From an uncultured archaeon (lineage in GTDB: Archaea; Asgardarchaeota; Lokiarchaeia; Sigyniarchaeales; SOKP01): a stretch of DNA of 64,000 bases. Below, piece by piece: positions 1-64,000 of the stretch. The number at the start of each line of letters is the position of its first letter. Positions within the stretch are counted from its first letter, which is position 1. The notes beneath the pieces are model-generated. The model had not been told where the DNA came from, searched no databases, and saw nothing but the letters and a program-made list of their open reading frames with translations. Made by a program: the position numbers and the translations under genes. The stretch covers positions 8,190 to 72,189 of the forward strand of contig CAZDTP010000014.1 of NCBI GenBank assembly GCA_964508365.1, in the 5' to 3' direction.

Positions 1-1
1 G

Positions 2-1666
2 GCTTCGGAGAATCGAATAACAAGTGACCTCTACTTATCCCGAGATAAGAAACCATTGGCAAAGTGTATCTTCGATCTTTCGGGGGGTTCAGACCACTAC
101 ATGTCCTATGGTATCATTAGGCGTCGTTCAAGAACTCAAGTGTACCTAACTGGTAGATTTCACTTAGACACAACCACTTACGCCAGTCTTCACTTTTCTG
201 AAGGCAATATTCCCGGAGTTATTGAAGTTGCCCGCATATCGAGAATTACACTCCAAAGATTAAGTCGCGTGACCATCGGAGGAGCGCTCCAATCAATACA
301 GTTTTATTACGCTTACAAGCTTGACCATCTGATTCCTCCATTCAAGAAAAATCCCGAAGGGTTCAGTACTGGAATGGATTTAATAAAAAGCGACCGTGGT
401 GGTCATATCTTCGAACCAATCATTGGAGTATTTGACCAAGTGGTAGAACTAGATTTTTCCTCGATGTATCCTTCTTTAATGGCCAACTTTAACATCTCAT
501 CAGAGACTATAAATTGTAAGTGCTGCAAAGACGATGGCACTGGTATAAAAGTTCCGGGATTGGACTTTCATATTTGTTCAAAAAGGGAAGGTATTATATC
601 AAAAGCTATAAGTTTGCCATTAAAAAAGAGATTGAAGTACAAAGAATATGTCCGCAAAACTGGAAATGTTCGCTATAACTTCACAGATATCGCTCTTAAA
701 TGGGTGCTTGTAGTAAGTTTTGGATATTTAGGCTTCAAAAATGCTCGATTTGGAAAGATAGAAGCGCATCAGACAGTTTGTGCTTTTGCTCGCGAGTTTC
801 TCATGCGTTCTGCTGAGATCGCTGAAGAACACGGATGTAAAATTATACATGGAATTGTCGATTCAATATGGTTGAAAGACACAAAAAATCGGAGTCCTGA
901 AGAATTCGAACAAATCTCAATAGAAGTCTCAGAAGAAATCACTAAAAGCGTAGGTATTCCAATGAGCTGGGATGGAAGGTACAATGTAATTGTTTTTCTT
1001 CCCTCTCGTGCAGAACCAGACATCCCAGCGCTGAGTCACTATTGGGGTATTAAGATCGACGGAGAAATAAAAGTACGAGGCGTCGAAGTCCGACGTAGAG
1101 ATGTACCAAAAATCGTTAAAGACGCACAGTATGCGTTTATAGATGTGTTTCAGGGAGTAACTACGACCGAAGAATTCATGAGAAGAATCCCAAAAGCCAA
1201 GAGCATGCTCTACCGTTACATAGACAAGATAGAGACTGGTAAAGTTTCGCGTGATGAACTTACAATTCGCCAAAGAATTTCTAGAAAACCTTCACAATAC
1301 AAGGTAAACTCCTATCAAGCTGTTGCTGCAAGACAATTAGAAAGATCAGGTGTTGTGGTGACTCCTGGTAAAAATGTACGGTATATTATACTGAATGCCG
1401 AAGCTGATCCTGAATTTCCTGAGAAGAAGGTAATTCTATCAGACATCTACGACGATAAAAAGCATCAGTATGATAAGAAAAAATATGCCGAACTACTGAA
1501 AAGAGCTTTTGAAAGCATATTTCCTTTTGAGTTTCCTGAACTAGAAGAAATGGTGAAGTCAGATATCATGAGAAAATCTCATCAAATGGATATGTCTTGC
1601 TACATTAAGGAATCCGATTTAAAAAGTACTCAGCGTAATCGAAGATACGGCAATGATAAAGACTAG
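2..1666 (+). CDS. polB2: Family B DNA polymerase, PolB2 (Dpo2-like) group, 5'-truncated by window edge
   Basis: Frame is open from base 2. DFSSMYPS (region II); KWVLVVSFGY replaces KxxxNSxYG; HGIVDS replaces YGDTDS; KVRGVEVRRRD. These substitutions are typical of PolB2. Confidence 0.85.
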   Translation, partial: ASENRITSDLYLSRDKKPLAKCIFDLSGGSDHYMSYGIIRRRSRTQVYLTGRFHLDTTTYASLHFSEGNIPGVIEVARISRITLQRLSRVTIGGALQSIQFYYAYKLDHLIPPFKKNPEGFSTGMDLIKSDRGGHIFEPIIGVFDQVVELDFSSMYPSLMANFNISSETINCKCCKDDGTGIKVPGLDFHICSKREGIISKAISLPLKKRLKYKEYVRKTGNVRYNFTDIALKWVLVVSFGYLGFKNARFGKIEAHQTVCAFAREFLMRSAEIAEEHGCKIIHGIVDSIWLKDTKNRSPEEFEQISIEVSEEITKSVGIPMSWDGRYNVIVFLPSRAEPDIPALSHYWGIKIDGEIKVRGVEVRRRDVPKIVKDAQYAFIDVFQGVTTTEEFMRRIPKAKSMLYRYIDKIETGKVSRDELTIRQRISRKPSQYKVNSYQAVAARQLERSGVVVTPGKNVRYIILNAEADPEFPEKKVILSDIYDDKKHQYDKKKYAELLKRAFESIFPFEFPELEEMVKSDIMRKSHQMDMSCYIKESDLKSTQRNRRYGNDKD

Positions 1667-1808
1667 AGATTTGAGTAAATCTTCTGGCATTGGTGGAAGT
1701 AAATTAAAGGAAATCTTAAATTTTCTGGTTAGAGAAGGGCTTATTAAAGAATATACTACTAATCAGGGTGTAGGGCGACCTGGAATTAATTATAGTATAG
1801 TAGAATAA
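1623..1808 (+). CDS. Winged helix-turn-helix segment in the +1 frame relative to PolB2 (frameshifted tail or separate small ORF from ATG 1653)
   Basis: Reads KVLSVIEDTAMIKTRDLSKSSGIGGSKLKEILNFLVREGLIKEYTTNQGVGRPGINYSIVE*, a wHTH pattern with GRP wing. Not in the ORF track. Confidence 0.6.
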   Translation, partial: KVLSVIEDTAMIKTRDLSKSSGIGGSKLKEILNFLVREGLIKEYTTNQGVGRPGINYSIVE

Positions 1809-1845
1809 AAATATAAAAAAAAAAGAAAATAATTTTACGGTAAAA

Positions 1846-2400
1846 TTAGATAATAAAAGGAAACAGAAAGAAGTCTAAAAAGATAGCAACTAAACATATA
1901 AATTCCATTATAACCCATAAATTTCTTTTTATGCTCCTTAAACCTTTGAGGGATTTCCCTGAATAACTAATTGTATTGTAGATTATAATCATTATCCATG
2001 CAACTACCAAAAAAACGATAGGGAGCAATAACGCGTATAATACTTGTCCGATAAAGTCTAATAAGTACACATAACCCAAAATTGAAAAACCGATTATAAC
2101 TAAAGTAAAACCCATACCAAAAGTATATTCTGCGAAGCTCACGAATCGATTAACTTTTATCTCATCAAAATCCTCTAATTTTAGCTCAAATTGCGCCCTT
2201 GAATTTGCAGAAACAGAATTTACAAACAGAATAAATGCTATCATTAGCAAGAAAGTAACTGTAACAATTCCTCTTGTTGGAGGTACCTGCCATACTAAAG
2301 CAAGAATCGTTAATACTGCTCCAATCATGACAGTGCTAAGAACAATCCAATCCCTTACGTTTAAAATTGTGTTTTGGCTTTTCTCTTCCATTTTACTCAC
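1846..2400 (-). CDS. Hypothetical integral membrane protein (about 5 TM segments)
   Basis: 184-aa ORF with alternating hydrophobic stretches. Confidence 0.75.
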   Translation of the reverse strand: MSKMEEKSQNTILNVRDWIVLSTVMIGAVLTILALVWQVPPTRGIVTVTFLLMIAFILFVNSVSANSRAQFELKLEDFDEIKVNRFVSFAEYTFGMGFTLVIIGFSILGYVYLLDFIGQVLYALLLPIVFLVVAWIMIIIYNTISYSGKSLKGLRSIKRNLWVIMEFICLVAIFLDFFLFPFII

Positions 2401-2585
2401 GATAAATATTGTTTATATTTAATTTATTTTTTGAACTAATTATTATAAAATTTCTCTTTTTCATCAAAATTTAGTAATCAATTGAAGTTTTCGTATTTTT
2501 TTTGAATTTGTTCAGTTAATTGTTCAAAAAAATATTCAATATATTTATAAATGAATATTTCATATTAATGATATGAAGGTGGTTA

Positions 2586-3551
2586 ATGATGGAAATAATG
2601 AATGAAATGAATAGAAAAAAATTGATTATCGAATCACAAAAATATGGAGCTATAAGCCTACGGCGTCAAAAGTTAAGGGTGCATAAAAATGGAGCAAAAT
2701 TTCCTATAAGTAAAGCGTATATTGATGACGAACTCCTAGATCCTGAAATTTCTTATACTCTTATTTTAATACCTGAGATCAAGATTGCGAACCAAACAAT
2801 TGTTTCCCTAACTTTTTTTAATAGAAAAAGAGGACCACTTATCTACTATTATTTTCCTGAGAATTCTTTAAATATGACAGAAAAAGCTATCATAACCGAT
2901 ATAATGATGTCCGCATCTAATGAAAGATACTTTATTCAACAATCGAGTAATTTATCTTCATTAAATTATTATTTTGAAATTTACTCTGATTGGGCTCGCG
3001 GGAAGAAAGAGATGTTAATGATTAGTGTTATCCTCAATACGAAAATAACTAAGTCAATTGAAGACGTGGTTCTTTCGATTTGTATCGATTTTCAAACAGA
3101 ATTGACATCTATTAAAGATATCTACAAGGCATTATATGATAAATTTTTAGATTCATTTTCCGATGAAGAACAATCTGATATAGAAAAAATCAGTAGAGAT
3201 TTACATATGAAAATAAAAGAATTTTATAAAAAAATAAGAATGTTAAACAGTCAAAAATTTGCAAAGGTTATATTCAAAGGTTCAATGGAAATCGAAAAGA
3301 AATTAGACTTAACTCAAATAGCTCAAGGAATTCAAGAGGCAGAGTTTAATCCAGAGAGATTTCCAGGATTAGTTATGAAAATTGAGAAACCAAGCGCCAC
3401 AATTCTTTTATTTTCTGATGGTAAATTAATGATAACCAATTTGAAAAATACATCTGAAGTAGATACATTGGTTGATATTTTTATGGAAAAACTTAAGAGT
3501 ATAGGTATCATAATACCTAAACCAGAAATTACATTAGAAAGTACCAAATAA
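2586..3551 (+). CDS. Multidomain protein: AbrB-like N-terminus, longin/uDENN-like domain, single C-terminal TBP repeat
   Basis: FFNRKRGPLIYYYFP matches the uDENN/longin FDxxxGP-type start. LDLTQIA..AEFNPERFPGLVMKIEKPSATILLFSDGKLMIT is one TBP repeat. Confidence 0.75.
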   Translation: MMEIMNEMNRKKLIIESQKYGAISLRRQKLRVHKNGAKFPISKAYIDDELLDPEISYTLILIPEIKIANQTIVSLTFFNRKRGPLIYYYFPENSLNMTEKAIITDIMMSASNERYFIQQSSNLSSLNYYFEIYSDWARGKKEMLMISVILNTKITKSIEDVVLSICIDFQTELTSIKDIYKALYDKFLDSFSDEEQSDIEKISRDLHMKIKEFYKKIRMLNSQKFAKVIFKGSMEIEKKLDLTQIAQGIQEAEFNPERFPGLVMKIEKPSATILLFSDGKLMITNLKNTSEVDTLVDIFMEKLKSIGIIIPKPEITLESTK

Positions 3552-3713
3552 TTAGCTATTATTAGTTTAAAATTAAATAATTAATCACTTTTTTCTCACC
3601 TTTATTTAAAGTTAAATTATGTTCTCACGCTTTCTAATATCATTTTAAATATGATTTTTTAGTAATTTAACAGTCTCTATAGCTTTATTTTTGTTTAATG
3701 TTGAATTAAAATT

Positions 3714-3887
3714 ATGTCATCAAAAGTAGTCTCTTATTTCGATTGGTCCTTAGGATTTAGAAGTAATTCTCCTGTTAATTCTCCTAAATTTAAAAGTATG
3801 AAAAAATCCAGCTTGAATTCAATTGGAATATCAGATGATGAATTTAAGAACCATTTAAGTAAATGGAAGAAAAATAATCTTTCTTAA
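3714..3887 (+). CDS. Putative 57-aa small protein
   Basis: ATG..TAA ORF MSSKVVSYFDWSLGFRSNSPVNSPKFKSMKKSSLNSIGISDDEFKNHLSKWKKNNLS in an otherwise empty intergenic gap. Confidence 0.4.
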   Translation: MSSKVVSYFDWSLGFRSNSPVNSPKFKSMKKSSLNSIGISDDEFKNHLSKWKKNNLS

Positions 3888-3986
3888 ACCTAATAATTCA
3901 ACTACTTTTCGGATTTTCTTGTTTTATTTAATATATTTGTTCTTCATCTTAATTCTTAGAGTTCGAATAATAAAAACCAATTAAAA

Positions 3987-6900
3987 CTATATAACAATTT
4001 CAGCAAGATAAAGAACAACTAATAATATAGCCCAAATAACTGTTAGTACTATTAAAATTATAGTAGTATAAAACCTCCATTTTATTGAAATCTTCTGTTT
4101 CTTTTCAATTCTGTAAATATAAATCGCAAGTATTGCTCCTAATATAATTATTGAGGATAATATCAGAATTATTCCAAAAATAATTGAGGTTAGGTACGGT
4201 AATATTAAAGCAAATACGAATATGGTAAAACTTATCCAAAGTGTTATAAAACGTTGCATTCTTTGTTTAAAAGCTTGATCTAAATCATCTGTTTTCCCGG
4301 TAGGGAGCAAAGAGATTAAAATTCCTGAAGTCGCTATACCTAAAAGAGATGCGTGATCCCATCTCAACAGACCCAGAACAATGTTGGAAAAGAGCATCCC
4401 TACTATTATACCTATAAACAGGCACAAAATTGTTCCTATTAATCTAAAGTGCTTTTTTAAGAAATTGAGAGTGGAATAATAAAAATTAAGAAGGATATTT
4501 TTGACTTTAATAAGAACAAATCGTAAATTATCAATAATATTGTTTAAGAATTTTTTCAATTCTTCAAACATAAAAATAAACAAATATAACATCATTCCTA
4601 TTAATAACCAAGAGAAACTCCATCCAGATGAAGATAAATTAAAAGTAATTAAGCTTAATAGCAAAAACATTAATCCGGAGTATAAAAAGGAAAATAATTT
4701 GCTTTGTTTAAAAGGTTTGAATAGAACTAAATTTATTATCATAAAAATGAATAATGCTATGCTCAAGTTTAAAATTAGATTCGGATTTATAAAAAATTCT
4801 AATGTTATAAAAAGATCTAACGATAGAAGGGTTTCAATACAGATAAAACTTGAAATCCGAAGAAAATTCCTAGCCTTATCACTTACAACCTTAATATAAT
4901 TGTCGATGAAGGTCAAAATTAGTAAGATAATAAACGATAATATCGATAAATTAAACGAAATAAAATAATCTGGATTAATATAATATAAAGGCCATGTGAT
5001 TAAATCGAAGTAGACGATTAGAATTAGGCACTTTTTAATTTTGGATATATTGGAACTGATATAATCCCATTCTGATATTAACCTAAATAAGTATGCGATT
5101 TGTATTATAAAGAATATTATAGTGATAGGGAAAAGGTGTGGGAAAAACAATGAATTCCAATCAATGTAGAATAAGATCGAGAAACCTATCATAACGATCC
5201 ATGAAGTGATGATAAAAAAATTCGAGGTTTTCTTTAAAAACTTTAAAATAAACTTATCCAACAAACTAATCAAATGTGTTAGAATACTTAAAATCAGGAT
5301 AGCTATATGGAATACTATACCAAATGCAGTCAACGAATTAAAGATGTTGATTATTAGAAAGGCATATAAACCTATCCCTAAGAAATTCTGCCTATTAGTT
5401 TTCCATTTTCCAAATATTTCTAGCTTTTCGGGATTAATTTTACGCCTAATATTGAAATATGAGATGTTAGTGTAAAAGTGCATTAATAAAAATATCAAAA
5501 ATATATAGAAAAGTGAAGATATTGAAAAACCATATAAATATAATAAAATCAGAGAAAGAGTCCAGGAGATATTTAAGAAACTTAAACAGTGGACAACATC
5601 CATATATCCTGCTTTTAAACGCTTTATACCATATATTTCCAAAATACTAATTATGAATAGAATAATTTGAGAATAGAGTAGACTCTGGATTAAGCCCGTA
5701 AATAACACAAAGAGTCCGAGAAATAAGACCGAAATCTCTAAGTAAATTGTAAATACTAAAATTGAAAAGAGTTTCCTTGTTTTAGTAACCCATTCCTCGT
5801 TTTTTATGATATCTTTCGATAGATGTACCGTGTAATTAGTTAATAAAGTTTCAGACAGTATAACTAATGCCATTCTTAAAAAATCGAGGATTGCGAATGT
5901 TGTAAAGAGGGCGAGCCAAAAAATACCAAAAAATATTTGGAACGCTATGAAAGTAGAGAAAAGAATAATTTTCTTATACTTATCTTCGATTGTGCGATTT
6001 AAAAAACCATTTAACAGAAACATTAGAAATGAAAAGACAGCAAGAACGAAGCTCAAGGAAGGAATTCCTAATAATAATGGGTTGTAGGCTATTAACAGGT
6101 CATTTAAAAATAGAGAAAGGTATATACTAATCACAAGAAAAATAGTATTCAGTAGAATTGATTGAGATTGATTTTTAATTTCTTTTATTTTGCTAGCATC
6201 ATATTTGGTAACTTCTTCGATATAGTAAGAAAGGTAATGTAAAGTATAGAACTGTAAGACCAGAAATATTACTAAAGTTAACACAAATAATGTTGCATCC
6301 GTTCCTGTAATTTGGATAAAGTATATTAATCCTCCAACCGAAATTACAAGAAATGCTACGATATTAAACAAATAAGCGATCTTTTCTAAAATTCTCTTTA
6401 AAACATGGATATCTAATAAGGTGGAGAGGAAAAATATAGCAACGGATAATAATATCGCTCCATATAAGCTAATAGTTATTAATTCCTGAATCAATCCAAA
6501 ACTTAACAAACCAAGTTCAAAATGCGATAGTAGGGACATAATAGAATCGAATTTGGTCATACCATAATCCTTTTCAGACTCTTGTTCTTCGATTTTCTTC
6601 ATAAAAATTAATCTTGATATCGAAAAATAAGCAGAATAAATCAAAAGTGAAAGCAAAACAATATAATAGAGTGATTGAAATAATTCAATGAATAATATGA
6701 ATTGTAGAGTTAATAGTGTTAATGCTAAAGGTGTAATATACCACAAGATAAAACTATATTCATATAATACCGACCTAAGAAAAAGCAAATTGACAAATAT
6801 GAATATCGCACTCAATAAAAAGATAGATCCTGGCAAGAAAACATAAACCAATGATGAAAGAGTAAGCGATGTTCCAATCGATAAAATAGATAATGGAAAT

Positions 6901-9900
6901 ATTTTTTTAAGGGGCATTATCATTCGAAATCTGTTAAATACAAGAATTGAGCCGCCAAAAACAGTAATTGCTAAAGATAAAGCGATGATTTCGATATTAG
7001 GAATTAATATAAACGTGTTGTAGGTGAAAAATGAGAAATTTACAACTAGTATCGACGAGATAATGATGTTAAAAAAAGTTCTGTTGAGTTTAAGGATCCT
7101 AGAAGAAAACAGACTGAAAGCGAGTATTATAAAAGAGAGGTTAATTGATATAAAGAAATTTAGAATTATTGAATTTATGATCAAGAAAAGTGTTAGGAAA
7201 ATGCCAATTAGAGAAAGAAAATATGAACCTATCAGTATAATGTTCTTCAAATTTTTTAAATTTGGGAAAAATGATAAAATAACGAAAAAGAATCCCAATA
7301 CGATTAGATTAATTGATAAGTTAATTTCTAATGGTAATAATATTACTTGGAATAACATAAAAAGGAAGCTTATGTTTATGAAAATGTAGAATAACCATAA
7401 GAGAGTTATGATCTTCCACATTTTCATTCTATAAATAACCGGCATAAGAAGAGATACTGCAAAAACAAAAAACACTATATTTGTAATCACGATATTTTCA
7501 GAAAAAACATTTTGACTAAACCAGTATAAGAAGAACAAGCTAAAACTCCAAACTATTATTAGAATTGAAGAGAAATGTCTTTTAATCCATGAGTACCAAA
7601 AAGGTAGAGAAAGCAAAACACAAATTGTAAAACTTATTATAAATGAACCACTAATGTTGATTCCAAAGAGATTTAACGCATTAGTGTTAATATTAATATC
7701 GGTAAAACTCTCGTTAATGATATAAAAATTTACGAAGGGAACAATAATCCATAACCTCCACCCTGTTTTCCATATCACCCAAGAGAATTTCCAGTAGTAA
7801 AAACCTATTGATAGGTAGAATAGAAGAATGCCAATATTGATGGTTATAATAAGCAAGAAAGGATCCCATACAGGTAAATTAAAAGAGGCATTTAAGAAAA
7901 AATACATTAAAGTTGGAATAGAAATAATGTAGGATGAAAAAGCAATATAAAAAGAACGTCGTCTGAAATTCTCAGGAGCTTTATTATAGGTTCCCACATA
8001 AGAAATACTGGTAACGCTTAAAGTTAGAGTGAATGTCAGTATTGGATTAAAATCTATAAAAATGGGATTATTAAATAGAATATAATAAGACAAGAAACTT
8101 ATTAGGTTAAAAACCATAAGCAAAACACAAGGTCGGATGAACCACTTATAAAGATCATTTTTTTGCTTGTAGTAGAAATTACCTGTTAATATTAAAAATA
8201 AGAACAGAGAGAAAGAAATGTTATAAATTAAAGGAATTACGGTATTGTAGAGTAGTAAACTAAAGGTTATAATCGATATTAATATATATAAAGCGAATTT
8301 TTCGATTACATTAACATTCCGTATGTTTAACACAATAGAAAAGAACAAGACAATCATTAACGAAAAATTGAAATAAAAAAGATAAAAAGGGAAGTCGAAT
8401 ATATCGAATGAAGGAAGTAACATATAATAATTTAATGTTATAATCAATCTTACTAAAATTAACCAGCTGAGTGAGAAGTAGCTAATAATTCGAAATACAA
8501 AATTGCGATTCCTATTGGAAATAAAGAAGTAGATCATAATAATAAAAAATACATAAGCAAAATATTCGAAAACACTCGGAAAGATAGAAAAGAAAGAAAG
8601 CATAAGTAGAGATGGACCTAGTAATATTTTTATTAGTTTGAATTCAGACACATTCTCAATTGTATCATTGTATTTAACCAGATAATAATTGAACAACAAA
8701 TATATACCACAGAATAAAACAATAAGTCGTAATGGTTGATATATGCTGTAAAATGGAAAAATTTGACTGTAATTCCAATATAATTCACTGAATATAATAA
8801 TTAAGACAAAGTAGAAAATATAATAGATGAGTCTTTTATAAAGTGTTTGAGAATCATCAGAGATAAAAAAGTTATTTCTTAAATAATAAATAGTAATAGG
8901 ACTGATGAAGAGTACAATTACTAAAGGTAAACCAATCCTTTGTATCAGAGATAATTGAGCAGGAATAATAAGAATATAGAAACACAATAAAATTTTAATT
9001 ATTACCCATGCGGATAAATCAAAAGCCCACCTGATTCTTGAAAATTCAATTTTGAATAATTTACGACTGACAGTTGATACTATTAGGTAAGTTAACAAAA
9101 ATATTCCAACATATGTAGTTAAAGTTAATAGTATAGACTCTTGAAGCTGAAATAATGAATAAATATTATGAAATGGAAACAGGAAAATAGTAAGCGAAGC
9201 TACCATAAATTCGATGAAAAAATAAAATATGTTCTTAGTATATTCGTATATTTTGTAGATTCTGTAATAATCAAATTTACTTTGTTCGTTTTCAAATATC
9301 CGCTGCTTGAGATTTTCAATTGGAATTAAGATAATAAGATTCAAAACAAGAAATACTAATGAGGAACAACTGATATCGATTCCAACATTATGAGTTATGG
9401 AGTTTAATACCGCAAAAAACTTCGCAGAGATAATAAAAGATAAAATCACCCAGGTGATAACCTGGCAAGTTTTAATAGAAACGAAATAGGATTCTTTAAG
9501 TTTATATTTATCAAAGAGAAATTCTAAAAAAACTAAGAATCCAAAAAATAAAGCAATTGCAGCACTATTGATTATATAATAATCTACAGCTACACCTAAT
9601 CTATTAAAATCTAATCCTATTATATAAGGAAGCGAAATTACTAATCCAGATATGACTAAACTGTCTATTATTAACATTCTCTCCATAAATTTAATGAAAA
9701 CATTCTTATTTAGGGAATAAAACAGAGGTAATAATAGAGATATGCCTAAGATCAGCAGAGGAATATTATATGCATAAACAGAAGTAGATAGAAACAAAAA
9801 TAGATAAAAAGAGATGAGAATACTGGTGAAACACATAGTAACTATATTAAATCCATTCGAAATTTTTTCTGAAAACAAAATTCTCTTCTTTGATAAAAAA

Positions 9901-12122
9901 TTGATAATCAAGCAAATAAGAACTATCGATATGTATGCTGAAAAAATTGGTTCAAATTGAAGTTGTTGGTTAAAGATGGCGAACATTATGAAGAAAGCTT
10001 CTAGCATTATTAAATAGCTGATAAACTTTTCAATTACCATAACTTTTTCCCGAGATATAATTTCTATCTTAACTCCCAATTTCAAAATGTAATAACACGC
10101 AATAGTTATATAGAGAATATTAAGCACGATTAACGAATTTAAAATTGTAAAAAATAAAGTAGTAATTAGATAGAAATTAAATATAAAGACTGACAGAAAT
10201 ATGATGCTGGAGCAAAAGAAATGATATATTAGGAAGGATTTTCGATTCATAACATTTTTTTTGTGAAGATAATAAATGGGAATGTAAGAGAGCAAGCTAA
10301 CTAAAATAAGAGGTACAAAAAATACTAAGAACGAGTCCTTAGTGTAAATTGTACTATAATAACCTACCATAAACAAACCTAGATATAACGTAAATGAGTT
10401 TAATATCAACGCTAGAGCCTGAGGAAAGATTTTGTATTTCTGTGAATCAAGATATATAATTAGACTTATTATCACCAATGAAAAAAATGAAGAAATAAGT
10501 AAGTCTAAATTCAAATAAATCATGAAAAATGATAGAAGCAAAACAAAAACTTCAATAGCAATGGGATAAGATATGATATTCAAAAGAGACCTAGATTTTG
10601 ATTCTTTGAGCATTCTTATTTTCTTTCCATAGTAAATTAGAATCACTAGACAAATGGATATAAACAATAGATTAAATATGGTACCAATAATTAGATGTGC
10701 GCTAAAGTAGATTACAATTATAAACCAGTTCAAAACGAAAAACAAAACCATGAGCACCCATGAGGAAACATAAGTGTAAATTGCGATGATTTTAGGTTTT
10801 AATACCTTTTCGCCATACAGATAATAAATCGGAGCAAAACCCAAGAAAAAAAATATAATAGGGGCAATTAAATATACATAAAACTCATTTATATTTGCGT
10901 CTAAAAAGTAAAATCCAACGATACCAGTATTAAATATCAGGATAAATAATGTCAATGTTATTTTTACTTTTCTAGGAATAATTACCACATTCGAAGGAAC
11001 TAGATTAAAAACGATACCAATAATGCAACAAGAAAGGAACAAGGCAAGCAAGGCGTCCAAAAGGAATACAAGACTAAAAATCCCATAAAATAATAAGAAA
11101 ATTTCAATTAATAGAGCAAAACTGTCAACGCTAATTATTAAATTGAAGGTGGAATCTTTAACTTTTTTTAGAATCTGTCCAAATCTAAGGTTAATTAAAA
11201 TAAAAACTGAAAGAAATACTAGATCTAGAAGCATAACTACAAAATTATTCCAAAAAATTATGAACATTATAAAAAAAATCGAGGACAGCAAAAACCAGCA
11301 GGCATAATAGCTATAATTTAAAGTGATTTCTCGAGAGAATATTCGAATGACATAGTTGAAAAGCACGAATAAAATGAAAACTATTGGAAGTAAAATTGAA
11401 GATAACATTAATTCTCCTTGAAATACCTCAAGAATTCCCAATGCTACATTTTTAATAGTAACTAAAACAAACCAAGTAGTTTCTAATAGTAAAAAGAGGG
11501 CAGTAATACAATAATTAAAAAGTTTCCAAGGTTTTTCGTATAATCGAATACGAACATAAGAAAAATAAAACGACAATAATGTTATTGCTAAGATAATAAT
11601 AGTGTGAATTAATATACTGGAGATTAAAAGTACATTTGGATCTACTGTGAACTGTAAATATACAAATTCGATTATTGGTAAGAATGAGTATAAAATTATT
11701 GTAAAACTAGCAACAACGAGCAGATTTTGAATAATTAATACCGTTTTTTCTTGAAAATATTTAAGCCTCTCAAAAAATTGAAATATTACATATAATGACA
11801 GTGTGAGTATAAGAAATTGAATATTTAAAAGCCCTATTCCCCAAAAAAATGGTAAGATCCAAAAGATAACAACGATTAACATCCCTAAGCTACTAAAAAG
11901 ATATATATACCTGCCGTAAAGAATGGTAGTAAAGTTCGCTTTTTCTTCGTAATAGGTGAGAATAAAAATTATCGGTAATGTAATAGTACTGATTAAAGGA
12001 TTATTATTCAATACTGAAATTGAGAGGACTAGAAGAATTAAACTGACTGAGACAATAAAATTTAACTTTATAAAAGTGTTAATCTCACCAGTATCAACCT
12101 CTTCAGCATTGTTAGAACTCAT
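3987..12122 (-). CDS. Giant polytopic membrane protein (2711 aa) with internal repeats
   Basis: Uninterrupted 8.1-kb ORF, hydrophobic helices throughout with short Lys-rich loops; start overlaps the upstream gene's stop. Confidence 0.85.
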   Translation of the reverse strand: MSSNNAEEVDTGEINTFIKLNFIVSVSLILLVLSISVLNNNPLISTITLPIIFILTYYEEKANFTTILYGRYIYLFSSLGMLIVVIFWILPFFWGIGLLNIQFLILTLSLYVIFQFFERLKYFQEKTVLIIQNLLVVASFTIILYSFLPIIEFVYLQFTVDPNVLLISSILIHTIIILAITLLSFYFSYVRIRLYEKPWKLFNYCITALFLLLETTWFVLVTIKNVALGILEVFQGELMLSSILLPIVFILFVLFNYVIRIFSREITLNYSYYACWFLLSSIFFIMFIIFWNNFVVMLLDLVFLSVFILINLRFGQILKKVKDSTFNLIISVDSFALLIEIFLLFYGIFSLVFLLDALLALFLSCCIIGIVFNLVPSNVVIIPRKVKITLTLFILIFNTGIVGFYFLDANINEFYVYLIAPIIFFFLGFAPIYYLYGEKVLKPKIIAIYTYVSSWVLMVLFFVLNWFIIVIYFSAHLIIGTIFNLLFISICLVILIYYGKKIRMLKESKSRSLLNIISYPIAIEVFVLLLSFFMIYLNLDLLISSFFSLVIISLIIYLDSQKYKIFPQALALILNSFTLYLGLFMVGYYSTIYTKDSFLVFFVPLILVSLLSYIPIYYLHKKNVMNRKSFLIYHFFCSSIIFLSVFIFNFYLITTLFFTILNSLIVLNILYITIACYYILKLGVKIEIISREKVMVIEKFISYLIMLEAFFIMFAIFNQQLQFEPIFSAYISIVLICLIINFLSKKRILFSEKISNGFNIVTMCFTSILISFYLFLFLSTSVYAYNIPLLILGISLLLPLFYSLNKNVFIKFMERMLIIDSLVISGLVISLPYIIGLDFNRLGVAVDYYIINSAAIALFFGFLVFLEFLFDKYKLKESYFVSIKTCQVITWVILSFIISAKFFAVLNSITHNVGIDISCSSLVFLVLNLIILIPIENLKQRIFENEQSKFDYYRIYKIYEYTKNIFYFFIEFMVASLTIFLFPFHNIYSLFQLQESILLTLTTYVGIFLLTYLIVSTVSRKLFKIEFSRIRWAFDLSAWVIIKILLCFYILIIPAQLSLIQRIGLPLVIVLFISPITIYYLRNNFFISDDSQTLYKRLIYYIFYFVLIIIFSELYWNYSQIFPFYSIYQPLRLIVLFCGIYLLFNYYLVKYNDTIENVSEFKLIKILLGPSLLMLSFFSIFPSVFEYFAYVFFIIMIYFFISNRNRNFVFRIISYFSLSWLILVRLIITLNYYMLLPSFDIFDFPFYLFYFNFSLMIVLFFSIVLNIRNVNVIEKFALYILISIITFSLLLYNTVIPLIYNISFSLFLFLILTGNFYYKQKNDLYKWFIRPCVLLMVFNLISFLSYYILFNNPIFIDFNPILTFTLTLSVTSISYVGTYNKAPENFRRRSFYIAFSSYIISIPTLMYFFLNASFNLPVWDPFLLIITINIGILLFYLSIGFYYWKFSWVIWKTGWRLWIIVPFVNFYIINESFTDININTNALNLFGINISGSFIISFTICVLLSLPFWYSWIKRHFSSILIIVWSFSLFFLYWFSQNVFSENIVITNIVFFVFAVSLLMPVIYRMKMWKIITLLWLFYIFINISFLFMLFQVILLPLEINLSINLIVLGFFFVILSFFPNLKNLKNIILIGSYFLSLIGIFLTLFLIINSIILNFFISINLSFIILAFSLFSSRILKLNRTFFNIIISSILVVNFSFFTYNTFILIPNIEIIALSLAITVFGGSILVFNRFRMIMPLKKIFPLSILSIGTSLTLSSLVYVFLPGSIFLLSAIFIFVNLLFLRSVLYEYSFILWYITPLALTLLTLQFILFIELFQSLYYIVLLSLLIYSAYFSISRLIFMKKIEEQESEKDYGMTKFDSIMSLLSHFELGLLSFGLIQELITISLYGAILLSVAIFFLSTLLDIHVLKRILEKIAYLFNIVAFLVISVGGLIYFIQITGTDATLFVLTLVIFLVLQFYTLHYLSYYIEEVTKYDASKIKEIKNQSQSILLNTIFLVISIYLSLFLNDLLIAYNPLLLGIPSLSFVLAVFSFLMFLLNGFLNRTIEDKYKKIILFSTFIAFQIFFGIFWLALFTTFAILDFLRMALVILSETLLTNYTVHLSKDIIKNEEWVTKTRKLFSILVFTIYLEISVLFLGLFVLFTGLIQSLLYSQIILFIISILEIYGIKRLKAGYMDVVHCLSFLNISWTLSLILLYLYGFSISSLFYIFLIFLLMHFYTNISYFNIRRKINPEKLEIFGKWKTNRQNFLGIGLYAFLIINIFNSLTAFGIVFHIAILILSILTHLISLLDKFILKFLKKTSNFFIITSWIVMIGFSILFYIDWNSLFFPHLFPITIIFFIIQIAYLFRLISEWDYISSNISKIKKCLILIVYFDLITWPLYYINPDYFISFNLSILSFIILLILTFIDNYIKVVSDKARNFLRISSFICIETLLSLDLFITLEFFINPNLILNLSIALFIFMIINLVLFKPFKQSKLFSFLYSGLMFLLLSLITFNLSSSGWSFSWLLIGMMLYLFIFMFEELKKFLNNIIDNLRFVLIKVKNILLNFYYSTLNFLKKHFRLIGTILCLFIGIIVGMLFSNIVLGLLRWDHASLLGIATSGILISLLPTGKTDDLDQAFKQRMQRFITLWISFTIFVFALILPYLTSIIFGIILILSSIIILGAILAIYIYRIEKKQKISIKWRFYTTIILIVLTVIWAILLVVLYLAEIVI
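9726..11105 (-). repeat. Three protein-level repeats with 552-nt (184-aa) period inside the giant membrane protein
   Basis: In-membrane Glu codons (LIEIF, AIEVF, MLEAF) at 11103/10551/9999; Pro of PIYY/PIYY/PLFY at 10830/10278/9726; every interval is 552 nt. Confidence 0.75.
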
Positions 12123-13050
12123 TGATTTTAATCCTCCTTAAGAATTTGCTGTAGAATGAACTTATATATAATCTGATTTTAAAGTAAAATGCTAAGAAAA
12201 CGAGGGATAATAACGAGATGTTTATAATTTCTATGAAGTCGTGATGAATACCAACTAATATATAGACGATTACTATAACGAAAGGCATTTGAATTAACAG
12301 TACAAATACTAGGCCTAATAAAGAATTTACAAATTTTTTCTTAAAAATTATTAAGTCTTCTAAGAACGGTTTCTTACTGTCAATCGAAATAGCAATATTT
12401 TTACAGATTTTTACACAGGAGAGTCGAGAAATAACATAAAATATGATGTTCCAAATGAGAGGAAATAACCAAGAGACTTTTGTATTAAAAGTATAAGAGA
12501 GGAATACTATATGAACAATGTAGTTAACAGCTAACATGATATTATAAGGTTGCCTAATAATTTGAGAAGAAGAAATTGCATGATTGAATTTCTCTTCCGT
12601 AGGATCAAAAAAATCAATGGGCTGAAAATAATAATAATAATATACAATATTATACAAGATGCTAAAAGAAATTATAGGTAAAAGCTCAAAGTAGTTATCT
12701 CCTGGAGTAAATAAAACAAAAATTGGGGTAACGATTAAAGCTAAGATCGTTATTAAAAAGACGATATTAATTCTTGCGGAAAGATTATTTAATTTGTTGG
12801 AAAAAAAGGGATTTTTCCTGTATTTGTCAAATGCCTTATAAAAGAATAATAAAACAAACATAAAAGTTATAACAGACAACCCAACTGAAACAATAGGGTC
12901 TTTACCTATAAAAAAATAAATGAAAAATCCAACAACTGCTACTAATGACGGAACAATTATTAAATAAAAACTGAACCACCAAAATTTCCAAAGTAATTCG
13001 GTTGCCTTTGTGATCTTCTCATCAGAAGAGCTGATTTTATTAGATTTCAT
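12112..13050 (-). CDS. Hypothetical integral membrane protein (about 8 TM segments)
   Basis: 312-aa hydrophobic ORF overlapping the giant protein start by 11 nt. Confidence 0.75.
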   Translation of the reverse strand: MKSNKISSSDEKITKATELLWKFWWFSFYLIIVPSLVAVVGFFIYFFIGKDPIVSVGLSVITFMFVLLFFYKAFDKYRKNPFFSNKLNNLSARINIVFLITILALIVTPIFVLFTPGDNYFELLPIISFSILYNIVYYYYYFQPIDFFDPTEEKFNHAISSSQIIRQPYNIMLAVNYIVHIVFLSYTFNTKVSWLFPLIWNIIFYVISRLSCVKICKNIAISIDSKKPFLEDLIIFKKKFVNSLLGLVFVLLIQMPFVIVIVYILVGIHHDFIEIINISLLSLVFLAFYFKIRLYISSFYSKFLRRIKINEF

Positions 13051-13200
13051 TTTAATAAAATAGTAACTGAATCTATTCTGAGTTATATAGATATATTCAT
13101 TAAAAAATGTTTATACGAAGAAAGGTGTGAATTGAATCAAATATGGTAAAATTATAACTTGATTGATAAATTACGGTAAAATATTTTAAAAAAATAAAAT

Positions 13201-14523
13201 TTATTGAAATTTAGGTAAAAACTCACTTTGCAATTCTTTCATCTCGCTAAAAATTCTTTCAGCTATCTCAAAACTCCCTACATTAGGATCTATGGCTAAT
13301 GCATTAATTGCTACTTCTTTAGATTTAGTAAGGATCGCTTCAACGCACAGATCTTGGATACTCGCCTCAATTCGAAGTAGGGCTGCTATATTTTTCGGTA
13401 AATTTCCCCATTTAATTCCGCGTATACCAGCTTTACTAACTGTTACTGGACACTCAATAATCAAATCTTGTGGTAAATTATCTATGATTCCATTGTTTGG
13501 AATGTTGACAGCGCTCTCATAGGACGGTTGGTTAGTAACCATCGCTTCAATAATAGGAACTGCTCGTTCTCCTGATATTCCCTTTGAGAGCATACCTTTT
13601 TTAAGATACTTTCCCTCTTTAAGTCGCTTATAATTTCTCATAACCTTTCTATAGATATGTTCACCATGCTTTTCAGTTCTATTAATCCAATCTACCATAT
13701 CTTGTGTTTCAGTAAATTCCTCACCAAACTGTAAATATTCACCTAGATGATTATCCCCTACATACGGAAAATAACCAAATCTCTTGAAAACTTCAAATGT
13801 TAACGAAGAAAATTCGAACCTATCTTCATGTTGTTTAAAATACTCTGGAGCTATCTTGTTAAATTTCGGCATTAAATCCATTCCAGTAGAGATTTCCTCA
13901 AGCCCCATTAAAAATCCAAAATGATTTAATCCATAAGGTTTTAGTTTTAAATTCTCTAAATTTTTATTGAGCATTTGAGGTATATGGTAATTGAGAAACC
14001 CAATTTGATGGCATAACCCAATAAATTTAAGATTTGTTGTTGTTCTTTTGATAGCTAAGCATACTCTTGCCATTGGATTAGAAAAATTTATAAAAAAAGC
14101 GTTTGGACATAAATTATCGACATCTTTTACAATATCGATAATTGGAGGTATTATTCTAAAAGCATGCATAGTTCCCCCTGGACCACCACATTCGCCTAAT
14201 ATTTGTTTTGAGTTGTATTTTCGTGGAATTTCGTAATCTTCTCTCCACAATTTAAAGCGCTCTCCTACTTCAATGGAACTTATTATGAAATCTGCACCTC
14301 TTAATGCATCTCTACGGTTTGTAGTGTGTTCAATAATAAATTTGTCGTTATGGATTTTGTTTTCGGTTATAACTAATTCATAAATTATATTTAAATGTTC
14401 TTTATCGATGTCGTGTAATACTATCGTCGATCCATGCAAAAATTCACTTTGAAAGAGATCTAATAAAGTAGAAGGTCCAAAGGAGGTACTACCTGCCCCT
14501 ATTAAAACTATTTTACTTTTCAT
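13201..14523 (-). CDS. Glycoside hydrolase family 4 (NAD+/Mn-dependent, alpha-galactosidase/glucosidase-like)
   Basis: KIVLIGAGS Rossmann motif, GECGGPGG, INFSNPM, GLCH. Confidence 0.9.
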   Translation of the reverse strand: MKSKIVLIGAGSTSFGPSTLLDLFQSEFLHGSTIVLHDIDKEHLNIIYELVITENKIHNDKFIIEHTTNRRDALRGADFIISSIEVGERFKLWREDYEIPRKYNSKQILGECGGPGGTMHAFRIIPPIIDIVKDVDNLCPNAFFINFSNPMARVCLAIKRTTTNLKFIGLCHQIGFLNYHIPQMLNKNLENLKLKPYGLNHFGFLMGLEEISTGMDLMPKFNKIAPEYFKQHEDRFEFSSLTFEVFKRFGYFPYVGDNHLGEYLQFGEEFTETQDMVDWINRTEKHGEHIYRKVMRNYKRLKEGKYLKKGMLSKGISGERAVPIIEAMVTNQPSYESAVNIPNNGIIDNLPQDLIIECPVTVSKAGIRGIKWGNLPKNIAALLRIEASIQDLCVEAILTKSKEVAINALAIDPNVGSFEIAERIFSEMKELQSEFLPKFQ

Positions 14524-14728
14524 TGTTCTCTAGTATTATTTAAGTAAATTGTATCTATTAGTGATACAATGTCTTTTGTAAAGTATAATGAGTTTAAAGA
14601 GTTATTAATTAAAAATTTGTAAAACTATTATGAAAGATTTTTCAATTAACAAAACAAATGGGAATTTACACCCATAATATTTATTAGTGTACACTTATTT
14701 CCTTTTTATAATAATGAATTTTTCACGG

Positions 14729-14846
14729 CATAATACTGATTCATGGGTTGGCTGTAAGAGCGCCATTATTCCCTTAGTAACAGTATTATGAAGAGAATAA
14801 ATCCTTTTTTCTCTCTTTTTCTTTTTAATTTTTGGATTTATTCTCT
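14729..14846 (+). promoter_or_regulatory. Structured RNA-like element, copy 1 (two adjacent stem-loops)
   Basis: CATAATACTG 14729-38 pairs with CAGTATTATG 14781-90; AGAGAATAAATCC 14792-804 pairs with GGATTTATTCTCT 14834-46 around a 29-nt pyrimidine loop. Strand assigned from the downstream ORF. Confidence 0.55.
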
Positions 14847-14922
14847 GAGTAAAATGACTTTCAATAATAAAAAAAAAAGAGGGATAAGGGCTTAATTCTT
14901 ACCGTAAATTCTAAATAAAAGA

Positions 14923-15117
14923 ATGGAGGTGAAAAAAGAATTGGCAGATAAAATTGATCCTGAATCAATATTGGAGTATTATAAAGATTGGAATTCTGAT
15001 CTAGCCCCTATAATGATGTGTTTTGATATCTCAGATGCCTATCCGGGTCAAATTGAAAGCGAGGATCAAAAAAAAATAGCTTATCTGAGACAAAAATACA
15101 AAAAACTGGCTAAATAA
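14923..15117 (+). CDS. Small hypothetical protein (64 aa; alternative TTG start at 14941)
   Basis: GGAGGTGA at 14925-32 could be the SD for TTG 14941; shares KELxDKI and PG(Q/E)IE with the ORF at 15557. Confidence 0.6.
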   Translation: MEVKKELADKIDPESILEYYKDWNSDLAPIMMCFDISDAYPGQIESEDQKKIAYLRQKYKKLAK

Positions 15118-15349
15118 TTTTTTTTTCAATTTATTCTTCTCTATTATTTATTAGCTCCTAAAGCTAAGATTTTGGAAATTTTACATTGATACAATTTCTA
15201 GGTTAATTAAATTGATATATATTCATTTTTAGATGAATTTAAAAATTACTTTCCTAAATTCATTTTATTCAAATGATTTTTTATAAAATGGGAATAATAA
15301 GTGAAACATTTAAATAGCATCCTCGTTATATTTATTCTAATGATCTTAA

Positions 15350-15476
15350 ATAATACTACTAAATACTCAATTGTAAGAGTTATAAGCCCTTTATTGGTTG
15401 TAGTATTAGTATTATAGATGAGAGCCGATCCTTTTCGATCTTCTTTTTAATCTTTTCTTGGATTTACTCTCTCATC
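15350..15476 (+). promoter_or_regulatory. Structured RNA-like element, copy 2
   Basis: ATAATACTA 15350-58 pairs with TAGTATTAT 15407-15; GATGAGAG 15417-24 with CTCTCATC 15469-76; ATCC/GGAT closes a 28-nt pyrimidine loop; TGTAAGAG, CCCTT and CTTTTTAAT shared with copy 1. Confidence 0.55.
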
Positions 15477-15556
15477 AAAGAATTTAAATATAATTAAATT
15501 GAGATCATAAAGGATTCCGGCACCTCAGGAGAAGTAAAAAAAAAGGAGGTGAAAAA

Positions 15557-15763
15557 ATGGAAAAAGAAGTTCTTGATAAAATTGAAAATCAGATTACCTT
15601 AGAAAATAATATGACTCCTTTAAAGGAAAAAAACAAACACACAAACGAAAGTACCTTCTGGAAATATCTAGATCATTCAAACTGGATTCCAGGAGAAATT
15701 GAAGTTGAGGAAGAAATCAATAAAGATTATGATTGGTGGAAAAGAAAATCTATTAAGAAATAG
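15557..15763 (+). CDS. Small hypothetical protein (68 aa)
   Basis: Strong SD GGAGGTGA just upstream of the ATG; PGEIE motif; basic C-terminus. Confidence 0.65.
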   Translation: MEKEVLDKIENQITLENNMTPLKEKNKHTNESTFWKYLDHSNWIPGEIEVEEEINKDYDWWKRKSIKK

Positions 15764-15780
15764 TCTAAAATTAAAGTGTC

Positions 15781-16956
15781 CTAATTGAGAGTTCTTTCTA
15801 TTCTTTCTAAGGCTTCTTTTAATTTTTCAATTGGTTGGGTTAAAGCGAATCTAACAAAACCTTCTCCATAAGTGCCAAAGCCCGTACCGGGAGTTAAGAT
15901 TACACCTTCGTTAATTAACTTTTTAATGAACTCCATGCTATTTGTTTCTCCTTTCGGTATGCGAGTCCAGACATAAAAAGTCGCTTTAGGCTTGTCCGTG
16001 TTCCAACCGATATCATTAAGACCCTTTACCAAAACATCGCGCCTTTCCTCATATATTTTTACATTATCTCTTACGATTTTAGGTTTTTCTTCTGATTTAT
16101 ATTCATTTAAACCTTTTATCACAGCTTTTTGGATAAAAACTGGGCATCCCGAATCAATGTGAGACTTAACCTTCCTTAATCCACTAATAATATCCTTATC
16201 CCCCACTGCCCATCCGCACCTAAATCCCGTCATGCAGAACATTTTTGACGAGCTATTAATTTCTATGTGATTCTGATCTATCTGCAAAAGCGTTGGAGCG
16301 ATATAATCCTCGTAAGTGAATTCTGAATACGGATTGTCATAAACAATGATGAAATTATAATCCTCTGCGTTATCTGCGGCTTCTTTTAGAAACTCCTTCG
16401 TTGCTATTGCGCCAGTTGGATTATTTGGGTAATTTAAATACATCAATTTAGCTTTTTTTAAGATTTTACTTTCAATAACTTCAAAATCGGGTAAAAAATC
16501 ATTTTCTCTTTTTAAAGGAATCGAATATATTTTTCCATCACATAATTTAGTGGCACCATTTTCATATACGGGATAACCGGGATTAGGACATAATACAATA
16601 TCTCCGGGATTAACAAACACTCTAGCGATATTAGCTACTCCCTCCTTTCCTCCTATTACGTTAGTTACTTCATCATTAGCATCAAATTTTAAATTAAATC
16701 TGACCTCATACCACTTCTGTACAGCCTCTCTAAAATCTTGTTCTCCCTTACTTGATGGGTAATTTTGATTTTCGGGGATTTTTACTTGATTAATTAGTTC
16801 ATTAATAATCATATCTGGAGTGGTTAAATCCGGGTCACCTATCCCTAAGGGGATGAAGTCTATTCCTTCCTTTTTCCTTTCATTGATTAGTTGCTCAATT
16901 TCTGCGAAAATATATCCTGGTAACTTATTAATCCTATTTGCATATTTTATTCTAAT
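15781..16956 (-). CDS. dapL: LL-diaminopimelate aminotransferase-like PLP enzyme (class I/II); start codon non-canonical or damaged
   Basis: YLNYPNNPTG, DNPYSE, SSSKMFCMTGFRCG, PGTGFG. The frame extends past ATG 16812 through YANRINKLPGYIFAEI..LGIGDPD to ATT 16956, which follows a TAA. Confidence 0.8.
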   Translation of the reverse strand: MRIKYANRINKLPGYIFAEIEQLINERKKEGIDFIPLGIGDPDLTTPDMIINELINQVKIPENQNYPSSKGEQDFREAVQKWYEVRFNLKFDANDEVTNVIGGKEGVANIARVFVNPGDIVLCPNPGYPVYENGATKLCDGKIYSIPLKRENDFLPDFEVIESKILKKAKLMYLNYPNNPTGAIATKEFLKEAADNAEDYNFIIVYDNPYSEFTYEDYIAPTLLQIDQNHIEINSSSKMFCMTGFRCGWAVGDKDIISGLRKVKSHIDSGCPVFIQKAVIKGLNEYKSEEKPKIVRDNVKIYEERRDVLVKGLNDIGWNTDKPKATFYVWTRIPKGETNSMEFIKKLINEGVILTPGTGFGTYGEGFVRFALTQPIEKLKEALERIERTLN

Positions 16957-17191
16957 TTACAACACCAAGCAAATTTTAGTAAATAAAAAATTGTATTAAC
17001 TCATTCACAAATAGATAAAAATCTTATGAAATGGATTAAGTAAAAATAAATTTCCTTTTTGCAAAAAACGCGAAATCTTTTTCATAGAATTCAGCTTATT
17101 TTATATTATATAACCAATTATTTAAAATCTAAATTTATTATTATTTACACTTAAAGAATAATTATTTGAAAATAGAGGTCGCATACACTAA

Positions 17192-17605
17192 ATGGGTCGT
17201 CACACGAGGTTTAGACAAGTTAAAGATCCTCCACAAAATTTCTATTTTCAATCTGAAAATGAAAACTCATCAGTCGGATTAAATATCGCAGAATTCGAAG
17301 CCTTAAGATTAAAACATTACATTTCCTTAACCCAAAAGAGTTCCGCTGATACCATGGGAGTGTCCCAACCTACTTTTTCGCGAATTTTAGAGAAAGCTCA
17401 CGAAAAAATTACGCAAGCCTTAATAGAAGGAAAAGACATCCGTGTTTATGGAGGGAAAGTTAATCTTAAGCAAGATTATAAGGGTTACGGATGTTTAGAT
17501 TGTGATGAAGAATGGGAAGATGAATTAGCTTCAAAAAATCGCAAAGTGAACTGCCCCAATTGTAACAGTAAAAAAGTCTATTTTTTAGTAAGAGAACCAC
17601 TATAA
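17192..17605 (+). CDS. DUF134 (UPF0251) HTH protein with C-terminal zinc ribbon
   Basis: EFEALRLKHY..LTQ..ADTMGVSQPTFSRIL..A; CLDC..CPNC. Confidence 0.85.
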   Translation: MGRHTRFRQVKDPPQNFYFQSENENSSVGLNIAEFEALRLKHYISLTQKSSADTMGVSQPTFSRILEKAHEKITQALIEGKDIRVYGGKVNLKQDYKGYGCLDCDEEWEDELASKNRKVNCPNCNSKKVYFLVREPL

Positions 17606-17735
17606 TAATATATGACTATGAAGCTGAAGCGTAAAAAAAAGCTTTACCTTCACTTAAACACAGAATTTTAATTAAATTAAACATTTATCAACCTATTTAA
17701 TTTTAAAAGAATTCATTTTCGGAAGATGATAATTA

Positions 17736-18845
17736 ATGGATAATGAACATGATAAAGTATGGTATAAAGCAGCGCGAACTATTGTCAAAGCAGGACAACT
17801 TCCTATGGTAGTTAATGATGATCTTATTGAACTATTGAAACTGATTATGACTGATGAACAAGCTGGGTTTATCACAGTTTTCAGAAAACCGTCGCTAAGT
17901 ATTGATCAGTTAAAAGACAAGACTAATATGGATGAGGAAGCTTTAGCACAGATCTTAAATGCTCTAATGGACAACGGAATTATCGTTGGCGTTCCTAGTA
18001 AAAGATCAGGTATTATGGTATATAGACTTCTTGGACCGTTCCCCGGTCTTTTTGAAATGCAGTTCATGAGAGGCGAAACGGGAGAAAAACAAAAGAAACT
18101 TGCTCAGATTTTCGATAAGATTTTTAAGGAATTGAGTAAAAAAACTCAAAAAAATTATGATAATATCGTAGAACTATATAAAAATTACCCTCCAATAACA
18201 AGAGTTGTTCCTGTTGAAGAAGAGATAGAAGATGTTCCTGTTGATAAGATATTACCTCATGAGGAAGCTTCAAAAATAGTAGATAAGTATGATGATATTG
18301 CTCTGGTTCATTGTTACTGTAGACATGAAAAAGATTTGCTTGAACAACCGTGTACCGTAACAGAAGAGAGATTAAATTGCTTTTTATTAGGAAAAAGCGC
18401 TCAATTTGCTATTAAACATAACTTTGGTAAGGCAATATCGAAAAAGAATGCAAAATCAATAATAAATAAAGCGTCTGATGAAGGACTCGTTCACAAGGCG
18501 TTCCATGTTCACCTTAAACCAGAACTAGATGAAGAAGCTATTTGCAACTGCTGTAAATGCTGCTGTGGGATATTTTCACTTTTTTGGAAGGGTATTTCGC
18601 CTTACCATTGTTATACAAGTTATTTAGCAGAAGTTGATGAAGATTCTTGCGTAGGATGTGGTACATGTGTAGAGAAGTGTCCTATGGAAGCAATTGATTT
18701 GGTTGAAAATATTGCGGTAATTAATGGTAGTAGATGTATTGGTTGTGGTATTTGTGTTCACCATTGTCCCGAAGAAGCAATGAAATTAAAACGAACAGGG
18801 AATCGAGAAGTTTTTGTGCCCCCTCCAAAATTAAAAATAACTTAA
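17736..18845 (+). CDS. 4Fe-4S dicluster-binding protein
   Basis: HCYCR, CNCCKCCC, CVGCGTCVEKCP, CIGCGICVHHCP. Confidence 0.85.
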   Translation: MDNEHDKVWYKAARTIVKAGQLPMVVNDDLIELLKLIMTDEQAGFITVFRKPSLSIDQLKDKTNMDEEALAQILNALMDNGIIVGVPSKRSGIMVYRLLGPFPGLFEMQFMRGETGEKQKKLAQIFDKIFKELSKKTQKNYDNIVELYKNYPPITRVVPVEEEIEDVPVDKILPHEEASKIVDKYDDIALVHCYCRHEKDLLEQPCTVTEERLNCFLLGKSAQFAIKHNFGKAISKKNAKSIINKASDEGLVHKAFHVHLKPELDEEAICNCCKCCCGIFSLFWKGISPYHCYTSYLAEVDEDSCVGCGTCVEKCPMEAIDLVENIAVINGSRCIGCGICVHHCPEEAMKLKRTGNREVFVPPPKLKIT

Positions 18846-18862
18846 AATCTGAGGTTTAAAAA

Positions 18863-19957
18863 ATGACTGAAAAATCTTGGTATCAACTTGCTAGAACTAT
18901 TCTTAAAGCAGGAGGACCTCCCGTCCCTATCAACGAAACGCTTGTGGATTTATTAAAGATGTTAATTAACGAAGAACAATTAAACTTCCTTTTAGATTTT
19001 AGAAAACCTATGAGCTTCGACCAGATTAAAGCCAAAATCGATCTTGAGAATTCTGAATTAAATAAGATGCTTAACGATTTAATGGATATAGGGATGATAA
19101 CAGGTATACCAAGTAGAAATACTGGTATAATGGTTTATAGATTAGTTGGTTTTCTACCAGGATTGCTGGAATTTACTCTTATGCGAGGTGAAACAGGACC
19201 AAAACAACGGAAAATTGCTGCTTTATGGGATAAATTGTTTAAGGAAGAAACAATTATAACTCAAAAAAATTACGAAGTCGTAATGAAGGCATTTAAAAAT
19301 GCTCCACCAATTGATAGGGTGATCCCTATTGAACGCCAAATTGACCCGCCTGAAGATATGGTAATACCTGAGGAAGATATAAAAAAAATTATAGAAAAAT
19401 ATGACATTATAGGCGTATCATATTGCTATTGTAGACATCTTAAAGATTTATTGGATGAACCATGTGAGATAAATGCTCCAAGGAAAAATTGCTTAAGTTT
19501 TGGTAGAACAGCAAAGTTTGCTATCGATCATCAATTTGCTGAACAAATCTCGAAAAAAGAAGCAACAAAAATAATTGAAGAGGCGGAGGAGTTAGGATTA
19601 ATTCATAAGGCTTTTCATATAAAGGGAGATCCTATAAATGATGAACTAGCAATATGTAATTGTTGCAAATGCTGTTGCGGAAACCTTCAAGCGTTTTATT
19701 CTGGCACATCTCCGATTCATACATATACTTCTTATATCGCTAGCATAAACGAAAGCGATTGTGTTGGATGTGGTACATGTTTGGATGTTTGCCCAATGAA
19801 TTCAATAGAATTAGGAGATACAACCGCTTTAGTTAATGAGGAAAGATGTATTGGATGTGGAGTATGTGCTAACACATGTCCTGAGAACGCCATAGAATTA
19901 CGAAAAACAGGACTTAGGAAAGTTTTTATTGCTGCTCCTAAAGTTTCATTATCCTAA
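18863..19957 (+). CDS. 4Fe-4S dicluster-binding protein (tandem paralog)
   Basis: Same architecture: YCYCR, CNCCKCCC, CVGCGTCLDVCP, CIGCGVCANTCP. Confidence 0.85.
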   Translation: MTEKSWYQLARTILKAGGPPVPINETLVDLLKMLINEEQLNFLLDFRKPMSFDQIKAKIDLENSELNKMLNDLMDIGMITGIPSRNTGIMVYRLVGFLPGLLEFTLMRGETGPKQRKIAALWDKLFKEETIITQKNYEVVMKAFKNAPPIDRVIPIERQIDPPEDMVIPEEDIKKIIEKYDIIGVSYCYCRHLKDLLDEPCEINAPRKNCLSFGRTAKFAIDHQFAEQISKKEATKIIEEAEELGLIHKAFHIKGDPINDELAICNCCKCCCGNLQAFYSGTSPIHTYTSYIASINESDCVGCGTCLDVCPMNSIELGDTTALVNEERCIGCGVCANTCPENAIELRKTGLRKVFIAAPKVSLS

Positions 19958-19985
19958 AATTATTCCTTTCTGTTATTTAGATATT

Positions 19986-21578
19986 TCAGATTAAGCTTTC
20001 CCCAACAACACTGGGATGTGGTTTTTTTCCTAACATTTTTAGCAGAGTTGGGACTATATCCGTTATTTTACAATATGAAACTTCTTTTACTGGTATATTT
20101 TTTGAACCACCAATAATAAGCGGAACAACCGTAGATTTTTTAAGCCCTATATCATGTGAATACAAATTTTTATTTTCTTTTTTTCCGTGTTTAATATTAT
20201 ATGCAACATCACCGCAAGTGCTAACTATAATATCTGCCCTCCTGGGATTTTTAAAGTTCCGCGAAAGCAAATCTGGGTATAATGGAAAGTCAATGTGAAA
20301 AGTAGCATCTAACCATTCATTTAAAGTGTGAAATTTGTTGTCTAATAACTTGCTCGCAATCTCATCGTTAATATAATTAAACACATCAGCATCATTAGTT
20401 TCTGTGGAGTATTTAGTTTTAAATTCCTTACCATTTCCTGTATATTCTATAGAACTTTTTATAATTTTACCTGTGTTTTGATCTTTTCTTTTCAAATGGA
20501 TTTTTCCCTTTTTAGATGTGTTCCCATCGTCACAGTAATACATTAATCGAATGCCATTAAGAGTAAATAGCTTTTCTAATAGATTAATTTGTTTTGGACC
20601 ATAATTCTCCATTTCTGAAATTGTTGGATGATTCCAATTTTGTTCATTAGTATTGCTGTTGGATTTAAAATTGAAAAACCCTACGCTGTTAAACCCACTT
20701 ATATTCATATTGCCTTTAATATTCTTTCGCGGGTGGTAATGATTTAGATTATTTTCGTTAAAAAAACCTCCAAAATCCCCTAATGCGTTAGCTTTATAGT
20801 TTCCATGATCAGAGGATATAGCAATAGCGGTTTCATTCAAATAACCTAAATTATCTAATCCTTCAAGTAATATTCCAAGTACTTTATCTATGTGAAACAA
20901 ATTTAGCTTATACAACTCTGAATCAAAGCCGTAAAGGTGCATCATTACATCTGAAGACACGAACAAGAGGTTAGAAGCAATTGGAACTTCTTTAGTATCG
21001 AAAAATTTCTTCGGTTTTTCAAAAGTTTTTAGCAATTTCTTCACGGCAATTAAGTTAGCTTTCATAATGTACTTGTTAATATTATGAGAATGTTTTATTA
21101 AGAGGTAATACAAGATTAATTTAGTTTTTCTCTCGGGGAAAAGATAACTAACACCCCTGCTAATAAATTGACTAATACTTACTGTGTTTCCTTCTCCGAC
21201 CATTTCGAATAAAGTTTTGCAGTTATTACCTAAGTCATCGTTTAATTTATAAATTTGAATTATTTCGTCCGATCCAATTGAATTATATGATCTTAAAAAA
21301 GGGGGAACCTTGTTTCGTCCCATCCAATGAAAAGAGGGCACTCCGTGGCATAATTCCTCCAAGTAATTTCCTGTATATGTGCCAGTCATCATTGATACTT
21401 GAGTCGGAAATGTCAATGAAGGAAAATCTGTTATACAATTTTTTGAATAAACTCCATCATTCATTAACCGTTTCAAATTAGGAAGTGACCCTTCATCAAT
21501 GAGTTTGAAAAAGTGATCAGATCGTATATCATCTATAATGCAAAAAATGATATTTTTTATCTGATTCATCAAATTCAT
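19986..21578 (-). CDS. Alkaline phosphatase superfamily, nucleotide pyrophosphatase/phosphodiesterase type
   Basis: IIDDIRSD, PSLTFP (Thr nucleophile), DVMMH, SSDHG, KITDIVPT. Confidence 0.8.
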   Translation of the reverse strand: MNLMNQIKNIIFCIIDDIRSDHFFKLIDEGSLPNLKRLMNDGVYSKNCITDFPSLTFPTQVSMMTGTYTGNYLEELCHGVPSFHWMGRNKVPPFLRSYNSIGSDEIIQIYKLNDDLGNNCKTLFEMVGEGNTVSISQFISRGVSYLFPERKTKLILYYLLIKHSHNINKYIMKANLIAVKKLLKTFEKPKKFFDTKEVPIASNLLFVSSDVMMHLYGFDSELYKLNLFHIDKVLGILLEGLDNLGYLNETAIAISSDHGNYKANALGDFGGFFNENNLNHYHPRKNIKGNMNISGFNSVGFFNFKSNSNTNEQNWNHPTISEMENYGPKQINLLEKLFTLNGIRLMYYCDDGNTSKKGKIHLKRKDQNTGKIIKSSIEYTGNGKEFKTKYSTETNDADVFNYINDEIASKLLDNKFHTLNEWLDATFHIDFPLYPDLLSRNFKNPRRADIIVSTCGDVAYNIKHGKKENKNLYSHDIGLKKSTVVPLIIGGSKNIPVKEVSYCKITDIVPTLLKMLGKKPHPSVVGESLI

Positions 21579-21667
21579 AAAACTAAAACTTTGGACTAAA
21601 ATTAAATTTTACCAAAAAATAGGTGCTTACTCAAAAGTTTTAAAAAACATCCCACATAAAATTTTTT

Positions 21668-23008
21668 ATGACTTCAGAAATAGAATATAGAAAAAGATAT
21701 ACTTACATTTTTGTTTTTTTCTATCTTTGTGAAGGCTTTTCTCAGGGAATTCCTTTTTTAGTTTGGCCTCAATATTTAGCGCAAATTTCAGGTGGTTCAT
21801 ACAATATCTCACTGTGGTTAGTTGTTTATTCTATAGGAACTATGCCATGGACATTTAAGTTGATTGTTGGGTTATTTAATGATAGATGGGGCTCTAAAAA
21901 ATACGGTCAGCGATTCCCTTGGATATTTAGTTTTGGCGTTTTTGGAGGAGTTTGGTGGATTATCATGGGTTTTTTTCTACCAACTAGCGGGATTTATTTC
22001 TGGTTAGCTTTATATTACTTTATGACCCAACTTGGTATGGCGTTTGCTGACACAGCATTGGATGGTTTAATTCTAGATGTTACACCCAAAAAGAAATTAG
22101 CGCGTGTGCAAGGATATACTTGGACGGTAATGTTTTTAGGTTATGGTGCGGGAGGAATGCTTTTGGGTATAATATTCTTAGCTACTAACTTGATGCCCAT
22201 ACTATTTATTCTAACAGGTGTCCTAATGTTTATTTCCAGTATTCTCCCTTATTTTATAAAAGAAATTCCTCCAGAAAAAGTATCAAAGAAGGAGTATGGT
22301 AGTGATTTATTAACAATTGTTACGAAAAAACGGAACTGGAAAGTATTTTTATACACATTCCTAACAGGAATCCCAGCCGTCATGATTTTAAACTTCTTTA
22401 TGTATGTGGTGTTGATTGCCATGGGCGTAATTGATGTAAGTGCTACATTATTAACTATTGTTGGCGGAGGTGCGGTCGACTTACAAGTATGGAGCTCGGT
22501 GTTTTATCTAGGTAGTGGTATAGGAACAATAATAGGGTCTCCAATATCAGGAATGTTTGGAGACAGGAGTCGTAAAAAAACTATTACTTACACCTATTTA
22601 GCATACATGCCTTTTTGTTTAATTTTAGTTATTCCTTTTGTGTTTCTAACTGGCGAAATTCTCCCATTAATCTTTGGCATGGTATTTCTTTTAGTATTAG
22701 GCGCAATTCAAAATGCACTAACCGTTGTTAATCAAACGGTACGCGGTGACTTAGCTAAAAATTATTATCCAAACCTTAAAAGCACATACTTTGCTATTTT
22801 AGTTTCACTAGCAAATTTGGGTCAAAATATGGGTACAATTATCGGTGCAGGTCTTTTTGCTCTTTTTGTACTATTCACTACCGAATTTTATCTAATATTT
22901 TTCTTGGTTTCCGTTTTCTGTGCTGTGAGTTTGTTAATAGGTTACTTAATTTTTAGGAAAATTGATCCAATTGATTACGAATTAAGTAATTCATCGAGTA
23001 AAAACTAA
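21668..23008 (+). CDS. MFS transporter (AmpG/PAT/BT1-like)
   Basis: About 12 TM segments; PWTFKLIVGLFNDRWG; AFADTALDGLILD. Confidence 0.85.
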   Translation: MTSEIEYRKRYTYIFVFFYLCEGFSQGIPFLVWPQYLAQISGGSYNISLWLVVYSIGTMPWTFKLIVGLFNDRWGSKKYGQRFPWIFSFGVFGGVWWIIMGFFLPTSGIYFWLALYYFMTQLGMAFADTALDGLILDVTPKKKLARVQGYTWTVMFLGYGAGGMLLGIIFLATNLMPILFILTGVLMFISSILPYFIKEIPPEKVSKKEYGSDLLTIVTKKRNWKVFLYTFLTGIPAVMILNFFMYVVLIAMGVIDVSATLLTIVGGGAVDLQVWSSVFYLGSGIGTIIGSPISGMFGDRSRKKTITYTYLAYMPFCLILVIPFVFLTGEILPLIFGMVFLLVLGAIQNALTVVNQTVRGDLAKNYYPNLKSTYFAILVSLANLGQNMGTIIGAGLFALFVLFTTEFYLIFFLVSVFCAVSLLIGYLIFRKIDPIDYELSNSSSKN

Positions 23009-23072
23009 AATACATCAATTTTCTTTTTTTTTTAATAATTAATAATATAAGAGAGAAAAAATAAAAAAAATA

Positions 23073-23173
23073 AGCCTCCGACGGGAATTGAACCCGTGAC
23101 CTGCAGATTACAAGTCTCAGCAATTAATAGAGGTTAATTAAATTCTGCCGCTATACCGCTAAGCCACGGAGGC
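23073..23173 (-). tRNA. tRNA-Thr(UGU) with 29-nt intron at position 30/31
   Basis: GCCTCCG/CGGAGGC acceptor stem, U73, T arm ACGGG-TTCAATT-CCCGT; after splicing the anticodon arm is GCAGA-CTTGTAA-TCTGC. Confidence 0.93.
23116..23144 (-). other. tRNA intron (BHB/BHL type), non-canonical position
   Basis: Central helix CGGC/GCTG, both bulges AG|A, internal AATTAA/TTAATT hairpin. Confidence 0.8.
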
Positions 23174-23427
23174 TTAAATGTTATATTTAAAAATAATATT
23201 ACTAGAATTTTTAATTTTTTGGATTTATTTAGCAATATTAGTTCTTTATTTCAATTTGAAATAAATTATTTCCTCCTTCTATCTTTTAGTGCTTCTTCTA
23301 TTGAAGAGCCATGAATAATTTTTTAATTTTGTGGTGTTAGTACGATTTAAAATTCAATGCAAATAATTAAATGGTAACTTTACTTTTTCTTTATTTAAAT
23401 ACTAATTATTCTGAGTTTTAATTTACT

Positions 23428-23775
23428 TTGTTTACTAAAGAAGATGTAGAGATTTTAGCATATCAACGCTATACGTCGGGAGAAGATTACGATAAATCAG
23501 TCTGGTACTTAGCTGAGCTTGTAGTTAAGATTTTAAAAAATACGAAAAATGGAGACGATATAAAACCACTTGAAACAGATAATTTGGTTTTATTACTAAA
23601 TGAAAATGTTAATGGGGAACTTATAGAACCAACTAAAGACGAAATTAAAGAAATAGCTGAAGTCATTTACCACAAACATCCGGAAAAGAGTAAACTTCAC
23701 TTTTTTATTGCAGAAAAACAATTACTTCTTAATGAAATAAAAAAAGTCATTAAAGAAAATAGAACAAACCATTAA
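23428..23775 (+). CDS. Hypothetical protein with two DUF2934-like helical repeats
   Basis: EDVEILAYQRY..VWYLAE and DEIKEIAEVIY..HFFIAEKQL. TTG start. Confidence 0.6.
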   Translation: MFTKEDVEILAYQRYTSGEDYDKSVWYLAELVVKILKNTKNGDDIKPLETDNLVLLLNENVNGELIEPTKDEIKEIAEVIYHKHPEKSKLHFFIAEKQLLLNEIKKVIKENRTNH

Positions 23776-23782
23776 TTTTTAC

Positions 23783-25159
23783 TTATTGTGTTGCGGCCGT
23801 TATTGTACAATCCTTCACTTTTATTGTTGGTGTAAATGTAGGTGTTTGTACTTCCCACCAATAAATTTGTTTAACATTTTTTCCAATTGCAGAAATGTTC
23901 GAACAAATTCTTAATAGATTGTCAGATAAGCGAAGTCTTCTAACTGGTTCTTTAATTTCTCCATTCTCTATTAGAAACATACCATCTCGAGGTATTGTGG
24001 AAAAAATTCCCTCTGTCATATTTGTAAAACGTGTATACCAATTAGAGGTAATATATATCGTTGGTTTTTTACTTTCAGCAATGATTTCTTCTAAAGTATA
24101 ATCTCCTCCATTGATAGCAATATTGGAGGGACCAGGCGCTAGAAATTTGGATCCGATACCGAAATCAAAGAATGTAGAGTTTCCTGAATTTTCTACTTTA
24201 TCCATTTTACTTGTAGATGTGTTTTGGAGCAATCCCTTAAGGATTCCTTCTGAAAAAATTGGGGTTTTACCTTTAGGGGTTCCTTCAACATCAAAGGGTC
24301 GACTCCCTAATCCCTCAGCAAGGAGAGCGTTATCTGTAACCGTGAATTCTTCAGATGCTATTTGTTTTCCAATATGCTCATATTTTAGAGGGCTCATACC
24401 TACCATTATTTTGATAGGGTTTAAACCATCAAAAACTTGCCCCAATACATTGGCAGCAACAGTTGGACTCATTAATACATCGTATTTTCCGGGAGATCCT
24501 TGTGTTCCTCCATTTGCCATTTTGGCGATTTCACCAGCATTATTACCAGCCTTAAGAAATTCGCTTTCAACTCCAGAAAGACTTCTGCTACAAGCAAGTC
24601 CTTGTCCGCTACTATCAGGATCAACAAAAGATCTTATAGTAAATCTGTAATAGGAACCTAAAAATGAGCCTTCGTTTCCGTAACTTGTTGATAACTCTGT
24701 TTTAGAATAACCAAAGTAAAGTACACCTGCCACTTTTTTAGCTCCACTTTCCAGTGATGTCTGAATTGCCGCATTAACAAGTTCAGGTGCTTTATCAGAA
24801 AAATCCAATATTTTTGGGTCATATATTCCATCTAATTTTTCATATTTATGCTGATTACTTTCCATCCCATTGTAAAGGAAACTTTCAGGTAACCTTTCTA
24901 AAAATTTCGATGCATCTTTAATACGACTTCTAATTTTCGCTTGAGTTGGAGCTTCAATTTCAAGGTATGTTGACTTTTTTCCTTTAGCAAGAAAAAGTTC
25001 TATATTATCATTGCTCCAGATTTTAGAATTGTCTATCATCGAATTCGAAAACCTAATCTGATATCCTTTACCTTTTGTTCTTTGAGCAAGAATTTCATTA
25101 ATTTTTTCATCCTGCGCTACATTAATCCCAAATTTAAGAAGATCGCTAGTCTCGGTCAT
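23783..25159 (-). CDS. TldE/PmbA family protein
   Basis: SRPFDVEG, GILKGLL, TFTPTIKV; 4-nt overlap with the TldD gene. Confidence 0.88.
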   Translation of the reverse strand: MTETSDLLKFGINVAQDEKINEILAQRTKGKGYQIRFSNSMIDNSKIWSNDNIELFLAKGKKSTYLEIEAPTQAKIRSRIKDASKFLERLPESFLYNGMESNQHKYEKLDGIYDPKILDFSDKAPELVNAAIQTSLESGAKKVAGVLYFGYSKTELSTSYGNEGSFLGSYYRFTIRSFVDPDSSGQGLACSRSLSGVESEFLKAGNNAGEIAKMANGGTQGSPGKYDVLMSPTVAANVLGQVFDGLNPIKIMVGMSPLKYEHIGKQIASEEFTVTDNALLAEGLGSRPFDVEGTPKGKTPIFSEGILKGLLQNTSTSKMDKVENSGNSTFFDFGIGSKFLAPGPSNIAINGGDYTLEEIIAESKKPTIYITSNWYTRFTNMTEGIFSTIPRDGMFLIENGEIKEPVRRLRLSDNLLRICSNISAIGKNVKQIYWWEVQTPTFTPTIKVKDCTITAATQ

Positions 25160-26604
25160 TTATTTCCCCCTCCTAATTTGATATTTTTCAGTCGGACATG
25201 TGGTCCCCCTAGCCATACAGGAGCAGCTTGCTGTGGTTCTCCCTTACCACAATATCCGTGAGGTGAACTAAAATCTTTAGAAACTCCATCAACACTACCC
25301 AATATACCATATGTAGTTAATTCCAGAACGGGTCGACGAATCATAGTATCGGTTACTTCCCCATTTTCAATTAAGTACACTTCAAGCCCTACATACTTAC
25401 TTTGAAAACGACGGTCATCTATATTCCATTCAGTAAAGCTCTTCATGTATATTCCTTGTTTAACATCATCAATTAATTCTTCAAACGTAAAATCTCCAGG
25501 AGCAAAATAAGTATTAGCCATCCGAATAATGGGCTCTCTTGTATAAGCCACCGCCCTTGCCGCAGCATTGGATTGAGTGTTATATCTACTAGCATATTCA
25601 CGGTTTAGAAATAATTCATTTAACATGCCATTTTTTATTAAATAACGTGGACGAGCTTTTACACACTCATCATCATAGAGATAAAAACCAGAATTACCTT
25701 TTTGTGTTGGGTCATCTATTATTGTGACTTGCTCGCTACCCATTTTAATTTCTCCGAGCCTTTCGTTTTCCAGTAAATCTATATAAAAAGATTCTCCTGC
25801 TTGGGCTCCCTCTCGACCTAAAATTCGATCTGCTTCGCTAGGATGGCCTACATTTTCATGAGCCATTATTCCAGCAACCTCACCACTTACTACTACATCG
25901 ATTTGGTTGATATCTTTTTCAATTGCATTTCGCGCTGCTTTAACTAAACTAATATTATCCTCTAAAATTCGTTCAACCACATTTTCTTCTTCAATCCATT
26001 CCCAACCCCCAGTTCCTCCTAAACTTAACATTCTTTGTTCTCCTCCCGCTTTACCTTTAGCCGTATTAAAAGTGTGAGCAGAAATTATTGAATTTTCTGA
26101 TTCCACTTTCGAACCTTCATTTGTAACTATATATTTTTGATCAGAGTATAGATCCAATAATAGCGTTCTGGTAGGTAACTTAAATCGAAATTCTTTGTTC
26201 AAAACTTTATCTAAATCTATCAGAAAATTCTGTTTTTCTTCAATTGATATTTCCTCAAATTTTATTTTTACAGGAGATTTCCATTTTGTTTGAACTACTT
26301 CTTCTTCAGAAAATGTTATCGGGATTTTTCTTTTACTAGCTTTAGCTAATTTAATTGCTTCTTCTATCCCATTTTCAATTCCGGTCTTTGTTAAACTTGC
26401 GGTAGAACAAAATCCCATACCTCCATTAGCTAGTACTCGAATCGCAATTCCATTTGAATAAGTAATTCCTCCACCTAGTATAACACCATTTCTTGCAGCA
26501 TAACTTTCATTTCTTGAGGCAACGACTCTTGCTTCGATATAACTTGCTCCACGAGATGCACCATAATCTATAGCAAAATCTGCTAAATCTTTTCCATTCT
26601 TCAT
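25156..26604 (-). CDS. tldD: TldD family metalloprotease
   Basis: HENVGHPSEAD (HExxGH), YDDECV, PIIRMANTYF, CGKGEP..GGPH. Confidence 0.9.
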   Translation of the reverse strand: MKNGKDLADFAIDYGASRGASYIEARVVASRNESYAARNGVILGGGITYSNGIAIRVLANGGMGFCSTASLTKTGIENGIEEAIKLAKASKRKIPITFSEEEVVQTKWKSPVKIKFEEISIEEKQNFLIDLDKVLNKEFRFKLPTRTLLLDLYSDQKYIVTNEGSKVESENSIISAHTFNTAKGKAGGEQRMLSLGGTGGWEWIEEENVVERILEDNISLVKAARNAIEKDINQIDVVVSGEVAGIMAHENVGHPSEADRILGREGAQAGESFYIDLLENERLGEIKMGSEQVTIIDDPTQKGNSGFYLYDDECVKARPRYLIKNGMLNELFLNREYASRYNTQSNAAARAVAYTREPIIRMANTYFAPGDFTFEELIDDVKQGIYMKSFTEWNIDDRRFQSKYVGLEVYLIENGEVTDTMIRRPVLELTTYGILGSVDGVSKDFSSPHGYCGKGEPQQAAPVWLGGPHVRLKNIKLGGGNK

Positions 26605-26861
26605 TATTAGAATCCTAATTTCTCTAATATTTTTGATAAATCATATGATATTTATTTTAATAATATTAGCTTTTTTTAAACGATAAAGCCTAACAAATTA
26701 AGAGAATTTTCGAGCATACTATATTATAAAAAAAAGAAATAAACCTAATCTGTCTCCTTTTTTAAATTATCTTAATCACTTAACATATTAAACTCAGAAT
26801 AGTTGAGATTAAAACCTCAAAAATAATTATATTAAATAGAAAGTAATTTGTATTACTAAAT

Positions 26862-29800
26862 TTGGTAAGTAAATTGCCTAGTCCAAAAAAAACCAAGAAA
26901 AAAACGCCTATTGATGAAAAGCAAAGCTCTCTTTCTTCATTCGTAGAAAAAAAAGAAACTAAGAAGGAAGAAGAAAGCAGTAGGATATTAAAAGAAGAAA
27001 TAAAGGAACCGATAGACCAATTAAAAACCCAAATACCCCCTAAAACAAAGGATATAGACGAAAAAATAAAAGCAAAAGAAAAACCGGCGTTAAAAAAAGT
27101 TACAAAGAAGGTTTATTTCAAGAGTAATGGTACACCCTTTGGCTTAAAAGAAGATGGTATACAACTGCGAGATATTAAAAGAGAATCTGTAAGTTCGAAA
27201 TATATTCGCTATCTAATTGAAAGGGGAGAAATCGTAGAAGATTTGGAAAGAGGTTTGCTTTTAGATGTAGATTATGATGGTGGATTAAATAAAGCTTATT
27301 GTAAATTTTACGATTTGGATACCAACGATATAAAAATATGGATTGATACAACCGACCACGAGCCTTATTGTTTGAGTAAAGAACCAATTTCAATACTTGA
27401 ACAGCTAACTTATAAAGATCAAGGGGGGAAGATAAATAAGCTTGTAAATTACGAGGGTTTTAAACGATTCGAAGAAATTAAGAAGTTTGATTTGCTTAGC
27501 GATAAAGAAATACCTATAACGAAGATATATGGAAAAACTCCTATAGATATAGGAGGATCTGGACTGAATATTAAAAATATCCTAGCTGAAAACGAGAAAA
27601 AAGCGTGGGAAGCAGATATTCGATACCATTTAAATTACATTTTAGATCGACAGTTAATCCCGGGACTCATTTATCGAATTAATAGTGGTAAACTTAAAAA
27701 AATTGATTTTAAAGAAAGTTCTGAAGAAACTAAGAAGTTAACAAACGAACTAAGAACTCTGTTTAAAGATGAAAAGCCAGAAATGCAAGAATTTTCTGAG
27801 AAGTTCATAGATATTTTCCTTACACCCATTCCTGATGTGAAACGTTTAGCGATGGATATCGAAGTAAAAATAGGAGAACAGGATTATAGTATTCCCGATG
27901 CTCACCTTGCAAAACAAGAAATTATTTCCATATCATTTGTAGCTTCAGACGGTTTAAAATTGGTGTATATTTTAGAGCGCGAAGAATTTACTTTTGATAA
28001 ACTCCATGCAGAATTCCCAAATGACGCAAAACTCTACTTCTTTAAATCTGAAAAGGAATTATTAATTGAATCCTTTAGAATTTTATGGGAATACCCTGTG
28101 ATTATTACATTTAATGGAGACAATTTTGATTTAAATTATATGTTTCACAGAGCAGAAAGATTGAAAATAGACAAAGATTTGAATCCAATACATGTAAAAA
28201 GGGGTTTTGGAATAATGGCGAAGTCAGAATGCGATTTAAGGAAAGGAATCCATATAGATATTTTTAACTTTTTCTTTAATCGAAGTATTTCAGGATACGC
28301 ATTTGGTGGATCCTATCAAAATGCTTCCTTAAATGCTATCAGCGAAGCGTTATTAGGTGAAAAAAAATACGAGCACGAAGAAGACATTCACGATATGGAA
28401 TACGATGTTCTTTCTTGGTATAATCTTAAAGATTCAATATTAACTTTAGATTTAACTAAATTCAATAATTCCTTAGTATGGAATTTGATCATACTACTAT
28501 GCAGGATAACAAAATTGCCGATTCACGATATGATACGCAGGCAAATTTCGACATGGATACAAAATATCTTCTACTTCGAGCATCGTAGAAAAGAAATTCT
28601 CATTCCGAGAAAATCCGAAATATCAGAGGCTAAGAAAGGCGGAGAATTAATGTCAAAATTTGACGATAAGAAATTTCAAGGTGCTTATGTTGTTGAACCT
28701 GTTCCTGGAATTCATTACAATGTAGTTGTTATGGATTTTTCTTCCTTATATCCTTCTATCATAAAAGAATTTAATTTATCTTATGAAACTGTTCTCTGTC
28801 CTCACAAAGATGACGAAGATAACCTAATAAAAGGAACTCCGTATCATATCTGTACTCATAAAATGGGGATCTTTGCTTATGTGGTTGGTTTTTTCCGGGA
28901 TACAAGAGTAAAATACTTTAAACCGAAATCAAGCGATAAAACTCTAACTCAAAAACAGAGAAGCTATTATAATACTATCCAACAAGCGCTTAAAGTGTTC
29001 ATTAACGCAAGTTATGGTGTATTTGGATCTCAAAATTTCCCCCTGTTTTGTTTACCTGTCGCAGAAAGTACAACAGGAATTGGTCAATACTCTATAAAAC
29101 AGACGATACTGAAAGCAGAAGAACTTGGAGTTAAAGTGCTTTATGGGGATACAGATAGCGTTTTTCTTCTCAATCCATCTAGTTCTCAGATGAAAGAAAT
29201 ATCAGATTGGAGCAAAAAAGAACTAGATTTAGATTTAGAAGAAGAAAAAACGTACCAATTCTTAGCTCTTTCACAAAGAAAAAAAAATTATATAGGAATA
29301 TACAAAGATACTAAATTTGTTGATATTAAAGGATTGGTAGTAAAAAAGAAAAATACACCAGATTTTATTAAAAAAGTTTTCAGTCAACTGATAGAAATTC
29401 TTAAAAAAATTACTAACGATGAAGAGTTTAAATTAGCGAAGAAGAATATTATAGAAATTGTGAAAAGTAATATGAAAAAAATAGGACAAGCTGACGCTTT
29501 CACATTAGAAGATTACGCCATAAATATCGGTTTACAAAAAAGCCTTAGCAACTATACAAAAGTTATACCTCAGCATGTTAGAGCTGCTAACGCATTCATA
29601 GAGATGGAACTCAACCAAGCACAAGCTAACGCAAGCGATGCTGAAATTCATGCAGCTGAAATTCATGCAATTAAAAACAAGTATCAAAAAGGAGATACAA
29701 TAAAATTCATAAAAAGCAAAGGATCCGTTGGAGCAAAAGTTATTGAGATGGCAAAACTTCAAGATATAGATTCCCAAAAGTATCGTGAGCTTTTAAAATC

Positions 29801-29882
29801 AGCATTAGAGCAAGTTTTAGACGCTCTTGATATATCATTCGAAGAAATTAAGGGTATTAAGAAAATGGATGCTTTTTTTTAA
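26862..29882 (+). CDS. polB1: Family B DNA polymerase, PolB1 (Dpo1-like), intact exonuclease and polymerase motifs
   Basis: LLDVDYDG..KAYCKFYD N-terminus, MDIEV, FNGDNFD, YNLKDS, DFSSLYPSII, KVFINASYG, YGDTDS. Confidence 0.9.
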   Translation: MVSKLPSPKKTKKKTPIDEKQSSLSSFVEKKETKKEEESSRILKEEIKEPIDQLKTQIPPKTKDIDEKIKAKEKPALKKVTKKVYFKSNGTPFGLKEDGIQLRDIKRESVSSKYIRYLIERGEIVEDLERGLLLDVDYDGGLNKAYCKFYDLDTNDIKIWIDTTDHEPYCLSKEPISILEQLTYKDQGGKINKLVNYEGFKRFEEIKKFDLLSDKEIPITKIYGKTPIDIGGSGLNIKNILAENEKKAWEADIRYHLNYILDRQLIPGLIYRINSGKLKKIDFKESSEETKKLTNELRTLFKDEKPEMQEFSEKFIDIFLTPIPDVKRLAMDIEVKIGEQDYSIPDAHLAKQEIISISFVASDGLKLVYILEREEFTFDKLHAEFPNDAKLYFFKSEKELLIESFRILWEYPVIITFNGDNFDLNYMFHRAERLKIDKDLNPIHVKRGFGIMAKSECDLRKGIHIDIFNFFFNRSISGYAFGGSYQNASLNAISEALLGEKKYEHEEDIHDMEYDVLSWYNLKDSILTLDLTKFNNSLVWNLIILLCRITKLPIHDMIRRQISTWIQNIFYFEHRRKEILIPRKSEISEAKKGGELMSKFDDKKFQGAYVVEPVPGIHYNVVVMDFSSLYPSIIKEFNLSYETVLCPHKDDEDNLIKGTPYHICTHKMGIFAYVVGFFRDTRVKYFKPKSSDKTLTQKQRSYYNTIQQALKVFINASYGVFGSQNFPLFCLPVAESTTGIGQYSIKQTILKAEELGVKVLYGDTDSVFLLNPSSSQMKEISDWSKKELDLDLEEEKTYQFLALSQRKKNYIGIYKDTKFVDIKGLVVKKKNTPDFIKKVFSQLIEILKKITNDEEFKLAKKNIIEIVKSNMKKIGQADAFTLEDYAINIGLQKSLSNYTKVIPQHVRAANAFIEMELNQAQANASDAEIHAAEIHAIKNKYQKGDTIKFIKSKGSVGAKVIEMAKLQDIDSQKYRELLKSALEQVLDALDISFEEIKGIKKMDAFF
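29640..29669 (+). repeat. Perfect 15-nt tandem duplication in polB1 (AEIHA x2)
   Basis: GCTGAAATTCATGCA repeated twice. Confidence 0.9.
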
Positions 29883-29958
29883 ATAACTCAATTCGAGTTA
29901 ATTTCTGCTTAATGAATCTTTATAAATATTCAAGTTCAATAGATTTGATAGTACGCCC

Positions 29959-31041
29959 TTATAGAATAATGTAAAATACGGTCATAATTAAACCGCATAA
30001 GATTGGATTCAAAATATTGTCATCAATCTTTAAACTTAACAAATCAATTAGTAAAAATACTAGAGCGCCACTTAGTGACATTATAATAATTTTAAAGGGA
30101 TTTAAATATGATTCAAAGAGCCATAATGCAAATAAACTTGCTCCAAATGAAGCTAAAAATCCTGAGATATATCCAACTATCGTTTTACTACTTGTTTTCG
30201 GAAAATGGTGTCGTCCAAAACTAACTCCCATAATAGAAGCTACACCATCGCCAATACTTGTTATTAGCGCTGCCGCAGTAAAAATTCCAAAAGGAAGGAA
30301 TAGTATTGGGACCAGTGAGAGGACCAATACTACATTTTTGGTGAATTCGTAGTTTTCATTCCTTTTAAGAGTTTTAATTAATAAATTTGATAGACAATCG
30401 GGTAGAAGATGATATAAATTTGAATTTTCGAAAATAAAAGATAAACGAACGAAATCTAAACCTGCAAATAATATCACTCCCGTATATCCAATTGTTAAGA
30501 TCAAAAACATTCCATATTCATATCCTGATATACCATATATTTCGTCAGCATTCCACAATCCATCCCATATATCTATAGCGAAAATCCGTAATATTATTAT
30601 AATTAAACCGGGGAGTAAATGAAAGATTTTCCTATGAAAATCAGTCCTTAACGAGTAGGATTTGTTATTTATTTGATTTCTATTCACCAGATTGTATTTT
30701 TCAAGGAATTTTTCAATAGTTCGGTTTTCTCTGAGCTCTGGTTTATCCTTTAAAACCACTTTATATTGGTATAATAAAATTAAGAACACTAATAACGGTG
30801 CGAAAATGCATATAATAGACATCGAAAAAGATTGGTGAAATTGGACGAATTTATTATCCAAAAGATAAAAATAAGGATATAAAACACCTGATATTATCCA
30901 TAATAAAAAAATTATAAACGAATTGATGAAAATATGGTCCTTTGGGAACTCCTTTTTCAATTTAATCGCAAAAAATAACTGACCAAATCCTATCGCAATA
31001 AATAATATCGTAATAGGTAAAGTAATTAAATTGAAAACCAT
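29959..31041 (-). CDS. CTP-dependent dolichol/phytol/diacylglycerol kinase or cytidylyltransferase family membrane protein
   Basis: RKIFHLL, IGDGVASIMGVSFGRH..KTIVGY, IDDNILNP. Confidence 0.75.
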   Translation of the reverse strand: MVFNLITLPITILFIAIGFGQLFFAIKLKKEFPKDHIFINSFIIFLLWIISGVLYPYFYLLDNKFVQFHQSFSMSIICIFAPLLVFLILLYQYKVVLKDKPELRENRTIEKFLEKYNLVNRNQINNKSYSLRTDFHRKIFHLLPGLIIIILRIFAIDIWDGLWNADEIYGISGYEYGMFLILTIGYTGVILFAGLDFVRLSFIFENSNLYHLLPDCLSNLLIKTLKRNENYEFTKNVVLVLSLVPILFLPFGIFTAAALITSIGDGVASIMGVSFGRHHFPKTSSKTIVGYISGFLASFGASLFALWLFESYLNPFKIIIMSLSGALVFLLIDLLSLKIDDNILNPILCGLIMTVFYIIL

Positions 31042-31091
31042 ATTCTAATTAAATTTCAATATAAAAAATAATTTGTGAAATTGTATTAAGC

Positions 31092-31364
31092 TTAATTTTT
31101 TATCTCGACAAACATTAAAGCCATGTTTTTAGGGAATAACCCCACTCTATCACCATCTCTAACTTCCTTACCGATTCCACAGTATTTACCATTTATAAAA
31201 ATGTGACTAAGTTCATTTTCATTAATTCCATACTTCTCAAGGATATCATATATATAATGAACGCTATTACTGTCAATACTATAGGTAGCAGGGAGCCCCT
31301 TTTCAAAGTTAAGATCCTTTAGATGCTCTCTTAATCTTCCATATAACTTAATTAGTAATGGCAT
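31092..31364 (-). CDS. MoaD/ThiS-like beta-grasp protein without C-terminal Gly-Gly
   Basis: IKLYGRLR..IFING..VRDGDRVGLFP, then ends KNMALMFVEIKN. Confidence 0.7.
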   Translation of the reverse strand: MPLLIKLYGRLREHLKDLNFEKGLPATYSIDSNSVHYIYDILEKYGINENELSHIFINGKYCGIGKEVRDGDRVGLFPKNMALMFVEIKN

Positions 31365-31466
31365 CTCTAAAACACATTCATTAAATCAACAAGAAAAATA
31401 AAATAAAAACATCGGGTTTAATTTAATATTAAAAGAAAATAATAAAATATAATTATAAAATAATAT

Positions 31467-31754
31467 TTAAAGTCCAAATAATAAGACTCCATCTAAAAAT
31501 TCGTGAACTTTTTTCAAATTTTCTTCGCCGAGGGCTTTGTCCACTTGGATTTTCACATCTAAAATAGTGCTTACTACTTGAACTATTCCATTCTGAATCG
31601 TGCTATTAAATTGTGATTTTTTTTGATTTTTCTTTTTAAAATATTCTATGCGCTCCATCATTGCGTTTTGATATTCTTCAGCCGTGGATGTTTTGAGTTC
31701 TACGAGCTTTCGCAACTTCAATCCATCTTTGGTCTCGATTACTTCATCCACCAT
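31467..31754 (-). CDS. Hypothetical protein (95 aa) abutting the tes-like gene
   Basis: ATG immediately follows the radical SAM stop codon (0-nt gap). Confidence 0.7.
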   Translation of the reverse strand: MVDEVIETKDGLKLRKLVELKTSTAEEYQNAMMERIEYFKKKNQKKSQFNSTIQNGIVQVVSTILDVKIQVDKALGEENLKKVHEFLDGVLLFGL

Positions 31755-33497
31755 TCATTCTTCACCTAACTCCGTTTTTCTCATTCCTCCGTTCTGAGCG
31801 ACTTCCTGTTGAATCTCTTCTCGCGTTTGACCCCTTGTAGTGTCGAACTCTTCTCTGATTTTTTGCGTAATTTTTTTAGCTACTTGTTTCTCGATACTCT
31901 CACGATGGATCGTGTTCATTGTGCAAAAACTTATCTCCTTAACAGAGCCATCGGGCATTGCTACGCCGAAATGAACGATACACCTTTTAACGCGCTCTAT
32001 ATCCAAGTTATATGCGTCTTGAAAGTGCATACTCGATAAAAGTAACGTACCGTGAGTGAATGAACTAATACTTTCCCAATCACCATTCAGTAATAATCTA
32101 CTAAACATTTCCATGAGTTTTCCAGGTTTCTTGGTATATTGTATTATCCCTAATAAGAATCGGGCTCGAAGTTGTGTTTTATCTAAAAATTCAAGACCAC
32201 TATCTAAAGTTTTACCTATGTCGCCTAACATTCCTTCAAAGAATTTAATTGGTTGTTTTTCTTTATGTTTCACTTTTTCCCAAAATCGGTTGGCAAAATC
32301 GATGACTTTCAGAGGATCGAAGTAATCCATAATAGGAACCATTTCTTTCGTGTCGGGATCTACAACCAAATAAGTCGCAAAACCACAGTCAGGCGAGCAT
32401 GTAAATTCAATGGATTCTACATTAGCGAGATAAGATATTAGTCTCCCAAATTCAACGATGGTTGATAAAGGATACCATGCTTCGTCCATTCTAATTTTAC
32501 CGCCAGTCTGATTTTCGATTTCCTGAATCACATCAGCGTTAGTAATTCGTAATTCGTTCATCTCTTCAGCTGCAATACGACCGCATAAGGACACAGGTTG
32601 GAAGGTAATCCCTCTTACAACATCAATATTATCAAGAGCAAACTGGATGATATTTCCAACTTCAATATCTGTAATCCCTTTGACAATAGTAGCTACTAAA
32701 TTAATGGATGATAATCCCACTTTTCTACAGTTTTCTACAACGCGCATCTTATATGGCATTAAATTCTTAATGCCTCGTGTCTTCTCGTAAGTTGCATTAT
32801 TTATCCCATCAAACTGTAAATATAAAGTATCTAACCCCATTTCATATACTTTCTCAGTCCACTCAAGTCCACCGTCTTTTTTCTGGAATCCATACCCGTT
32901 TGTAGCGACTATTACTTCTTTAAATCCATTATCTTTTGCCATTTTACAAATTTCAGGGAAATCCTTTCGAACTGTTGGTTCACCACCAGTAAACATAATA
33001 GCAACCGCAGGAATTGGTTTGCTTCTGAAGTGCTTCATTATTCTATCGATTTCTTCTAACGAAGGTTCAACTAAATATCCCGATTTTTGGACATTCGCAT
33101 AACAGAAATTGCAATTAAAATTACAACGATTTGTTAAATCTATTAATGCCAAACTACAAGTTGATAAATGTTCACTACAAAGGCCACAATTATAGGGGCA
33201 CCCTCTTTCGTCGTCTGCAGCACAGTCGGGAGGATTCGCTTCTCCATCTTTTTCGAATTGCCAAGCGATTGTGCCATCTTTATTTTTCATCTGGAAATGA
33301 GTCCATTTATAGTATTTCGCGTTGGAACTAATAATATCCTTAAAATCGCCGTGTTCGGGGCAATTTTTAACCATGAATATTTTTCCATCCTCTTCTTGAA
33401 CAACAGCGGGTATTCGTTCTAAGCATTCTGGACAGACCGATGCGGTCTTTCTATAGTATTTTTCGTCTAAAACATCTGTTCCATCTAAATGATACAT
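31755..33497 (-). CDS. tes: Radical SAM protein, tetraether lipid synthase (Tes/GDGT-MAS, MJ0619-like)
   Basis: KTASVCPEC..CPEHG, GCPYNCGLCSEH, DLTNRCNFNCNFC (CxxxCxxC), FTCSPDCG, RCIVHFG..FCTMN. Confidence 0.8.
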   Translation of the reverse strand: MYHLDGTDVLDEKYYRKTASVCPECLERIPAVVQEEDGKIFMVKNCPEHGDFKDIISSNAKYYKWTHFQMKNKDGTIAWQFEKDGEANPPDCAADDERGCPYNCGLCSEHLSTCSLALIDLTNRCNFNCNFCYANVQKSGYLVEPSLEEIDRIMKHFRSKPIPAVAIMFTGGEPTVRKDFPEICKMAKDNGFKEVIVATNGYGFQKKDGGLEWTEKVYEMGLDTLYLQFDGINNATYEKTRGIKNLMPYKMRVVENCRKVGLSSINLVATIVKGITDIEVGNIIQFALDNIDVVRGITFQPVSLCGRIAAEEMNELRITNADVIQEIENQTGGKIRMDEAWYPLSTIVEFGRLISYLANVESIEFTCSPDCGFATYLVVDPDTKEMVPIMDYFDPLKVIDFANRFWEKVKHKEKQPIKFFEGMLGDIGKTLDSGLEFLDKTQLRARFLLGIIQYTKKPGKLMEMFSRLLLNGDWESISSFTHGTLLLSSMHFQDAYNLDIERVKRCIVHFGVAMPDGSVKEISFCTMNTIHRESIEKQVAKKITQKIREEFDTTRGQTREEIQQEVAQNGGMRKTELGEE

Positions 33498-33771
33498 ATT
33501 TAAGTTTACACCTTTATGTAAAATATTGATTTTAAGTTTAATTAAACAAAAATAGGTTTTAAGCTATTTAAATATAATCAGATATCTATTATTATTAATA
33601 ATATTAAAGTTAGTAATAAGTTTTACATACTAAGATCGTAGCCCCTTCAGCTATTTTATTAGATATATTTAAAAATAAAATAATTATTCAAAGTTTAAAC
33701 GTTTTAGTAGTACTGTTATACTTATTTTGTATCTTTTTAACAGCGTATATTTTTCCCTCTGTTATTAGATA

Positions 33772-34839
33772 TTAAAATTCACTATTTCTTCTTTTAGCTT
33801 CAAGTATTGCTACTCCCATATCAAACACTCTGTTAAATGGTTCCTCACCATCTTCTCTTAGTTTCAAGCTAATTGCTTCTTCTTGACAAACACTGGCACA
33901 TAAACCGCATCCAAGGCATAAATCCCGATTCACTATTGCAATATCTTCTATAGTTATAGCTTTAACCGGACACCTTTCAAGGCAATTTCCGCAAGCAATA
34001 CATGCTTCTTCATCGATAATTGATTCAAACACCGCATTCATGAATTTTTGCTTATCTTGTCCAAATTGAGTTATACCTTTCATGGAGGCACAACAACAAG
34101 GGCAACAATTACAGATATTAGAGAGGTGTTTTGAATTTGCTCCAGCATGAACTAAACCAGATTCATCTGCTTCTTTAATGATTTGAATTGCTTCTTCAGC
34201 TGTTATTTTTCTTCCTATATTGTTTTCTATATAATATTCAGCAGCAGTTCCAAAGCTTAAGCAAGTTTCCATAGGGTGATCACATCCTTCACCTAATAAC
34301 TGCGATTCTTTTCTACAAATGCAGTCAGTTACAGCAATAACCCGCGCATTTCTTATTGATTCTTTAAGCATTAGATACGGAAAAAGCGTGGTATCAGTTT
34401 TAATAGTCTCTTCTAAGGGAATCACTTTAAAGCCAGGAATATTACTAGCACCTATCTCTTCAAGGCCCGCTGTATAGTAATATTCTTTAAAAAGTTGAGC
34501 TAGTTCTTTATCAATTTTTTTGATAGAGTATTCATACAAGCCTATCATAAAAGGAGCAGCATTAAAGAGAGTTTTTTCATCTCGCCGTGATCGAAAAATA
34601 AGTCCTTTCTTTGCCATTACTTCAAGCTTGTCTTCTATTTCAACTAAAGCTTTACCTACTCTTTTTGCAATACTATGAGCTCCTTCGGGTCTTATAGTTA
34701 GGAATGTAGCCAATTCAGCTTCTTCTTCAGTAAAAAGACGCCTTAAGATTTCAATTTCAACTCCAGATTGCGTTTTACGAAAACCTATTGGAAATTGATC
34801 AAGGAACTTTCTTAATTTCTCATACGAATTTACAGTCAT
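33772..34839 (-). CDS. 4Fe-4S dicluster-binding protein (third paralog)
   Basis: DCICR, CNCCPCCC, CIACGNCLERCP, CLGCGLCASVC. Confidence 0.85.
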   Translation of the reverse strand: MTVNSYEKLRKFLDQFPIGFRKTQSGVEIEILRRLFTEEEAELATFLTIRPEGAHSIAKRVGKALVEIEDKLEVMAKKGLIFRSRRDEKTLFNAAPFMIGLYEYSIKKIDKELAQLFKEYYYTAGLEEIGASNIPGFKVIPLEETIKTDTTLFPYLMLKESIRNARVIAVTDCICRKESQLLGEGCDHPMETCLSFGTAAEYYIENNIGRKITAEEAIQIIKEADESGLVHAGANSKHLSNICNCCPCCCASMKGITQFGQDKQKFMNAVFESIIDEEACIACGNCLERCPVKAITIEDIAIVNRDLCLGCGLCASVCQEEAISLKLREDGEEPFNRVFDMGVAILEAKRRNSEF

Positions 34840-34899
34840 AGCACTAAAACTATTGTTTTCTTCTATTATCTAATATTTATTATAATTTAAAAATAAAGG

Positions 34900-36291
34900 T
34901 TAGGTAAATTTCTCTGTTAACGAGTTTGTGAGTTCACTTAATTTTTTAGAAATTCTAACTTTAAATACGTGATTCTCATCCAATTCTTTAAATTTATTTG
35001 GCAATTTTTCAATATTTTCTTTATAATATTGTTGAATATTATTCAGTTCAGGTAATTCTGTTATTAGAATTCCTTCTTTCATCACAGGAATAAGAAGTGC
35101 TTCTGAATTTGGAGGTGCTGGTTCATTATCTAACATTAATATATCTTCTTTAAACCCTCCTTGCTTATTATAAATTCTGTAGATTTGCTTTTTACTAGGG
35201 TAAGTTAATTTGTCTTCACTTATTTTAATTTTAGGTTTATGGTTATATTCTATCAGCTTATAAACGCCCGCTATGGTTGGATCGTCGCGAGAAGTAGCTA
35301 ATTCTGTTCCAACTCCAAAAGCATCTATGGGGGCGTTACTCTCTAAGATTTTTTTAATTTTATATTCGTTCAGATCTGAGCTCGCAACGATTAGCACTTT
35401 TTCACATCCATTTTCATCTAAAATTTTTCTCACTTTTTTGGCGTGCTCAATAAGATTACCTGAGTCAATTCTTACAGCTTTAATCGAGTTTTTAAACTTA
35501 GAAATCTTTTTAGCTGCTTGTTCTGTATCGTAGGTATCAATTAAGAGGATGGTATTATCTCCGTAAATATTCTTATAAACATCGAAACTCTCCAGTTCAT
35601 TATCAAATCTTTGGATGAAACTATGAGCCATTGTCCCGCTTGAATTAATACCTAGTTCAATATCAGCGATTACATTACTAGTGCCGTTAAAACCAGCAAT
35701 ATAACTAGCTCTAGCAGCGTAAACGCCAGCAAGGGGACTGTGCGATCTTCGCGTACCAAACTCTAACAATGTCTTATCTTGGGCTACGTTTCTTATTCGA
35801 GAAGCTTTCGACGCAACAAGAGTCTGATAATTAACAACATTTAAAATATAAGTTTCAACTAATTGTGCGTGGAACATCGGGCCCTGAATCTTCATAATAG
35901 GCTCGTTAGGAAAGAAGAAATTACCTTCCCTCATTGCCCACACATCTAATTTAATTTTAAAATTAGGTAAATAATCGTCAAAAAAACTAGAATCGATTTT
36001 TTTGAAAACTTCTTTTTTTCTTAGAAAATGTATCGTTTTTTCAGTAAATCTTGCATTCTGAAGATAATGAATCACCTGCTCTAAACCAGCAAAAATTAAG
36101 TAATTACGATTTTTTGGATATTTCCTAATAAAAAGATCAAAAACAGCAATATCATCCTCTTCTTTAATATTATTATCGAGATTATATTGATAATAAGCTG
36201 CGCCCATTGTTAGTTCGTAAAAATCGATGCTTAAGATTAAATTTTGGTCGTTGATGAATCCTGATTTTGAATTTTTCATTATTATCATCAA
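34900..36291 (-). CDS. pncB: Nicotinate phosphoribosyltransferase
   Basis: DFYELTM, EFGTRRSH, GTMAHSFIQ, LIDTYD, VRIDSG, DAFGVGT. Confidence 0.92.
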   Translation of the reverse strand: MMIIMKNSKSGFINDQNLILSIDFYELTMGAAYYQYNLDNNIKEEDDIAVFDLFIRKYPKNRNYLIFAGLEQVIHYLQNARFTEKTIHFLRKKEVFKKIDSSFFDDYLPNFKIKLDVWAMREGNFFFPNEPIMKIQGPMFHAQLVETYILNVVNYQTLVASKASRIRNVAQDKTLLEFGTRRSHSPLAGVYAARASYIAGFNGTSNVIADIELGINSSGTMAHSFIQRFDNELESFDVYKNIYGDNTILLIDTYDTEQAAKKISKFKNSIKAVRIDSGNLIEHAKKVRKILDENGCEKVLIVASSDLNEYKIKKILESNAPIDAFGVGTELATSRDDPTIAGVYKLIEYNHKPKIKISEDKLTYPSKKQIYRIYNKQGGFKEDILMLDNEPAPPNSEALLIPVMKEGILITELPELNNIQQYYKENIEKLPNKFKELDENHVFKVRISKKLSELTNSLTEKFT

Positions 36292-36293
36292 TT

Positions 36294-37211
36294 TTATTTC
36301 TTTTTTAACCCAGTAACTCTCTTTAACATAAATCCTAAAAATCTATCCTTATTTACTCCGCCATTAAAGGTAATTTTATCTCCTAATTTAAAGTTGTCGC
36401 TCGTATAAAGTTTTTCACTTACTCTTATTTTTATCTCATCCACAGTTTCTATATCATCTTTTCGATAATCACTTTTCTTTTTCAATTGAGGTCCAAATTC
36501 AATATCCTTTACAGTTATCAGATAATAGGTAGTTAAATTCCCTTGGAAGTCATCTTCTTTTTCTGCTATATCTGTGATTTCGGCTTCATAGATTGTAATC
36601 CTATTATGTTTCGCTAAAAGAGAACTTGGGGTACCCTCGTTATATAATTTACCATCCTTAATCAATATCTTTTCGACTTTCTTTTCAAAATCTTTTGGTA
36701 AGGCAGTAAATTTCCAATCTGATAATTTAAAGTAATTATTCTTTAAGGAATAAATAAATCCGATCCAAAAATGATTGCATAACCCCATATTTGAGCCTAT
36801 TCTACAATCGCAATCACGTTCAGGATCGTTCATGTTTTGTGTAGTTATCGATAAATATGAACTTACTTCCCAATTAAAACCTTTGAATTTTAACTCAATC
36901 TCATGGTCCTTATCATTAATAACCTTTATTTCAGTAATAGATTCTCGGTCTTCGCCGTTTATTTTTGCAATTGCGGTCTGGATTTCTTTCGAAATAATTT
37001 CTACTTCCTTTTGTTTTAACAATTCTTTCAGTTCTTCCTCAGCCAAAGAATCTAGTATATAATCGATTAATTCTAATTTTTTAAATTTTGAAAATCCTTT
37101 AATACCAATATCTCTACAGATGCTTTTTAAACCATCGGCATTTAAAGATTGGAGTAAATATTTCAAATATGTCTTATCGTCTAGTTTTTTGCTCAAATTT
37201 TTCACTCTCAA
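36294..37211 (-). CDS. Hypothetical protein: Rho-N/HeH-like N-terminus, SWIM zinc finger, OB-like C-terminus
   Basis: LNADGLKSICRDIGIKGFSKFKKLELIDYIL; CDCRIGSNMGLCNHFW (CxC..CxH). Confidence 0.65.
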   Translation of the reverse strand: MRVKNLSKKLDDKTYLKYLLQSLNADGLKSICRDIGIKGFSKFKKLELIDYILDSLAEEELKELLKQKEVEIISKEIQTAIAKINGEDRESITEIKVINDKDHEIELKFKGFNWEVSSYLSITTQNMNDPERDCDCRIGSNMGLCNHFWIGFIYSLKNNYFKLSDWKFTALPKDFEKKVEKILIKDGKLYNEGTPSSLLAKHNRITIYEAEITDIAEKEDDFQGNLTTYYLITVKDIEFGPQLKKKSDYRKDDIETVDEIKIRVSEKLYTSDNFKLGDKITFNGGVNKDRFLGFMLKRVTGLKKK

Positions 37212-37616
37212 TTTTTTAATTGTCTGTAAGTTATTTCTATGATGTTTACCAATAAATAAATTATCATTTCTTATTTAATTCTGATTGTCCTGAATCTTAT
37301 GATTTTATATCTTTAAGCCTAACCTTTGTAGTAGATTCTGCAATTAAGATAGTGAAAAAAAATACTTATAAAGATTTATTAAAATATTTTTTATGTTCGA
37401 AATAGAAAAATGAATTATCAAAATCTTATATTGGATTATTAAATTCTTGTAAAATTTTACAGATATATCAATGAGAATACTTTCGGAACGCGAATTTTAC
37501 ATACCTTTACTCTTAGGAATATGACCAATATATTTAAAAGTAAGACTTTCCATTTGTGATCTAATTAGACTAGATATATATTTAAGTAAAAATTTATAAG
37601 CATATAAGAAGTGTAA

Positions 37617-37832
37617 ATGAAAATGAGCTACAGTACACCAGAATATTTGAAATTCTTTGGTGAAATTAAATTCGCCGAACAAAAAAGTTTAAGTGTAAGT
37701 GATTTTGAAAACTCCCTTAAAAAACATTTTTCGAAAGAGGAAAAGATACCAAAAGGGCGCTATAAATTTGCTGAACTTAATAATGACTGTATAAAGGATT
37801 TCGAAGATTCCTTTAACAGTTATTTTGAATAA
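37617..37832 (+). CDS. Small hypothetical protein (71 aa)
   Basis: Isolated ORF in an AT-rich gap with protein-like composition. Confidence 0.5.
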   Translation: MKMSYSTPEYLKFFGEIKFAEQKSLSVSDFENSLKKHFSKEEKIPKGRYKFAELNNDCIKDFEDSFNSYFE

Positions 37833-38043
37833 TTCTATAAAATTTTTTTTAAAAATCTCTTTATATTTTAATTTTTCTTTACTAATCTAATTTATAATAT
37901 TTTTTAATTTCTATCATCTAAAATTTTGTATACTATTTGGCATTACCTACAGTCTATTATTTATGTTAGGATTTAATTTCTAGAAGTATAATTTATATTG
38001 GAGGAAAATCAATAGAACTTAATTTAATCAGTAAATTATAAAA

Positions 38044-38901
38044 TTGGTAATAAAAATGGAATTGTTTGAAGAAATTGAAGAAAAATTAATTAAAACAAAT
38101 GGGATAGAACTTCATACTGTTATGATAGGGGAAGGTCCGCCCTTAGTTTTACTTCATGGATTTCCAGATTTTTGGTATGGGTGGAAAAGTGTAATTTCTG
38201 GTCTCAAAAACATGTTTAAATTGATCATACCGGATATGCGTGGATATAATTTGTCTGACAAGCCTGAGGGCGTAGAAAAATATAAAATTGAAATTTTGGT
38301 GGAAGATATTAAAGGATTAATAGAGTCTTTAAGCTTAGGAAAGGTTTTCCTTGCCGGGCACGATTGGGGAGGGGTAGTGGCCTGGGCATTTGCCGAAAAA
38401 TATCCCAAATTGTTGCAAAAGTTGGCGATATTGAACGCTCCTCACATGAAAATATTCCAACAAAAATTGCGAACAGATAAAAAACAGCAGAAAGCGAGTT
38501 TTTACATTTTCGAATTTCTTAAACCCGACGGAGAAAAATTTCTTTTTAAGGACGACTATAAGTGGTTAAAATTCGCCGTTTTCGAAGGGATGAAAAACAA
38601 GAGCAATCTTACTGATTTCGATAAGGAGCAGTATTTAAGTGCGTGGACACGACCAGGAGCAATTTTAGGAGGAGTAAATTATTACAGGGCGAATGTTAGT
38701 TTTAATGATTGGACAGGAAAAATTACGGTCCCAACTTTAGTTATCCATGGTATGAAAGATAGTGCCGTGTTATCTTCAGTTTTGGATGAATTATCTGATT
38801 ATGTAGGCGACTTAAAAATTGTTCGAGCTGAAAATTCATCACATTGGGTAATGCACGACCAACCAGAACTAGTTATTTCATCCTTTAAAGAATTTTTCTA
38901 A
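38044..38901 (+). CDS. Alpha/beta hydrolase, epoxide hydrolase-like (probable start ATG 38056)
   Basis: LLHGFPDFW, PDMRGYNLS, GHDWGG, SHWVMHD. Confidence 0.9.
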   Translation: MVIKMELFEEIEEKLIKTNGIELHTVMIGEGPPLVLLHGFPDFWYGWKSVISGLKNMFKLIIPDMRGYNLSDKPEGVEKYKIEILVEDIKGLIESLSLGKVFLAGHDWGGVVAWAFAEKYPKLLQKLAILNAPHMKIFQQKLRTDKKQQKASFYIFEFLKPDGEKFLFKDDYKWLKFAVFEGMKNKSNLTDFDKEQYLSAWTRPGAILGGVNYYRANVSFNDWTGKITVPTLVIHGMKDSAVLSSVLDELSDYVGDLKIVRAENSSHWVMHDQPELVISSFKEFF

Positions 38902-39096
38902 TTTTTTGTCTAAATTTTCCCTCTCTTTAGCCTATCTATGGTTATTAATTATTTTATGTGATTTAATTAGCGTTATCTCTCTTTTTTTCGATTTAATATA
39001 ACATAAAGCATAGATTTATATGGTTACATTTTCTTGGAAAATCATAGGAAAATATTTAACTGTAATCCGAAATTACTTATATAGAAAAATTACTTT

Positions 39097-39549
39097 TTGA
39101 AAAATATGCCAGAAAAAGAAGCTTGGGCTTATCAACTTGATTGGTTAAATATTATAACAATCTTGGGATTAGATACAATTGACCAGATCCCCGAAGATAA
39201 AAAGAATGGAGTAATCAAGAAACTCTCTAAACTCTATAGTCCAGAATCTCTGCTATCGTTCATACCTCAAGAATTAGATGAATTAGTCGCAAGTGAATTA
39301 AAAAGCCTTATGGAAAAAGAATTAAGGATACATGCAAAACAAAAAGAAAGAATGGAAAAACAAATGAGGAATAGAATGCCTACCATCAAACGACCAGGGG
39401 TAATAGGTATTGACATGAACGATTTAAAAGATTTACCTGACGATGTAAAAAAAATGTTTTCTAAGATGTTTATGCAGAATGAAGGGGATGACGATCAAGA
39501 TGACGATAGCGACGATTACGGCGAAGATAAGAACTCTTATTATATTTAA
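39097..39549 (+). CDS. Hypothetical protein with acidic C-terminal tail
   Basis: 150-aa ORF ending EGDDDQDDDSDDYGEDKNSYYI. Confidence 0.65.
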   Translation: MKNMPEKEAWAYQLDWLNIITILGLDTIDQIPEDKKNGVIKKLSKLYSPESLLSFIPQELDELVASELKSLMEKELRIHAKQKERMEKQMRNRMPTIKRPGVIGIDMNDLKDLPDDVKKMFSKMFMQNEGDDDQDDDSDDYGEDKNSYYI

Positions 39550-39576
39550 ACTAAGTTAATAAAATAAAAAAAAAAT

Positions 39577-41199
39577 TTAAGAGATTTTATATTTCAAGCG
39601 ATTTATATCCGCTTTCTTTACTCTTTTATAGAATAAATACAATATTAGATATACACTTAATGACCATATCATCCAAGAGAGAGCTTGATATGTATCTATG
39701 TTTAAAAAATAGTTGATAAAATCTTCTAAAACATATAATCCTAAATCTGTTAACTCTTTTGGAAAATTAACAATATTAGGATAAAATTGAATGGCGATTG
39801 TTTCGTGTGTGTTGTTTTTTAAGTTCTTAAAAATATTTTCTAAGGTTTTATTGTTTGGGTCGTCCAATTTTAATTTAGTAAATGTATTTAAATCTTCATT
39901 TATATGAATATCTGATCCTGCCATACATGTCAAATTATTATCTAAACAAAACTGGCGAATGGGTTCATATTTGGAATAGCTTCCTCCATTAATAATTTCA
40001 AAACCATCAACACCCCAATCTCTTAATTGTTCAAGGGTATACGGAGCCCCATATCCTCCTTCGGGATTCGCATTATAATTATAATGGTTTACTGTTATAA
40101 AACCGCTATTCGCTTTTACATAACTGATTAGTTCTGAGGCATTCATCACTTTTGGACCCCCAAGAGTGTAAGATTCAGGAGGAACGATTTCTTCCTCTAA
40201 ACCAAAGTAATTCATATGAATCTCTGGGGTAGGTTCATGGTTGGTCCATTCTTCTGCAATCCAAACTGTAAAATCCAGTCCATTTTTTTCAACGAATTCA
40301 CGAGCAGCTAGAGCGCCTCTAATATTATCGTGATCGGAAAAAGCTGCTCCTGATATACCATGTTCGATATACCATAAAACTCTCTCCTCAGGAGTAAGCC
40401 ACCCATCAGAAAAAGTTGTGTGCACATGAAAATCAAATAAAAATTCATCCTCCTCTAAAGGTGTGATAGGGATGATTCTATGGGTAGGGAACTGTATTGA
40501 TAATAAAATCACATTGGAACCAAGTAGTAAAAAGACAATTCCCGCAAAAAACACAAATTCTTTTTTCAAATTATAGGTAATTCTTGTCTTTTTTGACTTA
40601 GCCCGACGATCATTATTCTCGATTTTTCCAGCAAGGTTAAGCTTAAGCCTAGGATGAACTAACTTTAAAAGTGTGTATCCTACCTTAATTCCAATTAAAA
40701 TAAAGCAAAGATGTATTCCAATTTGAATAGGAACCATAAAATAGCGGTTAACAAAATAGAATCCTTGAATTAAATAGCCTATAAGTATAATAAATAATAT
40801 TACAACAAGCGTTATAGATAACACTTTAAAAGCGAAATAAATGATGTTTGCTATGACATGTCTAAGTTGATCATATTTTTTAGAAGCCATTTTACCTTTT
40901 TTTCTTAAAAATACATAGATAACTCGGAGAATAGGATAAAATATTAAAAACAAAAAAAGCCATGTGAACTCGTATTCTAAAGTAGCAGCGATTACCATAA
41001 ATGGTTCAACTATATACCTTACTAATGGTAGTAGGCTAACATACTCCGAAGAAACGTCAATTTGACTAAGAGCATCGTAAAAAACAATCGTTCTTGGACC
41101 AAAAACTGCTAAAAGTATCAAAATCACAAACCAAAAAGAAAATATAAGCGTTAACAGTGAAAATACTTTGTTATTACAAATATACGATTTTAAACGCAT
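39577..41199 (-). CDS. Membrane-anchored PHP-domain metallohydrolase
   Basis: N-terminal TM helices; DFHVHTTFSDG, SDHDN, EEWT, GSDIH; C-terminal TM. Confidence 0.8.
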   Translation of the reverse strand: MRLKSYICNNKVFSLLTLIFSFWFVILILLAVFGPRTIVFYDALSQIDVSSEYVSLLPLVRYIVEPFMVIAATLEYEFTWLFLFLIFYPILRVIYVFLRKKGKMASKKYDQLRHVIANIIYFAFKVLSITLVVILFIILIGYLIQGFYFVNRYFMVPIQIGIHLCFILIGIKVGYTLLKLVHPRLKLNLAGKIENNDRRAKSKKTRITYNLKKEFVFFAGIVFLLLGSNVILLSIQFPTHRIIPITPLEEDEFLFDFHVHTTFSDGWLTPEERVLWYIEHGISGAAFSDHDNIRGALAAREFVEKNGLDFTVWIAEEWTNHEPTPEIHMNYFGLEEEIVPPESYTLGGPKVMNASELISYVKANSGFITVNHYNYNANPEGGYGAPYTLEQLRDWGVDGFEIINGGSYSKYEPIRQFCLDNNLTCMAGSDIHINEDLNTFTKLKLDDPNNKTLENIFKNLKNNTHETIAIQFYPNIVNFPKELTDLGLYVLEDFINYFLNIDTYQALSWMIWSLSVYLILYLFYKRVKKADINRLKYKIS

Positions 41200-41260
41200 A
41201 ATTATAACTTTGTTTTTATCCTTTAAAATAGTTTAAATTTAATTCAAACCACTCAACAAT

Positions 41261-42445
41261 TTATATAAAAGTGTCAATCGTTTTAAGGATATTAGAAAAC
41301 TTTTGATAAATTCTTGCGTCTACAACTGGAAGGTTCTTGATCAGTAAATCTGTTAATTCTTTCGTATTAATATTAGTTCTTTGGTATGGTTTCATACCCT
41401 TTAATACTAAAAAGAGCACAGGAATTTGCATGCTCCCCAAGCTTAACTCAGAGTTACTGATTGGATCGAAAATGTTTTTTAATTTTAGAATAACATAATT
41501 ATACAGATTTTCTTTGCTCCGGAATTCTCGTTTTAAATATAGAGTTTCCCACCGGTATGTTCTATTCGCTAGTCGAATTTTTTTAACGCATTTAGTATAT
41601 GTATCATTTTTGGTTATTGAAACTAAAAATATTCCTCTTATGAATGAAAAATCTGAGGAACAAGAGGCTTCAGAGGATCCCGGATTAAAAACCCAGTCGT
41701 CCATGATAAATTGCAAGTGAAAATGACCGAGTGCTAAATAATTTACTCTATCCTTTAGTATTAGGATTCTTCGATAGTCAACACCAGGAACCTGTTCCAT
41801 TTGGCCTTCAATCCCAAAATGCTGAAGAAGAATGTGAAAAAGATCGTCGTCTTTTATGATTCCGTCCCTCAGTTTTAAAAGATATTTTTCTGGATTTTGC
41901 CCTAAGTAACTAGTGCCATAAATAATTACGTCTTTTATTCTGATCTTGCCACCTTTCCGCGTTTTAAAATCGTATTCTTTAAACATTTCATCTGGCGGTA
42001 ATTCTACATCCGCATCCAACAAAATGATTAATCCTAAACTCGCTAATAACTTCAACCAAGACTGACCCCGCTGTTTGAACCTTTGTCCTCTTGAAAATTT
42101 GCGAATATCATGATTTCCTTCAATTGCTACAATTAAAATTCGATTATCGGTCTCATCTTTAAAATTATTAAGTAAATTAACTACTCTAGTTAACTTTCCG
42201 GGCAACATTTCTAAAGAGGTAAAAACATCACCCCCTAACAGGATAAAGTCTACTTGATGGAGAACAGCGGTCGTCAGTATTTCTTCGAACGCACTTATAA
42301 AATCGTTCGCGCGATCTTCGTTTCGATATTGGTGGCTACCTAAATGAATATCGCTTGCATGTATAAACTTTATCAAACTTGTCCCTTCTTTTTGAGCTTT
42401 TATTATGGTGTCCGGTTGAATGTTTATTCCATTAGTGCTCGTCAT
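41261..42445 (-). CDS. Mre11/SbcD-like DNA repair metallophosphoesterase
   Basis: SDIHLG, GGDVF, GNHD, LALGHFH, NPGS. No Rad50 gene adjacent. Confidence 0.8.
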   Translation of the reverse strand: MTSTNGINIQPDTIIKAQKEGTSLIKFIHASDIHLGSHQYRNEDRANDFISAFEEILTTAVLHQVDFILLGGDVFTSLEMLPGKLTRVVNLLNNFKDETDNRILIVAIEGNHDIRKFSRGQRFKQRGQSWLKLLASLGLIILLDADVELPPDEMFKEYDFKTRKGGKIRIKDVIIYGTSYLGQNPEKYLLKLRDGIIKDDDLFHILLQHFGIEGQMEQVPGVDYRRILILKDRVNYLALGHFHLQFIMDDWVFNPGSSEASCSSDFSFIRGIFLVSITKNDTYTKCVKKIRLANRTYRWETLYLKREFRSKENLYNYVILKLKNIFDPISNSELSLGSMQIPVLFLVLKGMKPYQRTNINTKELTDLLIKNLPVVDARIYQKFSNILKTIDTFI

Positions 42446-42650
42446 AACTATCTATCTTAAATTATCGTTTAGCAAAAGTAATAAATAAGATGTAATAACA
42501 ATTTATAAATTGAAAAAGTCTAAAGAAGTAGTGAAACCAGAGAAAAGACAAATTTATTAACTTTATACGATATATTCGAATAATATTCTTGCAAAAAATA
42601 ATTATTCTTTCAATCGAATATGTGAAAGATTTCTTAGAATTTAAATTAAC

Positions 42651-43232
42651 ATGCCAAAGAACAAATTTAAATATGATTTAGGCACGATTCATGGAAGATT
42701 TCAAATTCTCCATAACGACCATATAAAATTTTTAATGGCCGGAAAAAAATTATGCAAACACTTAATAGTAGGAATTACTAATCCCGATCCCTCTCTAACG
42801 AAAGATCACGACTCAAATTCTCATCGCAGTACGCCTATAGCTAACCCCTTAACATATTATGAGCGATATGTAATGATTAAAGAAGCTTTGCTAGAAGAGG
42901 GGCTCAAATTCTCAGAATTCTCAATAGTACCTTTTCCTATTAATGTTCCTGAGTTGCTAAAATATTATGTCCCCATGGATGCGGTGTTTTTCCTCTCGAT
43001 TTATGATGATTGGGGAAGACAAAAGAAAGTGTATTTAGAGTCGCTAGGGTTGAAAGTTCATGTTCTATGGGAAGTACCGCTAGAGGAAAAGGGATTGAGT
43101 GGAATCGATATTCGTCATTCAATGATAAAAGGAGAACCTTGGGAACATTTCTTGCCCACCGCTGTAGTCAAACTCGTAAAAAAATGGGACATCATAACAC
43201 GCATTAGTGAATTAAGCAAAAAAGAATTTTGA
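42651..43232 (+). CDS. Nicotinamide/nicotinate-nucleotide adenylyltransferase family (cytidylyltransferase-like)
   Basis: HGRFQILHNDH, VGITNPD, NPLTYYER, SGIDIR. Confidence 0.8.
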   Translation: MPKNKFKYDLGTIHGRFQILHNDHIKFLMAGKKLCKHLIVGITNPDPSLTKDHDSNSHRSTPIANPLTYYERYVMIKEALLEEGLKFSEFSIVPFPINVPELLKYYVPMDAVFFLSIYDDWGRQKKVYLESLGLKVHVLWEVPLEEKGLSGIDIRHSMIKGEPWEHFLPTAVVKLVKKWDIITRISELSKKEF

Positions 43233-43278
43233 TAAATCTATAATTTCATATTAACTATGCAACCTAAAGCTAGGAATT

Positions 43279-43333
43279 TACAAAAAATAGTAAAAATAAA
43301 ATAATAATAGATTAGTTATTTCTTTCGTTTGGC
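43279..43333. repeat. 55-bp direct repeat, copy 1 (duplicate of cdhC 3' end and T-rich terminator region)
   Basis: Matches 43993-44047 with 3 mismatches; minus strand still encodes AKRKK*. Confidence 0.85.
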
Positions 43334-43369
43334 ATTAAATAAATATTTAGTCTACTTCTCTATTATCAA

Positions 43370-43834
43370 ATGAAATTAATACAAAAGTTAAAAAAAAAGA
43401 AGGACACTATTAAGGAAAGTTTCTTTAAAAGCGTAATATATAGGATAATAACAATCTTTCTTGGAATGCTAGTTATTTTCATAGTTACAGGGAATCTGAT
43501 TGCTGCCTTTTCCATTGGATTTGCCACAGAAACAATTCAATTTATTAATTATTTTTTCTATGAAGCAATATGGACTAATTATCACGACAAAAGATTAAGA
43601 AGCAAAATTGAAAGAACAAGGAAAGTCGATATTAATTTAGATTTTGATCAACTAAAAGATATTTCTTTTGAATTCTCTCAAACAGATACTTATGCCAAAG
43701 AAGCTTACGAGTCTATATTATCGTTTTTTAAGAATTTAATACAAAACGAGATTTTAACAGAAATACGCGAAGACATTCAAAGAGACAAGAATTATTTTGA
43801 ATCAAGACATAAAGATAGGAGCTTTATGCGATAA
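43370..43834 (+). CDS. DUF2061 domain membrane protein
   Basis: ESFFKSVIYRIIT..TGNLIAAFSIG..YFFYEAIW. Confidence 0.75.
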   Translation: MKLIQKLKKKKDTIKESFFKSVIYRIITIFLGMLVIFIVTGNLIAAFSIGFATETIQFINYFFYEAIWTNYHDKRLRSKIERTRKVDINLDFDQLKDISFEFSQTDTYAKEAYESILSFFKNLIQNEILTEIREDIQRDKNYFESRHKDRSFMR

Positions 43835-43992
43835 TTACCTAATTTAAGCCTGAATTTTAATTCAACCAAAAAAAATCTTGTTTGCCAAAAATATTGATAC
43901 TATTACCACACCAAATTGAGGTTGGTCTTTTAGCATTTTATCTCACATTACCACACCTAACGATGATTCGGTAAGATTTAAAAAGCTAATTA

Positions 43993-44047
43993 TACAAAAA
44001 ATAGTAAAAATAAAATAGTATTAGATTAGTTATTTCTTCCGTTTGGC
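43993..44047. repeat. 55-bp direct repeat, copy 2 (overlaps cdhC stop)
   Basis: Near-identical to 43279-43333. Confidence 0.85.
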
Positions 44048-45466
44048 TTGAGGATTAATCTTTTTGACTATAATTGATTCTGCGTGGACCTTACAATTCT
44101 TTAAAATGATTTTGAATCCACCCGAGCCACCTACTCCAGGAATAGTAAAAGCTTGCGTTCCCATTGGAACCATTGCACCTTCAGCTTCCCATTCACCTTC
44201 TTCTTCTTCCTCTTCTTCACCTAACGCTTCTGCCCACGTCTTCACTATAGGATGATCCACTTCCTCTAACCACTTTTTTAAGTTGTTAATGTCGGGAACA
44301 TCTTCTTCAGTCGCGATTTTGGATACCAAATCTTTTGGAAGTAATTCTGCAACTCTATCCTTTACTCCCTTGTTCATCCACACAACAGTTTCAATTCCTT
44401 TATCTAATCCTTGTACTAGTCCATCATATCTTTGGTATTTCGGGGATATGATGTATTGTATGCTGATTCCGTTGAAACCAGGCATCTGTTTACCGCCGCC
44501 AGTTTGATTGGCCATCGCGCTGAACGGAAGCCCGTTAATTGCTACATCGTTATAGTTTCGATCGACAATTCCGTGTCCATTTACTTCAGGAATATAGAAG
44601 TCAATAGCTTCAAAACAACCGCACGATGTGTGAGGGAATTCCATTCCTGAAAATAGATAAATTCTTTCAATTTCACCTAGCGATCGCTTTTTTATCATTT
44701 CGTTTACTCCAGCATATTCTCCAGCATCTAGGTTTAAGCATTCACCAGGAGGGATTTCGAATAAAGGTCCTTTTGGGTCGACTTTCGCAGCAGCTCTGGC
44801 ATCAAACCAATTAATTGAACCACATAAACTTGTTCGGTCAGGAGTGATACAACACGCGTGAGTAGGAGCGAAGGATTGACACAAAACGCATCCATAGAAC
44901 ATATCTACATCTTCATCATGAATCGTTCGAGCTCTTTCGTCTCTTTTGTCGTAAACGCCCATCGCAAATTCATATGGTTTCTCAATATCTTTCGGATCGG
45001 TGTATATAGTTACTTGAGCTTTTTTAATTATAGGAAGTTCAGCTTTGTAGAGTCTAATTAGAATTGTACCTAACATTTGGAAAGAATTGAAACCTTTTTC
45101 GAAAGCGGAAGTAGAAATGCGCATCCAATTAGTATATCGTTGGTTGAGATGCATAATTCCATTAACAAAATTGCAGAATTCATGAATCCGTCGTTCGAAG
45201 ACTGCTTCTAAATCTTCTTCCAGCTCTGGTCCGGCAACTTCAACAAAAATTCCAATTGGATGAGTTGAACCCGGTTCCATGTCTTTGAGATCAGGACCAT
45301 ATAATGTTACCTCTTCATCTTTGATTTCCTTATCAGATTTCACTCGGACTAATTCAAAATGCTTTTCTATTTTGGGACCGCCTAATTCTACATACATTTG
45401 CTTAGCCCTGATGCGTTCCCCTTCGTAAACGGGACCAACATCTACAGGCATGTCTGAAAAACTCAT
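44030..45466 (-). CDS. cdhC: Acetyl-CoA decarbonylase/synthase complex beta subunit
   Basis: YEGERIR..ELGGP, FYGCVLCQSFAP, PHTSCGCFE (A-cluster ligands), acidic linker. Confidence 0.95.
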   Translation of the reverse strand: MSFSDMPVDVGPVYEGERIRAKQMYVELGGPKIEKHFELVRVKSDKEIKDEEVTLYGPDLKDMEPGSTHPIGIFVEVAGPELEEDLEAVFERRIHEFCNFVNGIMHLNQRYTNWMRISTSAFEKGFNSFQMLGTILIRLYKAELPIIKKAQVTIYTDPKDIEKPYEFAMGVYDKRDERARTIHDEDVDMFYGCVLCQSFAPTHACCITPDRTSLCGSINWFDARAAAKVDPKGPLFEIPPGECLNLDAGEYAGVNEMIKKRSLGEIERIYLFSGMEFPHTSCGCFEAIDFYIPEVNGHGIVDRNYNDVAINGLPFSAMANQTGGGKQMPGFNGISIQYIISPKYQRYDGLVQGLDKGIETVVWMNKGVKDRVAELLPKDLVSKIATEEDVPDINNLKKWLEEVDHPIVKTWAEALGEEEEEEEGEWEAEGAMVPMGTQAFTIPGVGGSGGFKIILKNCKVHAESIIVKKINPQAKRKK

Positions 45467-45505
45467 ATATTTATTCTCCTCTTAGTTCTTATTAATAATT
45501 TATTT

Positions 45506-46075
45506 TTATAAATTTTCAATTAATTTTTCTAAAAAATCTTTCCAATCGTCGTCACTCAAATTTGGTAGACTAAATCTGGCATTTGGATGGGAAAATTTAT
45601 CCAACTCGACGAGTCGTAAGTGATTTTGAAAATTCTTTAATCTACTTAAGGTTTGACTCACATAATATACGGTATGTCCGCCAAAAATAGCCATACTATA
45701 TTGTCCTTCGCCATCTAAACCTTTCCAATCTTTATCAACTAATCTACCGGTTATATTTATTAGCGACATATCCCATAATTTATCGTTAGGGATTTTATCT
45801 TTAAGGTACTTGTAAGCATGACCTGTAGATATGATGTGACAATTTAGTTTCTTAGCTACTTCAATGAAATAGTCGACTACTTTTTTTCCACCAAGTTCCC
45901 AAGTTAAAGACTCTGAACCTATGACAAAAACCTTCTTTTTATCGTCCTTTATGAGGTTTGCCATGATCTTAGGATCGTAAACGCTGGTCCCTTGCTCAGG
46001 TCCTGGGATATTTGCTTTTTGATATGGTCTTGCCATATTTTCATCAATTTCCTCTTTTAAAGATTTTATATGCAA
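45506..46075 (-). CDS. cdhB: Acetyl-CoA decarbonylase/synthase complex epsilon subunit
   Basis: PYQKANIPGP, WKGLDGEGQY, YYVSQTLSRLKNF, LDKFSHPNARFS. Confidence 0.85.
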   Translation of the reverse strand: MHIKSLKEEIDENMARPYQKANIPGPEQGTSVYDPKIMANLIKDDKKKVFVIGSESLTWELGGKKVVDYFIEVAKKLNCHIISTGHAYKYLKDKIPNDKLWDMSLINITGRLVDKDWKGLDGEGQYSMAIFGGHTVYYVSQTLSRLKNFQNHLRLVELDKFSHPNARFSLPNLSDDDWKDFLEKLIENL

Positions 46076-46172
46076 GTTTTTAAATAATTACTATATTTTA
46101 ACATTATTAAGCGTATTTTAAAAAATTTGGTTTTATTTGATTTAACCAATTTTAAAGGCTTAAAAATAAATT

Positions 46173-46493
46173 TTGAGAGAAATTTTTAGTATGTGTGAAT
46201 TTAAGGTAATCAAGAAAAACGACGGCTCGCAGATATTAGAAGATATTGTAATTATATCGTATACAGAAGATAATGAATTATTGTTCAAAGATGTTATGGG
46301 TATGGGCGAGATTTTAAAATCCGCTCTTATAGTTGACGTTAATACTATGAATCAAACTTGCATTGTTTTGGAGCATCCCCTAATACAAAATTTCGTTGGG
46401 ATGATAGAGAAAATTAATTCTAAAACTATTTCAAAAGCCGATATTGAAAATTTTGAAAAGCAGCTTGTTAGCCTCAAAAATAATATTAACTAA
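46173..46493 (+). CDS. CooT family nickel-binding protein (probable start ATG 46191)
   Basis: MCEFKV..ILEDIV..LFKDVMG..IVDVNT; divergent from cdhB. Confidence 0.75.
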   Translation: MREIFSMCEFKVIKKNDGSQILEDIVIISYTEDNELLFKDVMGMGEILKSALIVDVNTMNQTCIVLEHPLIQNFVGMIEKINSKTISKADIENFEKQLVSLKNNIN

Positions 46494-46526
46494 GAAGTAA
46501 AAGAGATCTTTCATAATTCTTTATTT

Positions 46527-46655
46527 ATGCATAAATCATCTTTTAAGAGCTTTCTTTTTACAGATCTGAGTAATCCAATTTCAAATAGCATATACCAAAA
46601 AATAGGATACAAACCGGTAATTGATGAAAACCATTATAAATTCGGGAAAAAGTAA
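46527..46655 (+). pseudogene. C-terminal fragment of a GNAT acetyltransferase
   Basis: FLFTDLSNPISNSIYQKIGYKPV is a GNAT C-terminal motif; the upstream body of the gene is absent. Confidence 0.6.
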
Positions 46656-46725
46656 TTAAAAATAAAAAAAAGGTTCGAGAAATCTCCTGATTTTCTCCAG
46701 TAATTTATGCTATAGTAAGGAACTA

Positions 46726-47007
46726 CTATTTTTTAGGTGGTAAAATTTCTATCTCTATTGAAGAGATATTAGTGTTAGTGCCATCAGTATTGTTAAGCGT
46801 TTCAGTGTTAATAAGAATTTCTCCGTAATCACTTCCTTTGAGAAATTTATTCCTAAGAATTTCCGCAACATCTACCGCTCGGGAAATAGATCTTCCACGA
46901 GCGAGAAGTCTTACTGGTTTTTTGCTTAAAACAATCATAGCTGCCATTACATAATCCATTGCTTTCTTTTTACCAATAAACACTTTTGAGTCATTTTTTT
47001 CAACCAA
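46726..47007 (-). CDS. albA: DNA/RNA-binding protein Alba
   Basis: VFIGKKKAMDYV..ARGRSISRAVDVAE..SSIEI. Confidence 0.93.
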   Translation of the reverse strand: MVEKNDSKVFIGKKKAMDYVMAAMIVLSKKPVRLLARGRSISRAVDVAEILRNKFLKGSDYGEILINTETLNNTDGTNTNISSIEIEILPPKK

Positions 47008-47363
47008 CCTTCTTCACCTTTCAATTTCATCTAATTTGTTCTCTACAAGATGTTTCTTGAATCGTAAAACATCTAAATTATGCTAAGGTTAATTAGCTTT
47101 AACGATGATTTAAAGATTGTGATATTTTTCTAGCTTTGTTTGATGAATCTTATGGTGATGATAATATAAAGTATAGTAGAAGATTATAGTGATCTATAGC
47201 ATAAGCATTCAACTTATGAGTTCTTCCGGATAGTTACATTTGAAACCGTTTTCAAACTGAAGAATTATTATGTCTTACAAAATCTAAGGTATTAAAATAA
47301 CATGAATAAAATTTATTTTCTCTTAATAAAAATTAATTATATTGAATTTGAAAAGATAAAAAA

Positions 47364-49451
47364 ATGCCTAAAACTTTAGAAGAATTTGCCCAAGAGAACA
47401 ATAGCACACTTATTAGAAAAAGAGATTTAAAACAGTCTCCAAATTTAAAAAAAACTTTTGTTTCTCTTAATAATCATTTATATGGAAAATTAAAATATGC
47501 TGATACAGACACTCGAGCACGTTCAAAAGAAATAATCAATCTTTTATTGTGTAAATTAGTTGATGAAATAAATAAGTCCCCAGAAGATGAAATGGACATT
47601 TATATAAGAGAAGAAGAAACAGAACAAGAGCTACTTGAGCGGATTCAAACTTTTTTTCAACTAAATGTAAAGAAGAAATATCCTGATATAATGGGAGAAA
47701 ACGAGCAAATCACTTTGAATAAAGATTTATTATTCATAATCATTAAAGAACTGGAACATATTTCACTTCTTGAATCGTCTAAAGATATTTTAAGCGATGC
47801 ATTTGAAATTTTTGTAAGTAAAATGTTAAAGGATGAAGGTGGGCAGTTCTTTACTCCTCCAAATATCGTAAAATTTATGGTAAATTATTTAGATCCCGAT
47901 GAAGATTCAAAAGTGTTAGATCCTGCATGTGGACATGGTGGATTTCTTCTTGAAACAAAGGAGTTGCTATGGACCAAGATAGATAATGAGCAGAAAAAAG
48001 TAAAAATAATTTCTAACTTACATGGTATAGATAAAGATTTATTCTTAGCAAGAATTTGTAAATTATACTTAGAAATCTTAAGTAATGGCAAATCTAACGT
48101 ATTCTGTGAAGATTCGCTAGATATCAATAGTTATCGGGATAAAGCTAAAAAAATAATAAAAAACAATTATTTTGATTCTATACTAACTAATCCCCCATTT
48201 GGGGCAAAAATCCCGATAAACAATAAAAAAATACTAAATGAATATGAATTCGGGCATTTATGGAAGAATATTGATGGAAATTGGCAAAAACAGGAGAAGA
48301 TTCTAAAACAACAACCTCCACAAATCCTATTTATTGAAAGATGTGTCCAGCTTCTTAAGGATGGTGGAAAATTAGGAATTGTTTTACCCGAAGGTATTTT
48401 TGGAAATCCCTCAGATAGCTATATATGGGATTTTCTTAAATCCAATGGTAAAATTTTAGGAATTATTTCATTAGACCAAAATACTTTTCAACCTTACACT
48501 TGTAATAAAACAAGTATTCTTTTCTTTCAAAAATTAAAAAATAATCCCAAGAATTATAAAATTGATTTTGGAATTATTGACAATGTTGGCCACGACAAAG
48601 ATGGAAAAACTCAATATATTTTGAATAAAGATGGAACTAAGAAATTAGATCAGGATAATAATCCTATTATAAATGATGATCTAATCGATCTTCATATGAA
48701 ATTAAAGAATATAGAAGATTTTGACTACCAAAAGGAACAAAAACTCTTTAAAATCAATTTTAGCCAGATTAAAAATAATATCTTTATTCCCTCTTATTAT
48801 ATTGGTGTAGAAAAACCTCTAAAGGCTCTTGAAAATAATATTGATTTTCAGTTAATTTCTATCGGCGATCTAGTTAATAAAAAAATAATATACACAAAAA
48901 ATAAAGGATACTTACCAAGAGGAGACGAAATTGGTTCACATGTTTATGGTTTAGGCGATATTCCGTTTATCCGTACTAGCGAAATTAATAATTGGGAAGT
49001 CGATCTAAATTCACATAAAAAAACTTCTTACGAGGTATACAACCAATTTAAAGATAAACAGAATATTGAAATTGGAGACGTTCTGTTAGTAAAGGATGGC
49101 GGTCCAAATCTAATTGGAAATACTGCATTTATTTCTGAGTTAGATACAAGAATTATTATCCAGAGCCACATATTTCAGATAAAAATTCTTAAAAATAACG
49201 AGAATATTGATTCGTACCTATTATTATACCTTCTAAATCTTGACATTGTTCAAAAGCAAATAAAAGCAATAACATTCGTTCAAGGCACTATTGCTACAAT
49301 TGGTAATAGAATAATGGATGTTACTTTACCAATTCCATCTGAGATCAATAAAAGAAAGGAAATTTCAAACGATATTAAAGAAATTATTGATAATAAAACA
49401 GAAATAAGAAAGAAAATAAATAAACTCTCTATTAACTATTTTAGTGATTAA
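47364..49451 (+). CDS. N6-adenine DNA methyltransferase (HsdM-like) fused to a C-terminal target recognition (HsdS-like) domain
   Basis: GQFFTP, VLDPACGHGGFL, TNPPFG, LGIVLPEG; C-terminal FIRTSEI..GDVLLVKD..LPIP. Confidence 0.85.
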   Translation: MPKTLEEFAQENNSTLIRKRDLKQSPNLKKTFVSLNNHLYGKLKYADTDTRARSKEIINLLLCKLVDEINKSPEDEMDIYIREEETEQELLERIQTFFQLNVKKKYPDIMGENEQITLNKDLLFIIIKELEHISLLESSKDILSDAFEIFVSKMLKDEGGQFFTPPNIVKFMVNYLDPDEDSKVLDPACGHGGFLLETKELLWTKIDNEQKKVKIISNLHGIDKDLFLARICKLYLEILSNGKSNVFCEDSLDINSYRDKAKKIIKNNYFDSILTNPPFGAKIPINNKKILNEYEFGHLWKNIDGNWQKQEKILKQQPPQILFIERCVQLLKDGGKLGIVLPEGIFGNPSDSYIWDFLKSNGKILGIISLDQNTFQPYTCNKTSILFFQKLKNNPKNYKIDFGIIDNVGHDKDGKTQYILNKDGTKKLDQDNNPIINDDLIDLHMKLKNIEDFDYQKEQKLFKINFSQIKNNIFIPSYYIGVEKPLKALENNIDFQLISIGDLVNKKIIYTKNKGYLPRGDEIGSHVYGLGDIPFIRTSEINNWEVDLNSHKKTSYEVYNQFKDKQNIEIGDVLLVKDGGPNLIGNTAFISELDTRIIIQSHIFQIKILKNNENIDSYLLLYLLNLDIVQKQIKAITFVQGTIATIGNRIMDVTLPIPSEINKRKEISNDIKEIIDNKTEIRKKINKLSINYFSD

Positions 49452-49896
49452 AATGAAGATAGAACTTTTTACCATGCGATACTACCACGAAATTATTGAT
49501 CTTTGGAAAAGATCAGGATTAGAATTAAGCTCATCAGACACACGAGATGAGATAGCAAGGATGCTAAAACGAAACCCTGATTTATTTTTAATTGGTAAGG
49601 AAAACGAAAAAGTTATAGCAGTAGTAATAGGGGCTTTTGATGGAAGAAGGGGTTATGTGCACCATCTTGCGATAGATCCAGATTATCAAAAAAAGAAGTA
49701 TGGCAAAATAATGATGGACGAATTAATTAAGAAGTTTCACATAAAAAAAATTCACAAAGTTCACTTATTTATCGAGAAATATAATAAAGAAGTAGTAGAT
49801 TTTTATAGGAAATTAGGATGGGAAGTCAGAGATGATTTAATTATGATGAGCTTTGTCCCAGATAAAAGTTTATATAGAAGAGACATTGAAAATTAA
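49444..49896 (+). CDS. GNAT family N-acetyltransferase
   Basis: GRRGYVHHLAIDPDYQKKKYGK, FYRKLGW. Confidence 0.88.
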   Translation: MIKMKIELFTMRYYHEIIDLWKRSGLELSSSDTRDEIARMLKRNPDLFLIGKENEKVIAVVIGAFDGRRGYVHHLAIDPDYQKKKYGKIMMDELIKKFHIKKIHKVHLFIEKYNKEVVDFYRKLGWEVRDDLIMMSFVPDKSLYRRDIEN

Positions 49897-49966
49897 AAAT
49901 CTATTTTTAACCATCATCATACTTTTTTTTTGTTAATATTAAATAATAAAAAAAAAAGGTTAATTT

Positions 49967-50998
49967 TCAGACAGAAATTTCTCTTTTCTTCAGACTCAAT
50001 ATACCAAATACTAAAAGTAAAGCAGCAATTAAAATCCAAAGTAATAATGAAACCACTGGCAAATAATAATTAGTTTTTTCTAAACCTCCAAGATTTATGT
50101 TCTGATCTGGATCTGTCGTTGTTACAATACTATATACTCCTGTTATCGTTGCAAACCATGTTTGCCAACTTGCAGAAGGTGGAACGGCATTCAATGTTTC
50201 AACAAAGAAAATAAATACATTTCCTAAATGGTAACCTAGATCAAAATGGTACAATTGAAATGTCCCATAGAATGGACCAGTTAATGTTCTAATTAGTAGA
50301 AATGCGATATAAGAAAGTAAAACAATTAAAATTATTAACATCGATGCTGATCTTGCTTTTTTGAATATTGAAGAAAATGCCATCGTAATACTAGTAAATA
50401 AAAACAATATAAATAAGCTATAGAGATAAAGAGCAGTTAAAAATGGTATTAGACTGAAAAAATGATCAATATTACCAGATTTTACTAATACTCCGATCCA
50501 TCCTATCACAAAAATAGAAAAAAAACTTAAAAGCATTCCCCAGAGATATACTGCTATATATTTACCAATAAATATTTTTATTCGGCTGATAGGTTTACTT
50601 ACTAGTAACAACATTGTTCCTGATTTCACTTCTTCAGCAATAAGAGGTGCTCCAGAAGTTCCAATAATTATGGTGTAAACCAAACCTAAGGTCCAAAAAA
50701 ATGCAGGGAAGATTAATGCAAAACCGATTATCGTAGCAGCATGATTAGGAGATATCAGACCAAAATCTACCGATGTTGGTAATAAAACAACAATTAAAGG
50801 AAATATTACTACTAGAATCAAAGTTATAATGGTCTTTTTAAAAGAAAAAATATCTTGAAAGGTCTTCTTTATTATTATTGCTGTTCTCTTGAAAATGTTC
50901 CTAGAAAGCCAACCCTTCACAGGTTGTATCACCTTTGAATTCAAGTTCTTAGAATTAGACTTTATCTTTCCTTCTGTGTTTACTATTTTGCTTTTCAT
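49967..50998 (-). CDS. ABC-2 type transporter permease
   Basis: IAEEVKSGTMLLLVSKPISR..IGKY. Confidence 0.88.
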   Translation of the reverse strand: MKSKIVNTEGKIKSNSKNLNSKVIQPVKGWLSRNIFKRTAIIIKKTFQDIFSFKKTIITLILVVIFPLIVVLLPTSVDFGLISPNHAATIIGFALIFPAFFWTLGLVYTIIIGTSGAPLIAEEVKSGTMLLLVSKPISRIKIFIGKYIAVYLWGMLLSFFSIFVIGWIGVLVKSGNIDHFFSLIPFLTALYLYSLFILFLFTSITMAFSSIFKKARSASMLIILIVLLSYIAFLLIRTLTGPFYGTFQLYHFDLGYHLGNVFIFFVETLNAVPPSASWQTWFATITGVYSIVTTTDPDQNINLGGLEKTNYYLPVVSLLLWILIAALLLVFGILSLKKREISV

Positions 50999-51960
50999 TC
51001 TTTGTTCCCCCTCTTTTTTGACATAATTTCCATAAAAATATCTTGTAATGATAATTCAGGTTGATGAAAATTATATAATTTAGCCTTATTCTCAAGTAGC
51101 ATCTGAGGTAAGATATCTCTAAGCTTATCAGCATCTTTAGGAATAATATGAATTTTTCCATCTAAATCATCACTCCAAGCTTTTGAGATAAAATCCATAT
51201 CTTTCAATTGATCTACTAATTTCTCGTTCTTATCAGTATCTAAAAAATATAAATTACTTATAAAGCTCTTTTTAATATTACTGATAGAATCCGAAATTAC
51301 AATCTTACCATTATCTATCATTGTTACATCTTCACACATTTGCTCAATTTCAGATAAAATATGACTTGAAACAAATACACTTACTCTATTTGATAATTCT
51401 TTTATTTTTTGAACCACATCCGCTCTTCCTATTGGATCTAAGTTAGCTGTAGGCTCATCAAGGATTAGCACTTTAGGATCATGTATTAAAGATGCCGCAA
51501 TACCGACTTTTTGTTTCATCCCTCCAGAATAGGTGTCTATCTCTCTATTTCTAGCATCAAACAGATCAAAAAAATCTAGAAGTTGTTGAGCCTTTAATCT
51601 AGCTTCTTTTTTTTGTAATCCTCCTAATTGTCCCATATATATTAAATATTCTTCTCCAGTCATATCTCCATAAAAAACAGGATCTTGGGGTAAAAAACCA
51701 ATTAATTGCTTAGCTGCAACTGTACCTGCTTTTTTCTCTCTTATTTTAGCGTCCCCCTCTGTTATAGAAATAGCTCCAACCAACATATTAATAGTAGTAG
51801 TTTTTCCAGCTCCATTTGGACCTAAGAATCCATGAATTCCTGGTTTCACTCGTAGATCAATCCTTGATACAGCCTCTACTGCTTCATTTTTTTTCCCATA
51901 GATCTTTGTTAATTCATTGCTCCAAATTTCAAGATTTGTTTTTGAATCTTTCGTGATCAT
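50995..51960 (-). CDS. ABC transporter ATP-binding protein
   Basis: GPNGAGKTT, YSGGMKQ, LILDEPT, SSH. Confidence 0.95.
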   Translation of the reverse strand: MITKDSKTNLEIWSNELTKIYGKKNEAVEAVSRIDLRVKPGIHGFLGPNGAGKTTTINMLVGAISITEGDAKIREKKAGTVAAKQLIGFLPQDPVFYGDMTGEEYLIYMGQLGGLQKKEARLKAQQLLDFFDLFDARNREIDTYSGGMKQKVGIAASLIHDPKVLILDEPTANLDPIGRADVVQKIKELSNRVSVFVSSHILSEIEQMCEDVTMIDNGKIVISDSISNIKKSFISNLYFLDTDKNEKLVDQLKDMDFISKAWSDDLDGKIHIIPKDADKLRDILPQMLLENKAKLYNFHQPELSLQDIFMEIMSKKRGNKE

Positions 51961-54900
51961 TTACTTTTTACCTCCTTCACTAATTTTTTTGTCAATTAAA
52001 ATCAACTCTTTTTGTTTATTACGATGTCGTCGGTAATATATGGAAACTCCAATTAAAGCACCAAGAAGCACGAAAGTTAATATTAAATGAATTTGATTAG
52101 ATGGTACTAATACTTTGATTGTAGTAATAGATAAAATTAAGCCGCTCTTATCGTGCATAATAACGCTAATATCTTTCCAACCTGCACTAAGAGAAACTTG
52201 TGCATTTTTAGCAGTAGTAGGCCCTTGACTAACCCCGTTTATTAATACTTCAAAGTAATCATATTGTGAATCAGTCTCCCACGCTATATTGAAATTATTA
52301 GAAACCATAGATTCGCTATTTGTAGGATTTGATATCTGAATGCTAAATTTAGAATTTATGCAATATAATATATCATCACTAGCAATTAATAGTTCACTAT
52401 TTCCATCTTCATTTAAATCAACAATTGGATATATTGAATTAATATCCAGATTAAATCTATAAAGAATTTTCCGATTGAAAATATCCAGAATTTCTGTTGC
52501 CGGAATTGCTTCATAAGCCTCTAATCCCCATTCATCTGTTGTTTTTCTGTAATAATCATGTTCGATAAAAATCTCTTTAAGGCCGTCTCCAGTAATATCG
52601 TCAATTCTTTCAATGTTTAAGATAAATTCATAGTTATAATTAGTATAGTAAGATTGCACACAACTAGCAGGTTCTAATGTCCATTTATAATTAGTTAATT
52701 CGAGTGGTTCATTTTCATTACTATTAAAAATATCATAGAAATTGATATAAGAATGTTTACATCCTGAGCCATAATTTATATCAGATTGTATTCCTATTAT
52801 TGCTTCAGAGGTTCCATCACTATTAATATCTCCGATTGAAGTAAAAGGCATTTTAAGTTTATCTGAGGTATAAACTTCGTCGTTTATAGTAGTGTCCGCG
52901 AAATATTCTTTAAATAGAATATCAGGATTAGAATCACCAGAATTACCGCTAAATATTTTACATTCCCTTCCATACAAATATTCATATCCAGACGTTTCAT
53001 ATATGTAATATATACCGACATGATCAAGGAAATCATCGCCATTGAAATCTTCATGGGAAAATAGTAATAGATAGCCTGCACCTTCTACACCAAAGTCAAT
53101 CTTTCCTACATTACTCTCCGAATTATAGATAGCTGATTCCAAATTTTCTGTTGGGATTTTACATACTGTTGAACGGCTATTAATACCTATTATTCGAATA
53201 TTGATCAAAGAAAAAGTGGACCACCCCCATTCATTTTCAATATTTCCATATTCTCCTACAATAATTCCTACTTTTCCATCTTTCGATATAATTGTTTTTC
53301 CAGGAAATTCATAAGATTTAGGAATGGAATATTCTTCTCCTGGAAAGCTTAGGACGATTTGCCATGAATAATTAATTAATACTTTAGAGTCTGAATAACT
53401 TTCAAAATGAGATAGTTGAGATCCCCAATAAGGATCACTTATTAATTTATGAGAACAATTAAAATTACTTCCGAATTGGAAAATTCCAGTTAATAACCAG
53501 TTATTAAGACTATTATTTAGAGGTAAAACCCGTACATTTTGATATGGAATAAAGGTTTGATTAAGACTCCATTTAGTATAAGCCTCATTGTTTTTTAGAT
53601 CAAAAAGGCGGATTCTTGTACTCCATGTATTTGGTGTATCGTAGCTTTCAACACCAATTATAGCAATTAAATCCAAATATTGATCATCAGTTCCATTAAC
53701 AACCTCAAAGTCTTGAATTTCTAAATTTAGGAGATTGCTAACATCAAATTGATCTTCGTCATATATATCAGTAGTATATTTCCATGTATAATATCTATCG
53801 TATTCATTGTTAAATAACCCCCAATAAAATGGTGCAAGACCAAAATCATTAATCGTCAAATTAAATGCACTATTACCGTTTGTTATATTTAACCGAATTT
53901 GAATATTTTTGTTCATATCTAAGAAATTCGATAATGTAGTTTTATTCTCATAATCAAATTCAATAAAGTCATCTGAGTCGTGAGTTCCACGCGTAATTAC
54001 CCACATAAGATCATCCTGAAAAGAGTTATCAAGTGAAGGATGTATATAATTACCTTTAAGATCAGGATAAGTGTGATTATTCCAAGTTGTAGTTCCTGAA
54101 CTCCAGTTGCATAAAACCCATTTGCTATTTGTTACATCAAACATTTCATAAGTAAAATTGTACCAACTAGAAGATGAAGTATTTACCATTAGACTAGTTT
54201 GCATTTTAAGAGCAGATAATCGTTCAGTTTGGGAAAGTGGACATTCCATAGCCCCCAATAAATGATCATCAAGTAAATCAACTGGAATTGTTAGATTTAC
54301 TATCGCTTTCCAAGAAGTTCCAACATTTTCAGCTTTAATTGTATAATTTCCTTCATCCTCCAATAAATCAGTTAAGCTATCGGAAGAAGTACCGCTAATA
54401 AGTTGAATGCTACTTGCTTGCGCTAACGATAAGGGATTCCATGATTCTCCCCACCGAATATTAAAATTAGTATAAATCCAGGAATCATCTATTTCATCAT
54501 TAATTCTATTATATATATGATTTCCAGAGGATTGTGTTTCAATTGGATCTAAATAAGACCCATTGTATTCATATTGGCGATAAAATTTATATGGAAAATC
54601 TATCATAGGGGAATCCCAAATTATAGTCCCGTTAGAACCATCAATAGCTAAAACTTTAGTATAATTAGTTAAGAGAGACCTATATATCATTTCTACTTCA
54701 CTTGAATCAATTGATCCATTCCCTATTAGATTTGTTATAATTTCCGAAATATCAGAAGGTATTATTGAAGGAATAATCCATGCTCCATAATCATCAATAT
54801 CATCATCAGTAATATCCCCCACATTTTTTAAGTCCCTTATCCCTTTATAATATTCTGGTAGAGGAATATTTAAGGACCAAATAATATTTCCCGTTCTTGC

Positions 54901-56697
54901 ATCAATTGTATATAATTCAACTATAATGGTTGCTATTTCTGTAATTTCTGAAGAGCTTTCAGATGGAATCCAATCTGGATCAAAATTGCTTTTTTGAATT
55001 ACGAGAAAATCGTTCAATCCATCATCGTTTAAATCATTAGTTTCACTTATCTCTATTTCAGACGCTTCTTGAGTTCTTACCCAAAGGATATCATTATTTT
55101 TACAATCGATACATAAATAGCGACCATTTGCAGTAATGGCAAATAAATCATCCACACCATCACTATTAAGATCACCAACATTCAAGAAATAATGTCCTTT
55201 CTCACTTCCACTATAAACCGATACACGTTCATATTGACCAGGATCTGTATACACAACCTCTGGATTTAGAGATCTATCGTCATCAATGTGATATCGATTA
55301 ATTAATGCTGTGGTAGTTGAACCATAATAACTACTAGTATCATATGAATAATAATAAATATAAACATCAGAATCTACTTTAATTATTTCTGGATAAGAAC
55401 TAAGGAAAAAGCTATTATAAGTCCAGTTTTGACTATGGGTGATGTTTATCTCATTTATAACGGATAAAGGATTTATATTAAATATTTTACCTTGAATTAT
55501 TTTATTTTGGGTTGAAGCATAACTAGAATAATCGAGATCAGTTGCGATTGAGATGTATTCTTTAACCCCATCATTATTAATATCCGGAATTTCGTAAATT
55601 TTTATTCCAGATTTCATAAATATTCTTTGTACTGATGAATATGGTGATGTTGGGTAAGTACCATAATATTGTTCTGTAGTACTACTTAAATTATAACAAA
55701 TATGATTATCAAGAAGATTGCCATACCTTCCAGAAATTAATCGTAAATACCCATCATCAGAAGCTATTAAAATATCATTAATCTCATCATTATTAACATC
55801 TCCAACAACTTTTATATCATCGATAGAATTAGGTATCGTTTGAAGAGTAAGACCAGTCATGCCATAGACTAGCTTTTCTGTTCCTTGTACTGTAAAAGTC
55901 CAAAGTTTGCTTCCATCTTGAGAATCAAATGCACATAATTTACCTTCTTCTGAACCGGCAATAATAGTTTCAAATCCATTACCATTTATATCTTCTACTA
56001 CTTCTATTTTCCAAACATCGTTGGTAAAGTCTTGATCATTCATCCATACTTTATTTCCAGACTTTCCATTTACAACGATTAATCTATGCCACGAAGAAAT
56101 TACGATTTCTGATATCAAATCAGAAGTTATATCATTAATTAATTTAATATCCCATGAATATGGAATAAAATTTTGTGTTTGATACGTCTCAGGACTAATA
56201 CCTTCGATTGTAGGCTTAAACTTCCATAGTTCTGACCCATTATTAGAAGAAATTGCGATTATATTTGGATGTTCTTGAAAATAAGTAACAAATACAATGT
56301 CATCTTTATTATCACCTGAAATATCTTCAATTATTTCAAAATCAATTACAGGTCCAAAAGTTCTATAACTCATATTGAGAACACCATCTAATGTAATTGT
56401 AGCAATACCTCCATCAGTTCCAACGATAATTAATGGAGGTCCTCCTTCTGTAAGATTGACTATTCTAGGTTGCATTGTTGCTCCAGAACCAGGAAAGCCT
56501 TTACCTAATTTCCATATAATAGAATCTTCTCCAGAATCCTCAGCTTGAGTCTTAGGTTTGTTTGAGACATCATTAATAAATAGGTTACCGAAGATAAAAT
56601 TGGATATAGGCAAACATAAGATAATAACTAAAGCTGCAATAGAATATGTTTTATATCGAAATTTTAAACTAGTTTCTCTTTTCATTTTTCTTTTCAC
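51961..56697 (-). CDS. Large cell-surface protein (1578 aa) with FG-GAP/PQQ-like beta-propeller repeats, membrane-anchored at both ends
   Basis: About 11 DxxxD(G/D)xx(D/E) motifs (e.g. DISGDNKDD, DLNSDGVDD, DLNEDGNSE); W-containing propeller blades; C-terminal TM and basic tail. Confidence 0.8.
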   Translation of the reverse strand: MKRKMKRETSLKFRYKTYSIAALVIILCLPISNFIFGNLFINDVSNKPKTQAEDSGEDSIIWKLGKGFPGSGATMQPRIVNLTEGGPPLIIVGTDGGIATITLDGVLNMSYRTFGPVIDFEIIEDISGDNKDDIVFVTYFQEHPNIIAISSNNGSELWKFKPTIEGISPETYQTQNFIPYSWDIKLINDITSDLISEIVISSWHRLIVVNGKSGNKVWMNDQDFTNDVWKIEVVEDINGNGFETIIAGSEEGKLCAFDSQDGSKLWTFTVQGTEKLVYGMTGLTLQTIPNSIDDIKVVGDVNNDEINDILIASDDGYLRLISGRYGNLLDNHICYNLSSTTEQYYGTYPTSPYSSVQRIFMKSGIKIYEIPDINNDGVKEYISIATDLDYSSYASTQNKIIQGKIFNINPLSVINEINITHSQNWTYNSFFLSSYPEIIKVDSDVYIYYYSYDTSSYYGSTTTALINRYHIDDDRSLNPEVVYTDPGQYERVSVYSGSEKGHYFLNVGDLNSDGVDDLFAITANGRYLCIDCKNNDILWVRTQEASEIEISETNDLNDDGLNDFLVIQKSNFDPDWIPSESSSEITEIATIIVELYTIDARTGNIIWSLNIPLPEYYKGIRDLKNVGDITDDDIDDYGAWIIPSIIPSDISEIITNLIGNGSIDSSEVEMIYRSLLTNYTKVLAIDGSNGTIIWDSPMIDFPYKFYRQYEYNGSYLDPIETQSSGNHIYNRINDEIDDSWIYTNFNIRWGESWNPLSLAQASSIQLISGTSSDSLTDLLEDEGNYTIKAENVGTSWKAIVNLTIPVDLLDDHLLGAMECPLSQTERLSALKMQTSLMVNTSSSSWYNFTYEMFDVTNSKWVLCNWSSGTTTWNNHTYPDLKGNYIHPSLDNSFQDDLMWVITRGTHDSDDFIEFDYENKTTLSNFLDMNKNIQIRLNITNGNSAFNLTINDFGLAPFYWGLFNNEYDRYYTWKYTTDIYDEDQFDVSNLLNLEIQDFEVVNGTDDQYLDLIAIIGVESYDTPNTWSTRIRLFDLKNNEAYTKWSLNQTFIPYQNVRVLPLNNSLNNWLLTGIFQFGSNFNCSHKLISDPYWGSQLSHFESYSDSKVLINYSWQIVLSFPGEEYSIPKSYEFPGKTIISKDGKVGIIVGEYGNIENEWGWSTFSLINIRIIGINSRSTVCKIPTENLESAIYNSESNVGKIDFGVEGAGYLLLFSHEDFNGDDFLDHVGIYYIYETSGYEYLYGRECKIFSGNSGDSNPDILFKEYFADTTINDEVYTSDKLKMPFTSIGDINSDGTSEAIIGIQSDINYGSGCKHSYINFYDIFNSNENEPLELTNYKWTLEPASCVQSYYTNYNYEFILNIERIDDITGDGLKEIFIEHDYYRKTTDEWGLEAYEAIPATEILDIFNRKILYRFNLDINSIYPIVDLNEDGNSELLIASDDILYCINSKFSIQISNPTNSESMVSNNFNIAWETDSQYDYFEVLINGVSQGPTTAKNAQVSLSAGWKDISVIMHDKSGLILSITTIKVLVPSNQIHLILTFVLLGALIGVSIYYRRHRNKQKELILIDKKISEGGKK

Positions 56698-56716
56698 ATC
56701 ACATTAGATTTCATTA

Positions 56717-56749
56717 TTAACATTTATGTTAAAGATTTTAAAATGTTAA
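56717..56749. promoter_or_regulatory. Possible operator palindrome upstream of the FG-GAP/ABC operon
   Basis: TTAACAT-tt-ATGTTAA at 56717-56732 plus an extra ATGTTAA half-site. Confidence 0.3.
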
Positions 56750-56817
56750 ATTAAACTTATTAGTCATTTATTTTCACTTATATTTAATAATTTCCTTATT
56801 TTTTGTAAATAAAAAAA

Positions 56818-57069
56818 TTATCTTTTAACACTGACTAGTCTTATTGCGTCATTTGGACACCTATGATAACATACAGAACAACCCCCACAAATATAATCAG
56901 TAGTAATTGTGATAGCTTTTCCTTGATCGTTCAATTTCCTAATATTTAAAGGGCAAAATCTTATACAAGTACCGCACGATTTACAGTTTGGTAATAATGT
57001 TATGGCTTTATATGTTAATTTAGATAATTCTCGAATTTTATTTTGTAATCTAAATGAGGCTTGTTTCAT
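56818..57069 (-). CDS. 2[4Fe-4S] ferredoxin-like protein
   Basis: CKSCGTCIRFCP and CGGCSVCYHRCP. Confidence 0.8.
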   Translation of the reverse strand: MKQASFRLQNKIRELSKLTYKAITLLPNCKSCGTCIRFCPLNIRKLNDQGKAITITTDYICGGCSVCYHRCPNDAIRLVSVKR

Positions 57070-57146
57070 TAACTAAAAAAAAGAATTATTGTTCATAAAA
57101 AGTTTGAGAAAAAAAATGAAAAAAATAAGGATTGGTCTGTAATCTT

Positions 57147-58169
57147 TTAGGAGATATTTGCACATAAATTTTTTAATATTTCTTCCGCTTTTCTTGAGAA
57201 TCCCGTAATGATATCACTAACACCCATTACTGAATCAATTAGCCCACAAGTTTGCCCAGCAGGTATTGCTCCATTTTCTACATCTCCTTGGGTATACACG
57301 ATTTCGTAACGATAGAGATCTTCTAGAAATGAATCCATCTCATATGCTAATTCTTGAGCTATTTTTTCTTCCTTTGTTATGATTTCGCCATGTTCAAGGC
57401 AATACTTATTTTTCAGTAACCTAATCGGACCAAAACCACCCGTGGTGAGCATAGTATCTCGAGCTGTTGCTGGTGGAATTAAAGCTTTGTAATTAGGGTG
57501 AAACTCGCTTTCAGTAGAGGCTATAAAGCGTGTTCCCATAGCAACGGCATCTGCCCCCATAGCTAATCCAGCGGCTACAGTTTCCGGACTTGCGATACCT
57601 CCACAAGCAACTAGCAATTTTTCGGGATATTTTCGAGCCACTTGTGAAACTAGAACTAACGTAGTAATTCCTTCGTAACTTTGATGACCTCCCCCTTCAG
57701 TTCCAGTCGCACATACACCATCACAGCCCGCAGCAAATGATTTATCTACTAACCATAACGCCGGAGAAACATGGAAATGTTTTACATCTGGAGTTTTCTC
57801 TTTTAACAACTTACTTGCAAAGCTTGAACCTCCAGCGCTCGTGATAATGTAAACTAATTGTTCACGAAGTTTTGGATTTTGCTTAATATTCTGAATAATT
57901 TTCCTTAACATTATTTTATGATCAGTTTGTATCCGAGCAGTTCTAACATTTACACCAAAGGGTTTATCAGTGTGTTCAAGCACATAATCTAATTGTGCAA
58001 GCATATCTTTAACAGAATTTTTTCCCCGTAAAGTCGCATGACTTACTACACCAAGCCCCCCTACTTCAGAAACGGCAACCGTCAACTTAGTGGTGTAAAA
58101 AGGTCCCATCGGAGCGCTTATAATAGGATATTTAATCCCAAATAATTCAGTTAATCTAGTCTTTATCAT
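57147..58169 (-). CDS. Nitronate monooxygenase / FabK-like FMN oxidoreductase
   Basis: PIISAPMG, GTEGGGH, ACGGIA, AMGTRF, AGQTCG. Confidence 0.88.
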   Translation of the reverse strand: MIKTRLTELFGIKYPIISAPMGPFYTTKLTVAVSEVGGLGVVSHATLRGKNSVKDMLAQLDYVLEHTDKPFGVNVRTARIQTDHKIMLRKIIQNIKQNPKLREQLVYIITSAGGSSFASKLLKEKTPDVKHFHVSPALWLVDKSFAAGCDGVCATGTEGGGHQSYEGITTLVLVSQVARKYPEKLLVACGGIASPETVAAGLAMGADAVAMGTRFIASTESEFHPNYKALIPPATARDTMLTTGGFGPIRLLKNKYCLEHGEIITKEEKIAQELAYEMDSFLEDLYRYEIVYTQGDVENGAIPAGQTCGLIDSVMGVSDIITGFSRKAEEILKNLCANIS

Positions 58170-58458
58170 CTTTTTACCTAAATAGATTTCATTATATGAT
58201 AGTTAATACTACCCTTTGAGATTAAAAAATCTTTTTTATATGTGGATAAATTTGTCTAAAATTAGTGATACCGTGAAAATTATTTTTATGAAAAAATTTG
58301 GAAGTATCAACTAAGACTAGCATCATAAATACAATAAACAACATACAATAGAAGATAACGAAAAAGTTATCAAAGCTTTTGAAAAAATTTTACAAAATTT
58401 ATTAAAATAATATTTAATATTTACGAATATTATCAAATTATAAATAAGCCTAATTTAA

Positions 58459-59136
58459 TTGGAAAACTTAAAAAATCTAGATTCGATCCCCCGTTTACAA
58501 GTTGCATTAGATCTTGAAAATATGGATGATGCTCTTAAATTAGCATCTAAAGTGGCACCATATATAGATATTTTGGAAGCAGGTACACCTTTAATAAAGT
58601 CTGAAGGTATAAAAGCTGTTCGAATATTAAAAGAAACTTATCCCGATAAATTAATTTGTGCTGATTTAAAAATAGCTGATGCTGGATATCTTGAAGTGCG
58701 TATGGCTGCTAAAGCACGCGCGGATATTATTACTGTACTGGCCGATGCTTACAATATTACAATAGAGGAGACTTTACGCGCTGCTGATGAGTTTAAGGTA
58801 GAAATTATGGCAGATCTTATTATGTCTAGACGCCCTAAAAAGAGGCTGGAAGAAATAAAAACACTTAATTATAAAGGTAGAAGATTAAGTTACGCTTTAG
58901 TGCATAGTGGGTTAGACCGTCAAGAATCAAGGCATTCTCCTCTATCGGAATTAAAATCTTTAGCAGATGTATATAATTGTCCCAAATTAGCGATAGCTGG
59001 AGGTATTCAATTAAACGACATTCCAAAAATAAAACCTTACGCAATAGATATTATCATTGTTGGTGGTGCGATTACTAAATCAGAAAATCCAACTAAAGCG
59101 GCAAAACAGATTAAAGAAGCAATATTAAAAAATTGA
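58459..59136 (+). CDS. hxlA: 3-hexulose-6-phosphate synthase
   Basis: LQVALD, ILEAGTPLIKSEG, DLKIADAG, IAGGI. Confidence 0.88.
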   Translation: MENLKNLDSIPRLQVALDLENMDDALKLASKVAPYIDILEAGTPLIKSEGIKAVRILKETYPDKLICADLKIADAGYLEVRMAAKARADIITVLADAYNITIEETLRAADEFKVEIMADLIMSRRPKKRLEEIKTLNYKGRRLSYALVHSGLDRQESRHSPLSELKSLADVYNCPKLAIAGGIQLNDIPKIKPYAIDIIIVGGAITKSENPTKAAKQIKEAILKN

Positions 59137-59237
59137 TAAATAACTTTACTTCTTGTATTATTTTGAGACTAAATCTAACCTAATACAGAGAAATTTACTA
59201 TGCAATGAAGTATGATGATTAACTTTTTTTAGTCAGA

Positions 59238-60029
59238 TTAGACCAATTTTTCACGCATTCCTTCTAAAAATTCATCAAGTTCTTTCATGGTTTTTTTCTT
59301 TTTATCATAAGCGACTTTCCCGCAATCTTCTTCTAAGTCGAAACACGATTTGATATACCTTTTATTCATGATTGTTAGCATTGATTTTATAAAGATTAGA
59401 AATTCCATTTGATACTTACCCATCTGTTTTGCAAAAGAAAGAGTTTCAGCATCGAGTTGATCAAGTGGAAAAACTCTTGTAGGAAAATTTATGTTCTTTA
59501 ATTCTTCTAATCCAACCTTATCAGCTGTTAATAGTATTTTTTTAGCATAGCTAAGTCCAAATGAGAGTAAAGGTAAAAGAGTTGCTCCTGTCTGGGGAAA
59601 TGCTGAAATTTCAATTTCTGGTAGTTTTAGATATAGTTCTTCCATTGGTCTATCTGCAAAGATTTTTAAGTCAGAAGCCAATATCAACATGACTCCAAAA
59701 CCAATCGCTATGCCTTGAATTTGCGTGATAACTGGTTTTTTCATAAGGAGCATTGTTTCATTGACCTTTCTCCCCCACTGTTGAATAGTAGCGACATTTT
59801 TTGGATCACCCTGAATTTCTTTCAAATCGTAACCCGCAGAGAAGAATTTTTGACCAGTACTTTTTATTAGAATACATCTAACTTGTTCATCATTGTCTGC
59901 TTCAATCAACTTTGTGTGTAGCGATTTTAACATATCACCGTTGAATGAATGTGCTTTTTCTGGTCTATTAATTGTGATTTTAGCGATACGTCCTCTCAAT
60001 TCATACAAAATTAAATCTTGATTGCTCAT
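59238..60029 (-). CDS. Enoyl-CoA hydratase/isomerase family
   Basis: ITINRPEKAHS, FSAGYDLKE, AIGFG, LPE. Confidence 0.88.
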   Translation of the reverse strand: MSNQDLILYELRGRIAKITINRPEKAHSFNGDMLKSLHTKLIEADNDEQVRCILIKSTGQKFFSAGYDLKEIQGDPKNVATIQQWGRKVNETMLLMKKPVITQIQGIAIGFGVMLILASDLKIFADRPMEELYLKLPEIEISAFPQTGATLLPLLSFGLSYAKKILLTADKVGLEELKNINFPTRVFPLDQLDAETLSFAKQMGKYQMEFLIFIKSMLTIMNKRYIKSCFDLEEDCGKVAYDKKKKTMKELDEFLEGMREKLV

Positions 60030-60176
60030 ACGATTATTAAATTGAAATTTTATTTAAACGATACCAATAAAGAACTAAATTTATTCTTTCCTATAAATAA
60101 GTTTAAATTGAAATCTACATGTAAAATTGACATAAATATCATTTATATTTTTAACGACCTTTAATTTGCAGAAACA

Positions 60177-60863
60177 ATGGGTAATCTGATGGAAAATCGT
60201 GTATTTAAATTCATTCGAGATAATGGAGGGTATTTTGGAATTAGTGGAGCAATATCGATGGCGTTATCGGCTCTAATTTCATTTTTTTTGAACTTATCTG
60301 TGAATCCTAATTTCAGTATAGTATCATATGCAGTAAGTGATTTGATATCAGGACCAGTAATCTCACGCATAATTTTTAGTGTTGGATTAATAATTGCTAG
60401 TTTCTGTCAAATCCCTACATACATATCTTTAATAAATTATTTTACTATTAAGGAGAATTATCCTTTTTTATTCAAAATTACCGCACTGAGTTCCTTTTTA
60501 GCAATTATTAGCCATAATATCTTAAGTTTAGTTCCTTCAGAGAGGAATGTTTTGCTGTTATTCTTAACTCATGGTATTGCTGCAGGAATCCACTATGTAA
60601 CAGGTACAATTTCTTTAATTTTAATTGGAAGAATTGAACTTTTAGATATAAAGATTTCCAAGATTCTAATGATTATATCATTTACTACTGGTGTATTATA
60701 TGGTATAGTTTGGATAAGATATCTTCTCTCTTTAATAGTCGGAATAGAAGAACTGTTTATGTACTATTTATTTCAATGGTTTGCACTCGTTGGGGTTATC
60801 TTGTGGTCGCTATCTCATGGTATATTTTTATTAAAAGCTAAAAAGCGAGACCAATGGGTATAA
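60177..60863 (+). CDS. DUF998-like membrane protein
   Basis: About 6 TM segments; FSIVSYAVSDL, conserved His before HGIAAG. Confidence 0.6.
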   Translation: MGNLMENRVFKFIRDNGGYFGISGAISMALSALISFFLNLSVNPNFSIVSYAVSDLISGPVISRIIFSVGLIIASFCQIPTYISLINYFTIKENYPFLFKITALSSFLAIISHNILSLVPSERNVLLLFLTHGIAAGIHYVTGTISLILIGRIELLDIKISKILMIISFTTGVLYGIVWIRYLLSLIVGIEELFMYYLFQWFALVGVILWSLSHGIFLLKAKKRDQWV

Positions 60864-61179
60864 AAAATTGTTACTTCATGGATGCTTTTATACAACTAAG
60901 GTTTGTTGAAAATATCAAACCGAGAATACTATCCATTGATATCTAAATTTTAGCGTTCTTGGATTCTCGGGTGTTATTTATAAAAGAGATTATTGAATTT
61001 ATTATTACTCGACATTTTTTTTTAAAAAGTTTTTTTTGCCCTTAAAAATCTTTTTTATTTCACTTAATATAGGTTCTAATAGTTCTTTTCACTTCCGTAG
61101 ACATCTATAAGCGATTCATCAGTATCAATGTTGACAATTCAATAGAATTAAATTCTATTAGTTATTAACTCTCATATAT

Positions 61180-62328
61180 GTGATTTGTATGGAATTAAAT
61201 ACCTTATTCAGTCCAGAAAAGATTGGAAATGTTCAAATTAAAAACCGAATTGTTCGATCAGCGACTTATACACGAAAATCAGAAAAATACGGAATAGTGG
61301 GCAATACATTAGTTGAGTTTTATGATGAATTGGCTCAAGGTGGAACGGGTTTAATAATTTCGGAGTTTATAGGCGTTGATCCTAGTGGAACAATGAGTGC
61401 ATATCAACTTCGTTTAGATAATGATTCTTTTATTCCTGGTCAAAGAAAATTGGTTGAGGCTGTTCACAATTATCATGAAGTTAAAATAGCGGCTCAAATT
61501 GCACATACTGGACGTCAGGGAGCTCATCCTAAATATCCTCCCGTTGCTCCTTCTCCAATACCTGATAAAATTACTGGTTTAACACCCCGAGAATTAACAA
61601 AACCTGAAATTGAAGACCTAATACAAAAATTTGTTGCAACAGGAAGAAGAGCTTATGAAAGCGGATATGACATGGTTCAATTACATGCTGCACATGGTTA
61701 CTTTTTAAGTAATTTTATTTCACCTTATACAAATAGGCGATCTGACAATTATGGTGGAACCAATGAGAACATGGCAAGAATACTAACCGAAATCTATGAT
61801 GGTCTTAAAGATGAAGTTGGAAAGAAATTTCCTGTAATAATTAAATTACAGACAAAAGATTTTGTATCTGGAGGTTTAGAAATGAAACAAGGTTTAGAAA
61901 TTGCTAAGATATTAGTGGATAAAGGTTTCGAGGCAATAGAACCGAGTGGAGGAATAGGTGAAACTCAAATTGGAACAAAGAACGCATATCCAAGCAGACA
62001 GATTAAATCACCAGAAGAAGAAAATTACTTTCTACCAATTGTTAAAGAATTAAAACCTTCTATGAAAAATTGCAAAATGATTCTGATGGGTGGAATTAAA
62101 AACCCTATTTCTGCTGAAAATTTCCTTAAAGCAGGGATAACAGATTTTATCTCTTTGAGCAGACCCTTAATATATGAACCGAATCTTCCGAATCGATGGA
62201 TGAATGGTGATTTAAAACCTGCTAAATGTAGGAGTTGCAACTCTTGTTATGTGACTATATTTACCGGCCCAGTTTATTGCGTTGTTAGGAGAAGGTTAGA
62301 AAAAAGAAAACAAAGAAAAATGAAGTAA
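61180..62328 (+). CDS. NADH:flavin oxidoreductase (Old Yellow Enzyme family)
   Basis: NRIVRSAT, QIAHTGR, QLHAAHGY, NRRSDNYGG, SRPLIYEP. Confidence 0.9.
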   Translation: MICMELNTLFSPEKIGNVQIKNRIVRSATYTRKSEKYGIVGNTLVEFYDELAQGGTGLIISEFIGVDPSGTMSAYQLRLDNDSFIPGQRKLVEAVHNYHEVKIAAQIAHTGRQGAHPKYPPVAPSPIPDKITGLTPRELTKPEIEDLIQKFVATGRRAYESGYDMVQLHAAHGYFLSNFISPYTNRRSDNYGGTNENMARILTEIYDGLKDEVGKKFPVIIKLQTKDFVSGGLEMKQGLEIAKILVDKGFEAIEPSGGIGETQIGTKNAYPSRQIKSPEEENYFLPIVKELKPSMKNCKMILMGGIKNPISAENFLKAGITDFISLSRPLIYEPNLPNRWMNGDLKPAKCRSCNSCYVTIFTGPVYCVVRRRLEKRKQRKMK

Positions 62329-62494
62329 TTTGAGTTTTCATTGTAAATGCAATTGATATCACATTATTATTATAATAAAAATTCTACCTGTAACTTGTTT
62401 TTCAATTGTCTTAAAAAGATTCCTCAACATTAATTAAGAAAAAAATCTAATGTAAATTATATTTAAAACCTAAATAAACACAAAACAATTTTAA

Positions 62495-63790
62495 GTGAAA
62501 ATAATGAAAAAAGTAGCTATTGTTGGGGTAGGAATTACCCCTTTTAGAGCAAGATATTTGGATAAAACATATTTCGAGCTCGCCTACGATGCGACTAAAC
62601 TCGCTTTGGAAGATGCGAACAAAAATGGGGCGGAAATTACTCATAACAATTTAGAATCTACGGTTTATGGTATATATAACGAGTTATTTGAACGACAATT
62701 CATGCCGGATATCTTTATAAATTCGTACATCGGAATGAATAATAAACCGGGAACGCGAATAGCTTCTGGGGGCGCTACTGGAGGTTATACCGTGAGAATG
62801 GCATACGCGGAAGTAGCCTCTGGGCTTTCTGATCTATGTCTCTGTCTTGGTGTGGAGAAATGTAATGACTGTTATGACGAACAGACCGGTGTGACAACCC
62901 CTGAAGTCTTGAACGCAATCGCTTATTCAGCAGACATGACATACGAATATCCAATGGGTATGATGGCCGCCAGTTCATATGTTTCAATGGTTAACGCTCA
63001 TTACGAAGAATTTGGTAATCCAACTGAAGAACAAATGGCTTATGTTAGCGTCAAGAATCACGGAAATGCCATATTAAACCCGAAGGCACAATCTCCAATG
63101 AAAGTAAGCGTGGAGGATGTTCTAAACTCACGTATCATATGTTTTCCTTTCAAGATGCTTGATTGTTGCTTGTATTCGGAAGCTTCCGCTGCACTTATTC
63201 TGGCATCAGAAGATAAAGTGAAGGAGTTAAAAATTGAAAAACCAATATGGATTACCGGAGTCGATGCAGCGAATACTGATTGTTTTATTGGTAATCGGGA
63301 GGATATGGGTCGTCTTTATTCAAATATCTATGCTGCAAAAGGCGCTTATAAAATGGCTGGTCTTGATTATAGTAAGATAAAGAACCAAATTGACCTCGCT
63401 GAGCTTCATGATGCCTTCTCTGGACATTATTTGTCATAAAGACAATTCGCCAGTCAAGAAGTCATCTCGTATGAGGAACTTGGATTCGTACCTTTTGGAG
63501 AGGGTGGTCCGTGGATAAAGAAAACATTTGAAAAACCAGGAGAGGGTCCATGGTTAGAGGGAGAACTCCCGTGTTGTCCCTCAGGTGGATTGATAGGTTG
63601 TGGACACGCTGTTGGTGCAACGGGAATTATGAGCACAGGTGAAGCTGCTCTTCAATTAAGAGGAGAAGCAGGAAAACATCAAGTATCAATTAATAAAGGG
63701 AGAGCTATATCTCATTCTATTGGAGGTCCTGGTGCTGCCTATGCTGCTATAATCGTAATGGTAAACGAGGAGGGGATGAAGAAACCATGA
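62495..63790 (+). CDS. Thiolase-family protein (SCP2/HDAF type), split as join(62495..63425,63456..63790) by a 30-nt intron
   Basis: ELHDAF, CPSGGLIGCGHAVGATG, HSIGG. The frame continues unchanged after the TAA at 63437-39; removing 63426-63455 gives a continuous 421-aa thiolase. Confidence 0.88.
63426..63455 (+). other. Predicted bulge-helix-bulge intron in a protein-coding gene
   Basis: Outer helix CTTCT/AGAAG, 4-bp central helix CTGG/CCAG, 3-nt bulges AC|A and TC|A, inner hairpin TTGTC/GACAA. Confidence 0.85.
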
Positions 63791-64000
63791 GCGAAGAGTT
63801 TCAAGACCATCAAATTCGAGATGTCATAAAAATTAACTACAAATACACGATGGGTGGACAATCGAAGTTTTTTATTGAAGTGATGAAAAATAAGAGACTT
63901 TTAGGTACAAAATGTAAGAAGTGCGGAAAAACTTGGATGCCTCCAAGAATTAATTGTTCTGATTGTTACGAACCTGCAGATTGGGTGGAGCTTAAACAGA
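63787..64000 (+). CDS. DUF35 Zn-ribbon/OB-fold thiolase partner, 3'-truncated by window edge
   Basis: ATGA overlap with the thiolase stop; GTKCKKCGKTWMPPRINCSDC. Confidence 0.88.
   Translation, partial: MSEEFQDHQIRDVIKINYKYTMGGQSKFFIEVMKNKRLLGTKCKKCGKTWMPPRINCSDCYEPADWVELKQ

What the first reader, a model, noticed from the sequence alone, without database searches (positions are those of the whole stretch)
2586..3551. Fusion of AbrB-like, longin/uDENN-like and a single TBP repeat in one protein
Seen: the last ~95 aa form one TBP half-domain that keeps the FPG and LLF phenylalanines but has lost the N(I/V)V Asn and has ITNLK in place of VTGAK; it stops just where a second repeat would begin. 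The middle starts SLTFFNRKRGPLIYYYFP like uDENN/longin domains, and the N-terminus (KLRVHKNGAKFPISKAYI) resembles a swapped-hairpin DNA-binding domain. Established: TBP normally has two repeats; longin/DENN domains are GTPase regulators and Asgard eukaryotic-signature domains. Inference: a possible link from small-GTPase or sensory signalling to basal transcription, for example a homodimerising pseudo-TBP or TBP/TFB antagonist.
Basis: partly seen in the sequence, partly recalled or inferred. Interest (0 to 1): 0.7.

Follow-up and report, generated by a model that had tools for sequence, protein, structure and literature searches.

The report
Asgard longin regulator carrying half a TBP
A group of Lokiarchaeia (Asgard archaea) has a real, conserved gene that joins a dimer-forming basic module, a folliculin/NPRL2-type domain of the kind that switches off small GTPases, and one half of the cell's own TATA-binding protein. 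Its promoter carries conserved phased repeats, so it looks like a self-regulating DNA-binding factor that may tie GTPase signalling to transcription.

Summary

- **aa 1-68:** a very conserved basic strand-strand-helix-strand module. It is predicted to form an intertwined homodimer, but no sequence test links it to AbrB.
- **aa 69-225:** a longin domain of the folliculin/NPRL2/SMCR8 "GAP" type. It has the invariant GP motif (G83-P84) and a near-invariant Arg138.
- **aa 226-321:** a true single TBP repeat. It is 47% identical to repeat 1 of this genome's own TBP1, runs colinear through the inter-repeat linker, and keeps both DNA-kinking Phe.

The genome also has two canonical two-repeat TBPs. 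The fusion is not a chimera or a decaying fragment. It occurs in 9 of 42 species genomes of one GTDB genus, the TBP part has no indels, and dN/dS for that part is 0.24. About 22 other genomes carry the same protein without the TBP half.

All seven orthologue promoters examined share an invariant TGTTCA-N6-TGTTCA repeat in a 12-bp-phased array around the TATA box.

Best reading: an autoregulated dimeric DNA-binding factor coupled to a small GTPase, with the half-TBP as a lineage-specific extra DNA grip. A homodimerising pseudo-TBP or TFB antagonist is unlikely.

The scan found this family before on other DNA (e1-5574214, e1-5569841). It is a new domain architecture built from known parts, and the function is inferred.

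The parts
2509..2526 (+). Invariant direct repeat TGTTCA-N6-TGTTCA, a candidate operator and high-affinity nucleation site
   Evidence: Identical hexamers and spacing in all 7 orthologue promoters aligned, both long and short forms, while the flanks diverge. The exact motif occurs 4 times in the 4.07-Mb genome, against 0 for the reversed control. Only this copy is non-coding.
2533..2562 (+). Continuation of the 12-bp-phased array: TATTCA (2533-2538), TATA-like TTATAA (2545-2550) and ATTTCA (2557-2562)
   Evidence: Hexamers read in 12-bp phase from the first repeat. Other orthologues carry one more unit, so the window and L023 differ by a deletion of exactly 12 nt, which preserves the phase.
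2575..2582 (+). Shine-Dalgarno-like GAAGGTGG, 3 nt before the ATG
   Evidence: Read directly from the sequence. A similar purine-rich GGTG element precedes the ATG in most of the orthologues.
2586..2789 (+). aa 1-68: basic N-terminal module (helix 7-19, then strand-strand-helix-strand), predicted intertwined homodimerisation domain and candidate DNA binder
   Evidence: Mean pairwise identity 0.82 and dN/dS 0.08, the most constrained part of the protein. In the homodimer prediction the confident interface is residues 2-65 of both copies, apart from one contact at residue 119 of one copy. No homology to AbrB or any other family was detected.
2790..3119 (+). aa 69-178: longin domain of the FLCN/NPRL2/SMCR8 'GAP' type. 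GP motif G83-P84 lies at 2832-2837 and the candidate Arg finger R138 at 2997-2999
   Evidence: AF2 pLDDT ~90. Structural matches Z 13.1-10.6 to folliculin-complex, GATOR1, SMCR8-complex, Lst4 and Loki longin chains; Foldseek E 1e-4 to 1e-3. G83, P84 and R138 are at least 90% conserved in 67 diverse subfamily members. The profile aligns to the NPRL2 GP region.
3120..3260 (+). aa 179-225: two long helices after the longin core. This is the linker to the TBP half and the C-terminus of the short forms
   Evidence: AF2 helices 179-190 and 193-222. They are included in the structural alignment to folliculin-complex chains (model range 70..223). Short-form orthologues end here.
3261..3551 (+). aa 226-321 plus stop: single TBP repeat derived from TBP repeat 1, its linker and the start of strand S1'. 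F259 lies at 3360-3362 and F276 at 3411-3413
   Evidence: Pfam E 2.4e-19. 47% identity without gaps over 96 aa to own TBP1 repeat 1. Z 15.0 to TBP. DNA-contact equivalents F259, F276, K265, K280, T284 and K287 are invariant or nearly so. dN/dS 0.24.

Best explanation
**Shown:** the gene encodes a modular protein. It has a basic N-terminal module that is predicted to make an intertwined homodimer. It has a folliculin/NPRL2/SMCR8-type longin domain carrying the two sequence hallmarks of the GTPase-activating longins, the GP motif and a conserved loop arginine. It ends in a copy of the first repeat of the lineage's own TBP that still carries the DNA-contacting residues.

**Inferred:** the conserved core (N-module plus longin, which also exists without the TBP half) is an autoregulated DNA-binding factor.
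- Dimers would sit on the phased TGTTCA-type hexamers that run from about 75 nt upstream of the start codon through the TATA box of its own promoter.
- The longin domain would bind, or stimulate GTP hydrolysis by, an Arf/Rag-like small GTPase, so that GTPase state and promoter occupancy are coupled.
- In one genus-level clade a truncated tbp copy was fused to the C-terminus. As a capped, monomeric half-saddle, present twice per dimer, it most likely adds a minor-groove grip on AT-rich DNA at or next to the TATA box. It probably does not rebuild a second TBP.
For: **Architecture and folds**
- establish the three folds.

**GAP-type longin**
- G83-P84 is invariant in the family.
- G83, P84 and R138 are at least 90% conserved across 67 members at 22-56% identity.
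- PMC12290439 reports that a GP motif just before strand 2, together with a neighbouring Arg finger, is specific to FLCN, NPRL2, SMCR8/C9orf72 and a class of Asgard longins.
- The subfamily profile aligns to NPRL2 residues 9-40 across its G20-P21 (E 0.27, weak).
- GP-to-Arg spacing is 54 residues here, 57 in NPRL2 (G20-P21, Arg78) and 78 in SMCR8.

**Link to GTPases**
- Paralogues and relatives with the same motifs are fused to small GTPase domains. L008 has a P-loop and an NKxQ motif. P0252 has an Arf domain at E 2.9e-33.

**Dimer**
- Complex prediction supports binding but does not show it. Score 0.60, best of 3 controls 0.00.
- That mark was reached by 20 of 30 proteins solved as pairs of one chain and by 1 of 23 solved as single chains. 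These counts hold only roughly here, because my own alignment was used.
- The runs agree in at least 87% of contacts and the partner's pLDDT is at least 77.
- The confident interface is residues 2-65 of both copies, plus one contact at residue 119 of one copy, with symmetric pairs 60:60, 59:59 and 39:39.

**Operator**
- TGTTCA-N6-TGTTCA is invariant in 7 of 7 orthologue promoters. It is followed by degenerate TTCA hexamers and the TATA box in 12-bp phase.
- A 12-nt (one-unit) indel separates lineages without breaking the phase.
- The exact motif lies in non-coding DNA only at this promoter in this genome.

**TBP half is functional and DNA-competent in sequence**
- No indels in 23 orthologues, and identity 0.61, like the longin domain at 0.63.
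- dN/dS 0.24.
- F259, F276, K265 and K280 are invariant, and K227, T284 and K287 nearly so.
- There is precedent for a single TBP-like domain binding duplex nucleic acid in RNase HIII, and for monopartite TBP-domain proteins in archaea (PMC4132731 and PMC3597702).
Against: - No experiment or model shows DNA binding by either end of the protein.
- The N-module has no detectable relative among DNA-binding families and folds poorly as a monomer (pLDDT 55).
- The repeats could be bound by another factor. The seven promoters are related by descent.
- I could not superpose the model on FLCN/NPRL2 residue by residue, so equating R138 with the catalytic Arg rests on conservation, loop position and spacing.
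- Eukaryotic longin GAPs work as longin heterodimers, and no partner is known here.
- No small GTPase gene is a conserved neighbour.
- The central Asn of the TBP repeat is replaced by Lys, so TATA specificity is not assured.
- The half-TBP was lost cleanly in one nested lineage, so it is dispensable.
Confidence: 0.45

Rival explanations
1. Homodimerising pseudo-TBP or TBP/TFB antagonist. Two half-saddles, brought together by dimerisation, would rebuild a TBP-like saddle that occupies TATA boxes or titrates TFB.
For: The protein is predicted to dimerise, so two halves are tethered. Both kinking Phe and the basic phosphate-contact residues are kept. The TATA box lies in phase within the promoter array.
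Against: - The half is a repeat-1 copy (97.8 bits against 43.5 and 39.7 bits for the two repeat 2s). TFB contacts the C-terminal (repeat 2) stirrup, by established knowledge.
- The conserved C-terminal strand 314-319 superposes on S1' of TBP (model 228..319 on 7o4i_O 70..159). It therefore occupies the edge where the second half would pair.
- The central Asn is Lys.
- The half is optional within the family.
Confidence: 0.1
2. A pure GTPase-signalling scaffold with no role on DNA. The N-module would only dimerise, the longin would act on a GTPase, and the TBP-fold domain would serve as a protein-binding platform, as the TBP-fold subdomain of adaptin appendages does.
For: - TBP-fold domains act as protein platforms, and Asgard proteins combine appendage-type TBP folds with longin domains (PMC11188069).
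- This longin subfamily is a promiscuous signalling module, fused to Arf, PAS, GAF, histidine kinase and TPR domains.
- The N-module has no homology to DNA binders.
Against: - The domain is a recent copy of genuine TBP. Its DNA-face residues (two Phe, Thr, four Lys/Arg) are the most conserved positions, which a protein platform would not need.
- The N-module is strongly basic between residues 10 and 43.
- The promoter's invariant phased repeats travel with the gene across genera.
Confidence: 0.2
3. Assembly chimera or decaying tbp fragment with no function.
For: The half-TBP is confined to one genus-level clade and has been deleted once.
Against: - The same fusion is in 9 species-level genomes, and among the best 120 protein clusters listed about 57 carry a precomputed PF00352 hit, from several sequence sources.
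- There are no indels or stops in the domain in 23 orthologues.
- dN/dS is 0.24, equal to the longin domain.
- Synteny is conserved at 60% identity.
Confidence: 0.02

Closest known systems
Archaeal TATA-binding protein (this genome's TBP1 at G000 C7:26840-27358; solved: 1MP9, 2Z8U, 1PCZ/1AIS)
   Same: aa 226-321 is a sequence-level TBP repeat (Pfam E 2.4e-19). It is 47% identical and gap-free against TBP1 repeat 1, has the same fold (Z 15.0, rmsd 1.3 A), and keeps the two intercalating Phe, the Thr and the basic phosphate contacts.
   Different: It has only one repeat plus the first residues of S1', so no saddle and no repeat-2 stirrup for TFB. The central Asn is replaced by Lys. It falls far below every NCBIfam TBP cut-off (64.6 bits against 181 or more). 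It is fused behind two unrelated modules.
Longin-domain GAP subunits FLCN, NPRL2 and SMCR8, and the 'FLCN/SMCR8-type' Asgard longins of PMC12290439; the Lokiarchaeal Roadblock-Longin structure 8YQG
   Same: Longin fold with best Z 13.1-10.6 to chains of these complexes. GP motif immediately before strand 2. A near-invariant Arg in a loop ~54 residues later. Relatives are fused to Arf/Ras-type GTPases.
   Different: No DENN or winged-helix C-terminal part, only two helices. No known partner longin. No Pfam Folliculin or NPR2 hit. GAP activity and the identity of the Arg finger are untested. It is joined to DNA-binding-type modules.
Monopartite TBP-domain proteins (halobacterial TbpA, euryarchaeal single-TBP-domain groups; PMC3597702) and the RNase HIII N-domain (PMC4132731)
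   Same: A single TBP-fold domain working outside the two-repeat context. RNase HIII shows that one such domain can bind a nucleic-acid duplex.
   Different: Those are free-standing or fused to RNase H, and mostly very divergent from TBP. This one is a close copy of the host lineage's own repeat 1 and is fused to a longin regulator.
AbrB/MazE/SpoVT swapped-hairpin transition-state regulators (PF04014)
   Same: A small basic strand-strand-helix-strand unit predicted to form an intertwined symmetric dimer. The candidate operator is made of short direct repeats, as I recall for AbrB TGGNA pairs (own knowledge).
   Different: No Pfam match, and hhalign probability 0.1 against seven PF04014 domains of the same genome. 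It has three rather than four strands per chain and an extra N-terminal helix. It should not be filed as AbrB.

Membership tests
TBP (PF00352 / NCBIfam TATA-box-binding protein) | Sequence match to the TBP repeat model above the curated cut-off | tested here: met
   PF00352 at 69.4 bits against a cut-off of 22.9, aa 232-305.
TBP (PF00352 / NCBIfam TATA-box-binding protein) | Two tandem repeats forming the ten-stranded saddle (full-length TBP) | tested here: not met
   One matched stretch only. All NCBIfam TBP models score 46-65 bits against cut-offs of 181-347. The protein ends ~6 residues into S1'.
TBP (PF00352 / NCBIfam TATA-box-binding protein) | Pair of DNA-kinking phenylalanines per repeat | tested here: met
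   F259 and F276 are invariant in 23 orthologues and align with the Phe of own TBP1 repeat 1.
TBP (PF00352 / NCBIfam TATA-box-binding protein) | Central minor-groove Asn of strand S1 (N-I/V-V) | tested here: not met
   K227 aligns with the Asn of ENVVATV. The column is K in 21, R in 1 and N in 1 of the 23 orthologues.
TBP (PF00352 / NCBIfam TATA-box-binding protein) | Repeat-2 stirrup that binds TFB | tested here: not met
   The domain matches repeat 1 (97.8 and 72.8 bits) far better than repeat 2 (43.5 and 39.7 bits) of both own TBPs.
FLCN/NPRL2/SMCR8-type GAP longin | Longin fold (strand-strand-helix-strand-strand-strand-helix) | tested here: met
   AF2 elements E72-79, E83-90, H97-110, E115-119, E124-133, E141-149, H156-174 at pLDDT ~90. 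Z 13.1 to 6nzd_H over 137 residues, and many other longins at Z 8-11.5.
FLCN/NPRL2/SMCR8-type GAP longin | GP motif at the end of the strand 1-2 loop (PMC12290439) | tested here: met
   G83-P84 is invariant in 40 family members and at least 90% conserved in 67 subfamily members, directly at the start of strand 83-90. It aligns with NPRL2 G20-P21 (E 0.27).
FLCN/NPRL2/SMCR8-type GAP longin | Catalytic arginine finger next to the GP motif | tested here: inconclusive
   R138 (WARG) is at least 90% conserved and lies in the loop between strands 124-133 and 141-149. Its spacing from GP is 54 residues, against 57 in NPRL2. No residue-level superposition was possible, and a profile of this region found nothing in the PDB.
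FLCN/NPRL2/SMCR8-type GAP longin | C-terminal DENN (FLCN, SMCR8) or winged-helix (NPRL2) part and a partner longin subunit | tested here: not met
   Only two helices (179-222) follow the longin core. No partner gene is conserved nearby.
FLCN/NPRL2/SMCR8-type GAP longin | GAP activity on a Rag/Arf-type GTPase | not testable with these tools
   Only indirect evidence: relatives with the same motifs are fused to GTPase domains.
AbrB/MazE/SpoVT (PF04014) | Sequence or profile similarity to the family | tested here: not met
   No Pfam hit at E up to 10. The gene is not among 10 PF04014 matches in the genome. hhalign probability 0.1.
AbrB/MazE/SpoVT (PF04014) | Intertwined (swapped-hairpin) homodimer | tested here: inconclusive
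   A symmetric intertwined dimer through residues 2-65 is predicted (score 0.60 against controls 0.00). No dimer model was available for a fold search, and the monomer model has pLDDT 55.

The most novel reading that the evidence does not exclude
A GTPase-gated transcription factor. The nucleotide state of an Asgard Arf/Rag-like GTPase, read or reset by the FLCN/NPRL2-type longin domain, would control how a dimeric factor polymerises along phased TGTTCA sites. In the fused clade its half-TBP would occupy the in-phase TATA slot in place of TBP. [quoted passage not shown]
Probability: 0.2. Interest if true: 0.8.

Novelty: new variant of a known kind. Interest (0 to 1): 0.6.

Why it matters
Asgard archaea encode many small GTPases and many longin and roadblock domains, but almost nothing is known about what these switches control.

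This family gives a compact, soluble, experimentally tractable case. A longin domain with the hallmarks of the eukaryotic Rag/Arf GAPs is fused to candidate DNA-binding modules, and its own promoter supplies a ready candidate binding site.

If the link holds, GTPase signalling in these archaea can act on gene expression as well as on membranes. That parallels the way eukaryotic folliculin ultimately controls transcription factors.

The half-TBP is also a natural experiment on what a single TBP repeat can do. This bears on models in which TBP arose from a monomeric domain (PMC3597702).

The limits are that the TBP fusion is confined to one genus-level clade and is dispensable, and that every functional step is inferred.

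Tried and rejected
**AbrB homology**
- Pfam found nothing, and the gene is not among the genome's PF04014 matches.
- hhalign of the N-module profile against seven own-genome AbrB domains gave probability 0.1.
- The N-module profile against the PDB gave only chance hits. One was an eL29-like basic motif at E 3.2.
- The ESM Atlas feature search of aa 1-70 gave no usable hit.
- AF2 of aa 1-72 alone gave pLDDT 55, too poor for a fold search, so none was run.

**Residue-level proof that R138 is the Arg finger**
- A profile of the strand 3-5 region found nothing in the PDB.
- The supplement of PMC12290439 and two papers (PMC10050129, PMC6393612) are not held.

**Partner GTPase by gene neighbourhood**
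- One Ras-family gene lies 2.6 kb from a short-form gene (L010). It is not conserved in L012, L009 or L026. Rejected as evidence.

**Regulon search**
- Exact TGTTCA-N6-TGTTCA occurs 4 times in the genome. The other three copies lie inside coding sequence, including the first codons of an enoyl-CoA hydratase gene.
- With one mismatch there are 41 hits, 5 of them non-coding, against 20 and 1 for the reversed control. Two of the 5 are in this same promoter. No convincing further targets emerged.

**Homodimer prediction and the TBP and longin parts**
- Apart from one contact at residue 119, neither appears in the confident interface of the full-length homodimer prediction. That is not evidence that they do not touch.

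**TBP remnant downstream of the nested short form (P0067)**
- tblastn found none, so this was a clean deletion, not a split gene.

**Literature**
- No paper with 'TBP domain' + Asgard + single.
- TBP + longin + Asgard found only the ESCRT paper, where TBP means the appendage fold.
- One search was wasted on too broad a term.
Full report
**1. The object**

The ORF listing gives one ORF at 2586..3551 on the + strand, 321 aa. A Shine-Dalgarno-like GAAGGTGG lies at 2575-2582 and a TATA-like TTATAA at 2545-2550. The gene stands alone. It is divergent from a 184-aa membrane-protein gene (1846-2400, -) and convergent with a 2711-aa all-membrane gene (3987-12122, -). The window is G000:C14:8190-72189 of a 4.07-Mb Lokiarchaeial genome with 100% estimated completeness. 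The closest named relatives are Lokiarchaeota/Promethearchaeota MAGs.

**2. The TBP half**

- Pfam PF00352 matches aa 232-305 once (E 2.4e-19). Full-length TBP models of NCBIfam stay far below their cut-offs.
- The AF2 model was built from a 40-row alignment (mean pLDDT 82.8, pTM 0.65). It superposes on TBP with Z 15.0, rmsd 1.3 A over 90 residues and Foldseek E 2e-7.
- The genome has two ordinary two-repeat TBP genes, at C7:26840-27358 and C3:32785-33306.
- BLASTP of aa 223-321 against their four repeats gives 97.8 bits (47% identity, 96 aa, no gap) for TBP1 repeat 1. TBP2 repeat 1 gives 72.8 bits, and the two repeat 2s give 43.5 and 39.7 bits.
- The alignment runs colinear through the linker, PEITLES against PEITIQN. 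The domain is therefore repeat 1, the linker and the first residues of strand S1', that is, a truncated copy of a TBP1-type gene.
- In 23 fused orthologues the equivalents of the canonical DNA contacts are F259, F276, K265 and K280 (invariant) and K227, T284 and K287 (nearly invariant). I mapped these contacts by colinearity to yeast and archaeal TBP from my own knowledge of the TBP-DNA structures.
- K227 stands where the central Asn should be.
- The last strand (314-319) lies within the part of the model that superposes on TBP up to the start of S1' (model 228..319 on 7o4i_O 70..159). The half-saddle therefore appears to cap its own central edge. This is an inference from the aligned ranges.

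**3. The longin domain**

- Residues 72-174 have the longin order strand-strand-helix-strand-strand-strand-helix, followed by two long helices.
- An exhaustive structural search puts chains of the longin GAP complexes directly below TBP:

| Chain | Complex | Z | Aligned residues |
|---|---|---|---|
| 6nzd_H | folliculin complex | 13.1 | 137 |
| 8fw5_C | GATOR1 | 11.5 | 132 |
| 8yqg_B | Lokiarchaeal Roadblock-Longin protein | 11.5 | 136 |
| 7o2w_A | C9orf72-SMCR8 | 10.6 | 140 |
| 4zy8_C | Lst4 longin | 10.6 | 128 |

- SNARE, adaptor-sigma/mu, TRAPP and DENN longins follow at Z 7-9.5. I did not verify which subunit each chain letter is.
- PMC12290439 reports that the GAP longins (FLCN, NPRL2, SMCR8, C9orf72), and a class of Asgard longins, share a GP motif just before strand 2 and an adjacent arginine finger. 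FNIP2, NPRL3, adaptins, TRAPP and DENND proteins lack them.
- Here G83-P84 is invariant and sits at the start of strand 83-90.
- A search of 1.84 billion cluster representatives with aa 66-225 found 217 clusters at E of 1e-3 or better.
- In 67 diverse members (22-56% identity) the positions at least 90% conserved are F78, G83, P84, P91, N127, F130, S134, R138 and E142.
- The profile of these 67 aligns to human NPRL2 residues 9-40 across G20-P21. The E-value of 0.27 is not significant alone, but the register is as expected.
- R138 lies in the loop between strands 124-133 and 141-149, 54 residues after GP. In NPRL2 the catalytic Arg78 lies 57 residues after G20-P21. In SMCR8, R147 lies 78 residues after G68-P69.
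- In an antiparallel sheet, the 1-2 loop and the 4-5 loop both lie at the same end of strand 1, so the two motifs should be neighbours.

**4. Link to GTPases**

- The same genome has two paralogues with the same motifs. One continues into a helical, winged-helix-like tail (L007, 386 aa). The other continues into a P-loop GTPase (L008, 347 aa; GPTNAGKS and NKFQ motifs; Arf/Ras Pfam matches just under the cut-offs).
- Among distant relatives, P0252 is longin-Arf(E 2.9e-33)-PAS-GAF-HATPase. Others carry PAS-histidine kinase, TPR or wHTH domains.
- These fusions argue that this longin type works with small GTPases, and that it is a widely reused signalling module.
- Gene neighbourhoods give no partner. 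This fits the published remark that small GTPase genes of strain MK-D1 are generally not in operons with longin genes (PMC10933270).

**5. The N-terminal module**

- Residues 1-68 are the most constrained part. Mean pairwise identity is 0.82 among fused forms and 0.75 between fused and unfused forms, and dN/dS is 0.08.
- The module is strongly basic between residues 10 and 43.
- No sequence method relates it to AbrB or to anything else.
- As a monomer it folds poorly (pLDDT 55).
- In a full-length homodimer prediction the model supports binding but does not show it. The score is 0.60 and the best of 3 controls is 0.00.
- That mark was reached by 20 of 30 proteins solved as pairs of one chain and by 1 of 23 solved as single chains. 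These counts hold only roughly, because my own alignment was used.
- The runs agree in at least 87% of contacts and the partner's pLDDT is at least 77.
- The confident interface is residues 2-65 of both copies, plus one contact at residue 119 of one copy. It shows about 200 contacts and dyad-symmetric pairs (60:60, 59:59, 39:39, 38:38; 58 with 25-28 of the other chain).
- That is the signature of an intertwined barrel-like dimer built from a strand-strand-helix-strand unit. The building plan is the same as in swapped-hairpin and related barrels (own knowledge), but membership in AbrB is not shown.

**6. Distribution and history**

- One search found 164 clusters at E of 1e-3 or better. Among the 120 listed, about 57 carry a precomputed PF00352 hit, most of them 316-324 aa long. 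About 60 shorter proteins, mostly 219-232 aa with a few fragments, stop after the helices.
- In 399 species genomes of the phylum, the fused form (match 1-321) occurs in 9 of the 42 genomes of the window's own GTDB genus, at 57-84% identity to the window's copy.
- The unfused form occurs in 13 further genomes of that genus, 8 of 54 in a sister genus and one genome of another family. No genome in the list shows both.
- A maximum-likelihood tree of aa 1-222 puts all 23 fused sequences in one clan, with a single unfused sequence (P0067) nested inside. Forcing strict monophyly is rejected (p-AU 0.0002).
- At the P0067 locus the synteny is intact and no TBP remnant is left.
- The history is therefore one gain and one clean loss.
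- dN/dS between the window and an 84%-identical orthologue is 0.23 for the longin domain, 0.30 for the helices and 0.24 for the TBP half.
- Chimera and decay are excluded.

**7. The promoter**

Earlier notes of this scan on other genomes called the family 'self-regulating', so I aligned seven orthologue upstream regions. These were four fused forms, the nested unfused form, and two distant unfused forms, one from a MAG labelled Hodarchaeota.

All seven share an invariant TGTTCA-N6-TGTTCA (window 2509-2526), while sequence further upstream does not align. Read in 12-bp phase, the window gives:

- TGTTCA
- TGTTCA
- TATTCA
- TTATAA (the TATA box)
- ATTTCA

L025, L009 and L026 have one more degenerate unit before the TATA box. 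The lineages therefore differ by exactly one 12-nt unit, and the TATA box stays in phase.

In this genome the exact pair occurs four times, against 0 for the reversed control. Only this copy is non-coding.

The simplest reading is an operator array for the gene's own product, nucleated at the two perfect hexamers and extending over the TATA box. That the protein itself binds there is an inference.

**8. Synthesis**

Shown:
- the three-module architecture;
- the GAP-longin hallmarks;
- the origin of the TBP half from repeat 1;
- purifying selection on every module;
- one gain and one loss of the TBP half;
- a conserved phased repeat in the promoter.

Inferred:
- DNA binding by the N-module dimer;
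- autoregulation;
- coupling to a small GTPase;
- the half-TBP as an extra minor-groove grip near the TATA box.

The pseudo-TBP/TFB-antagonist idea is disfavoured by four points: the repeat-1 origin, the capped central edge, the lost Asn and the optional nature of the domain.

**9. Novelty**

No paper found in the library describes a TBP repeat fused to a longin domain. Single TBP-domain proteins and Asgard FLCN/SMCR8-type longins are each known (PMC3597702, PMC12290439). The scan itself met the same family on two other genomes (e1-5574214, e1-5569841) and a conceptually similar longin-TFB-repeat fusion (e1-5395879). I class it as a new variant (a new architecture) of known kinds. It is of moderate-to-high interest because it offers a testable link between Asgard GTPase switches and transcription.

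Noticed in passing
window 3714-3887 (+): A 57-aa ORF just downstream (MSSKVVSYFDWSLGF...NSIGISDDEFK..WKKNN) is conserved at the same place in L026 (4800-4964) and twice in L009 (9120-9290 and 9448-9612). It has 16 invariant positions, so it is probably a real small gene of unknown function. It has no Pfam hit.
   Followed up: partly
L007:1501-2661 (G000 C45:3206-...): A 386-aa paralogue has the same longin motifs (GP, WARGNKD) followed by a ~230-aa helical, winged-helix-like tail, an NPRL2-like layout. Proteins of this type (~370-500 aa) are found in nearly every genome of the GTDB family. An earlier scan note (e1-5565343) describes the same kind elsewhere.
   Followed up: partly
L008:1513-2556 (G000 C3:95177-...): A 347-aa paralogue fuses the same longin type (GP, YARGGKE) to a C-terminal small GTPase domain (GPTNAGKS P-loop, NKFQ). 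Pfam Arf/Ras matches fall just under the cut-offs.
   Followed up: partly
P0252 and P0230 (proteins): Distant relatives of the longin domain head very large signalling proteins. P0252 is longin-Arf-PAS-GAF-histidine kinase ATPase (1119 aa) and P0230 is longin-5xPAS-HATPase (1159 aa).
   Followed up: no
window 1846-2400 (-) and 3987-12122 (-): The divergent 184-aa membrane protein and the convergent 2711-aa all-membrane protein keep their positions next to this gene in orthologous loci at 60% protein identity (L009, L026/L027), along with an upstream PolB gene. The shared intergenic region with the 184-aa gene means the TGTTCA array could also affect that gene.
   Followed up: no
P0001 aa 24-44: The invariant basic motif RRQKLRVHKNGAKFPISKAY resembles the N-terminal rRNA-binding motif of eukaryotic ribosomal protein eL29 (HNQSRKAHRNGIKKP) in a PDB profile search. 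E is 3.2, so this is most likely chance.
   Followed up: no
window 1653-1808 (+): A 51-aa ORF overlapping the end of the PolB gene has weak winged-helix matches (HTH_24 E 0.005, TrmB E 0.009). Another first-stage note proposes a +1 frameshift joining it to PolB.
   Followed up: no

What the first reader, a model, noticed from the sequence alone, without database searches (positions are those of the whole stretch)
14729..15556. Twice-repeated structured RNA leader with covarying stems, each upstream of a small ORF
Seen: 14729-14846 and 15350-15476 share an architecture despite low overall identity. Stem 1 is ATAATACT(G/A)..(C/T)AGTATTAT with a compensatory G-C to A-T change and encloses TGTAAGAG (mini-hairpin GCT-GTAAG-AGC vs ATT-GTAAG-AGT) and CCCTT. 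Stem 2 follows immediately (GAGA..ATCC/GGAT..TCTC) with a 28-29-nt pyrimidine loop containing CTTTTTAAT. Each lies about 80 nt upstream of GGAGGTGA and a 64-68-aa ORF. The pyrimidine loop is complementary to downstream purine tracts (AAAAAAAAAAGAGGGA near 14870; AAAAGGA at the SD of copy 2), and copy 2 has an alternative register (15351-59 with 15400-08). Inference: an uncharacterised cis-regulatory RNA (riboswitch, thermometer or attenuator-like) or a type I toxin-antitoxin-like cassette.
Basis: partly seen in the sequence, partly recalled or inferred. Interest (0 to 1): 0.7.

Follow-up and report, generated by a model that had tools for sequence, protein, structure and literature searches.

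The report
Amino-acid-sensing leader RNAs, Asgard archaeon
The two repeated RNA folds are real, and each hides a tiny gene ending in leucine, valine and isoleucine codons followed by an RNA that can fold two ways; a third copy precedes the leucyl-tRNA synthetase gene, so the ribosome probably gauges amino-acid supply here, a control so far shown only in bacteria.

Summary
Both elements exist at the stated coordinates. A covariance model built only from orthologs of copy 1 finds copy 2 (38.6 bits, E 1.4e-5).

They are two of three members in this Lokiarchaeia-type (Promethearchaeota) genome of a leader family found in 86 of 101 genomes searched of one GTDB family.

- Each leader opens with a conserved, apparently leaderless 25-30-codon mini-ORF. 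Its last codons are Leu/Ile/Val codons and form the 3' arm of stem 1.
- The mini-ORF stop lies 0-4 nt before stem 2.
- The 5' arm and U-rich loop of stem 2 have a second, distal purine-rich partner, so the RNA has two exclusive folds.
- The codon run matches the gene behind it. Leu runs precede leucyl-tRNA synthetase, and Ile/Val runs precede an FrhB-like gene, a second small-protein family and an acyl-CoA dehydrogenase.

Best reading (0.7): a ribosome-read branched-chain amino-acid attenuator of archaeal design. The output step and the sign of regulation are unresolved, and there are no expression data. I found no archaeal report of such a system in the paper library. This scan reached the same reading earlier on other genomes. 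Those notes gave me the mini-ORF lead, which I tested here.

The parts
14680..14687 (+). TATA-like box TTTATTAG of leader 1, starting 34 nt upstream of the mini-ORF ATG
   Evidence: Conserved in orthologs. Across the family, 8/8 TATA boxes start at -31 to -36 from the ATG, which implies a leaderless or near-leaderless mini-ORF. The transcription start is inferred, not mapped.
14714..14791 (+). Mini-ORF 1: MNFSRHNTDSWVGCKSAIIPLVTVL, stop TGA 14789-14791
   Evidence: The frame is intact in all orthologs, and indels inside it are multiples of 3. In an unbiased sample, 38 of 39 leaders have such an ORF, against 8.3% of shuffles.
14729..14790 (+). Inner helices are GGG 14745-47 with CCC 14771-73, and GGC 14750-52 with GCC 14762-64. 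The 3' arm is the last codons (T V L stop).
   Evidence: AU:9/GC:8 at the inner closing pair; the helix just inside P1 shows UA:12/AU:7. Across classes, cognate arms give -13.5 against -8.7 kcal/mol for non-cognate arms.
14792..14846 (+).
   Evidence: 99.5% of cells are paired in 30 distinct orthologs. UA/UG/CG is seen at one pair. A T>=5 run is in the loop of 59 of 65 leaders.
14869..14902 (+). Distal strand Y: purine tract AAAAAAAAAAGAGGGA 14869-14884 plus TAAGGGCTTAATTCTTAC 14885-14902. This is the alternative partner (P5) of the P4 loop and, more weakly in this copy, of the P4 5' arm.
   Evidence: The MFE of the full leader uses this pairing. X:Y duplexes beat shuffled Y (mean z -4.96) and non-cognate Y.
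14925..15117 (+). SD GGAGGTGA 14925-14932 and sORF1. The probable start is TTG 14941 (58 aa); ATG 14923 would give 64 aa. Stop at 15115-15117.
   Evidence: The predicted fold is a three-helix protein, pLDDT 80, with no match at E<=0.001, the best being E 3.6. There is no Pfam hit.
15303..15317 (+). BRE/TATA GAAACATTTAAATAG of leader 2. The TATA starts 31 nt before the ATG.
   Evidence: Invariant in the 7 genomes that carry copy 2.
15340..15417 (+). Mini-ORF 2: MILNNTTKYSIVRVISPLLVVVLVL, stop TAG 15415-15417
   Evidence: Orthologs differ by gain or loss of whole GTA/TTA triplets, meaning Val or Leu codons.
15350..15414 (+). P1 of leader 2: 15350-15358 pairs with 15406-15414, with further inner pairs
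15417..15476 (+). P4 of leader 2: GATGAGAG..ATCC 15417-15431, 28-nt U-rich loop 15432-15459 (T5 at 15444-48), GGAT..CTCTCATC 15460-15476. Its first base is the G of the stop codon.
15499..15526 (+). Distal strand Y of leader 2. TTGAGATCAT is complementary to the 5' end AUGAUCUUAA. AAAGGATT is complementary to the P4 apex. CACCTC 15521-26 is an anti-SD.
   Evidence: from sequence complementarity and folding only.
15545..15763 (+). SD GGAGGTGA 15545-15552 and sORF2 (ATG 15557, 68 aa)
   Evidence: There is no Pfam hit.

Best explanation
Each element is the 5' leader of an mRNA and works as a ribosome-read sensor of branched-chain amino acids, that is, a leader-peptide attenuator of archaeal design.

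Proposed sequence of events:
1. Transcription starts at or a few nt before the ATG of a 25-codon mini-ORF, so the mini-ORF is leaderless.
2. The last codons of the mini-ORF (Ile, Pro, Leu, Val, Thr in copy 1; Leu and Val in copy 2) are the 3' arm of helix P1. Their partners are early codons (Asn-Asn-Thr type).
3. The stop codon abuts strand X, which is the 5' arm plus the U-rich loop of hairpin P4.
4. X can pair with the nearby 3' arm. This gives P4, with the U tracts exposed in a 28-29-nt loop.
5. X can instead pair with a distal purine-rich strand Y. This gives P5, which is more stable and buries the U tracts.
6. Where the ribosome sits when the polymerase makes these strands decides which fold forms. 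A ribosome at the last codons or the stop covers the base of X and so disfavours P4. A ribosome stalled further upstream, or already released, leaves X free to form P4.

My best guess for the output: P4 is the OFF state and P5 the ON state. In P4 the U tracts are free for intrinsic or aCPSF1/FttA-assisted 3'-end formation, and Y is free to mask the start region in some members.

The sign is open. I put it at about 55:45 for 'charged tRNA sufficient, ribosome reaches the stop, P5 forms, read-through' against the classical 'starvation switches ON'.

Shown here:
- conservation of the mini-ORF;
- the match between codon run and downstream gene;
- helices P1 and P4;
- X:Y complementarity.

Inferred: translation of the mini-ORF, the transcription start, the switch itself, the output step and the sign.
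For: 1. Family. R1 and R2 find 3 members in this genome: the two window copies and a copy about 80 nt before archaeal-type leuS on contig C56. They find members in 86 of 101 genomes searched of family f1.

2. Mini-ORF.
- It is present in 38 of 39 model hits sampled without regard to ORFs, against 8.3% of dinucleotide shuffles.
- Indels inside it are +3, +3, +3, +12, -3 and -6, while the first indel after the stop is +2.
- Copy-2 orthologs differ by whole GTA/TTA triplets.
- The other two frames contain stops.
- A TATA box starts at -34 (range -31 to -36) from the ATG, and there is no SD before it.

3. Codon-gene match, counted per last 10 codons (gene identities).
- 15 distinct leuS leaders, from 3 genera and before both LeuRS types: Leu 6.5, Ile 0, Val 0.5.
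- FrhB-like leaders: Ile 5.2.
- Second small-protein family: Leu 4.9, Val 4.0.
- The one acyl-CoA dehydrogenase leader ends VVVVDVVVVLL.

4. Structures.
- P1 and P4 are supported.
- For P5, the cognate X:Y duplex averages -26.5 kcal/mol against -18.5 for non-cognate pairs. Cognate is better in 33 of 34 representatives, permutation p<1e-4.
- Against shuffled Y the mean z is -4.96, and X:Y beats reversed Y in 33 of 33.
- Unconstrained MFE folds choose P5 in 7 of the 8 full leaders folded; window copy 2 keeps P4.

5. Geometry.
- The stop lies 0-4 nt before X.
- A T>=5 run is in the loop of 59 of 65 leaders. The first one lies a median of 24 nt after the stop. From general knowledge, that is about one ribosome front edge plus one polymerase rear edge.
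- The predicted unpaired fraction of the U tract is 0.9-1.0 in the P4 state and 0.1-0.3 in the P5 state.
Against: - No RNA data exist. No RNA run holds the locus, so the transcription start, the 3' ends and translation of the mini-ORF are all unverified.
- Inside the sORF1 ortholog group most stem positions never vary. P4 has no pair changed on both sides in A5.
- The column-wise test of P5 is inconclusive: 79.5% paired, against 68-70% when slid by one column. U-rich against A-rich strands pair easily.
- AU-rich helices yield Leu, Ile, Tyr and Val codons by default, and related leaders are not independent samples.
- No canonical terminator (hairpin followed by a U run) exists in either fold.
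- The predicted SD accessibility of the two window copies does not change between states.
- In copy 1 the complementarity between the 5' arm and Y is weak (z -0.9 for its group). There, P5 may be only a loop-purine pseudoknot that coexists with P4.
- ValRS, IleRS, MetRS and the second LeuRS of this genome lack such leaders.
- The functions of sORF1 and sORF2 are unknown, so the logic of their control cannot be checked.
Confidence: 0.7

Rival explanations
1. A leader RNA that senses something directly (a metabolite riboswitch, a tRNA-binding T-box analogue, or a protein- or Lsm-bound operator). On this reading the mini-ORF is a by-product of an AU-rich helix.
For: The P4 apex and loop are highly conserved in sequence across paralogs (AAAUCC, CUUUUUCUUUUAAA, GGAUUU), which suggests sequence-specific recognition. 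U-rich loops are typical Sm/Lsm sites (general knowledge). A leader before an aaRS gene recalls T-boxes.
Against: Rfam gives only chance-level matches, and none to a riboswitch or T-box family that reaches its threshold. The interior of P1 differs completely between paralog classes, so there is no common pocket. This reading does not explain the preserved ATG, frame, triplet indels and fixed stop position. It also does not explain why Leu runs go with leuS and Ile/Val runs with other genes.
Confidence: 0.1
2. Separate small RNA genes of about 95-120 nt (P1 plus the 5' part of P4) that end at the T runs in the P4 loop. The downstream ORFs would then be transcribed from their own promoters, perhaps from the TTTTTAAT in the loop.
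For: There is a strong promoter upstream and T5-T6 runs 16-40 nt after P1. Oligo-T alone can terminate archaeal transcription (general knowledge). Terminated attenuator RNAs act in trans in some bacteria (PMC7968998, abstract seen).
Against: The 3' arm of P4 and the distal strand Y lie beyond the T runs, yet they co-vary with the upstream strand. They must therefore be on the same RNA at least part of the time. The whole unit is always oriented towards, and 60-100 nt from, a downstream gene. A short terminated RNA is in any case what an attenuator is expected to produce.
Confidence: 0.08
3. The mini-ORFs encode functional hydrophobic micropeptides (for example type I toxin-like or membrane peptides), and the RNA folds only control their own translation.
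For: The C-termini are hydrophobic. Some members have 15-19 hydrophobic residues, such as ILVNVLMSLSIIIVVVLII. The mRNA is structured and a 5' end/downstream pairing occurs in copy 2.
Against: The hydrophobic run in the window copies is only 9-10 residues long. Peptide sequences differ widely between classes except where RNA pairing constrains them. The amino acid that is enriched follows the downstream gene. I did not look for an antisense RNA or an antisense promoter.
Confidence: 0.05
4. DNA-level inverted repeats that serve as operators for a dimeric transcription factor flanking a TATA-like loop.
For: There are perfect 10-13-bp inverted repeats, and the loop contains TTTTTAAT.
Against: One-sided changes are always G-U on the + strand and would be A-C mismatches on the other strand. 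Paralogs carry bulges and co-varying outer stems. The outer half-sites are not conserved in sequence between paralogs.
Confidence: 0.02

Closest known systems
E. coli pheM-pheST attenuator (leader peptide controlling an aminoacyl-tRNA synthetase operon)
   Same: A short upstream ORF rich in the cognate amino acid's codons sits before a tRNA synthetase gene, followed by alternative RNA folds. Here Leu runs precede leuS.
   Different: It is bacterial, the leader peptide is SD-led, and the output is a GC hairpin plus U-run terminator. Here the mini-ORF appears leaderless, the U tracts lie inside the hairpin loop, neither fold is a canonical terminator, and the host is an Asgard archaeon.
Enterobacterial branched-chain leaders leuL, ilvL (ilvGMEDA) and ivbL (ilvBN)
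   Same: Leader peptides with runs of Leu, or mixed Leu/Val/Ile codons, act as multivalent sensors. The regulatory codons lie in one arm of the first helix.
   Different: Those control biosynthetic operons and switch ON in starvation. Here the targets are a synthetase, FrhB-like and acyl-CoA dehydrogenase genes and small proteins, and the sign is unknown. The regulatory codons run right up to the stop codon.
tnaC-tnaA and the Rho-dependent uORF attenuators (mgtL, corL)
   Same: The position of a ribosome at the end of a short ORF decides whether a termination factor can reach the nascent RNA. In tnaC, an abundant amino acid induces a catabolic operon. A comparable factor-dependent route (aCPSF1/FttA acting on exposed U tracts) is my best guess here.
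   Different: No Rho exists in archaea. Involvement of aCPSF1/FttA is pure inference. tnaC senses free tryptophan in the exit tunnel, not tRNA charging.
ermC/cat-type translational attenuation
   Same: Stalling on a leader peptide remodels hairpins that mask the downstream ribosome-binding site. Several sORF1-type leaders carry an anti-SD (CCUCU) in strand Y, and copy 2 carries CACCUC.
   Different: Those systems are drug-dependent. Here the predicted SD accessibility changes in only some members and not in the window copies. The leuS and FrhB-like members show no obvious SD near their start codons in the sequences examined.
T-box riboswitches
   Same: A long structured leader before aaRS genes that reports on tRNA charging.
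   Different: There is no specifier loop, no T-box sequence and no Rfam match. Sensing would go through the ribosome, not through direct tRNA binding.

Membership tests
Leader-peptide (ribosome-mediated) transcription attenuators | A short ORF lies inside the leader, upstream of the regulated gene | tested here: met
   Mini-ORFs at 14714-14791 and 15340-15417. Across the family, 38 of 39 sampled leaders have one, against 8.3% of shuffles.
Leader-peptide (ribosome-mediated) transcription attenuators | The ORF is enriched in codons of the amino acid related to the regulated gene | tested here: met
   leuS leaders have Leu 6.5 of the last 10 codons, with Ile 0 and Val 0.5. Other classes are Ile/Val-rich. 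For the two window copies the targets are proteins of unknown function, so the match cannot be judged there.
Leader-peptide (ribosome-mediated) transcription attenuators | Mutually exclusive RNA structures exist, and the ribosome's position biases the choice between them | tested here: inconclusive
   The P4 and P5 complementarities are both conserved. The stop abuts the shared strand. However, column-wise covariation of P5 is inconclusive, and no probing data exist.
Leader-peptide (ribosome-mediated) transcription attenuators | One alternative is an intrinsic terminator, a hairpin directly followed by a U run | tested here: not met
   The U runs lie in the P4 loop. No consistent U run follows P4 or P5. 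If termination is the output, it must use archaeal oligo-U or factor-dependent rules.
Leader-peptide (ribosome-mediated) transcription attenuators | Read-through responds to tRNA charging or amino-acid supply | not testable with these tools
   No RNA run holds the locus. All carriers seen are uncultured MAGs.
Metabolite riboswitch | A conserved ligand-binding core is shared by all members | tested here: not met
   The interior of P1 is not conserved between paralog classes. No Rfam family reaches its threshold.
T-box leader | Specifier loop, T-box sequence and antiterminator bulge | tested here: not met
   No Rfam T-box match even at E<=10.
Type I toxin-antitoxin | A small hydrophobic toxin ORF plus an overlapping antisense RNA | tested here: inconclusive
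   Small ORFs with short hydrophobic tails exist. The peptide varies with the downstream gene. I did not look for an antisense RNA or promoter, and the - strand is disfavoured as the structured strand by the G-U pattern.
RNA thermometer (fourU/ROSE) | The SD is paired to a U-rich or imperfect strand that melts with temperature | tested here: not met
   In copy 1 the SD is about 0.5 unpaired in every state. In copy 2 it pairs with CACCUC, not with the loop.

The most novel reading that the evidence does not exclude
This would be the first ribosome-mediated amino-acid-sensing attenuation system in Archaea, found in Asgard archaea. A leaderless mini-ORF with Leu/Ile/Val codons gates a two-state RNA that hides or displays oligo-U tracts. 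The bacterial attenuator logic would thus be rebuilt on archaeal, eukaryote-like (aCPSF1/FttA, oligo-U) termination. It would control leuS, genes linked to branched-chain amino-acid catabolism, and two families of unknown small proteins.
Probability: 0.6. Interest if true: 0.9.

Novelty: new variant of a known kind. Interest (0 to 1): 0.8.

Why it matters
Leader-peptide attenuation is a textbook bacterial mechanism that depends on coupled transcription and translation. I found no archaeal example in the paper library, and I know of none.

A conserved family in Lokiarchaeia, with codon runs matched to the regulated gene, would show three things:
- Asgard archaea use the translating ribosome as an amino-acid gauge.
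- Transcription and translation are functionally coupled in the closest prokaryotic relatives of eukaryotes.
- There is a natural test bed for how archaeal termination (oligo-U, aCPSF1/FttA) is regulated.

It also marks two families of unknown small proteins, sORF1 and sORF2, as part of a branched-chain amino-acid response in these amino-acid-fermenting organisms.

Tried and rejected
- Rfam at E<=10 gave only chance-level matches.
- blastn of the leaders against the own genome found no further copies. Covariance models were needed.
- No RNA holder was listed for the locus. Only DNA metagenomes hold it, mainly salt-marsh, soil, aquatic and sediment samples.
- A general long-range helix between the 5' end (AUGAUCUC) and GAGAUCAU in strand Y is significant in only 5 of 33 representatives, copy 2 among them in the fold. 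It is not a family feature.
- SD or start masking as the common output is not supported. P4-forced folding lowers SD accessibility in some sORF1 groups, but not in the window copies, and the leuS and FrhB-like members show no obvious SD near their start codons. In one search my forced P4 pairs for copy 1 were shifted by one base, so only the unconstrained and blocked folds of copy 1 should be used.
- The column-wise covariation test of P5 inside the sORF1 group is inconclusive.
- Candidate hits L026, L062, L073 and L074 look false (coding sequence or weak score). L026 and L062 were inspected; L073 and L074 were not.
- The ORF starting at the ATG in the stem junction (14788-14895) is not conserved. 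Distant orthologs have a stop after 4 codons.
- A C/D-box reading is rejected because the CTGA after stem 2 is not conserved.
- The Foldseek search of the sORF1 model against the PDB gave no match at E<=0.001.
- sORF2 shows no BLASTP similarity to the '..IAW' small proteins, although both carry an IP[AG]E motif.
Full report
**1. The observation**

- They fold better than dinucleotide shuffles, with z -4.8 and -3.1.
- Rfam has no family for them; only chance-level matches appear at E<=10.
- The region lies between a divergent family-4 glycosidase gene (13201-14523, - strand) and a convergent aminotransferase gene (15781-16812, - strand).
- The window is G000:C14:8190-72189 of a 4.07-Mb, 31.8% GC assembly.
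- Protein homologs and related contigs come from 'Promethearchaeota / Lokiarchaeota archaeon' MAGs.

**2. Orthologs and paralogs**

The copy-1 leader plus sORF1 is conserved at 66-94% DNA identity in 23 of 24 genomes searched in the same genus. Copy 2 plus sORF2 occurs in only about six close relatives.

On 20 orthologs, RNAalifold recovers four helices:
- stem 1 (P1, 10 bp);
- two small inner helices;
- stem 2 (P4, 13 bp).

98.3% of cells are paired, against 41-52% for slid partners. Four pairs change on both sides. The covariation score is above all 500 shuffles. Every one-sided change gives G-U on the + strand.

A covariance model made from these orthologs alone (R1) finds copy 2 at 38.6 bits, which confirms the paralogy. 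It also finds a third copy on contig C56. That copy lies about 80 nt upstream of an archaeal-type leucyl-tRNA synthetase gene.

Further weak R1 hits in congeners lie before leuS or before an FrhB/FdhB-family gene.

A second model covering P4 and its downstream motif (R2) gave these results:
- exactly three members in this genome;
- members in 75 of 101 genomes (E<=0.001) and 86 of 101 (E<=0.01) of GTDB family f1 in two samples, in 8-9 of about 13 genera;
- no member in the 18 genomes searched of the other three families of the order.

**3. The mini-ORF**

Notes from earlier agents of this scan, made on other genomes, read this family as leader-peptide attenuators. I took that as a lead and tested it.

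The two window copies contain these ORFs:

| Copy | Coordinates | Peptide | Stop |
|---|---|---|---|
| 1 | 14714-14791 | MNFSRHNTDSWVGCKSAIIPLVTVL | TGA |
| 2 | 15340-15417 | MILNNTTKYSIVRVISPLLVVVLVL | TAG |

Evidence that the frame is maintained:
- The frame is intact in all orthologs.
- Indels inside it are +3, +3, +3, +12, -3 and -6, while the first indel after the stop is +2.
- Copy-2 orthologs differ by whole GTA/TTA triplets.
- Of 39 usable R2 hits from eight genera, chosen without regard to ORFs, 38 carry an ATG-started ORF of at least 20 codons ending just before P4. Only 8.3% of shuffles do. The sequences are related, so the nominal P value overstates the case.
- A full TATA box starts at -34 (range -31 to -36) from the ATG, and no SD precedes it. 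This fits a leaderless mini-ORF.

The last codons form the 3' arm of P1. The 5' arm is made of early codons: Asn-Asn-Thr codons are the complement of Val-Leu-Leu codons. Across classes, cognate arms pair better than non-cognate arms, at -13.5 against -8.7 kcal/mol in 25 of 28 cases.

**4. The codon run follows the downstream gene**

Mean counts per last ten codons, for distinct peptides:

| Downstream gene | Distinct peptides | Leu | Ile | Val | Example tail |
|---|---|---|---|---|---|
| leuS (three genera, both LeuRS types) | 15 | 6.5 | 0 | 0.5 | ..LLQALLQLLL, ..DLLAVLLLLL |
| FrhB-like | 5 | 1.4 | 5.2 | 2.4 | ..SIIIVVVLII |
| Second small-protein family (sORF2 grouped here by an IP[AG]E motif only) | 10 | 4.9 | 0 | 4.0 | ..VVVLVVVL type |
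| sORF1 family | 26 | 1.5 | 1.7 | 2.1 | also Pro and Thr |

One acyl-CoA dehydrogenase leader ends VVVVDVVVVLL (gene identity).

The other two frames of the same stretches contain stops or read Tyr or Ser. This match is the strongest argument that the codons are read by ribosomes.

**5. Two exclusive folds**

Downstream of P4, all classes keep a purine-rich strand Y, with the consensus UUGAAAGAG..AUAGGUGGG. In copy 1 it is AAAAAAAAAAGAGGGAUAAGGGCUUAAUUCUUAC at 14869-14902.

In unconstrained folds of full leaders, X (the P4 5' arm plus loop) usually pairs with Y instead of with the P4 3' arm.

Tests of this X:Y pairing (P5):
- Cognate X:Y duplexes average -26.5 kcal/mol against -18.5 for non-cognate pairs. 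Cognate is better in 33 of 34 representatives.
- The mean z is -4.96 against dinucleotide-shuffled Y, and X:Y beats reversed Y in 33 of 33.
- The loop contributes most (z -2.8). The 5' arm contributes less (z -1.8), and little in the window's own group.
- A fixed-column count inside the sORF1 group is inconclusive, because U-rich and A-rich strands also pair when slid.

So P5 is well supported as conserved complementarity and less well supported as strict covariation.

The predicted unpaired fraction of the U tract is 0.9-1.0 with P4 and 0.1-0.3 with P5.

**6. Geometry**

- The stop codon lies 0-4 nt before X.
- The 5' arm is a median of 13 nt long.
- 59 of 65 distinct leaders have a T>=5 run in the loop.
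- The first such run lies a median of 24 nt after the stop.

From general knowledge of ribosome and polymerase footprints, a ribosome with the stop in its A site would touch a polymerase sitting on that run and would cover most of the 5' arm. Archaeal polymerases terminate at oligo-T, and aCPSF1/FttA uses accessible U tracts. This is my knowledge of the field, not tested here.

**7. Mechanism**

Committed part (0.7): a ribosome-read Leu/Ile/Val sensor whose position selects between P4 and P5.

Less certain: P4 is OFF (U tracts displayed, Y free) and P5 is ON.

The sign is open.
- The geometry favours 'sufficiency gives read-through'. The first hungry codons lie 8-10 codons before the stop, which would leave X free. 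The catabolic targets (acyl-CoA dehydrogenase and perhaps the FrhB-like gene) point the same way.
- The leuS target favours the classical 'starvation gives read-through'.

A translational output through anti-SD segments in Y is possible in some members. It is not general.

**8. The regulated small proteins**

- sORF1 probably starts at TTG 14941, giving 58 aa.
- It is predicted as a three-helix protein (pLDDT 80) with no fold match at E<=0.001 in the PDB.
- Its homologs are all hypothetical proteins of Promethearchaeota-type MAGs.
- sORF2 is only weakly similar to sORF1 (E 2e-4 in the pairwise comparison).
- Neither has a Pfam match.

**9. Novelty**

- Full-text searches found no report of leader-peptide attenuation in archaea.
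- The family is not in Rfam.
- The same family was flagged earlier by this scan in other genomes. This window adds an independent replication.
- It works like bacterial leader-peptide attenuators but fails one defining feature, the hairpin-plus-U terminator. I therefore file it as a new variant, not a member.

Noticed in passing
window 14923-14943: The ATG at 14923 overlaps the SD GGAGGTGA (14925-14932). The start that fits the SD spacing is TTG 14941. Relatives have ATG at that position, and database homologs are annotated with 58 aa. In a distant subgroup, the only in-frame start seen by eye near the SD is the GTG inside GGAGGTG.
   Followed up: partly
G000 contig C33 about 26000-27933 (-) and contig C56 2337-4331 (+): The genome has two LeuRS genes. 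The archaeal-type gene (C56) has the leader. The second gene (C33, YPYPSSDLH type) does not. In another genus (L102) a leader ending ..KVLLLLLL precedes that second type.
   Followed up: partly
L091, L092, L094-L096 (genus g20): In this variant of the sORF1 leader the usual stop is lost, and the mini-ORF runs 3-4 codons further into the P4 5' arm (..IRSIIKRE, stop in GAATAA). A terminating ribosome would then sit deeper on strand X.
   Followed up: no
L004-L009 aligned to window 15395-15414: The number of GTA and TTA triplets (Val and Leu codons) in copy 2 varies between close relatives. This is codon-run length polymorphism, like a microsatellite.
   Followed up: partly
L105 (G063:C48, genus g18): This is the only sampled leader without a recognisable ATG-started mini-ORF, and it lies before an FrhB-like gene. 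It may use another start codon or may be decayed.
   Followed up: no
L098-L101, L106, L108-L111: A second family of 45-61-aa proteins ending ..IAW, with an F.IPAE motif, sits behind Val-rich leaders in several genera. It has no Pfam match and no BLASTP similarity to sORF2.
   Followed up: partly
window 17192-17605: A DUF134 protein with a C-terminal zinc ribbon is followed by a 369-aa Cys-rich 4Fe-4S protein at 17736-18845.
   Followed up: no
L123 (DATKTW010000074.1): A contig that encodes a 95% identical sORF1 is deposited as 'Candidatus Nanopelagicaceae bacterium'. This is probably a binning or labelling error for a Promethearchaeota contig.
   Followed up: no

What the first reader, a model, noticed from the sequence alone, without database searches (positions are those of the whole stretch)
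63415..63461. Canonical BHB intron inside a protein-coding (thiolase) gene: candidate mRNA splicing by the tRNA endonuclease
Seen in sequence: the thiolase frame reads ELHDAFSG-HYLS*RQFAS-QEVISYEELG, a 30-nt in-frame insert containing TAA just after the catalytic HDAF loop. The flanks fold exactly as a BHB: exon-exon helix CTTCT(63415-19)/AGAAG(63457-61), 4-bp helix CTGG(63420-23)/CCAG(63450-53), two 3-nt bulges on opposite strands both ending in A (ACA 63424-26, TCA 63454-56), and intron hairpin TTGTC/GACAA. Established: EndA cuts after the second nucleotide of each bulge. That excises 63426-63455 and gives GGA-CAA-GAA (G-Q-E), restoring the frame and the HDxFxxxE spacing. BHB introns in archaeal mRNAs are known mainly from crenarchaeal cbf5. 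Inference: this is a functional mRNA intron in a metabolic gene of a probable Asgard archaeon, possibly acting as a splicing-dependent expression switch. Genes like this would be mis-annotated as pseudogenes, so more may be hidden genome-wide. I cannot confirm novelty without a literature search.
Basis: partly seen in the sequence, partly recalled or inferred. Interest (0 to 1): 0.95.

Follow-up and report, generated by a model that had tools for sequence, protein, structure and literature searches.

The report
tRNA-type mini-intron in Asgard thiolase gene
A 30-base insert with a stop codon that breaks a thiolase gene of a Loki-type Asgard archaeon is very probably an intron cut out of the mRNA by the tRNA-splicing enzymes; this genome has at least five more in protein genes, and the papers I could search confirm such splicing for only one archaeal gene (cbf5).

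Summary
The thiolase gene 62504-63790 (+) carries a 30-nt insert (63426-63455) with an in-frame TAA.

Comparative evidence supports an mRNA intron:
- About 80 orthologs lack exactly these 30 nt and read DAFSGQEV, the junction the BHB cut rule predicts.
- Eight copies from genome assemblies and 11 metagenome contigs keep the insert.
- The exon after the stop is under strong purifying selection (dN/dS 0.03-0.18).
- The intron is far more conserved than synonymous sites (4/30 against 123/148 variable).

The organism is a Promethearchaeota (Loki-type Asgard) MAG. It encodes a two-subunit, crenarchaeal-type EndA and RtcB. I confirmed similar ~30-nt introns in the thiolase paralog, leuS, aIF2-gamma, uppS and an AIR-synthase-like gene. 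Orthologous thiolases carry such introns at six positions.

No RNA data exist, so splicing is inferred. The "expression switch" idea has no support.

This scan had already reported the same phenomenon on other DNA, including this genome. In the searchable literature, cbf5 is the only confirmed case.

The parts
62504..63425 (+). Exon 1 of the thiolase-superfamily gene (307 codons plus the first base of the Gln codon); ends with HDAFSG
   Evidence: Pfam Thiolase_N; NCBIfam 'thiolase domain-containing protein', below curated cut-offs
63426..63455 (+). 30-nt BHB-type mini-intron (predicted excised segment)
   Evidence: Absent as exactly 30 nt from about 80 orthologs. Kept in 8 distinct copies from genome assemblies and 11 metagenome contigs. 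Only 4 of 30 sites vary, against 83% of fourfold sites
63437..63439 (+). In-frame TAA inside the intron hairpin loop; it terminates the unspliced reading frame
   Evidence: invariant in all copies
63456..63790 (+). Exon 2 (last two bases of the Gln codon, 110 codons, stop)
   Evidence: Pfam Thiolase_C_1 positions 52-141 of 144, so the domain is split by the insert. dN/dS 0.03-0.18 among intron-bearing copies
63410..63419 (+). 5' strand of the exon-exon outer helix (GAUG, one unpaired C, CUUCU); pairs with 63457-63466
   Evidence: MFE fold; 100% of cells paired in 10 copies, but several of these rows were fetched with a pattern that fixes these columns
63420..63423 (+). 5' strand of the 4-bp central helix (CUGG, exon); pairs with 63450-63453 (CCAG, intron)
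   Evidence: the one variant CCAG to CUAG keeps pairing as G-U
63424..63426 (+). 5' bulge ACA; predicted cut between 63425 and 63426
   Evidence: Geometry plus the cut rule of PMC2738675. In the MFE it is part of a larger loop
63431..63445 (+). Intron hairpin UUGUC-AUAAA-GACAA
   Evidence: 98% of cells paired
63450..63453 (+). 3' strand of the central helix (CCAG, intron)
63454..63456 (+). 3' bulge UCA; predicted cut between 63455 and 63456
   Evidence: True 3-nt bulge in the MFE. The first two bases vary (U/A, C/U) and the third is the exon A
63457..63466 (+). 3' strand of the exon-exon outer helix (AGAAG, one unpaired U, CAUC)
63787..64000 (+). Start of the co-oriented, 4-nt overlapping downstream gene: ChsH2/DUF35-type zinc-ribbon plus OB protein, the usual partner of this thiolase class (context only)
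   Evidence: Pfam zf-ChsH2 and OB_ChsH2_C on the full-length paralog copy

Best explanation
Positions 63426-63455 are an archaeal bulge-helix-bulge (tRNA-type) mini-intron inside the coding sequence of a thiolase-superfamily gene of a Promethearchaeota (Loki-type Asgard) archaeon. In the pre-mRNA, the end of exon 1 pairs with the start of exon 2 (outer helix) and with the 3' end of the intron (4-bp central helix). This presents two cut sites 4 bp apart on opposite strands. The two-subunit splicing endonuclease EndA cuts after C63425 and after C63455. RtcB joins the exons to give ...UCU GGA C|AA GAA..., which encodes the uninterrupted enzyme (DAFSGQEV); the 30-nt intron is released, probably as a circle. 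Shown here: the structure, the exact ortholog-defined boundaries, selection on exon 2 and on the intron, the presence of the enzymes, and like introns in essential genes of the same genome. Inferred: that cutting and joining happen, and that EndA and RtcB do it.
For: (1) Boundaries. About 80 orthologs from Promethearchaeota MAGs lack exactly 30 nt and read GAT GCN TTY (TCN or AGT) GGN CAR GAR, which is DAFSGQE, the junction predicted by the BHB cut rule (rule from PMC2738675). The chance of an all-Watson-Crick BHB in a compatible register is about 1e-4.
(2) The gene is alive. Among the six intron-bearing copies compared (window, its paralog, four genomes), exon 2, which lies beyond the TAA, has dN/dS 0.03-0.18 at dS 0.2-1.7, the same as exon 1. 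There are no further stops or frameshifts.
(3) The intron is constrained. 4 of 30 sites vary against 123 of 148 fourfold-degenerate sites in the same eight sequences (Fisher P 3e-13). All changes lie in unpaired positions or keep pairing as G-U.
(4) Independent assemblies. The intron is present in 8 distinct copies from genome assemblies and 11 metagenome contigs.
(5) A natural deletion product. Intron-less copy L037 keeps the intron-type exon flank (GCTGAGCTTCATGATGCCTTCTCTGGA|CAAGAG), as expected for precise loss at the predicted junction.
(6) Machinery. There are two EndA paralogs of 200 and 201 aa. One is closest to the Aeropyrum pernix catalytic subunit (3p1z_B, E 1e-33) and keeps the Tyr/His/Lys triad and the Lys aligned with K44 of the crenarchaeal loop that confers relaxed-BHB specificity (PMC6379350). 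The other lacks the His (one search shows it is an EndA homolog), so I read it as the structural beta subunit. There is one RtcB. 17 of 29 ARAGORN tRNAs have introns.
(7) The cell must splice such introns. BHB-bounded inserts of 29-30 nt break single-copy leuS (29 nt, frameshifting), aIF2-gamma inside GHVDHG|KT (29 nt) and uppS (30 nt with TAG). A textbook hBHBh' intron sits in an AIR-synthase-like gene.
(8) Orthologous thiolases carry 28-35-nt BHB-like inserts at five other positions. Several have lengths not divisible by 3, and one helix shows compensatory changes.
Against: There is no RNA-level evidence of any kind: no spliced junction, no circular intron. The metagenome scan found only the unspliced DNA form. 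The 5' half of the motif is weak: the 5' bulge is closed by a single G-U, and the strict form costs +3.1 kcal/mol more than the MFE. No compensatory double substitutions support the helices of this particular intron, so its structure rests on conservation. Parts of the conserved flanks in the metagenome rows are fixed by the search pattern. High intron conservation could partly reflect recent spread rather than selection. A genome-wide scan for BHB motifs that merge open frames showed no excess over mock geometries, so the motif by itself has no predictive power here. The genome has about 12 thiolase-like genes, so this gene is not individually essential.
Confidence: 0.85

Rival explanations
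1. Dead gene: the 30 nt are a neutral insertion that inactivated the thiolase, one of about 12 paralogs, so the locus is a pseudogene.
For: There is an in-frame TAA, and many thiolase paralogs could compensate.
Against: Exon 2 shows dN/dS 0.03-0.18 at near-saturated dS across all intron-bearing copies, with no secondary lesions. The insert is conserved far beyond synonymous sites. The same kind of insert sits in essential single-copy genes of the same genome.
Confidence: 0.03
2. Programmed translational bypassing: ribosomes hop over the 30 nt, as in phage T4 gene 60 or the 'byp' elements of yeast mitochondria, and the mRNA is never cut.
For: A short hairpin-containing insert with a stop codon shortly after the take-off region superficially resembles bypass elements (own knowledge; sequence).
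Against: There is no matched take-off and landing codon pair. GGA (63422-24) has no GGN near the 3' end (GCC AGT CAA), and the same holds for the leuS and aIF2-gamma inserts. The boundaries are instead predicted exactly by BHB geometry in several unrelated inserts. The host has an intron-rich tRNA set and a broad-specificity-type EndA.
Confidence: 0.04
3. The insert is removed from the RNA, but not by EndA/RtcB or not at the predicted phosphodiesters. Four neighbouring registers also give the ortholog protein.
For: The relaxed 5' half of the motif; five registers are protein-compatible (my reading).
Against: No other RNA-splicing system for 30-nt inserts is known in archaea. There is no Rfam family here and no group I/II features. 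The BHB register is the one with 9 Watson-Crick pairs. Other inserts in this genome are textbook BHBs.
Confidence: 0.05
4. An add-on rather than an alternative: splicing of this intron is regulated and acts as an expression switch for the thiolase.
For: Only the strong conservation of unpaired intron bases, including the loop AUAAA, which could hint at an extra binding partner.
Against: Similar introns sit in constitutively needed genes (leuS, aIF2-gamma, uppS). Close relatives do without the intron. No regulatory element or partner gene was found nearby.
Confidence: 0.08
5. Assembly or sequencing artefact.
For: Both thiolase copies of this genome lie near contig ends.
Against: The same 30 nt, with small differences, occur in about 19 independently assembled contigs from different studies.
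Confidence: 0.005

Closest known systems
BHB intron of the cbf5 (pseudouridine synthase) pre-mRNA of Crenarchaeota (Watanabe 2002; Yoshinari 2006; Yokobori 2009, PMC2738675)
   Same: It is a short intron inside an archaeal coding sequence, bounded by a mostly relaxed BHB, with cuts between the 2nd and 3rd bulge residues. It is linked to a hetero-oligomeric (alpha-beta)2 EndA. It is patchily present among relatives, implying gain and loss.
   Different: The gene is different (thiolase, not cbf5) and so is the phylum (Promethearchaeota/Asgard, not Crenarchaeota). The sequence is not homologous. It is one of at least six CDS introns in this genome, and one of six positions within one gene family. 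cbf5 splicing was shown experimentally; this case was not.
Non-canonical archaeal tRNA introns, abundant in Asgard archaea (bioRxiv 10.64898/2026.10.13.758758; PMC11291895)
   Same: The motif, the size range (about 20-40 nt) and the presumed enzymes are the same. This genome's tRNA genes are also intron-rich.
   Different: [quoted passage not shown] The intron-bearing copies fix their synonymous sites there. Those two papers describe tRNA introns only.
Unconventional cytoplasmic splicing of HAC1/XBP1 mRNA in eukaryotes (Ire1 cut; joining by tRNA ligase or RtcB)
   Same: A short intron (26 nt in XBP1, longer in HAC1) is removed from a coding mRNA by a non-spliceosomal endonuclease, and the tRNA-ligation machinery seals the exons (own knowledge; RtcB role cited in PMC6379350's reference list).
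   Different: The endonuclease there is Ire1 acting on stem-loops, not EndA on a BHB, and that system is a stress switch. No evidence of regulation was found here.
Translational bypass elements (T4 gene 60; mitochondrial 'byps')
   Same: Short stop-containing inserts in coding sequences that do not appear in the protein.
   Different: Those need matching take-off and landing codons, and the mRNA stays intact. No such codon pair exists here, and BHB geometry explains the boundaries.

Membership tests
Archaeal BHB intron (EndA substrate) | 4-bp central helix flanked by two 3-nt bulges on opposite strands | tested here: inconclusive
   The central helix CUGG/CCAG and the 3' bulge UCA are present in the MFE. 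The 5' ACA is a 3-nt bulge only if U63427-G63449 forms, and the strict form is 3.1 kcal/mol above the MFE. The motif fits the relaxed 'hBH' class described in PMC6379350.
Archaeal BHB intron (EndA substrate) | An outer (exon-exon) or inner (intron) helix stabilises the motif | tested here: met
   The outer helix is 5 bp plus 4 bp and the intron hairpin is 5 bp. 99% of cells are paired in 10 copies.
Archaeal BHB intron (EndA substrate) | Cutting between bulge residues 2 and 3 yields the functional mature RNA | tested here: met
   The predicted junction GGA C|AA GAA equals the sequence of intron-less orthologs, DAFSGQEV.
Archaeal BHB intron (EndA substrate) | Host encodes a splicing endonuclease able to cut relaxed motifs, and an RNA ligase | tested here: met
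   There are two EndA paralogs. The alpha-like one has the catalytic triad and the CSL-type Lys; the beta-like one has no His. There is one RtcB. This was read from sequence only.
Archaeal BHB intron (EndA substrate) | Excision and exon ligation observed in RNA | not testable with these tools
   No transcript data were available. The metagenome scan returned only intron-containing DNA.
cbf5 pre-mRNA intron family | Located in cbf5 at the catalytic Asp codon; homologous among Crenarchaeota | tested here: not met
   The host gene is a thiolase. This intron shares the mechanism class but is not the same intron family.
Programmed translational bypass element | Matching take-off and landing codons flanking the skipped segment | tested here: not met
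   No GGN, and no other matching codon, lies at the 3' edge. The same holds for the leuS and aIF2-gamma inserts.
Group I / group II self-splicing intron | Catalytic RNA core of hundreds of nt with an Rfam model match | tested here: not met
   The insert is only 30 nt, and there is no Rfam match at the site even at E up to 1.
Transposon or MITE insertion | Target-site duplication, terminal inverted repeats, dispersed copies | tested here: not met
   No flanking direct repeat was found. The sequence occurs only in the two thiolase copies of the genome, even allowing 6 mismatches.

The most novel reading that the evidence does not exclude
Promethearchaeota (Loki-type Asgard archaea) maintain a dynamic population of about 30-nt EndA/RtcB-spliced introns in protein-coding genes. 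These include essential single-copy genes (leuS, aIF2-gamma, uppS), and they are gained and precisely lost repeatedly: six positions in one thiolase family, and at least 2-4 changes for this intron alone. Routine mRNA splicing by the tRNA machinery would then be a normal part of gene expression in the closest known archaeal relatives of eukaryotes.
Probability: 0.7. Interest if true: 0.85.

Novelty: new member of a known kind. Interest (0 to 1): 0.72.

Why it matters
For archaeal protein-coding genes, the literature I could search confirms BHB splicing only for crenarchaeal cbf5. A 2009 paper says other cases were merely predicted (PMC2738675), and a 2025 endonuclease paper still cites only the cbf5 work (PMC12397907). 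Here the same mechanism appears in Asgard archaea, in a metabolic gene and in essential translation and cell-envelope genes of the same genome, with several intron positions per gene family.

Three consequences follow:
- Gene callers will report such genes as truncated or as pseudogenes, which distorts metabolic reconstructions of Asgard MAGs.
- The exon sequence is constrained by the need to build half of the splice motif.
- It gives a concrete, testable case of mRNA intron gain and precise loss without a spliceosome, in the lineage closest to eukaryotes.

The caveat is that everything rests on comparative sequence evidence. This scan had also already flagged the phenomenon elsewhere, including in this genome.

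Tried and rejected
(1) Genome-wide discovery by motif. I enumerated BHB geometries (4-bp helix, at least 3-bp outer helix, 20-45-nt intron) whose removal fuses two open frames. The real 3/3-bulge geometry gave about 1,100 sites, and so did five mock geometries at every stringency tried. The motif plus an ORF merge therefore cannot find these introns; adjacent genes and chance helices dominate.

(2) A greedy 'fix each stop with the best BHB' routine picked wrong, chance motifs in multi-intron orthologs. I replaced it with ortholog-guided boundaries.

(3) Candidate C9:66152-66178 (27 nt, good helices) has no Pfam or paralog support and is left unverified.

(4) I searched public metagenome contigs for the spliced form, using a pattern with a 0-30-nt gap. 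All 11 hits contained the 30 nt and none was the spliced form.

(5) Covariation in this intron: there are no double compensatory changes. The shuffle controls are uninformative because the columns hardly vary.

(6) Co-conversion or homing. The 30 nt upstream of the intron are more alike among intron-bearing copies (0.90-1.00) than against intron-less ones (0.63-0.82), but the effect is short-range. Selection on the exon half of the motif explains it equally well. No homing-endonuclease gene was seen next to the gene.

(7) Considered and rejected: pseudogene, read-through of TAA with 10 extra residues (orthologs lack them, and sister introns of 28, 29, 31 and 35 nt cannot be read through), translational bypass, group I/II intron, MITE, and assembly error.

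(8) ARAGORN found no tRNA in the window.

(9) I did not use the large protein-database searches or structure prediction, because they could not distinguish RNA-derived from DNA-derived sequences.
Full report
**1. What is in the sequence**

The + strand frame that starts at ATG 62504 runs to TAA 63437-39. Read through that one stop, it continues in the same frame to 63790, giving 428 residues. Exon 1 matches Pfam Thiolase_N. The part after the stop matches positions 52-141 of the 144-position Thiolase_C_1 model, so a single domain is interrupted. NCBIfam places the protein among 'thiolase domain-containing' / SCP-x-like proteins, below the curated cut-offs.

A ChsH2/DUF35-type zinc-ribbon plus OB gene overlaps the thiolase stop by 4 nt, and an OYE-family flavin oxidoreductase lies upstream.

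The minimum-free-energy fold of 63405-63471 (-17.3 kcal/mol, z = -3.2 against 200 shuffles) contains:
- a 5+4-bp exon-exon helix;
- the 4-bp helix CUGG/CCAG;
- a true 3-nt bulge UCA on the 3' strand;
- the hairpin UUGUC-AUAAA-GACAA.

The 5' 'bulge' ACA, however, lies in a 7x4 internal loop. Closing it as a strict 3-nt bulge costs 3.1 kcal/mol. The motif is therefore a relaxed BHB (hBH type in the terms of PMC6379350), not a strictly canonical one.

**2. Is it more than chance?**

A loose BHB pattern (4 pairs plus at least 3 outer pairs, G-U allowed) occurs about 80 times in this gene alone. The motif by itself is therefore worthless. What matters is that it coincides with an independently defined indel.

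At one fixed register and length, an all-Watson-Crick 4+5-bp BHB has a frequency of 1.7e-5 in this genome (2.5e-4 with G-U allowed). Five registers would give the ortholog protein. The coincidence is therefore of the order of 1e-4 to 1e-3.

**3. Comparative evidence**

The genome holds a second copy of the gene (C2, 94% protein identity) with the same insert, differing at 2 of 30 bases.

Whole-genome searches and the GTDB contig scan gave 89 distinct orthologous sequences. Nearly all come from MAGs titled Promethearchaeota or Promethearchaeia, which identifies the organism as a Loki-type Asgard archaeon. Eight of these sequences carry the insert. About 80 lack exactly these 30 nt and read GAT GCN TTY (TCN or AGT) GGN CAR GAR, which is DAFSGQE.

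The rule quoted in PMC2738675 places cuts between the second and third bulge residues. Applied here it removes 63426-63455 and gives GGA C|AA GAA, which is exactly that sequence.

Among the six intron-bearing copies compared, exon 2 has dN/dS 0.03-0.18 at dS 0.2-1.7. That is indistinguishable from exon 1, and there are no further lesions. The codons after the stop have therefore been translated in frame throughout the divergence of these copies.

The intron itself varies at only 4 of 30 sites. In the same eight sequences, 123 of 148 fourfold-degenerate sites vary (P about 3e-13).

Eleven further metagenome contigs carry the intron. Their variants change loop or bulge bases, or turn a G-C into a G-U. 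99% of pair cells stay paired, but there are no double compensatory changes, and part of the flank invariance in these rows is imposed by the search pattern.

On a maximum-likelihood tree the intron is confined to one well-supported 17-member clade (SH-aLRT 99), with 8 members carrying it and 9 not. This needs at least 2-4 gains or losses. One intron-less member (L037) keeps the intron-type exon flank and reads ...TCTGGA|CAAGAG. This looks like a precise loss at the predicted junction.

**4. The same gene elsewhere, and other genes here**

Orthologous thiolases of other Promethearchaeota carry 28-35-nt inserts at five further positions. One species has four in the one gene. Several lengths are not multiples of three, so read-through is excluded for them.

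Their folds share one architecture: an exon-exon helix, a short central helix between the exon-1 end and the intron 3' end, about 3 unpaired nt on each strand, and a hairpin with a 5-nt loop. The inner helix of class D shows compensatory changes: CAUUAAAAC/GUUUUAAUG against AAUUUUAAC/GUUAAAAUU.

In the window's own genome I confirmed four more interrupted genes besides the thiolase paralog:
- **leuS.** It is single copy. A 29-nt frameshifting insert splits PMGYD|SFGLPAEN. The Pfam model tRNA-synt_1g continues from position 46 to 48 across it. Congeners either have a 30-nt version or lack it exactly.
- **An AIR-synthase-related gene.** The 30-nt insert gives a textbook hBHBh' fold with 10-bp outer and inner helices. 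Congeners are the same length or exactly 30 nt shorter.
- **aIF2-gamma.** It is single copy. A 29-nt insert sits inside GHVDHG|KT, with central helix AUGG/CUAU. The gene is uninterrupted in five relatives.
- **uppS.** It gave a single match. A 30-nt insert with TAG splits the DG|NRRWA motif.

The last two were leads from earlier notes of this scan. Because three of these genes are essential and single-copy, the cell must remove such inserts from mRNA. This is the strongest indirect argument that the thiolase insert is removed too.

**5. Machinery**

The genome encodes two EndA paralogs of 200 and 201 aa. Both have the N- and C-terminal endonuclease domains.
- One is closest to the catalytic subunit of the Aeropyrum pernix heterotetramer (3p1z_B, E 1e-33). 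It keeps the Tyr/His/Lys triad. It also has a Lys aligned with K44 of the 'Crenarchaea-specific loop', the residue required for cutting relaxed motifs (PMC6379350).
- The other lacks the catalytic His (one search shows it is an EndA homolog), so I read it as the structural beta subunit.

There is one RtcB. ARAGORN finds only 29 tRNAs in a genome rated 100% complete, 17 of them with introns. This fits the heavily interrupted tRNA genes reported for Asgard archaea (bioRxiv 10.64898/2026.10.13.758758; PMC11291895).

**6. Mechanism and rivals**

Best explanation (0.85): EndA cuts the pre-mRNA after C63425 and C63455, and RtcB joins the exons. The structure, the boundaries, the selection, the enzymes and the parallel cases are shown. 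The cutting and joining themselves are inferred.

Rivals:
- **Pseudogene.** Contradicted.
- **Translational bypass.** There is no matching take-off and landing codon pair here or in the sister cases.
- **Another nuclease or another register.** Not excluded, but without positive support.
- **Transposon or MITE.** There is no target-site duplication and no dispersed copies.
- **Assembly artefact.** About 19 independent contigs carry the insert.
Nothing supports it, and like introns in housekeeping genes argue for constitutive removal.

**7. Limits of genome-wide prediction**

A scan for BHB geometries whose removal merges two open frames gave about 1,100 sites for the real geometry, and the same number for five mock geometries. 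The extra introns were found only after adding paralog continuity or very strong helices, or from family searches. A proper census must therefore start from homology, not from the motif.

**8. Comparison with what is known, and novelty**

The nearest described case is the cbf5 pre-mRNA intron of Crenarchaeota. It shares the mechanism class, the relaxed motifs, the hetero-oligomeric EndA and the patchy distribution (PMC2738675). This intron is not a member of that family, because the gene, the phylum and the sequence all differ.

Four full-text searches found no report of BHB introns in Asgard protein-coding genes. The Asgard papers found deal with tRNA introns only, and a 2025 endonuclease paper cites only the cbf5 work for mRNA. 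My searches cover open-access papers and bioRxiv only.

Within this scan the phenomenon is not new. Earlier notes describe BHB introns in coding genes of DPANN and Asgard genomes, including a thiolase-like gene with three introns, and in this very genome leuS, aIF2-gamma, uppS and others.

I rate it a new member of a known kind. It is of substantial interest because of the lineage, the number of genes and positions involved, and the consequences for annotation. It is limited by the absence of RNA evidence.

Noticed in passing
G000 contig C33:27701-27729 (-), locus L110:2902-2930: Single-copy leuS is split by a 29-nt, frameshifting BHB insert between PMGYD and SFGLPAEN. Congeners have a 30-nt version or lack it exactly.
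   Followed up: yes
G000 contig C3:30946-30975 (-), locus L111:1247-1276: An AIR-synthase-related (ThiL/HypE/SelD-like) gene carries a 30-nt insert. Its MFE is a textbook hBHBh' with 10-bp outer and inner helices. Congeners are the same length or exactly 30 nt shorter.
   Followed up: yes
G000 contig C43, locus L184:2680-2708 (-): Single-copy aIF2-gamma has a 29-nt insert inside the P-loop GHVDHG|KT (central helix AUGG/CUAU). Five relatives, including three single-contig genomes, have the gene uninterrupted.
   Followed up: yes
G000 contig C13:47171-47881 (+), locus L185:1501-2211: uppS (a single match in the genome) reads ...LILDG I*KCFPLLNG NRRWA: a 10-codon insert with TAG inside the catalytic DGNRRWA motif.
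   Followed up: partly
Loci L026, L032, L089, L095, L025, L027, L083, L069, L090 (orthologous thiolases): There are five further intron positions in the same gene family, after nt 376, 441, 457, 538 and 917 of the intron-less coding sequence, with lengths of 28-35 nt. One species (L026) has four introns. Two introns in L025, L027 and L083 are separated by a 13-nt micro-exon. L069 has a different intron 4 nt upstream of the window's site.
   Followed up: partly
Loci L030 (DATKTP010000175.1) and L102 (DAOVMD010000455.1): Contigs carrying this Promethearchaeota thiolase sit in MAGs titled Candidatus Deferrimicrobium and Mcinerneyibacteriota, which are bacteria. L030 has the intron and is nearly identical to the C2 paralog. 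These are probably mis-binned contigs.
   Followed up: no
G000 C14:70693-71976 and C2:154553-155836: Both thiolase copies lie within about 600 nt of a contig end. In the C2 locus the thiolase-DUF35 pair is flanked on both sides by SCP2-domain genes that are near-duplicates of each other. This looks like a locally duplicated lipid/acyl-CoA cluster that breaks assemblies.
   Followed up: no
whole genome G000: ARAGORN finds only 29 tRNA genes (17 with introns) in a genome rated 100% complete. Many tRNA genes are probably hidden by multiple or non-canonical introns.
   Followed up: no
G000 contig C9:66152-66178 (+), locus L112:753-779: A 27-nt segment with a good BHB (5-bp outer, 4-bp central, 7-bp inner helices) would join two open frames of a hydrophobic protein that has no Pfam match. 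It is unverified and may be chance.
   Followed up: partly
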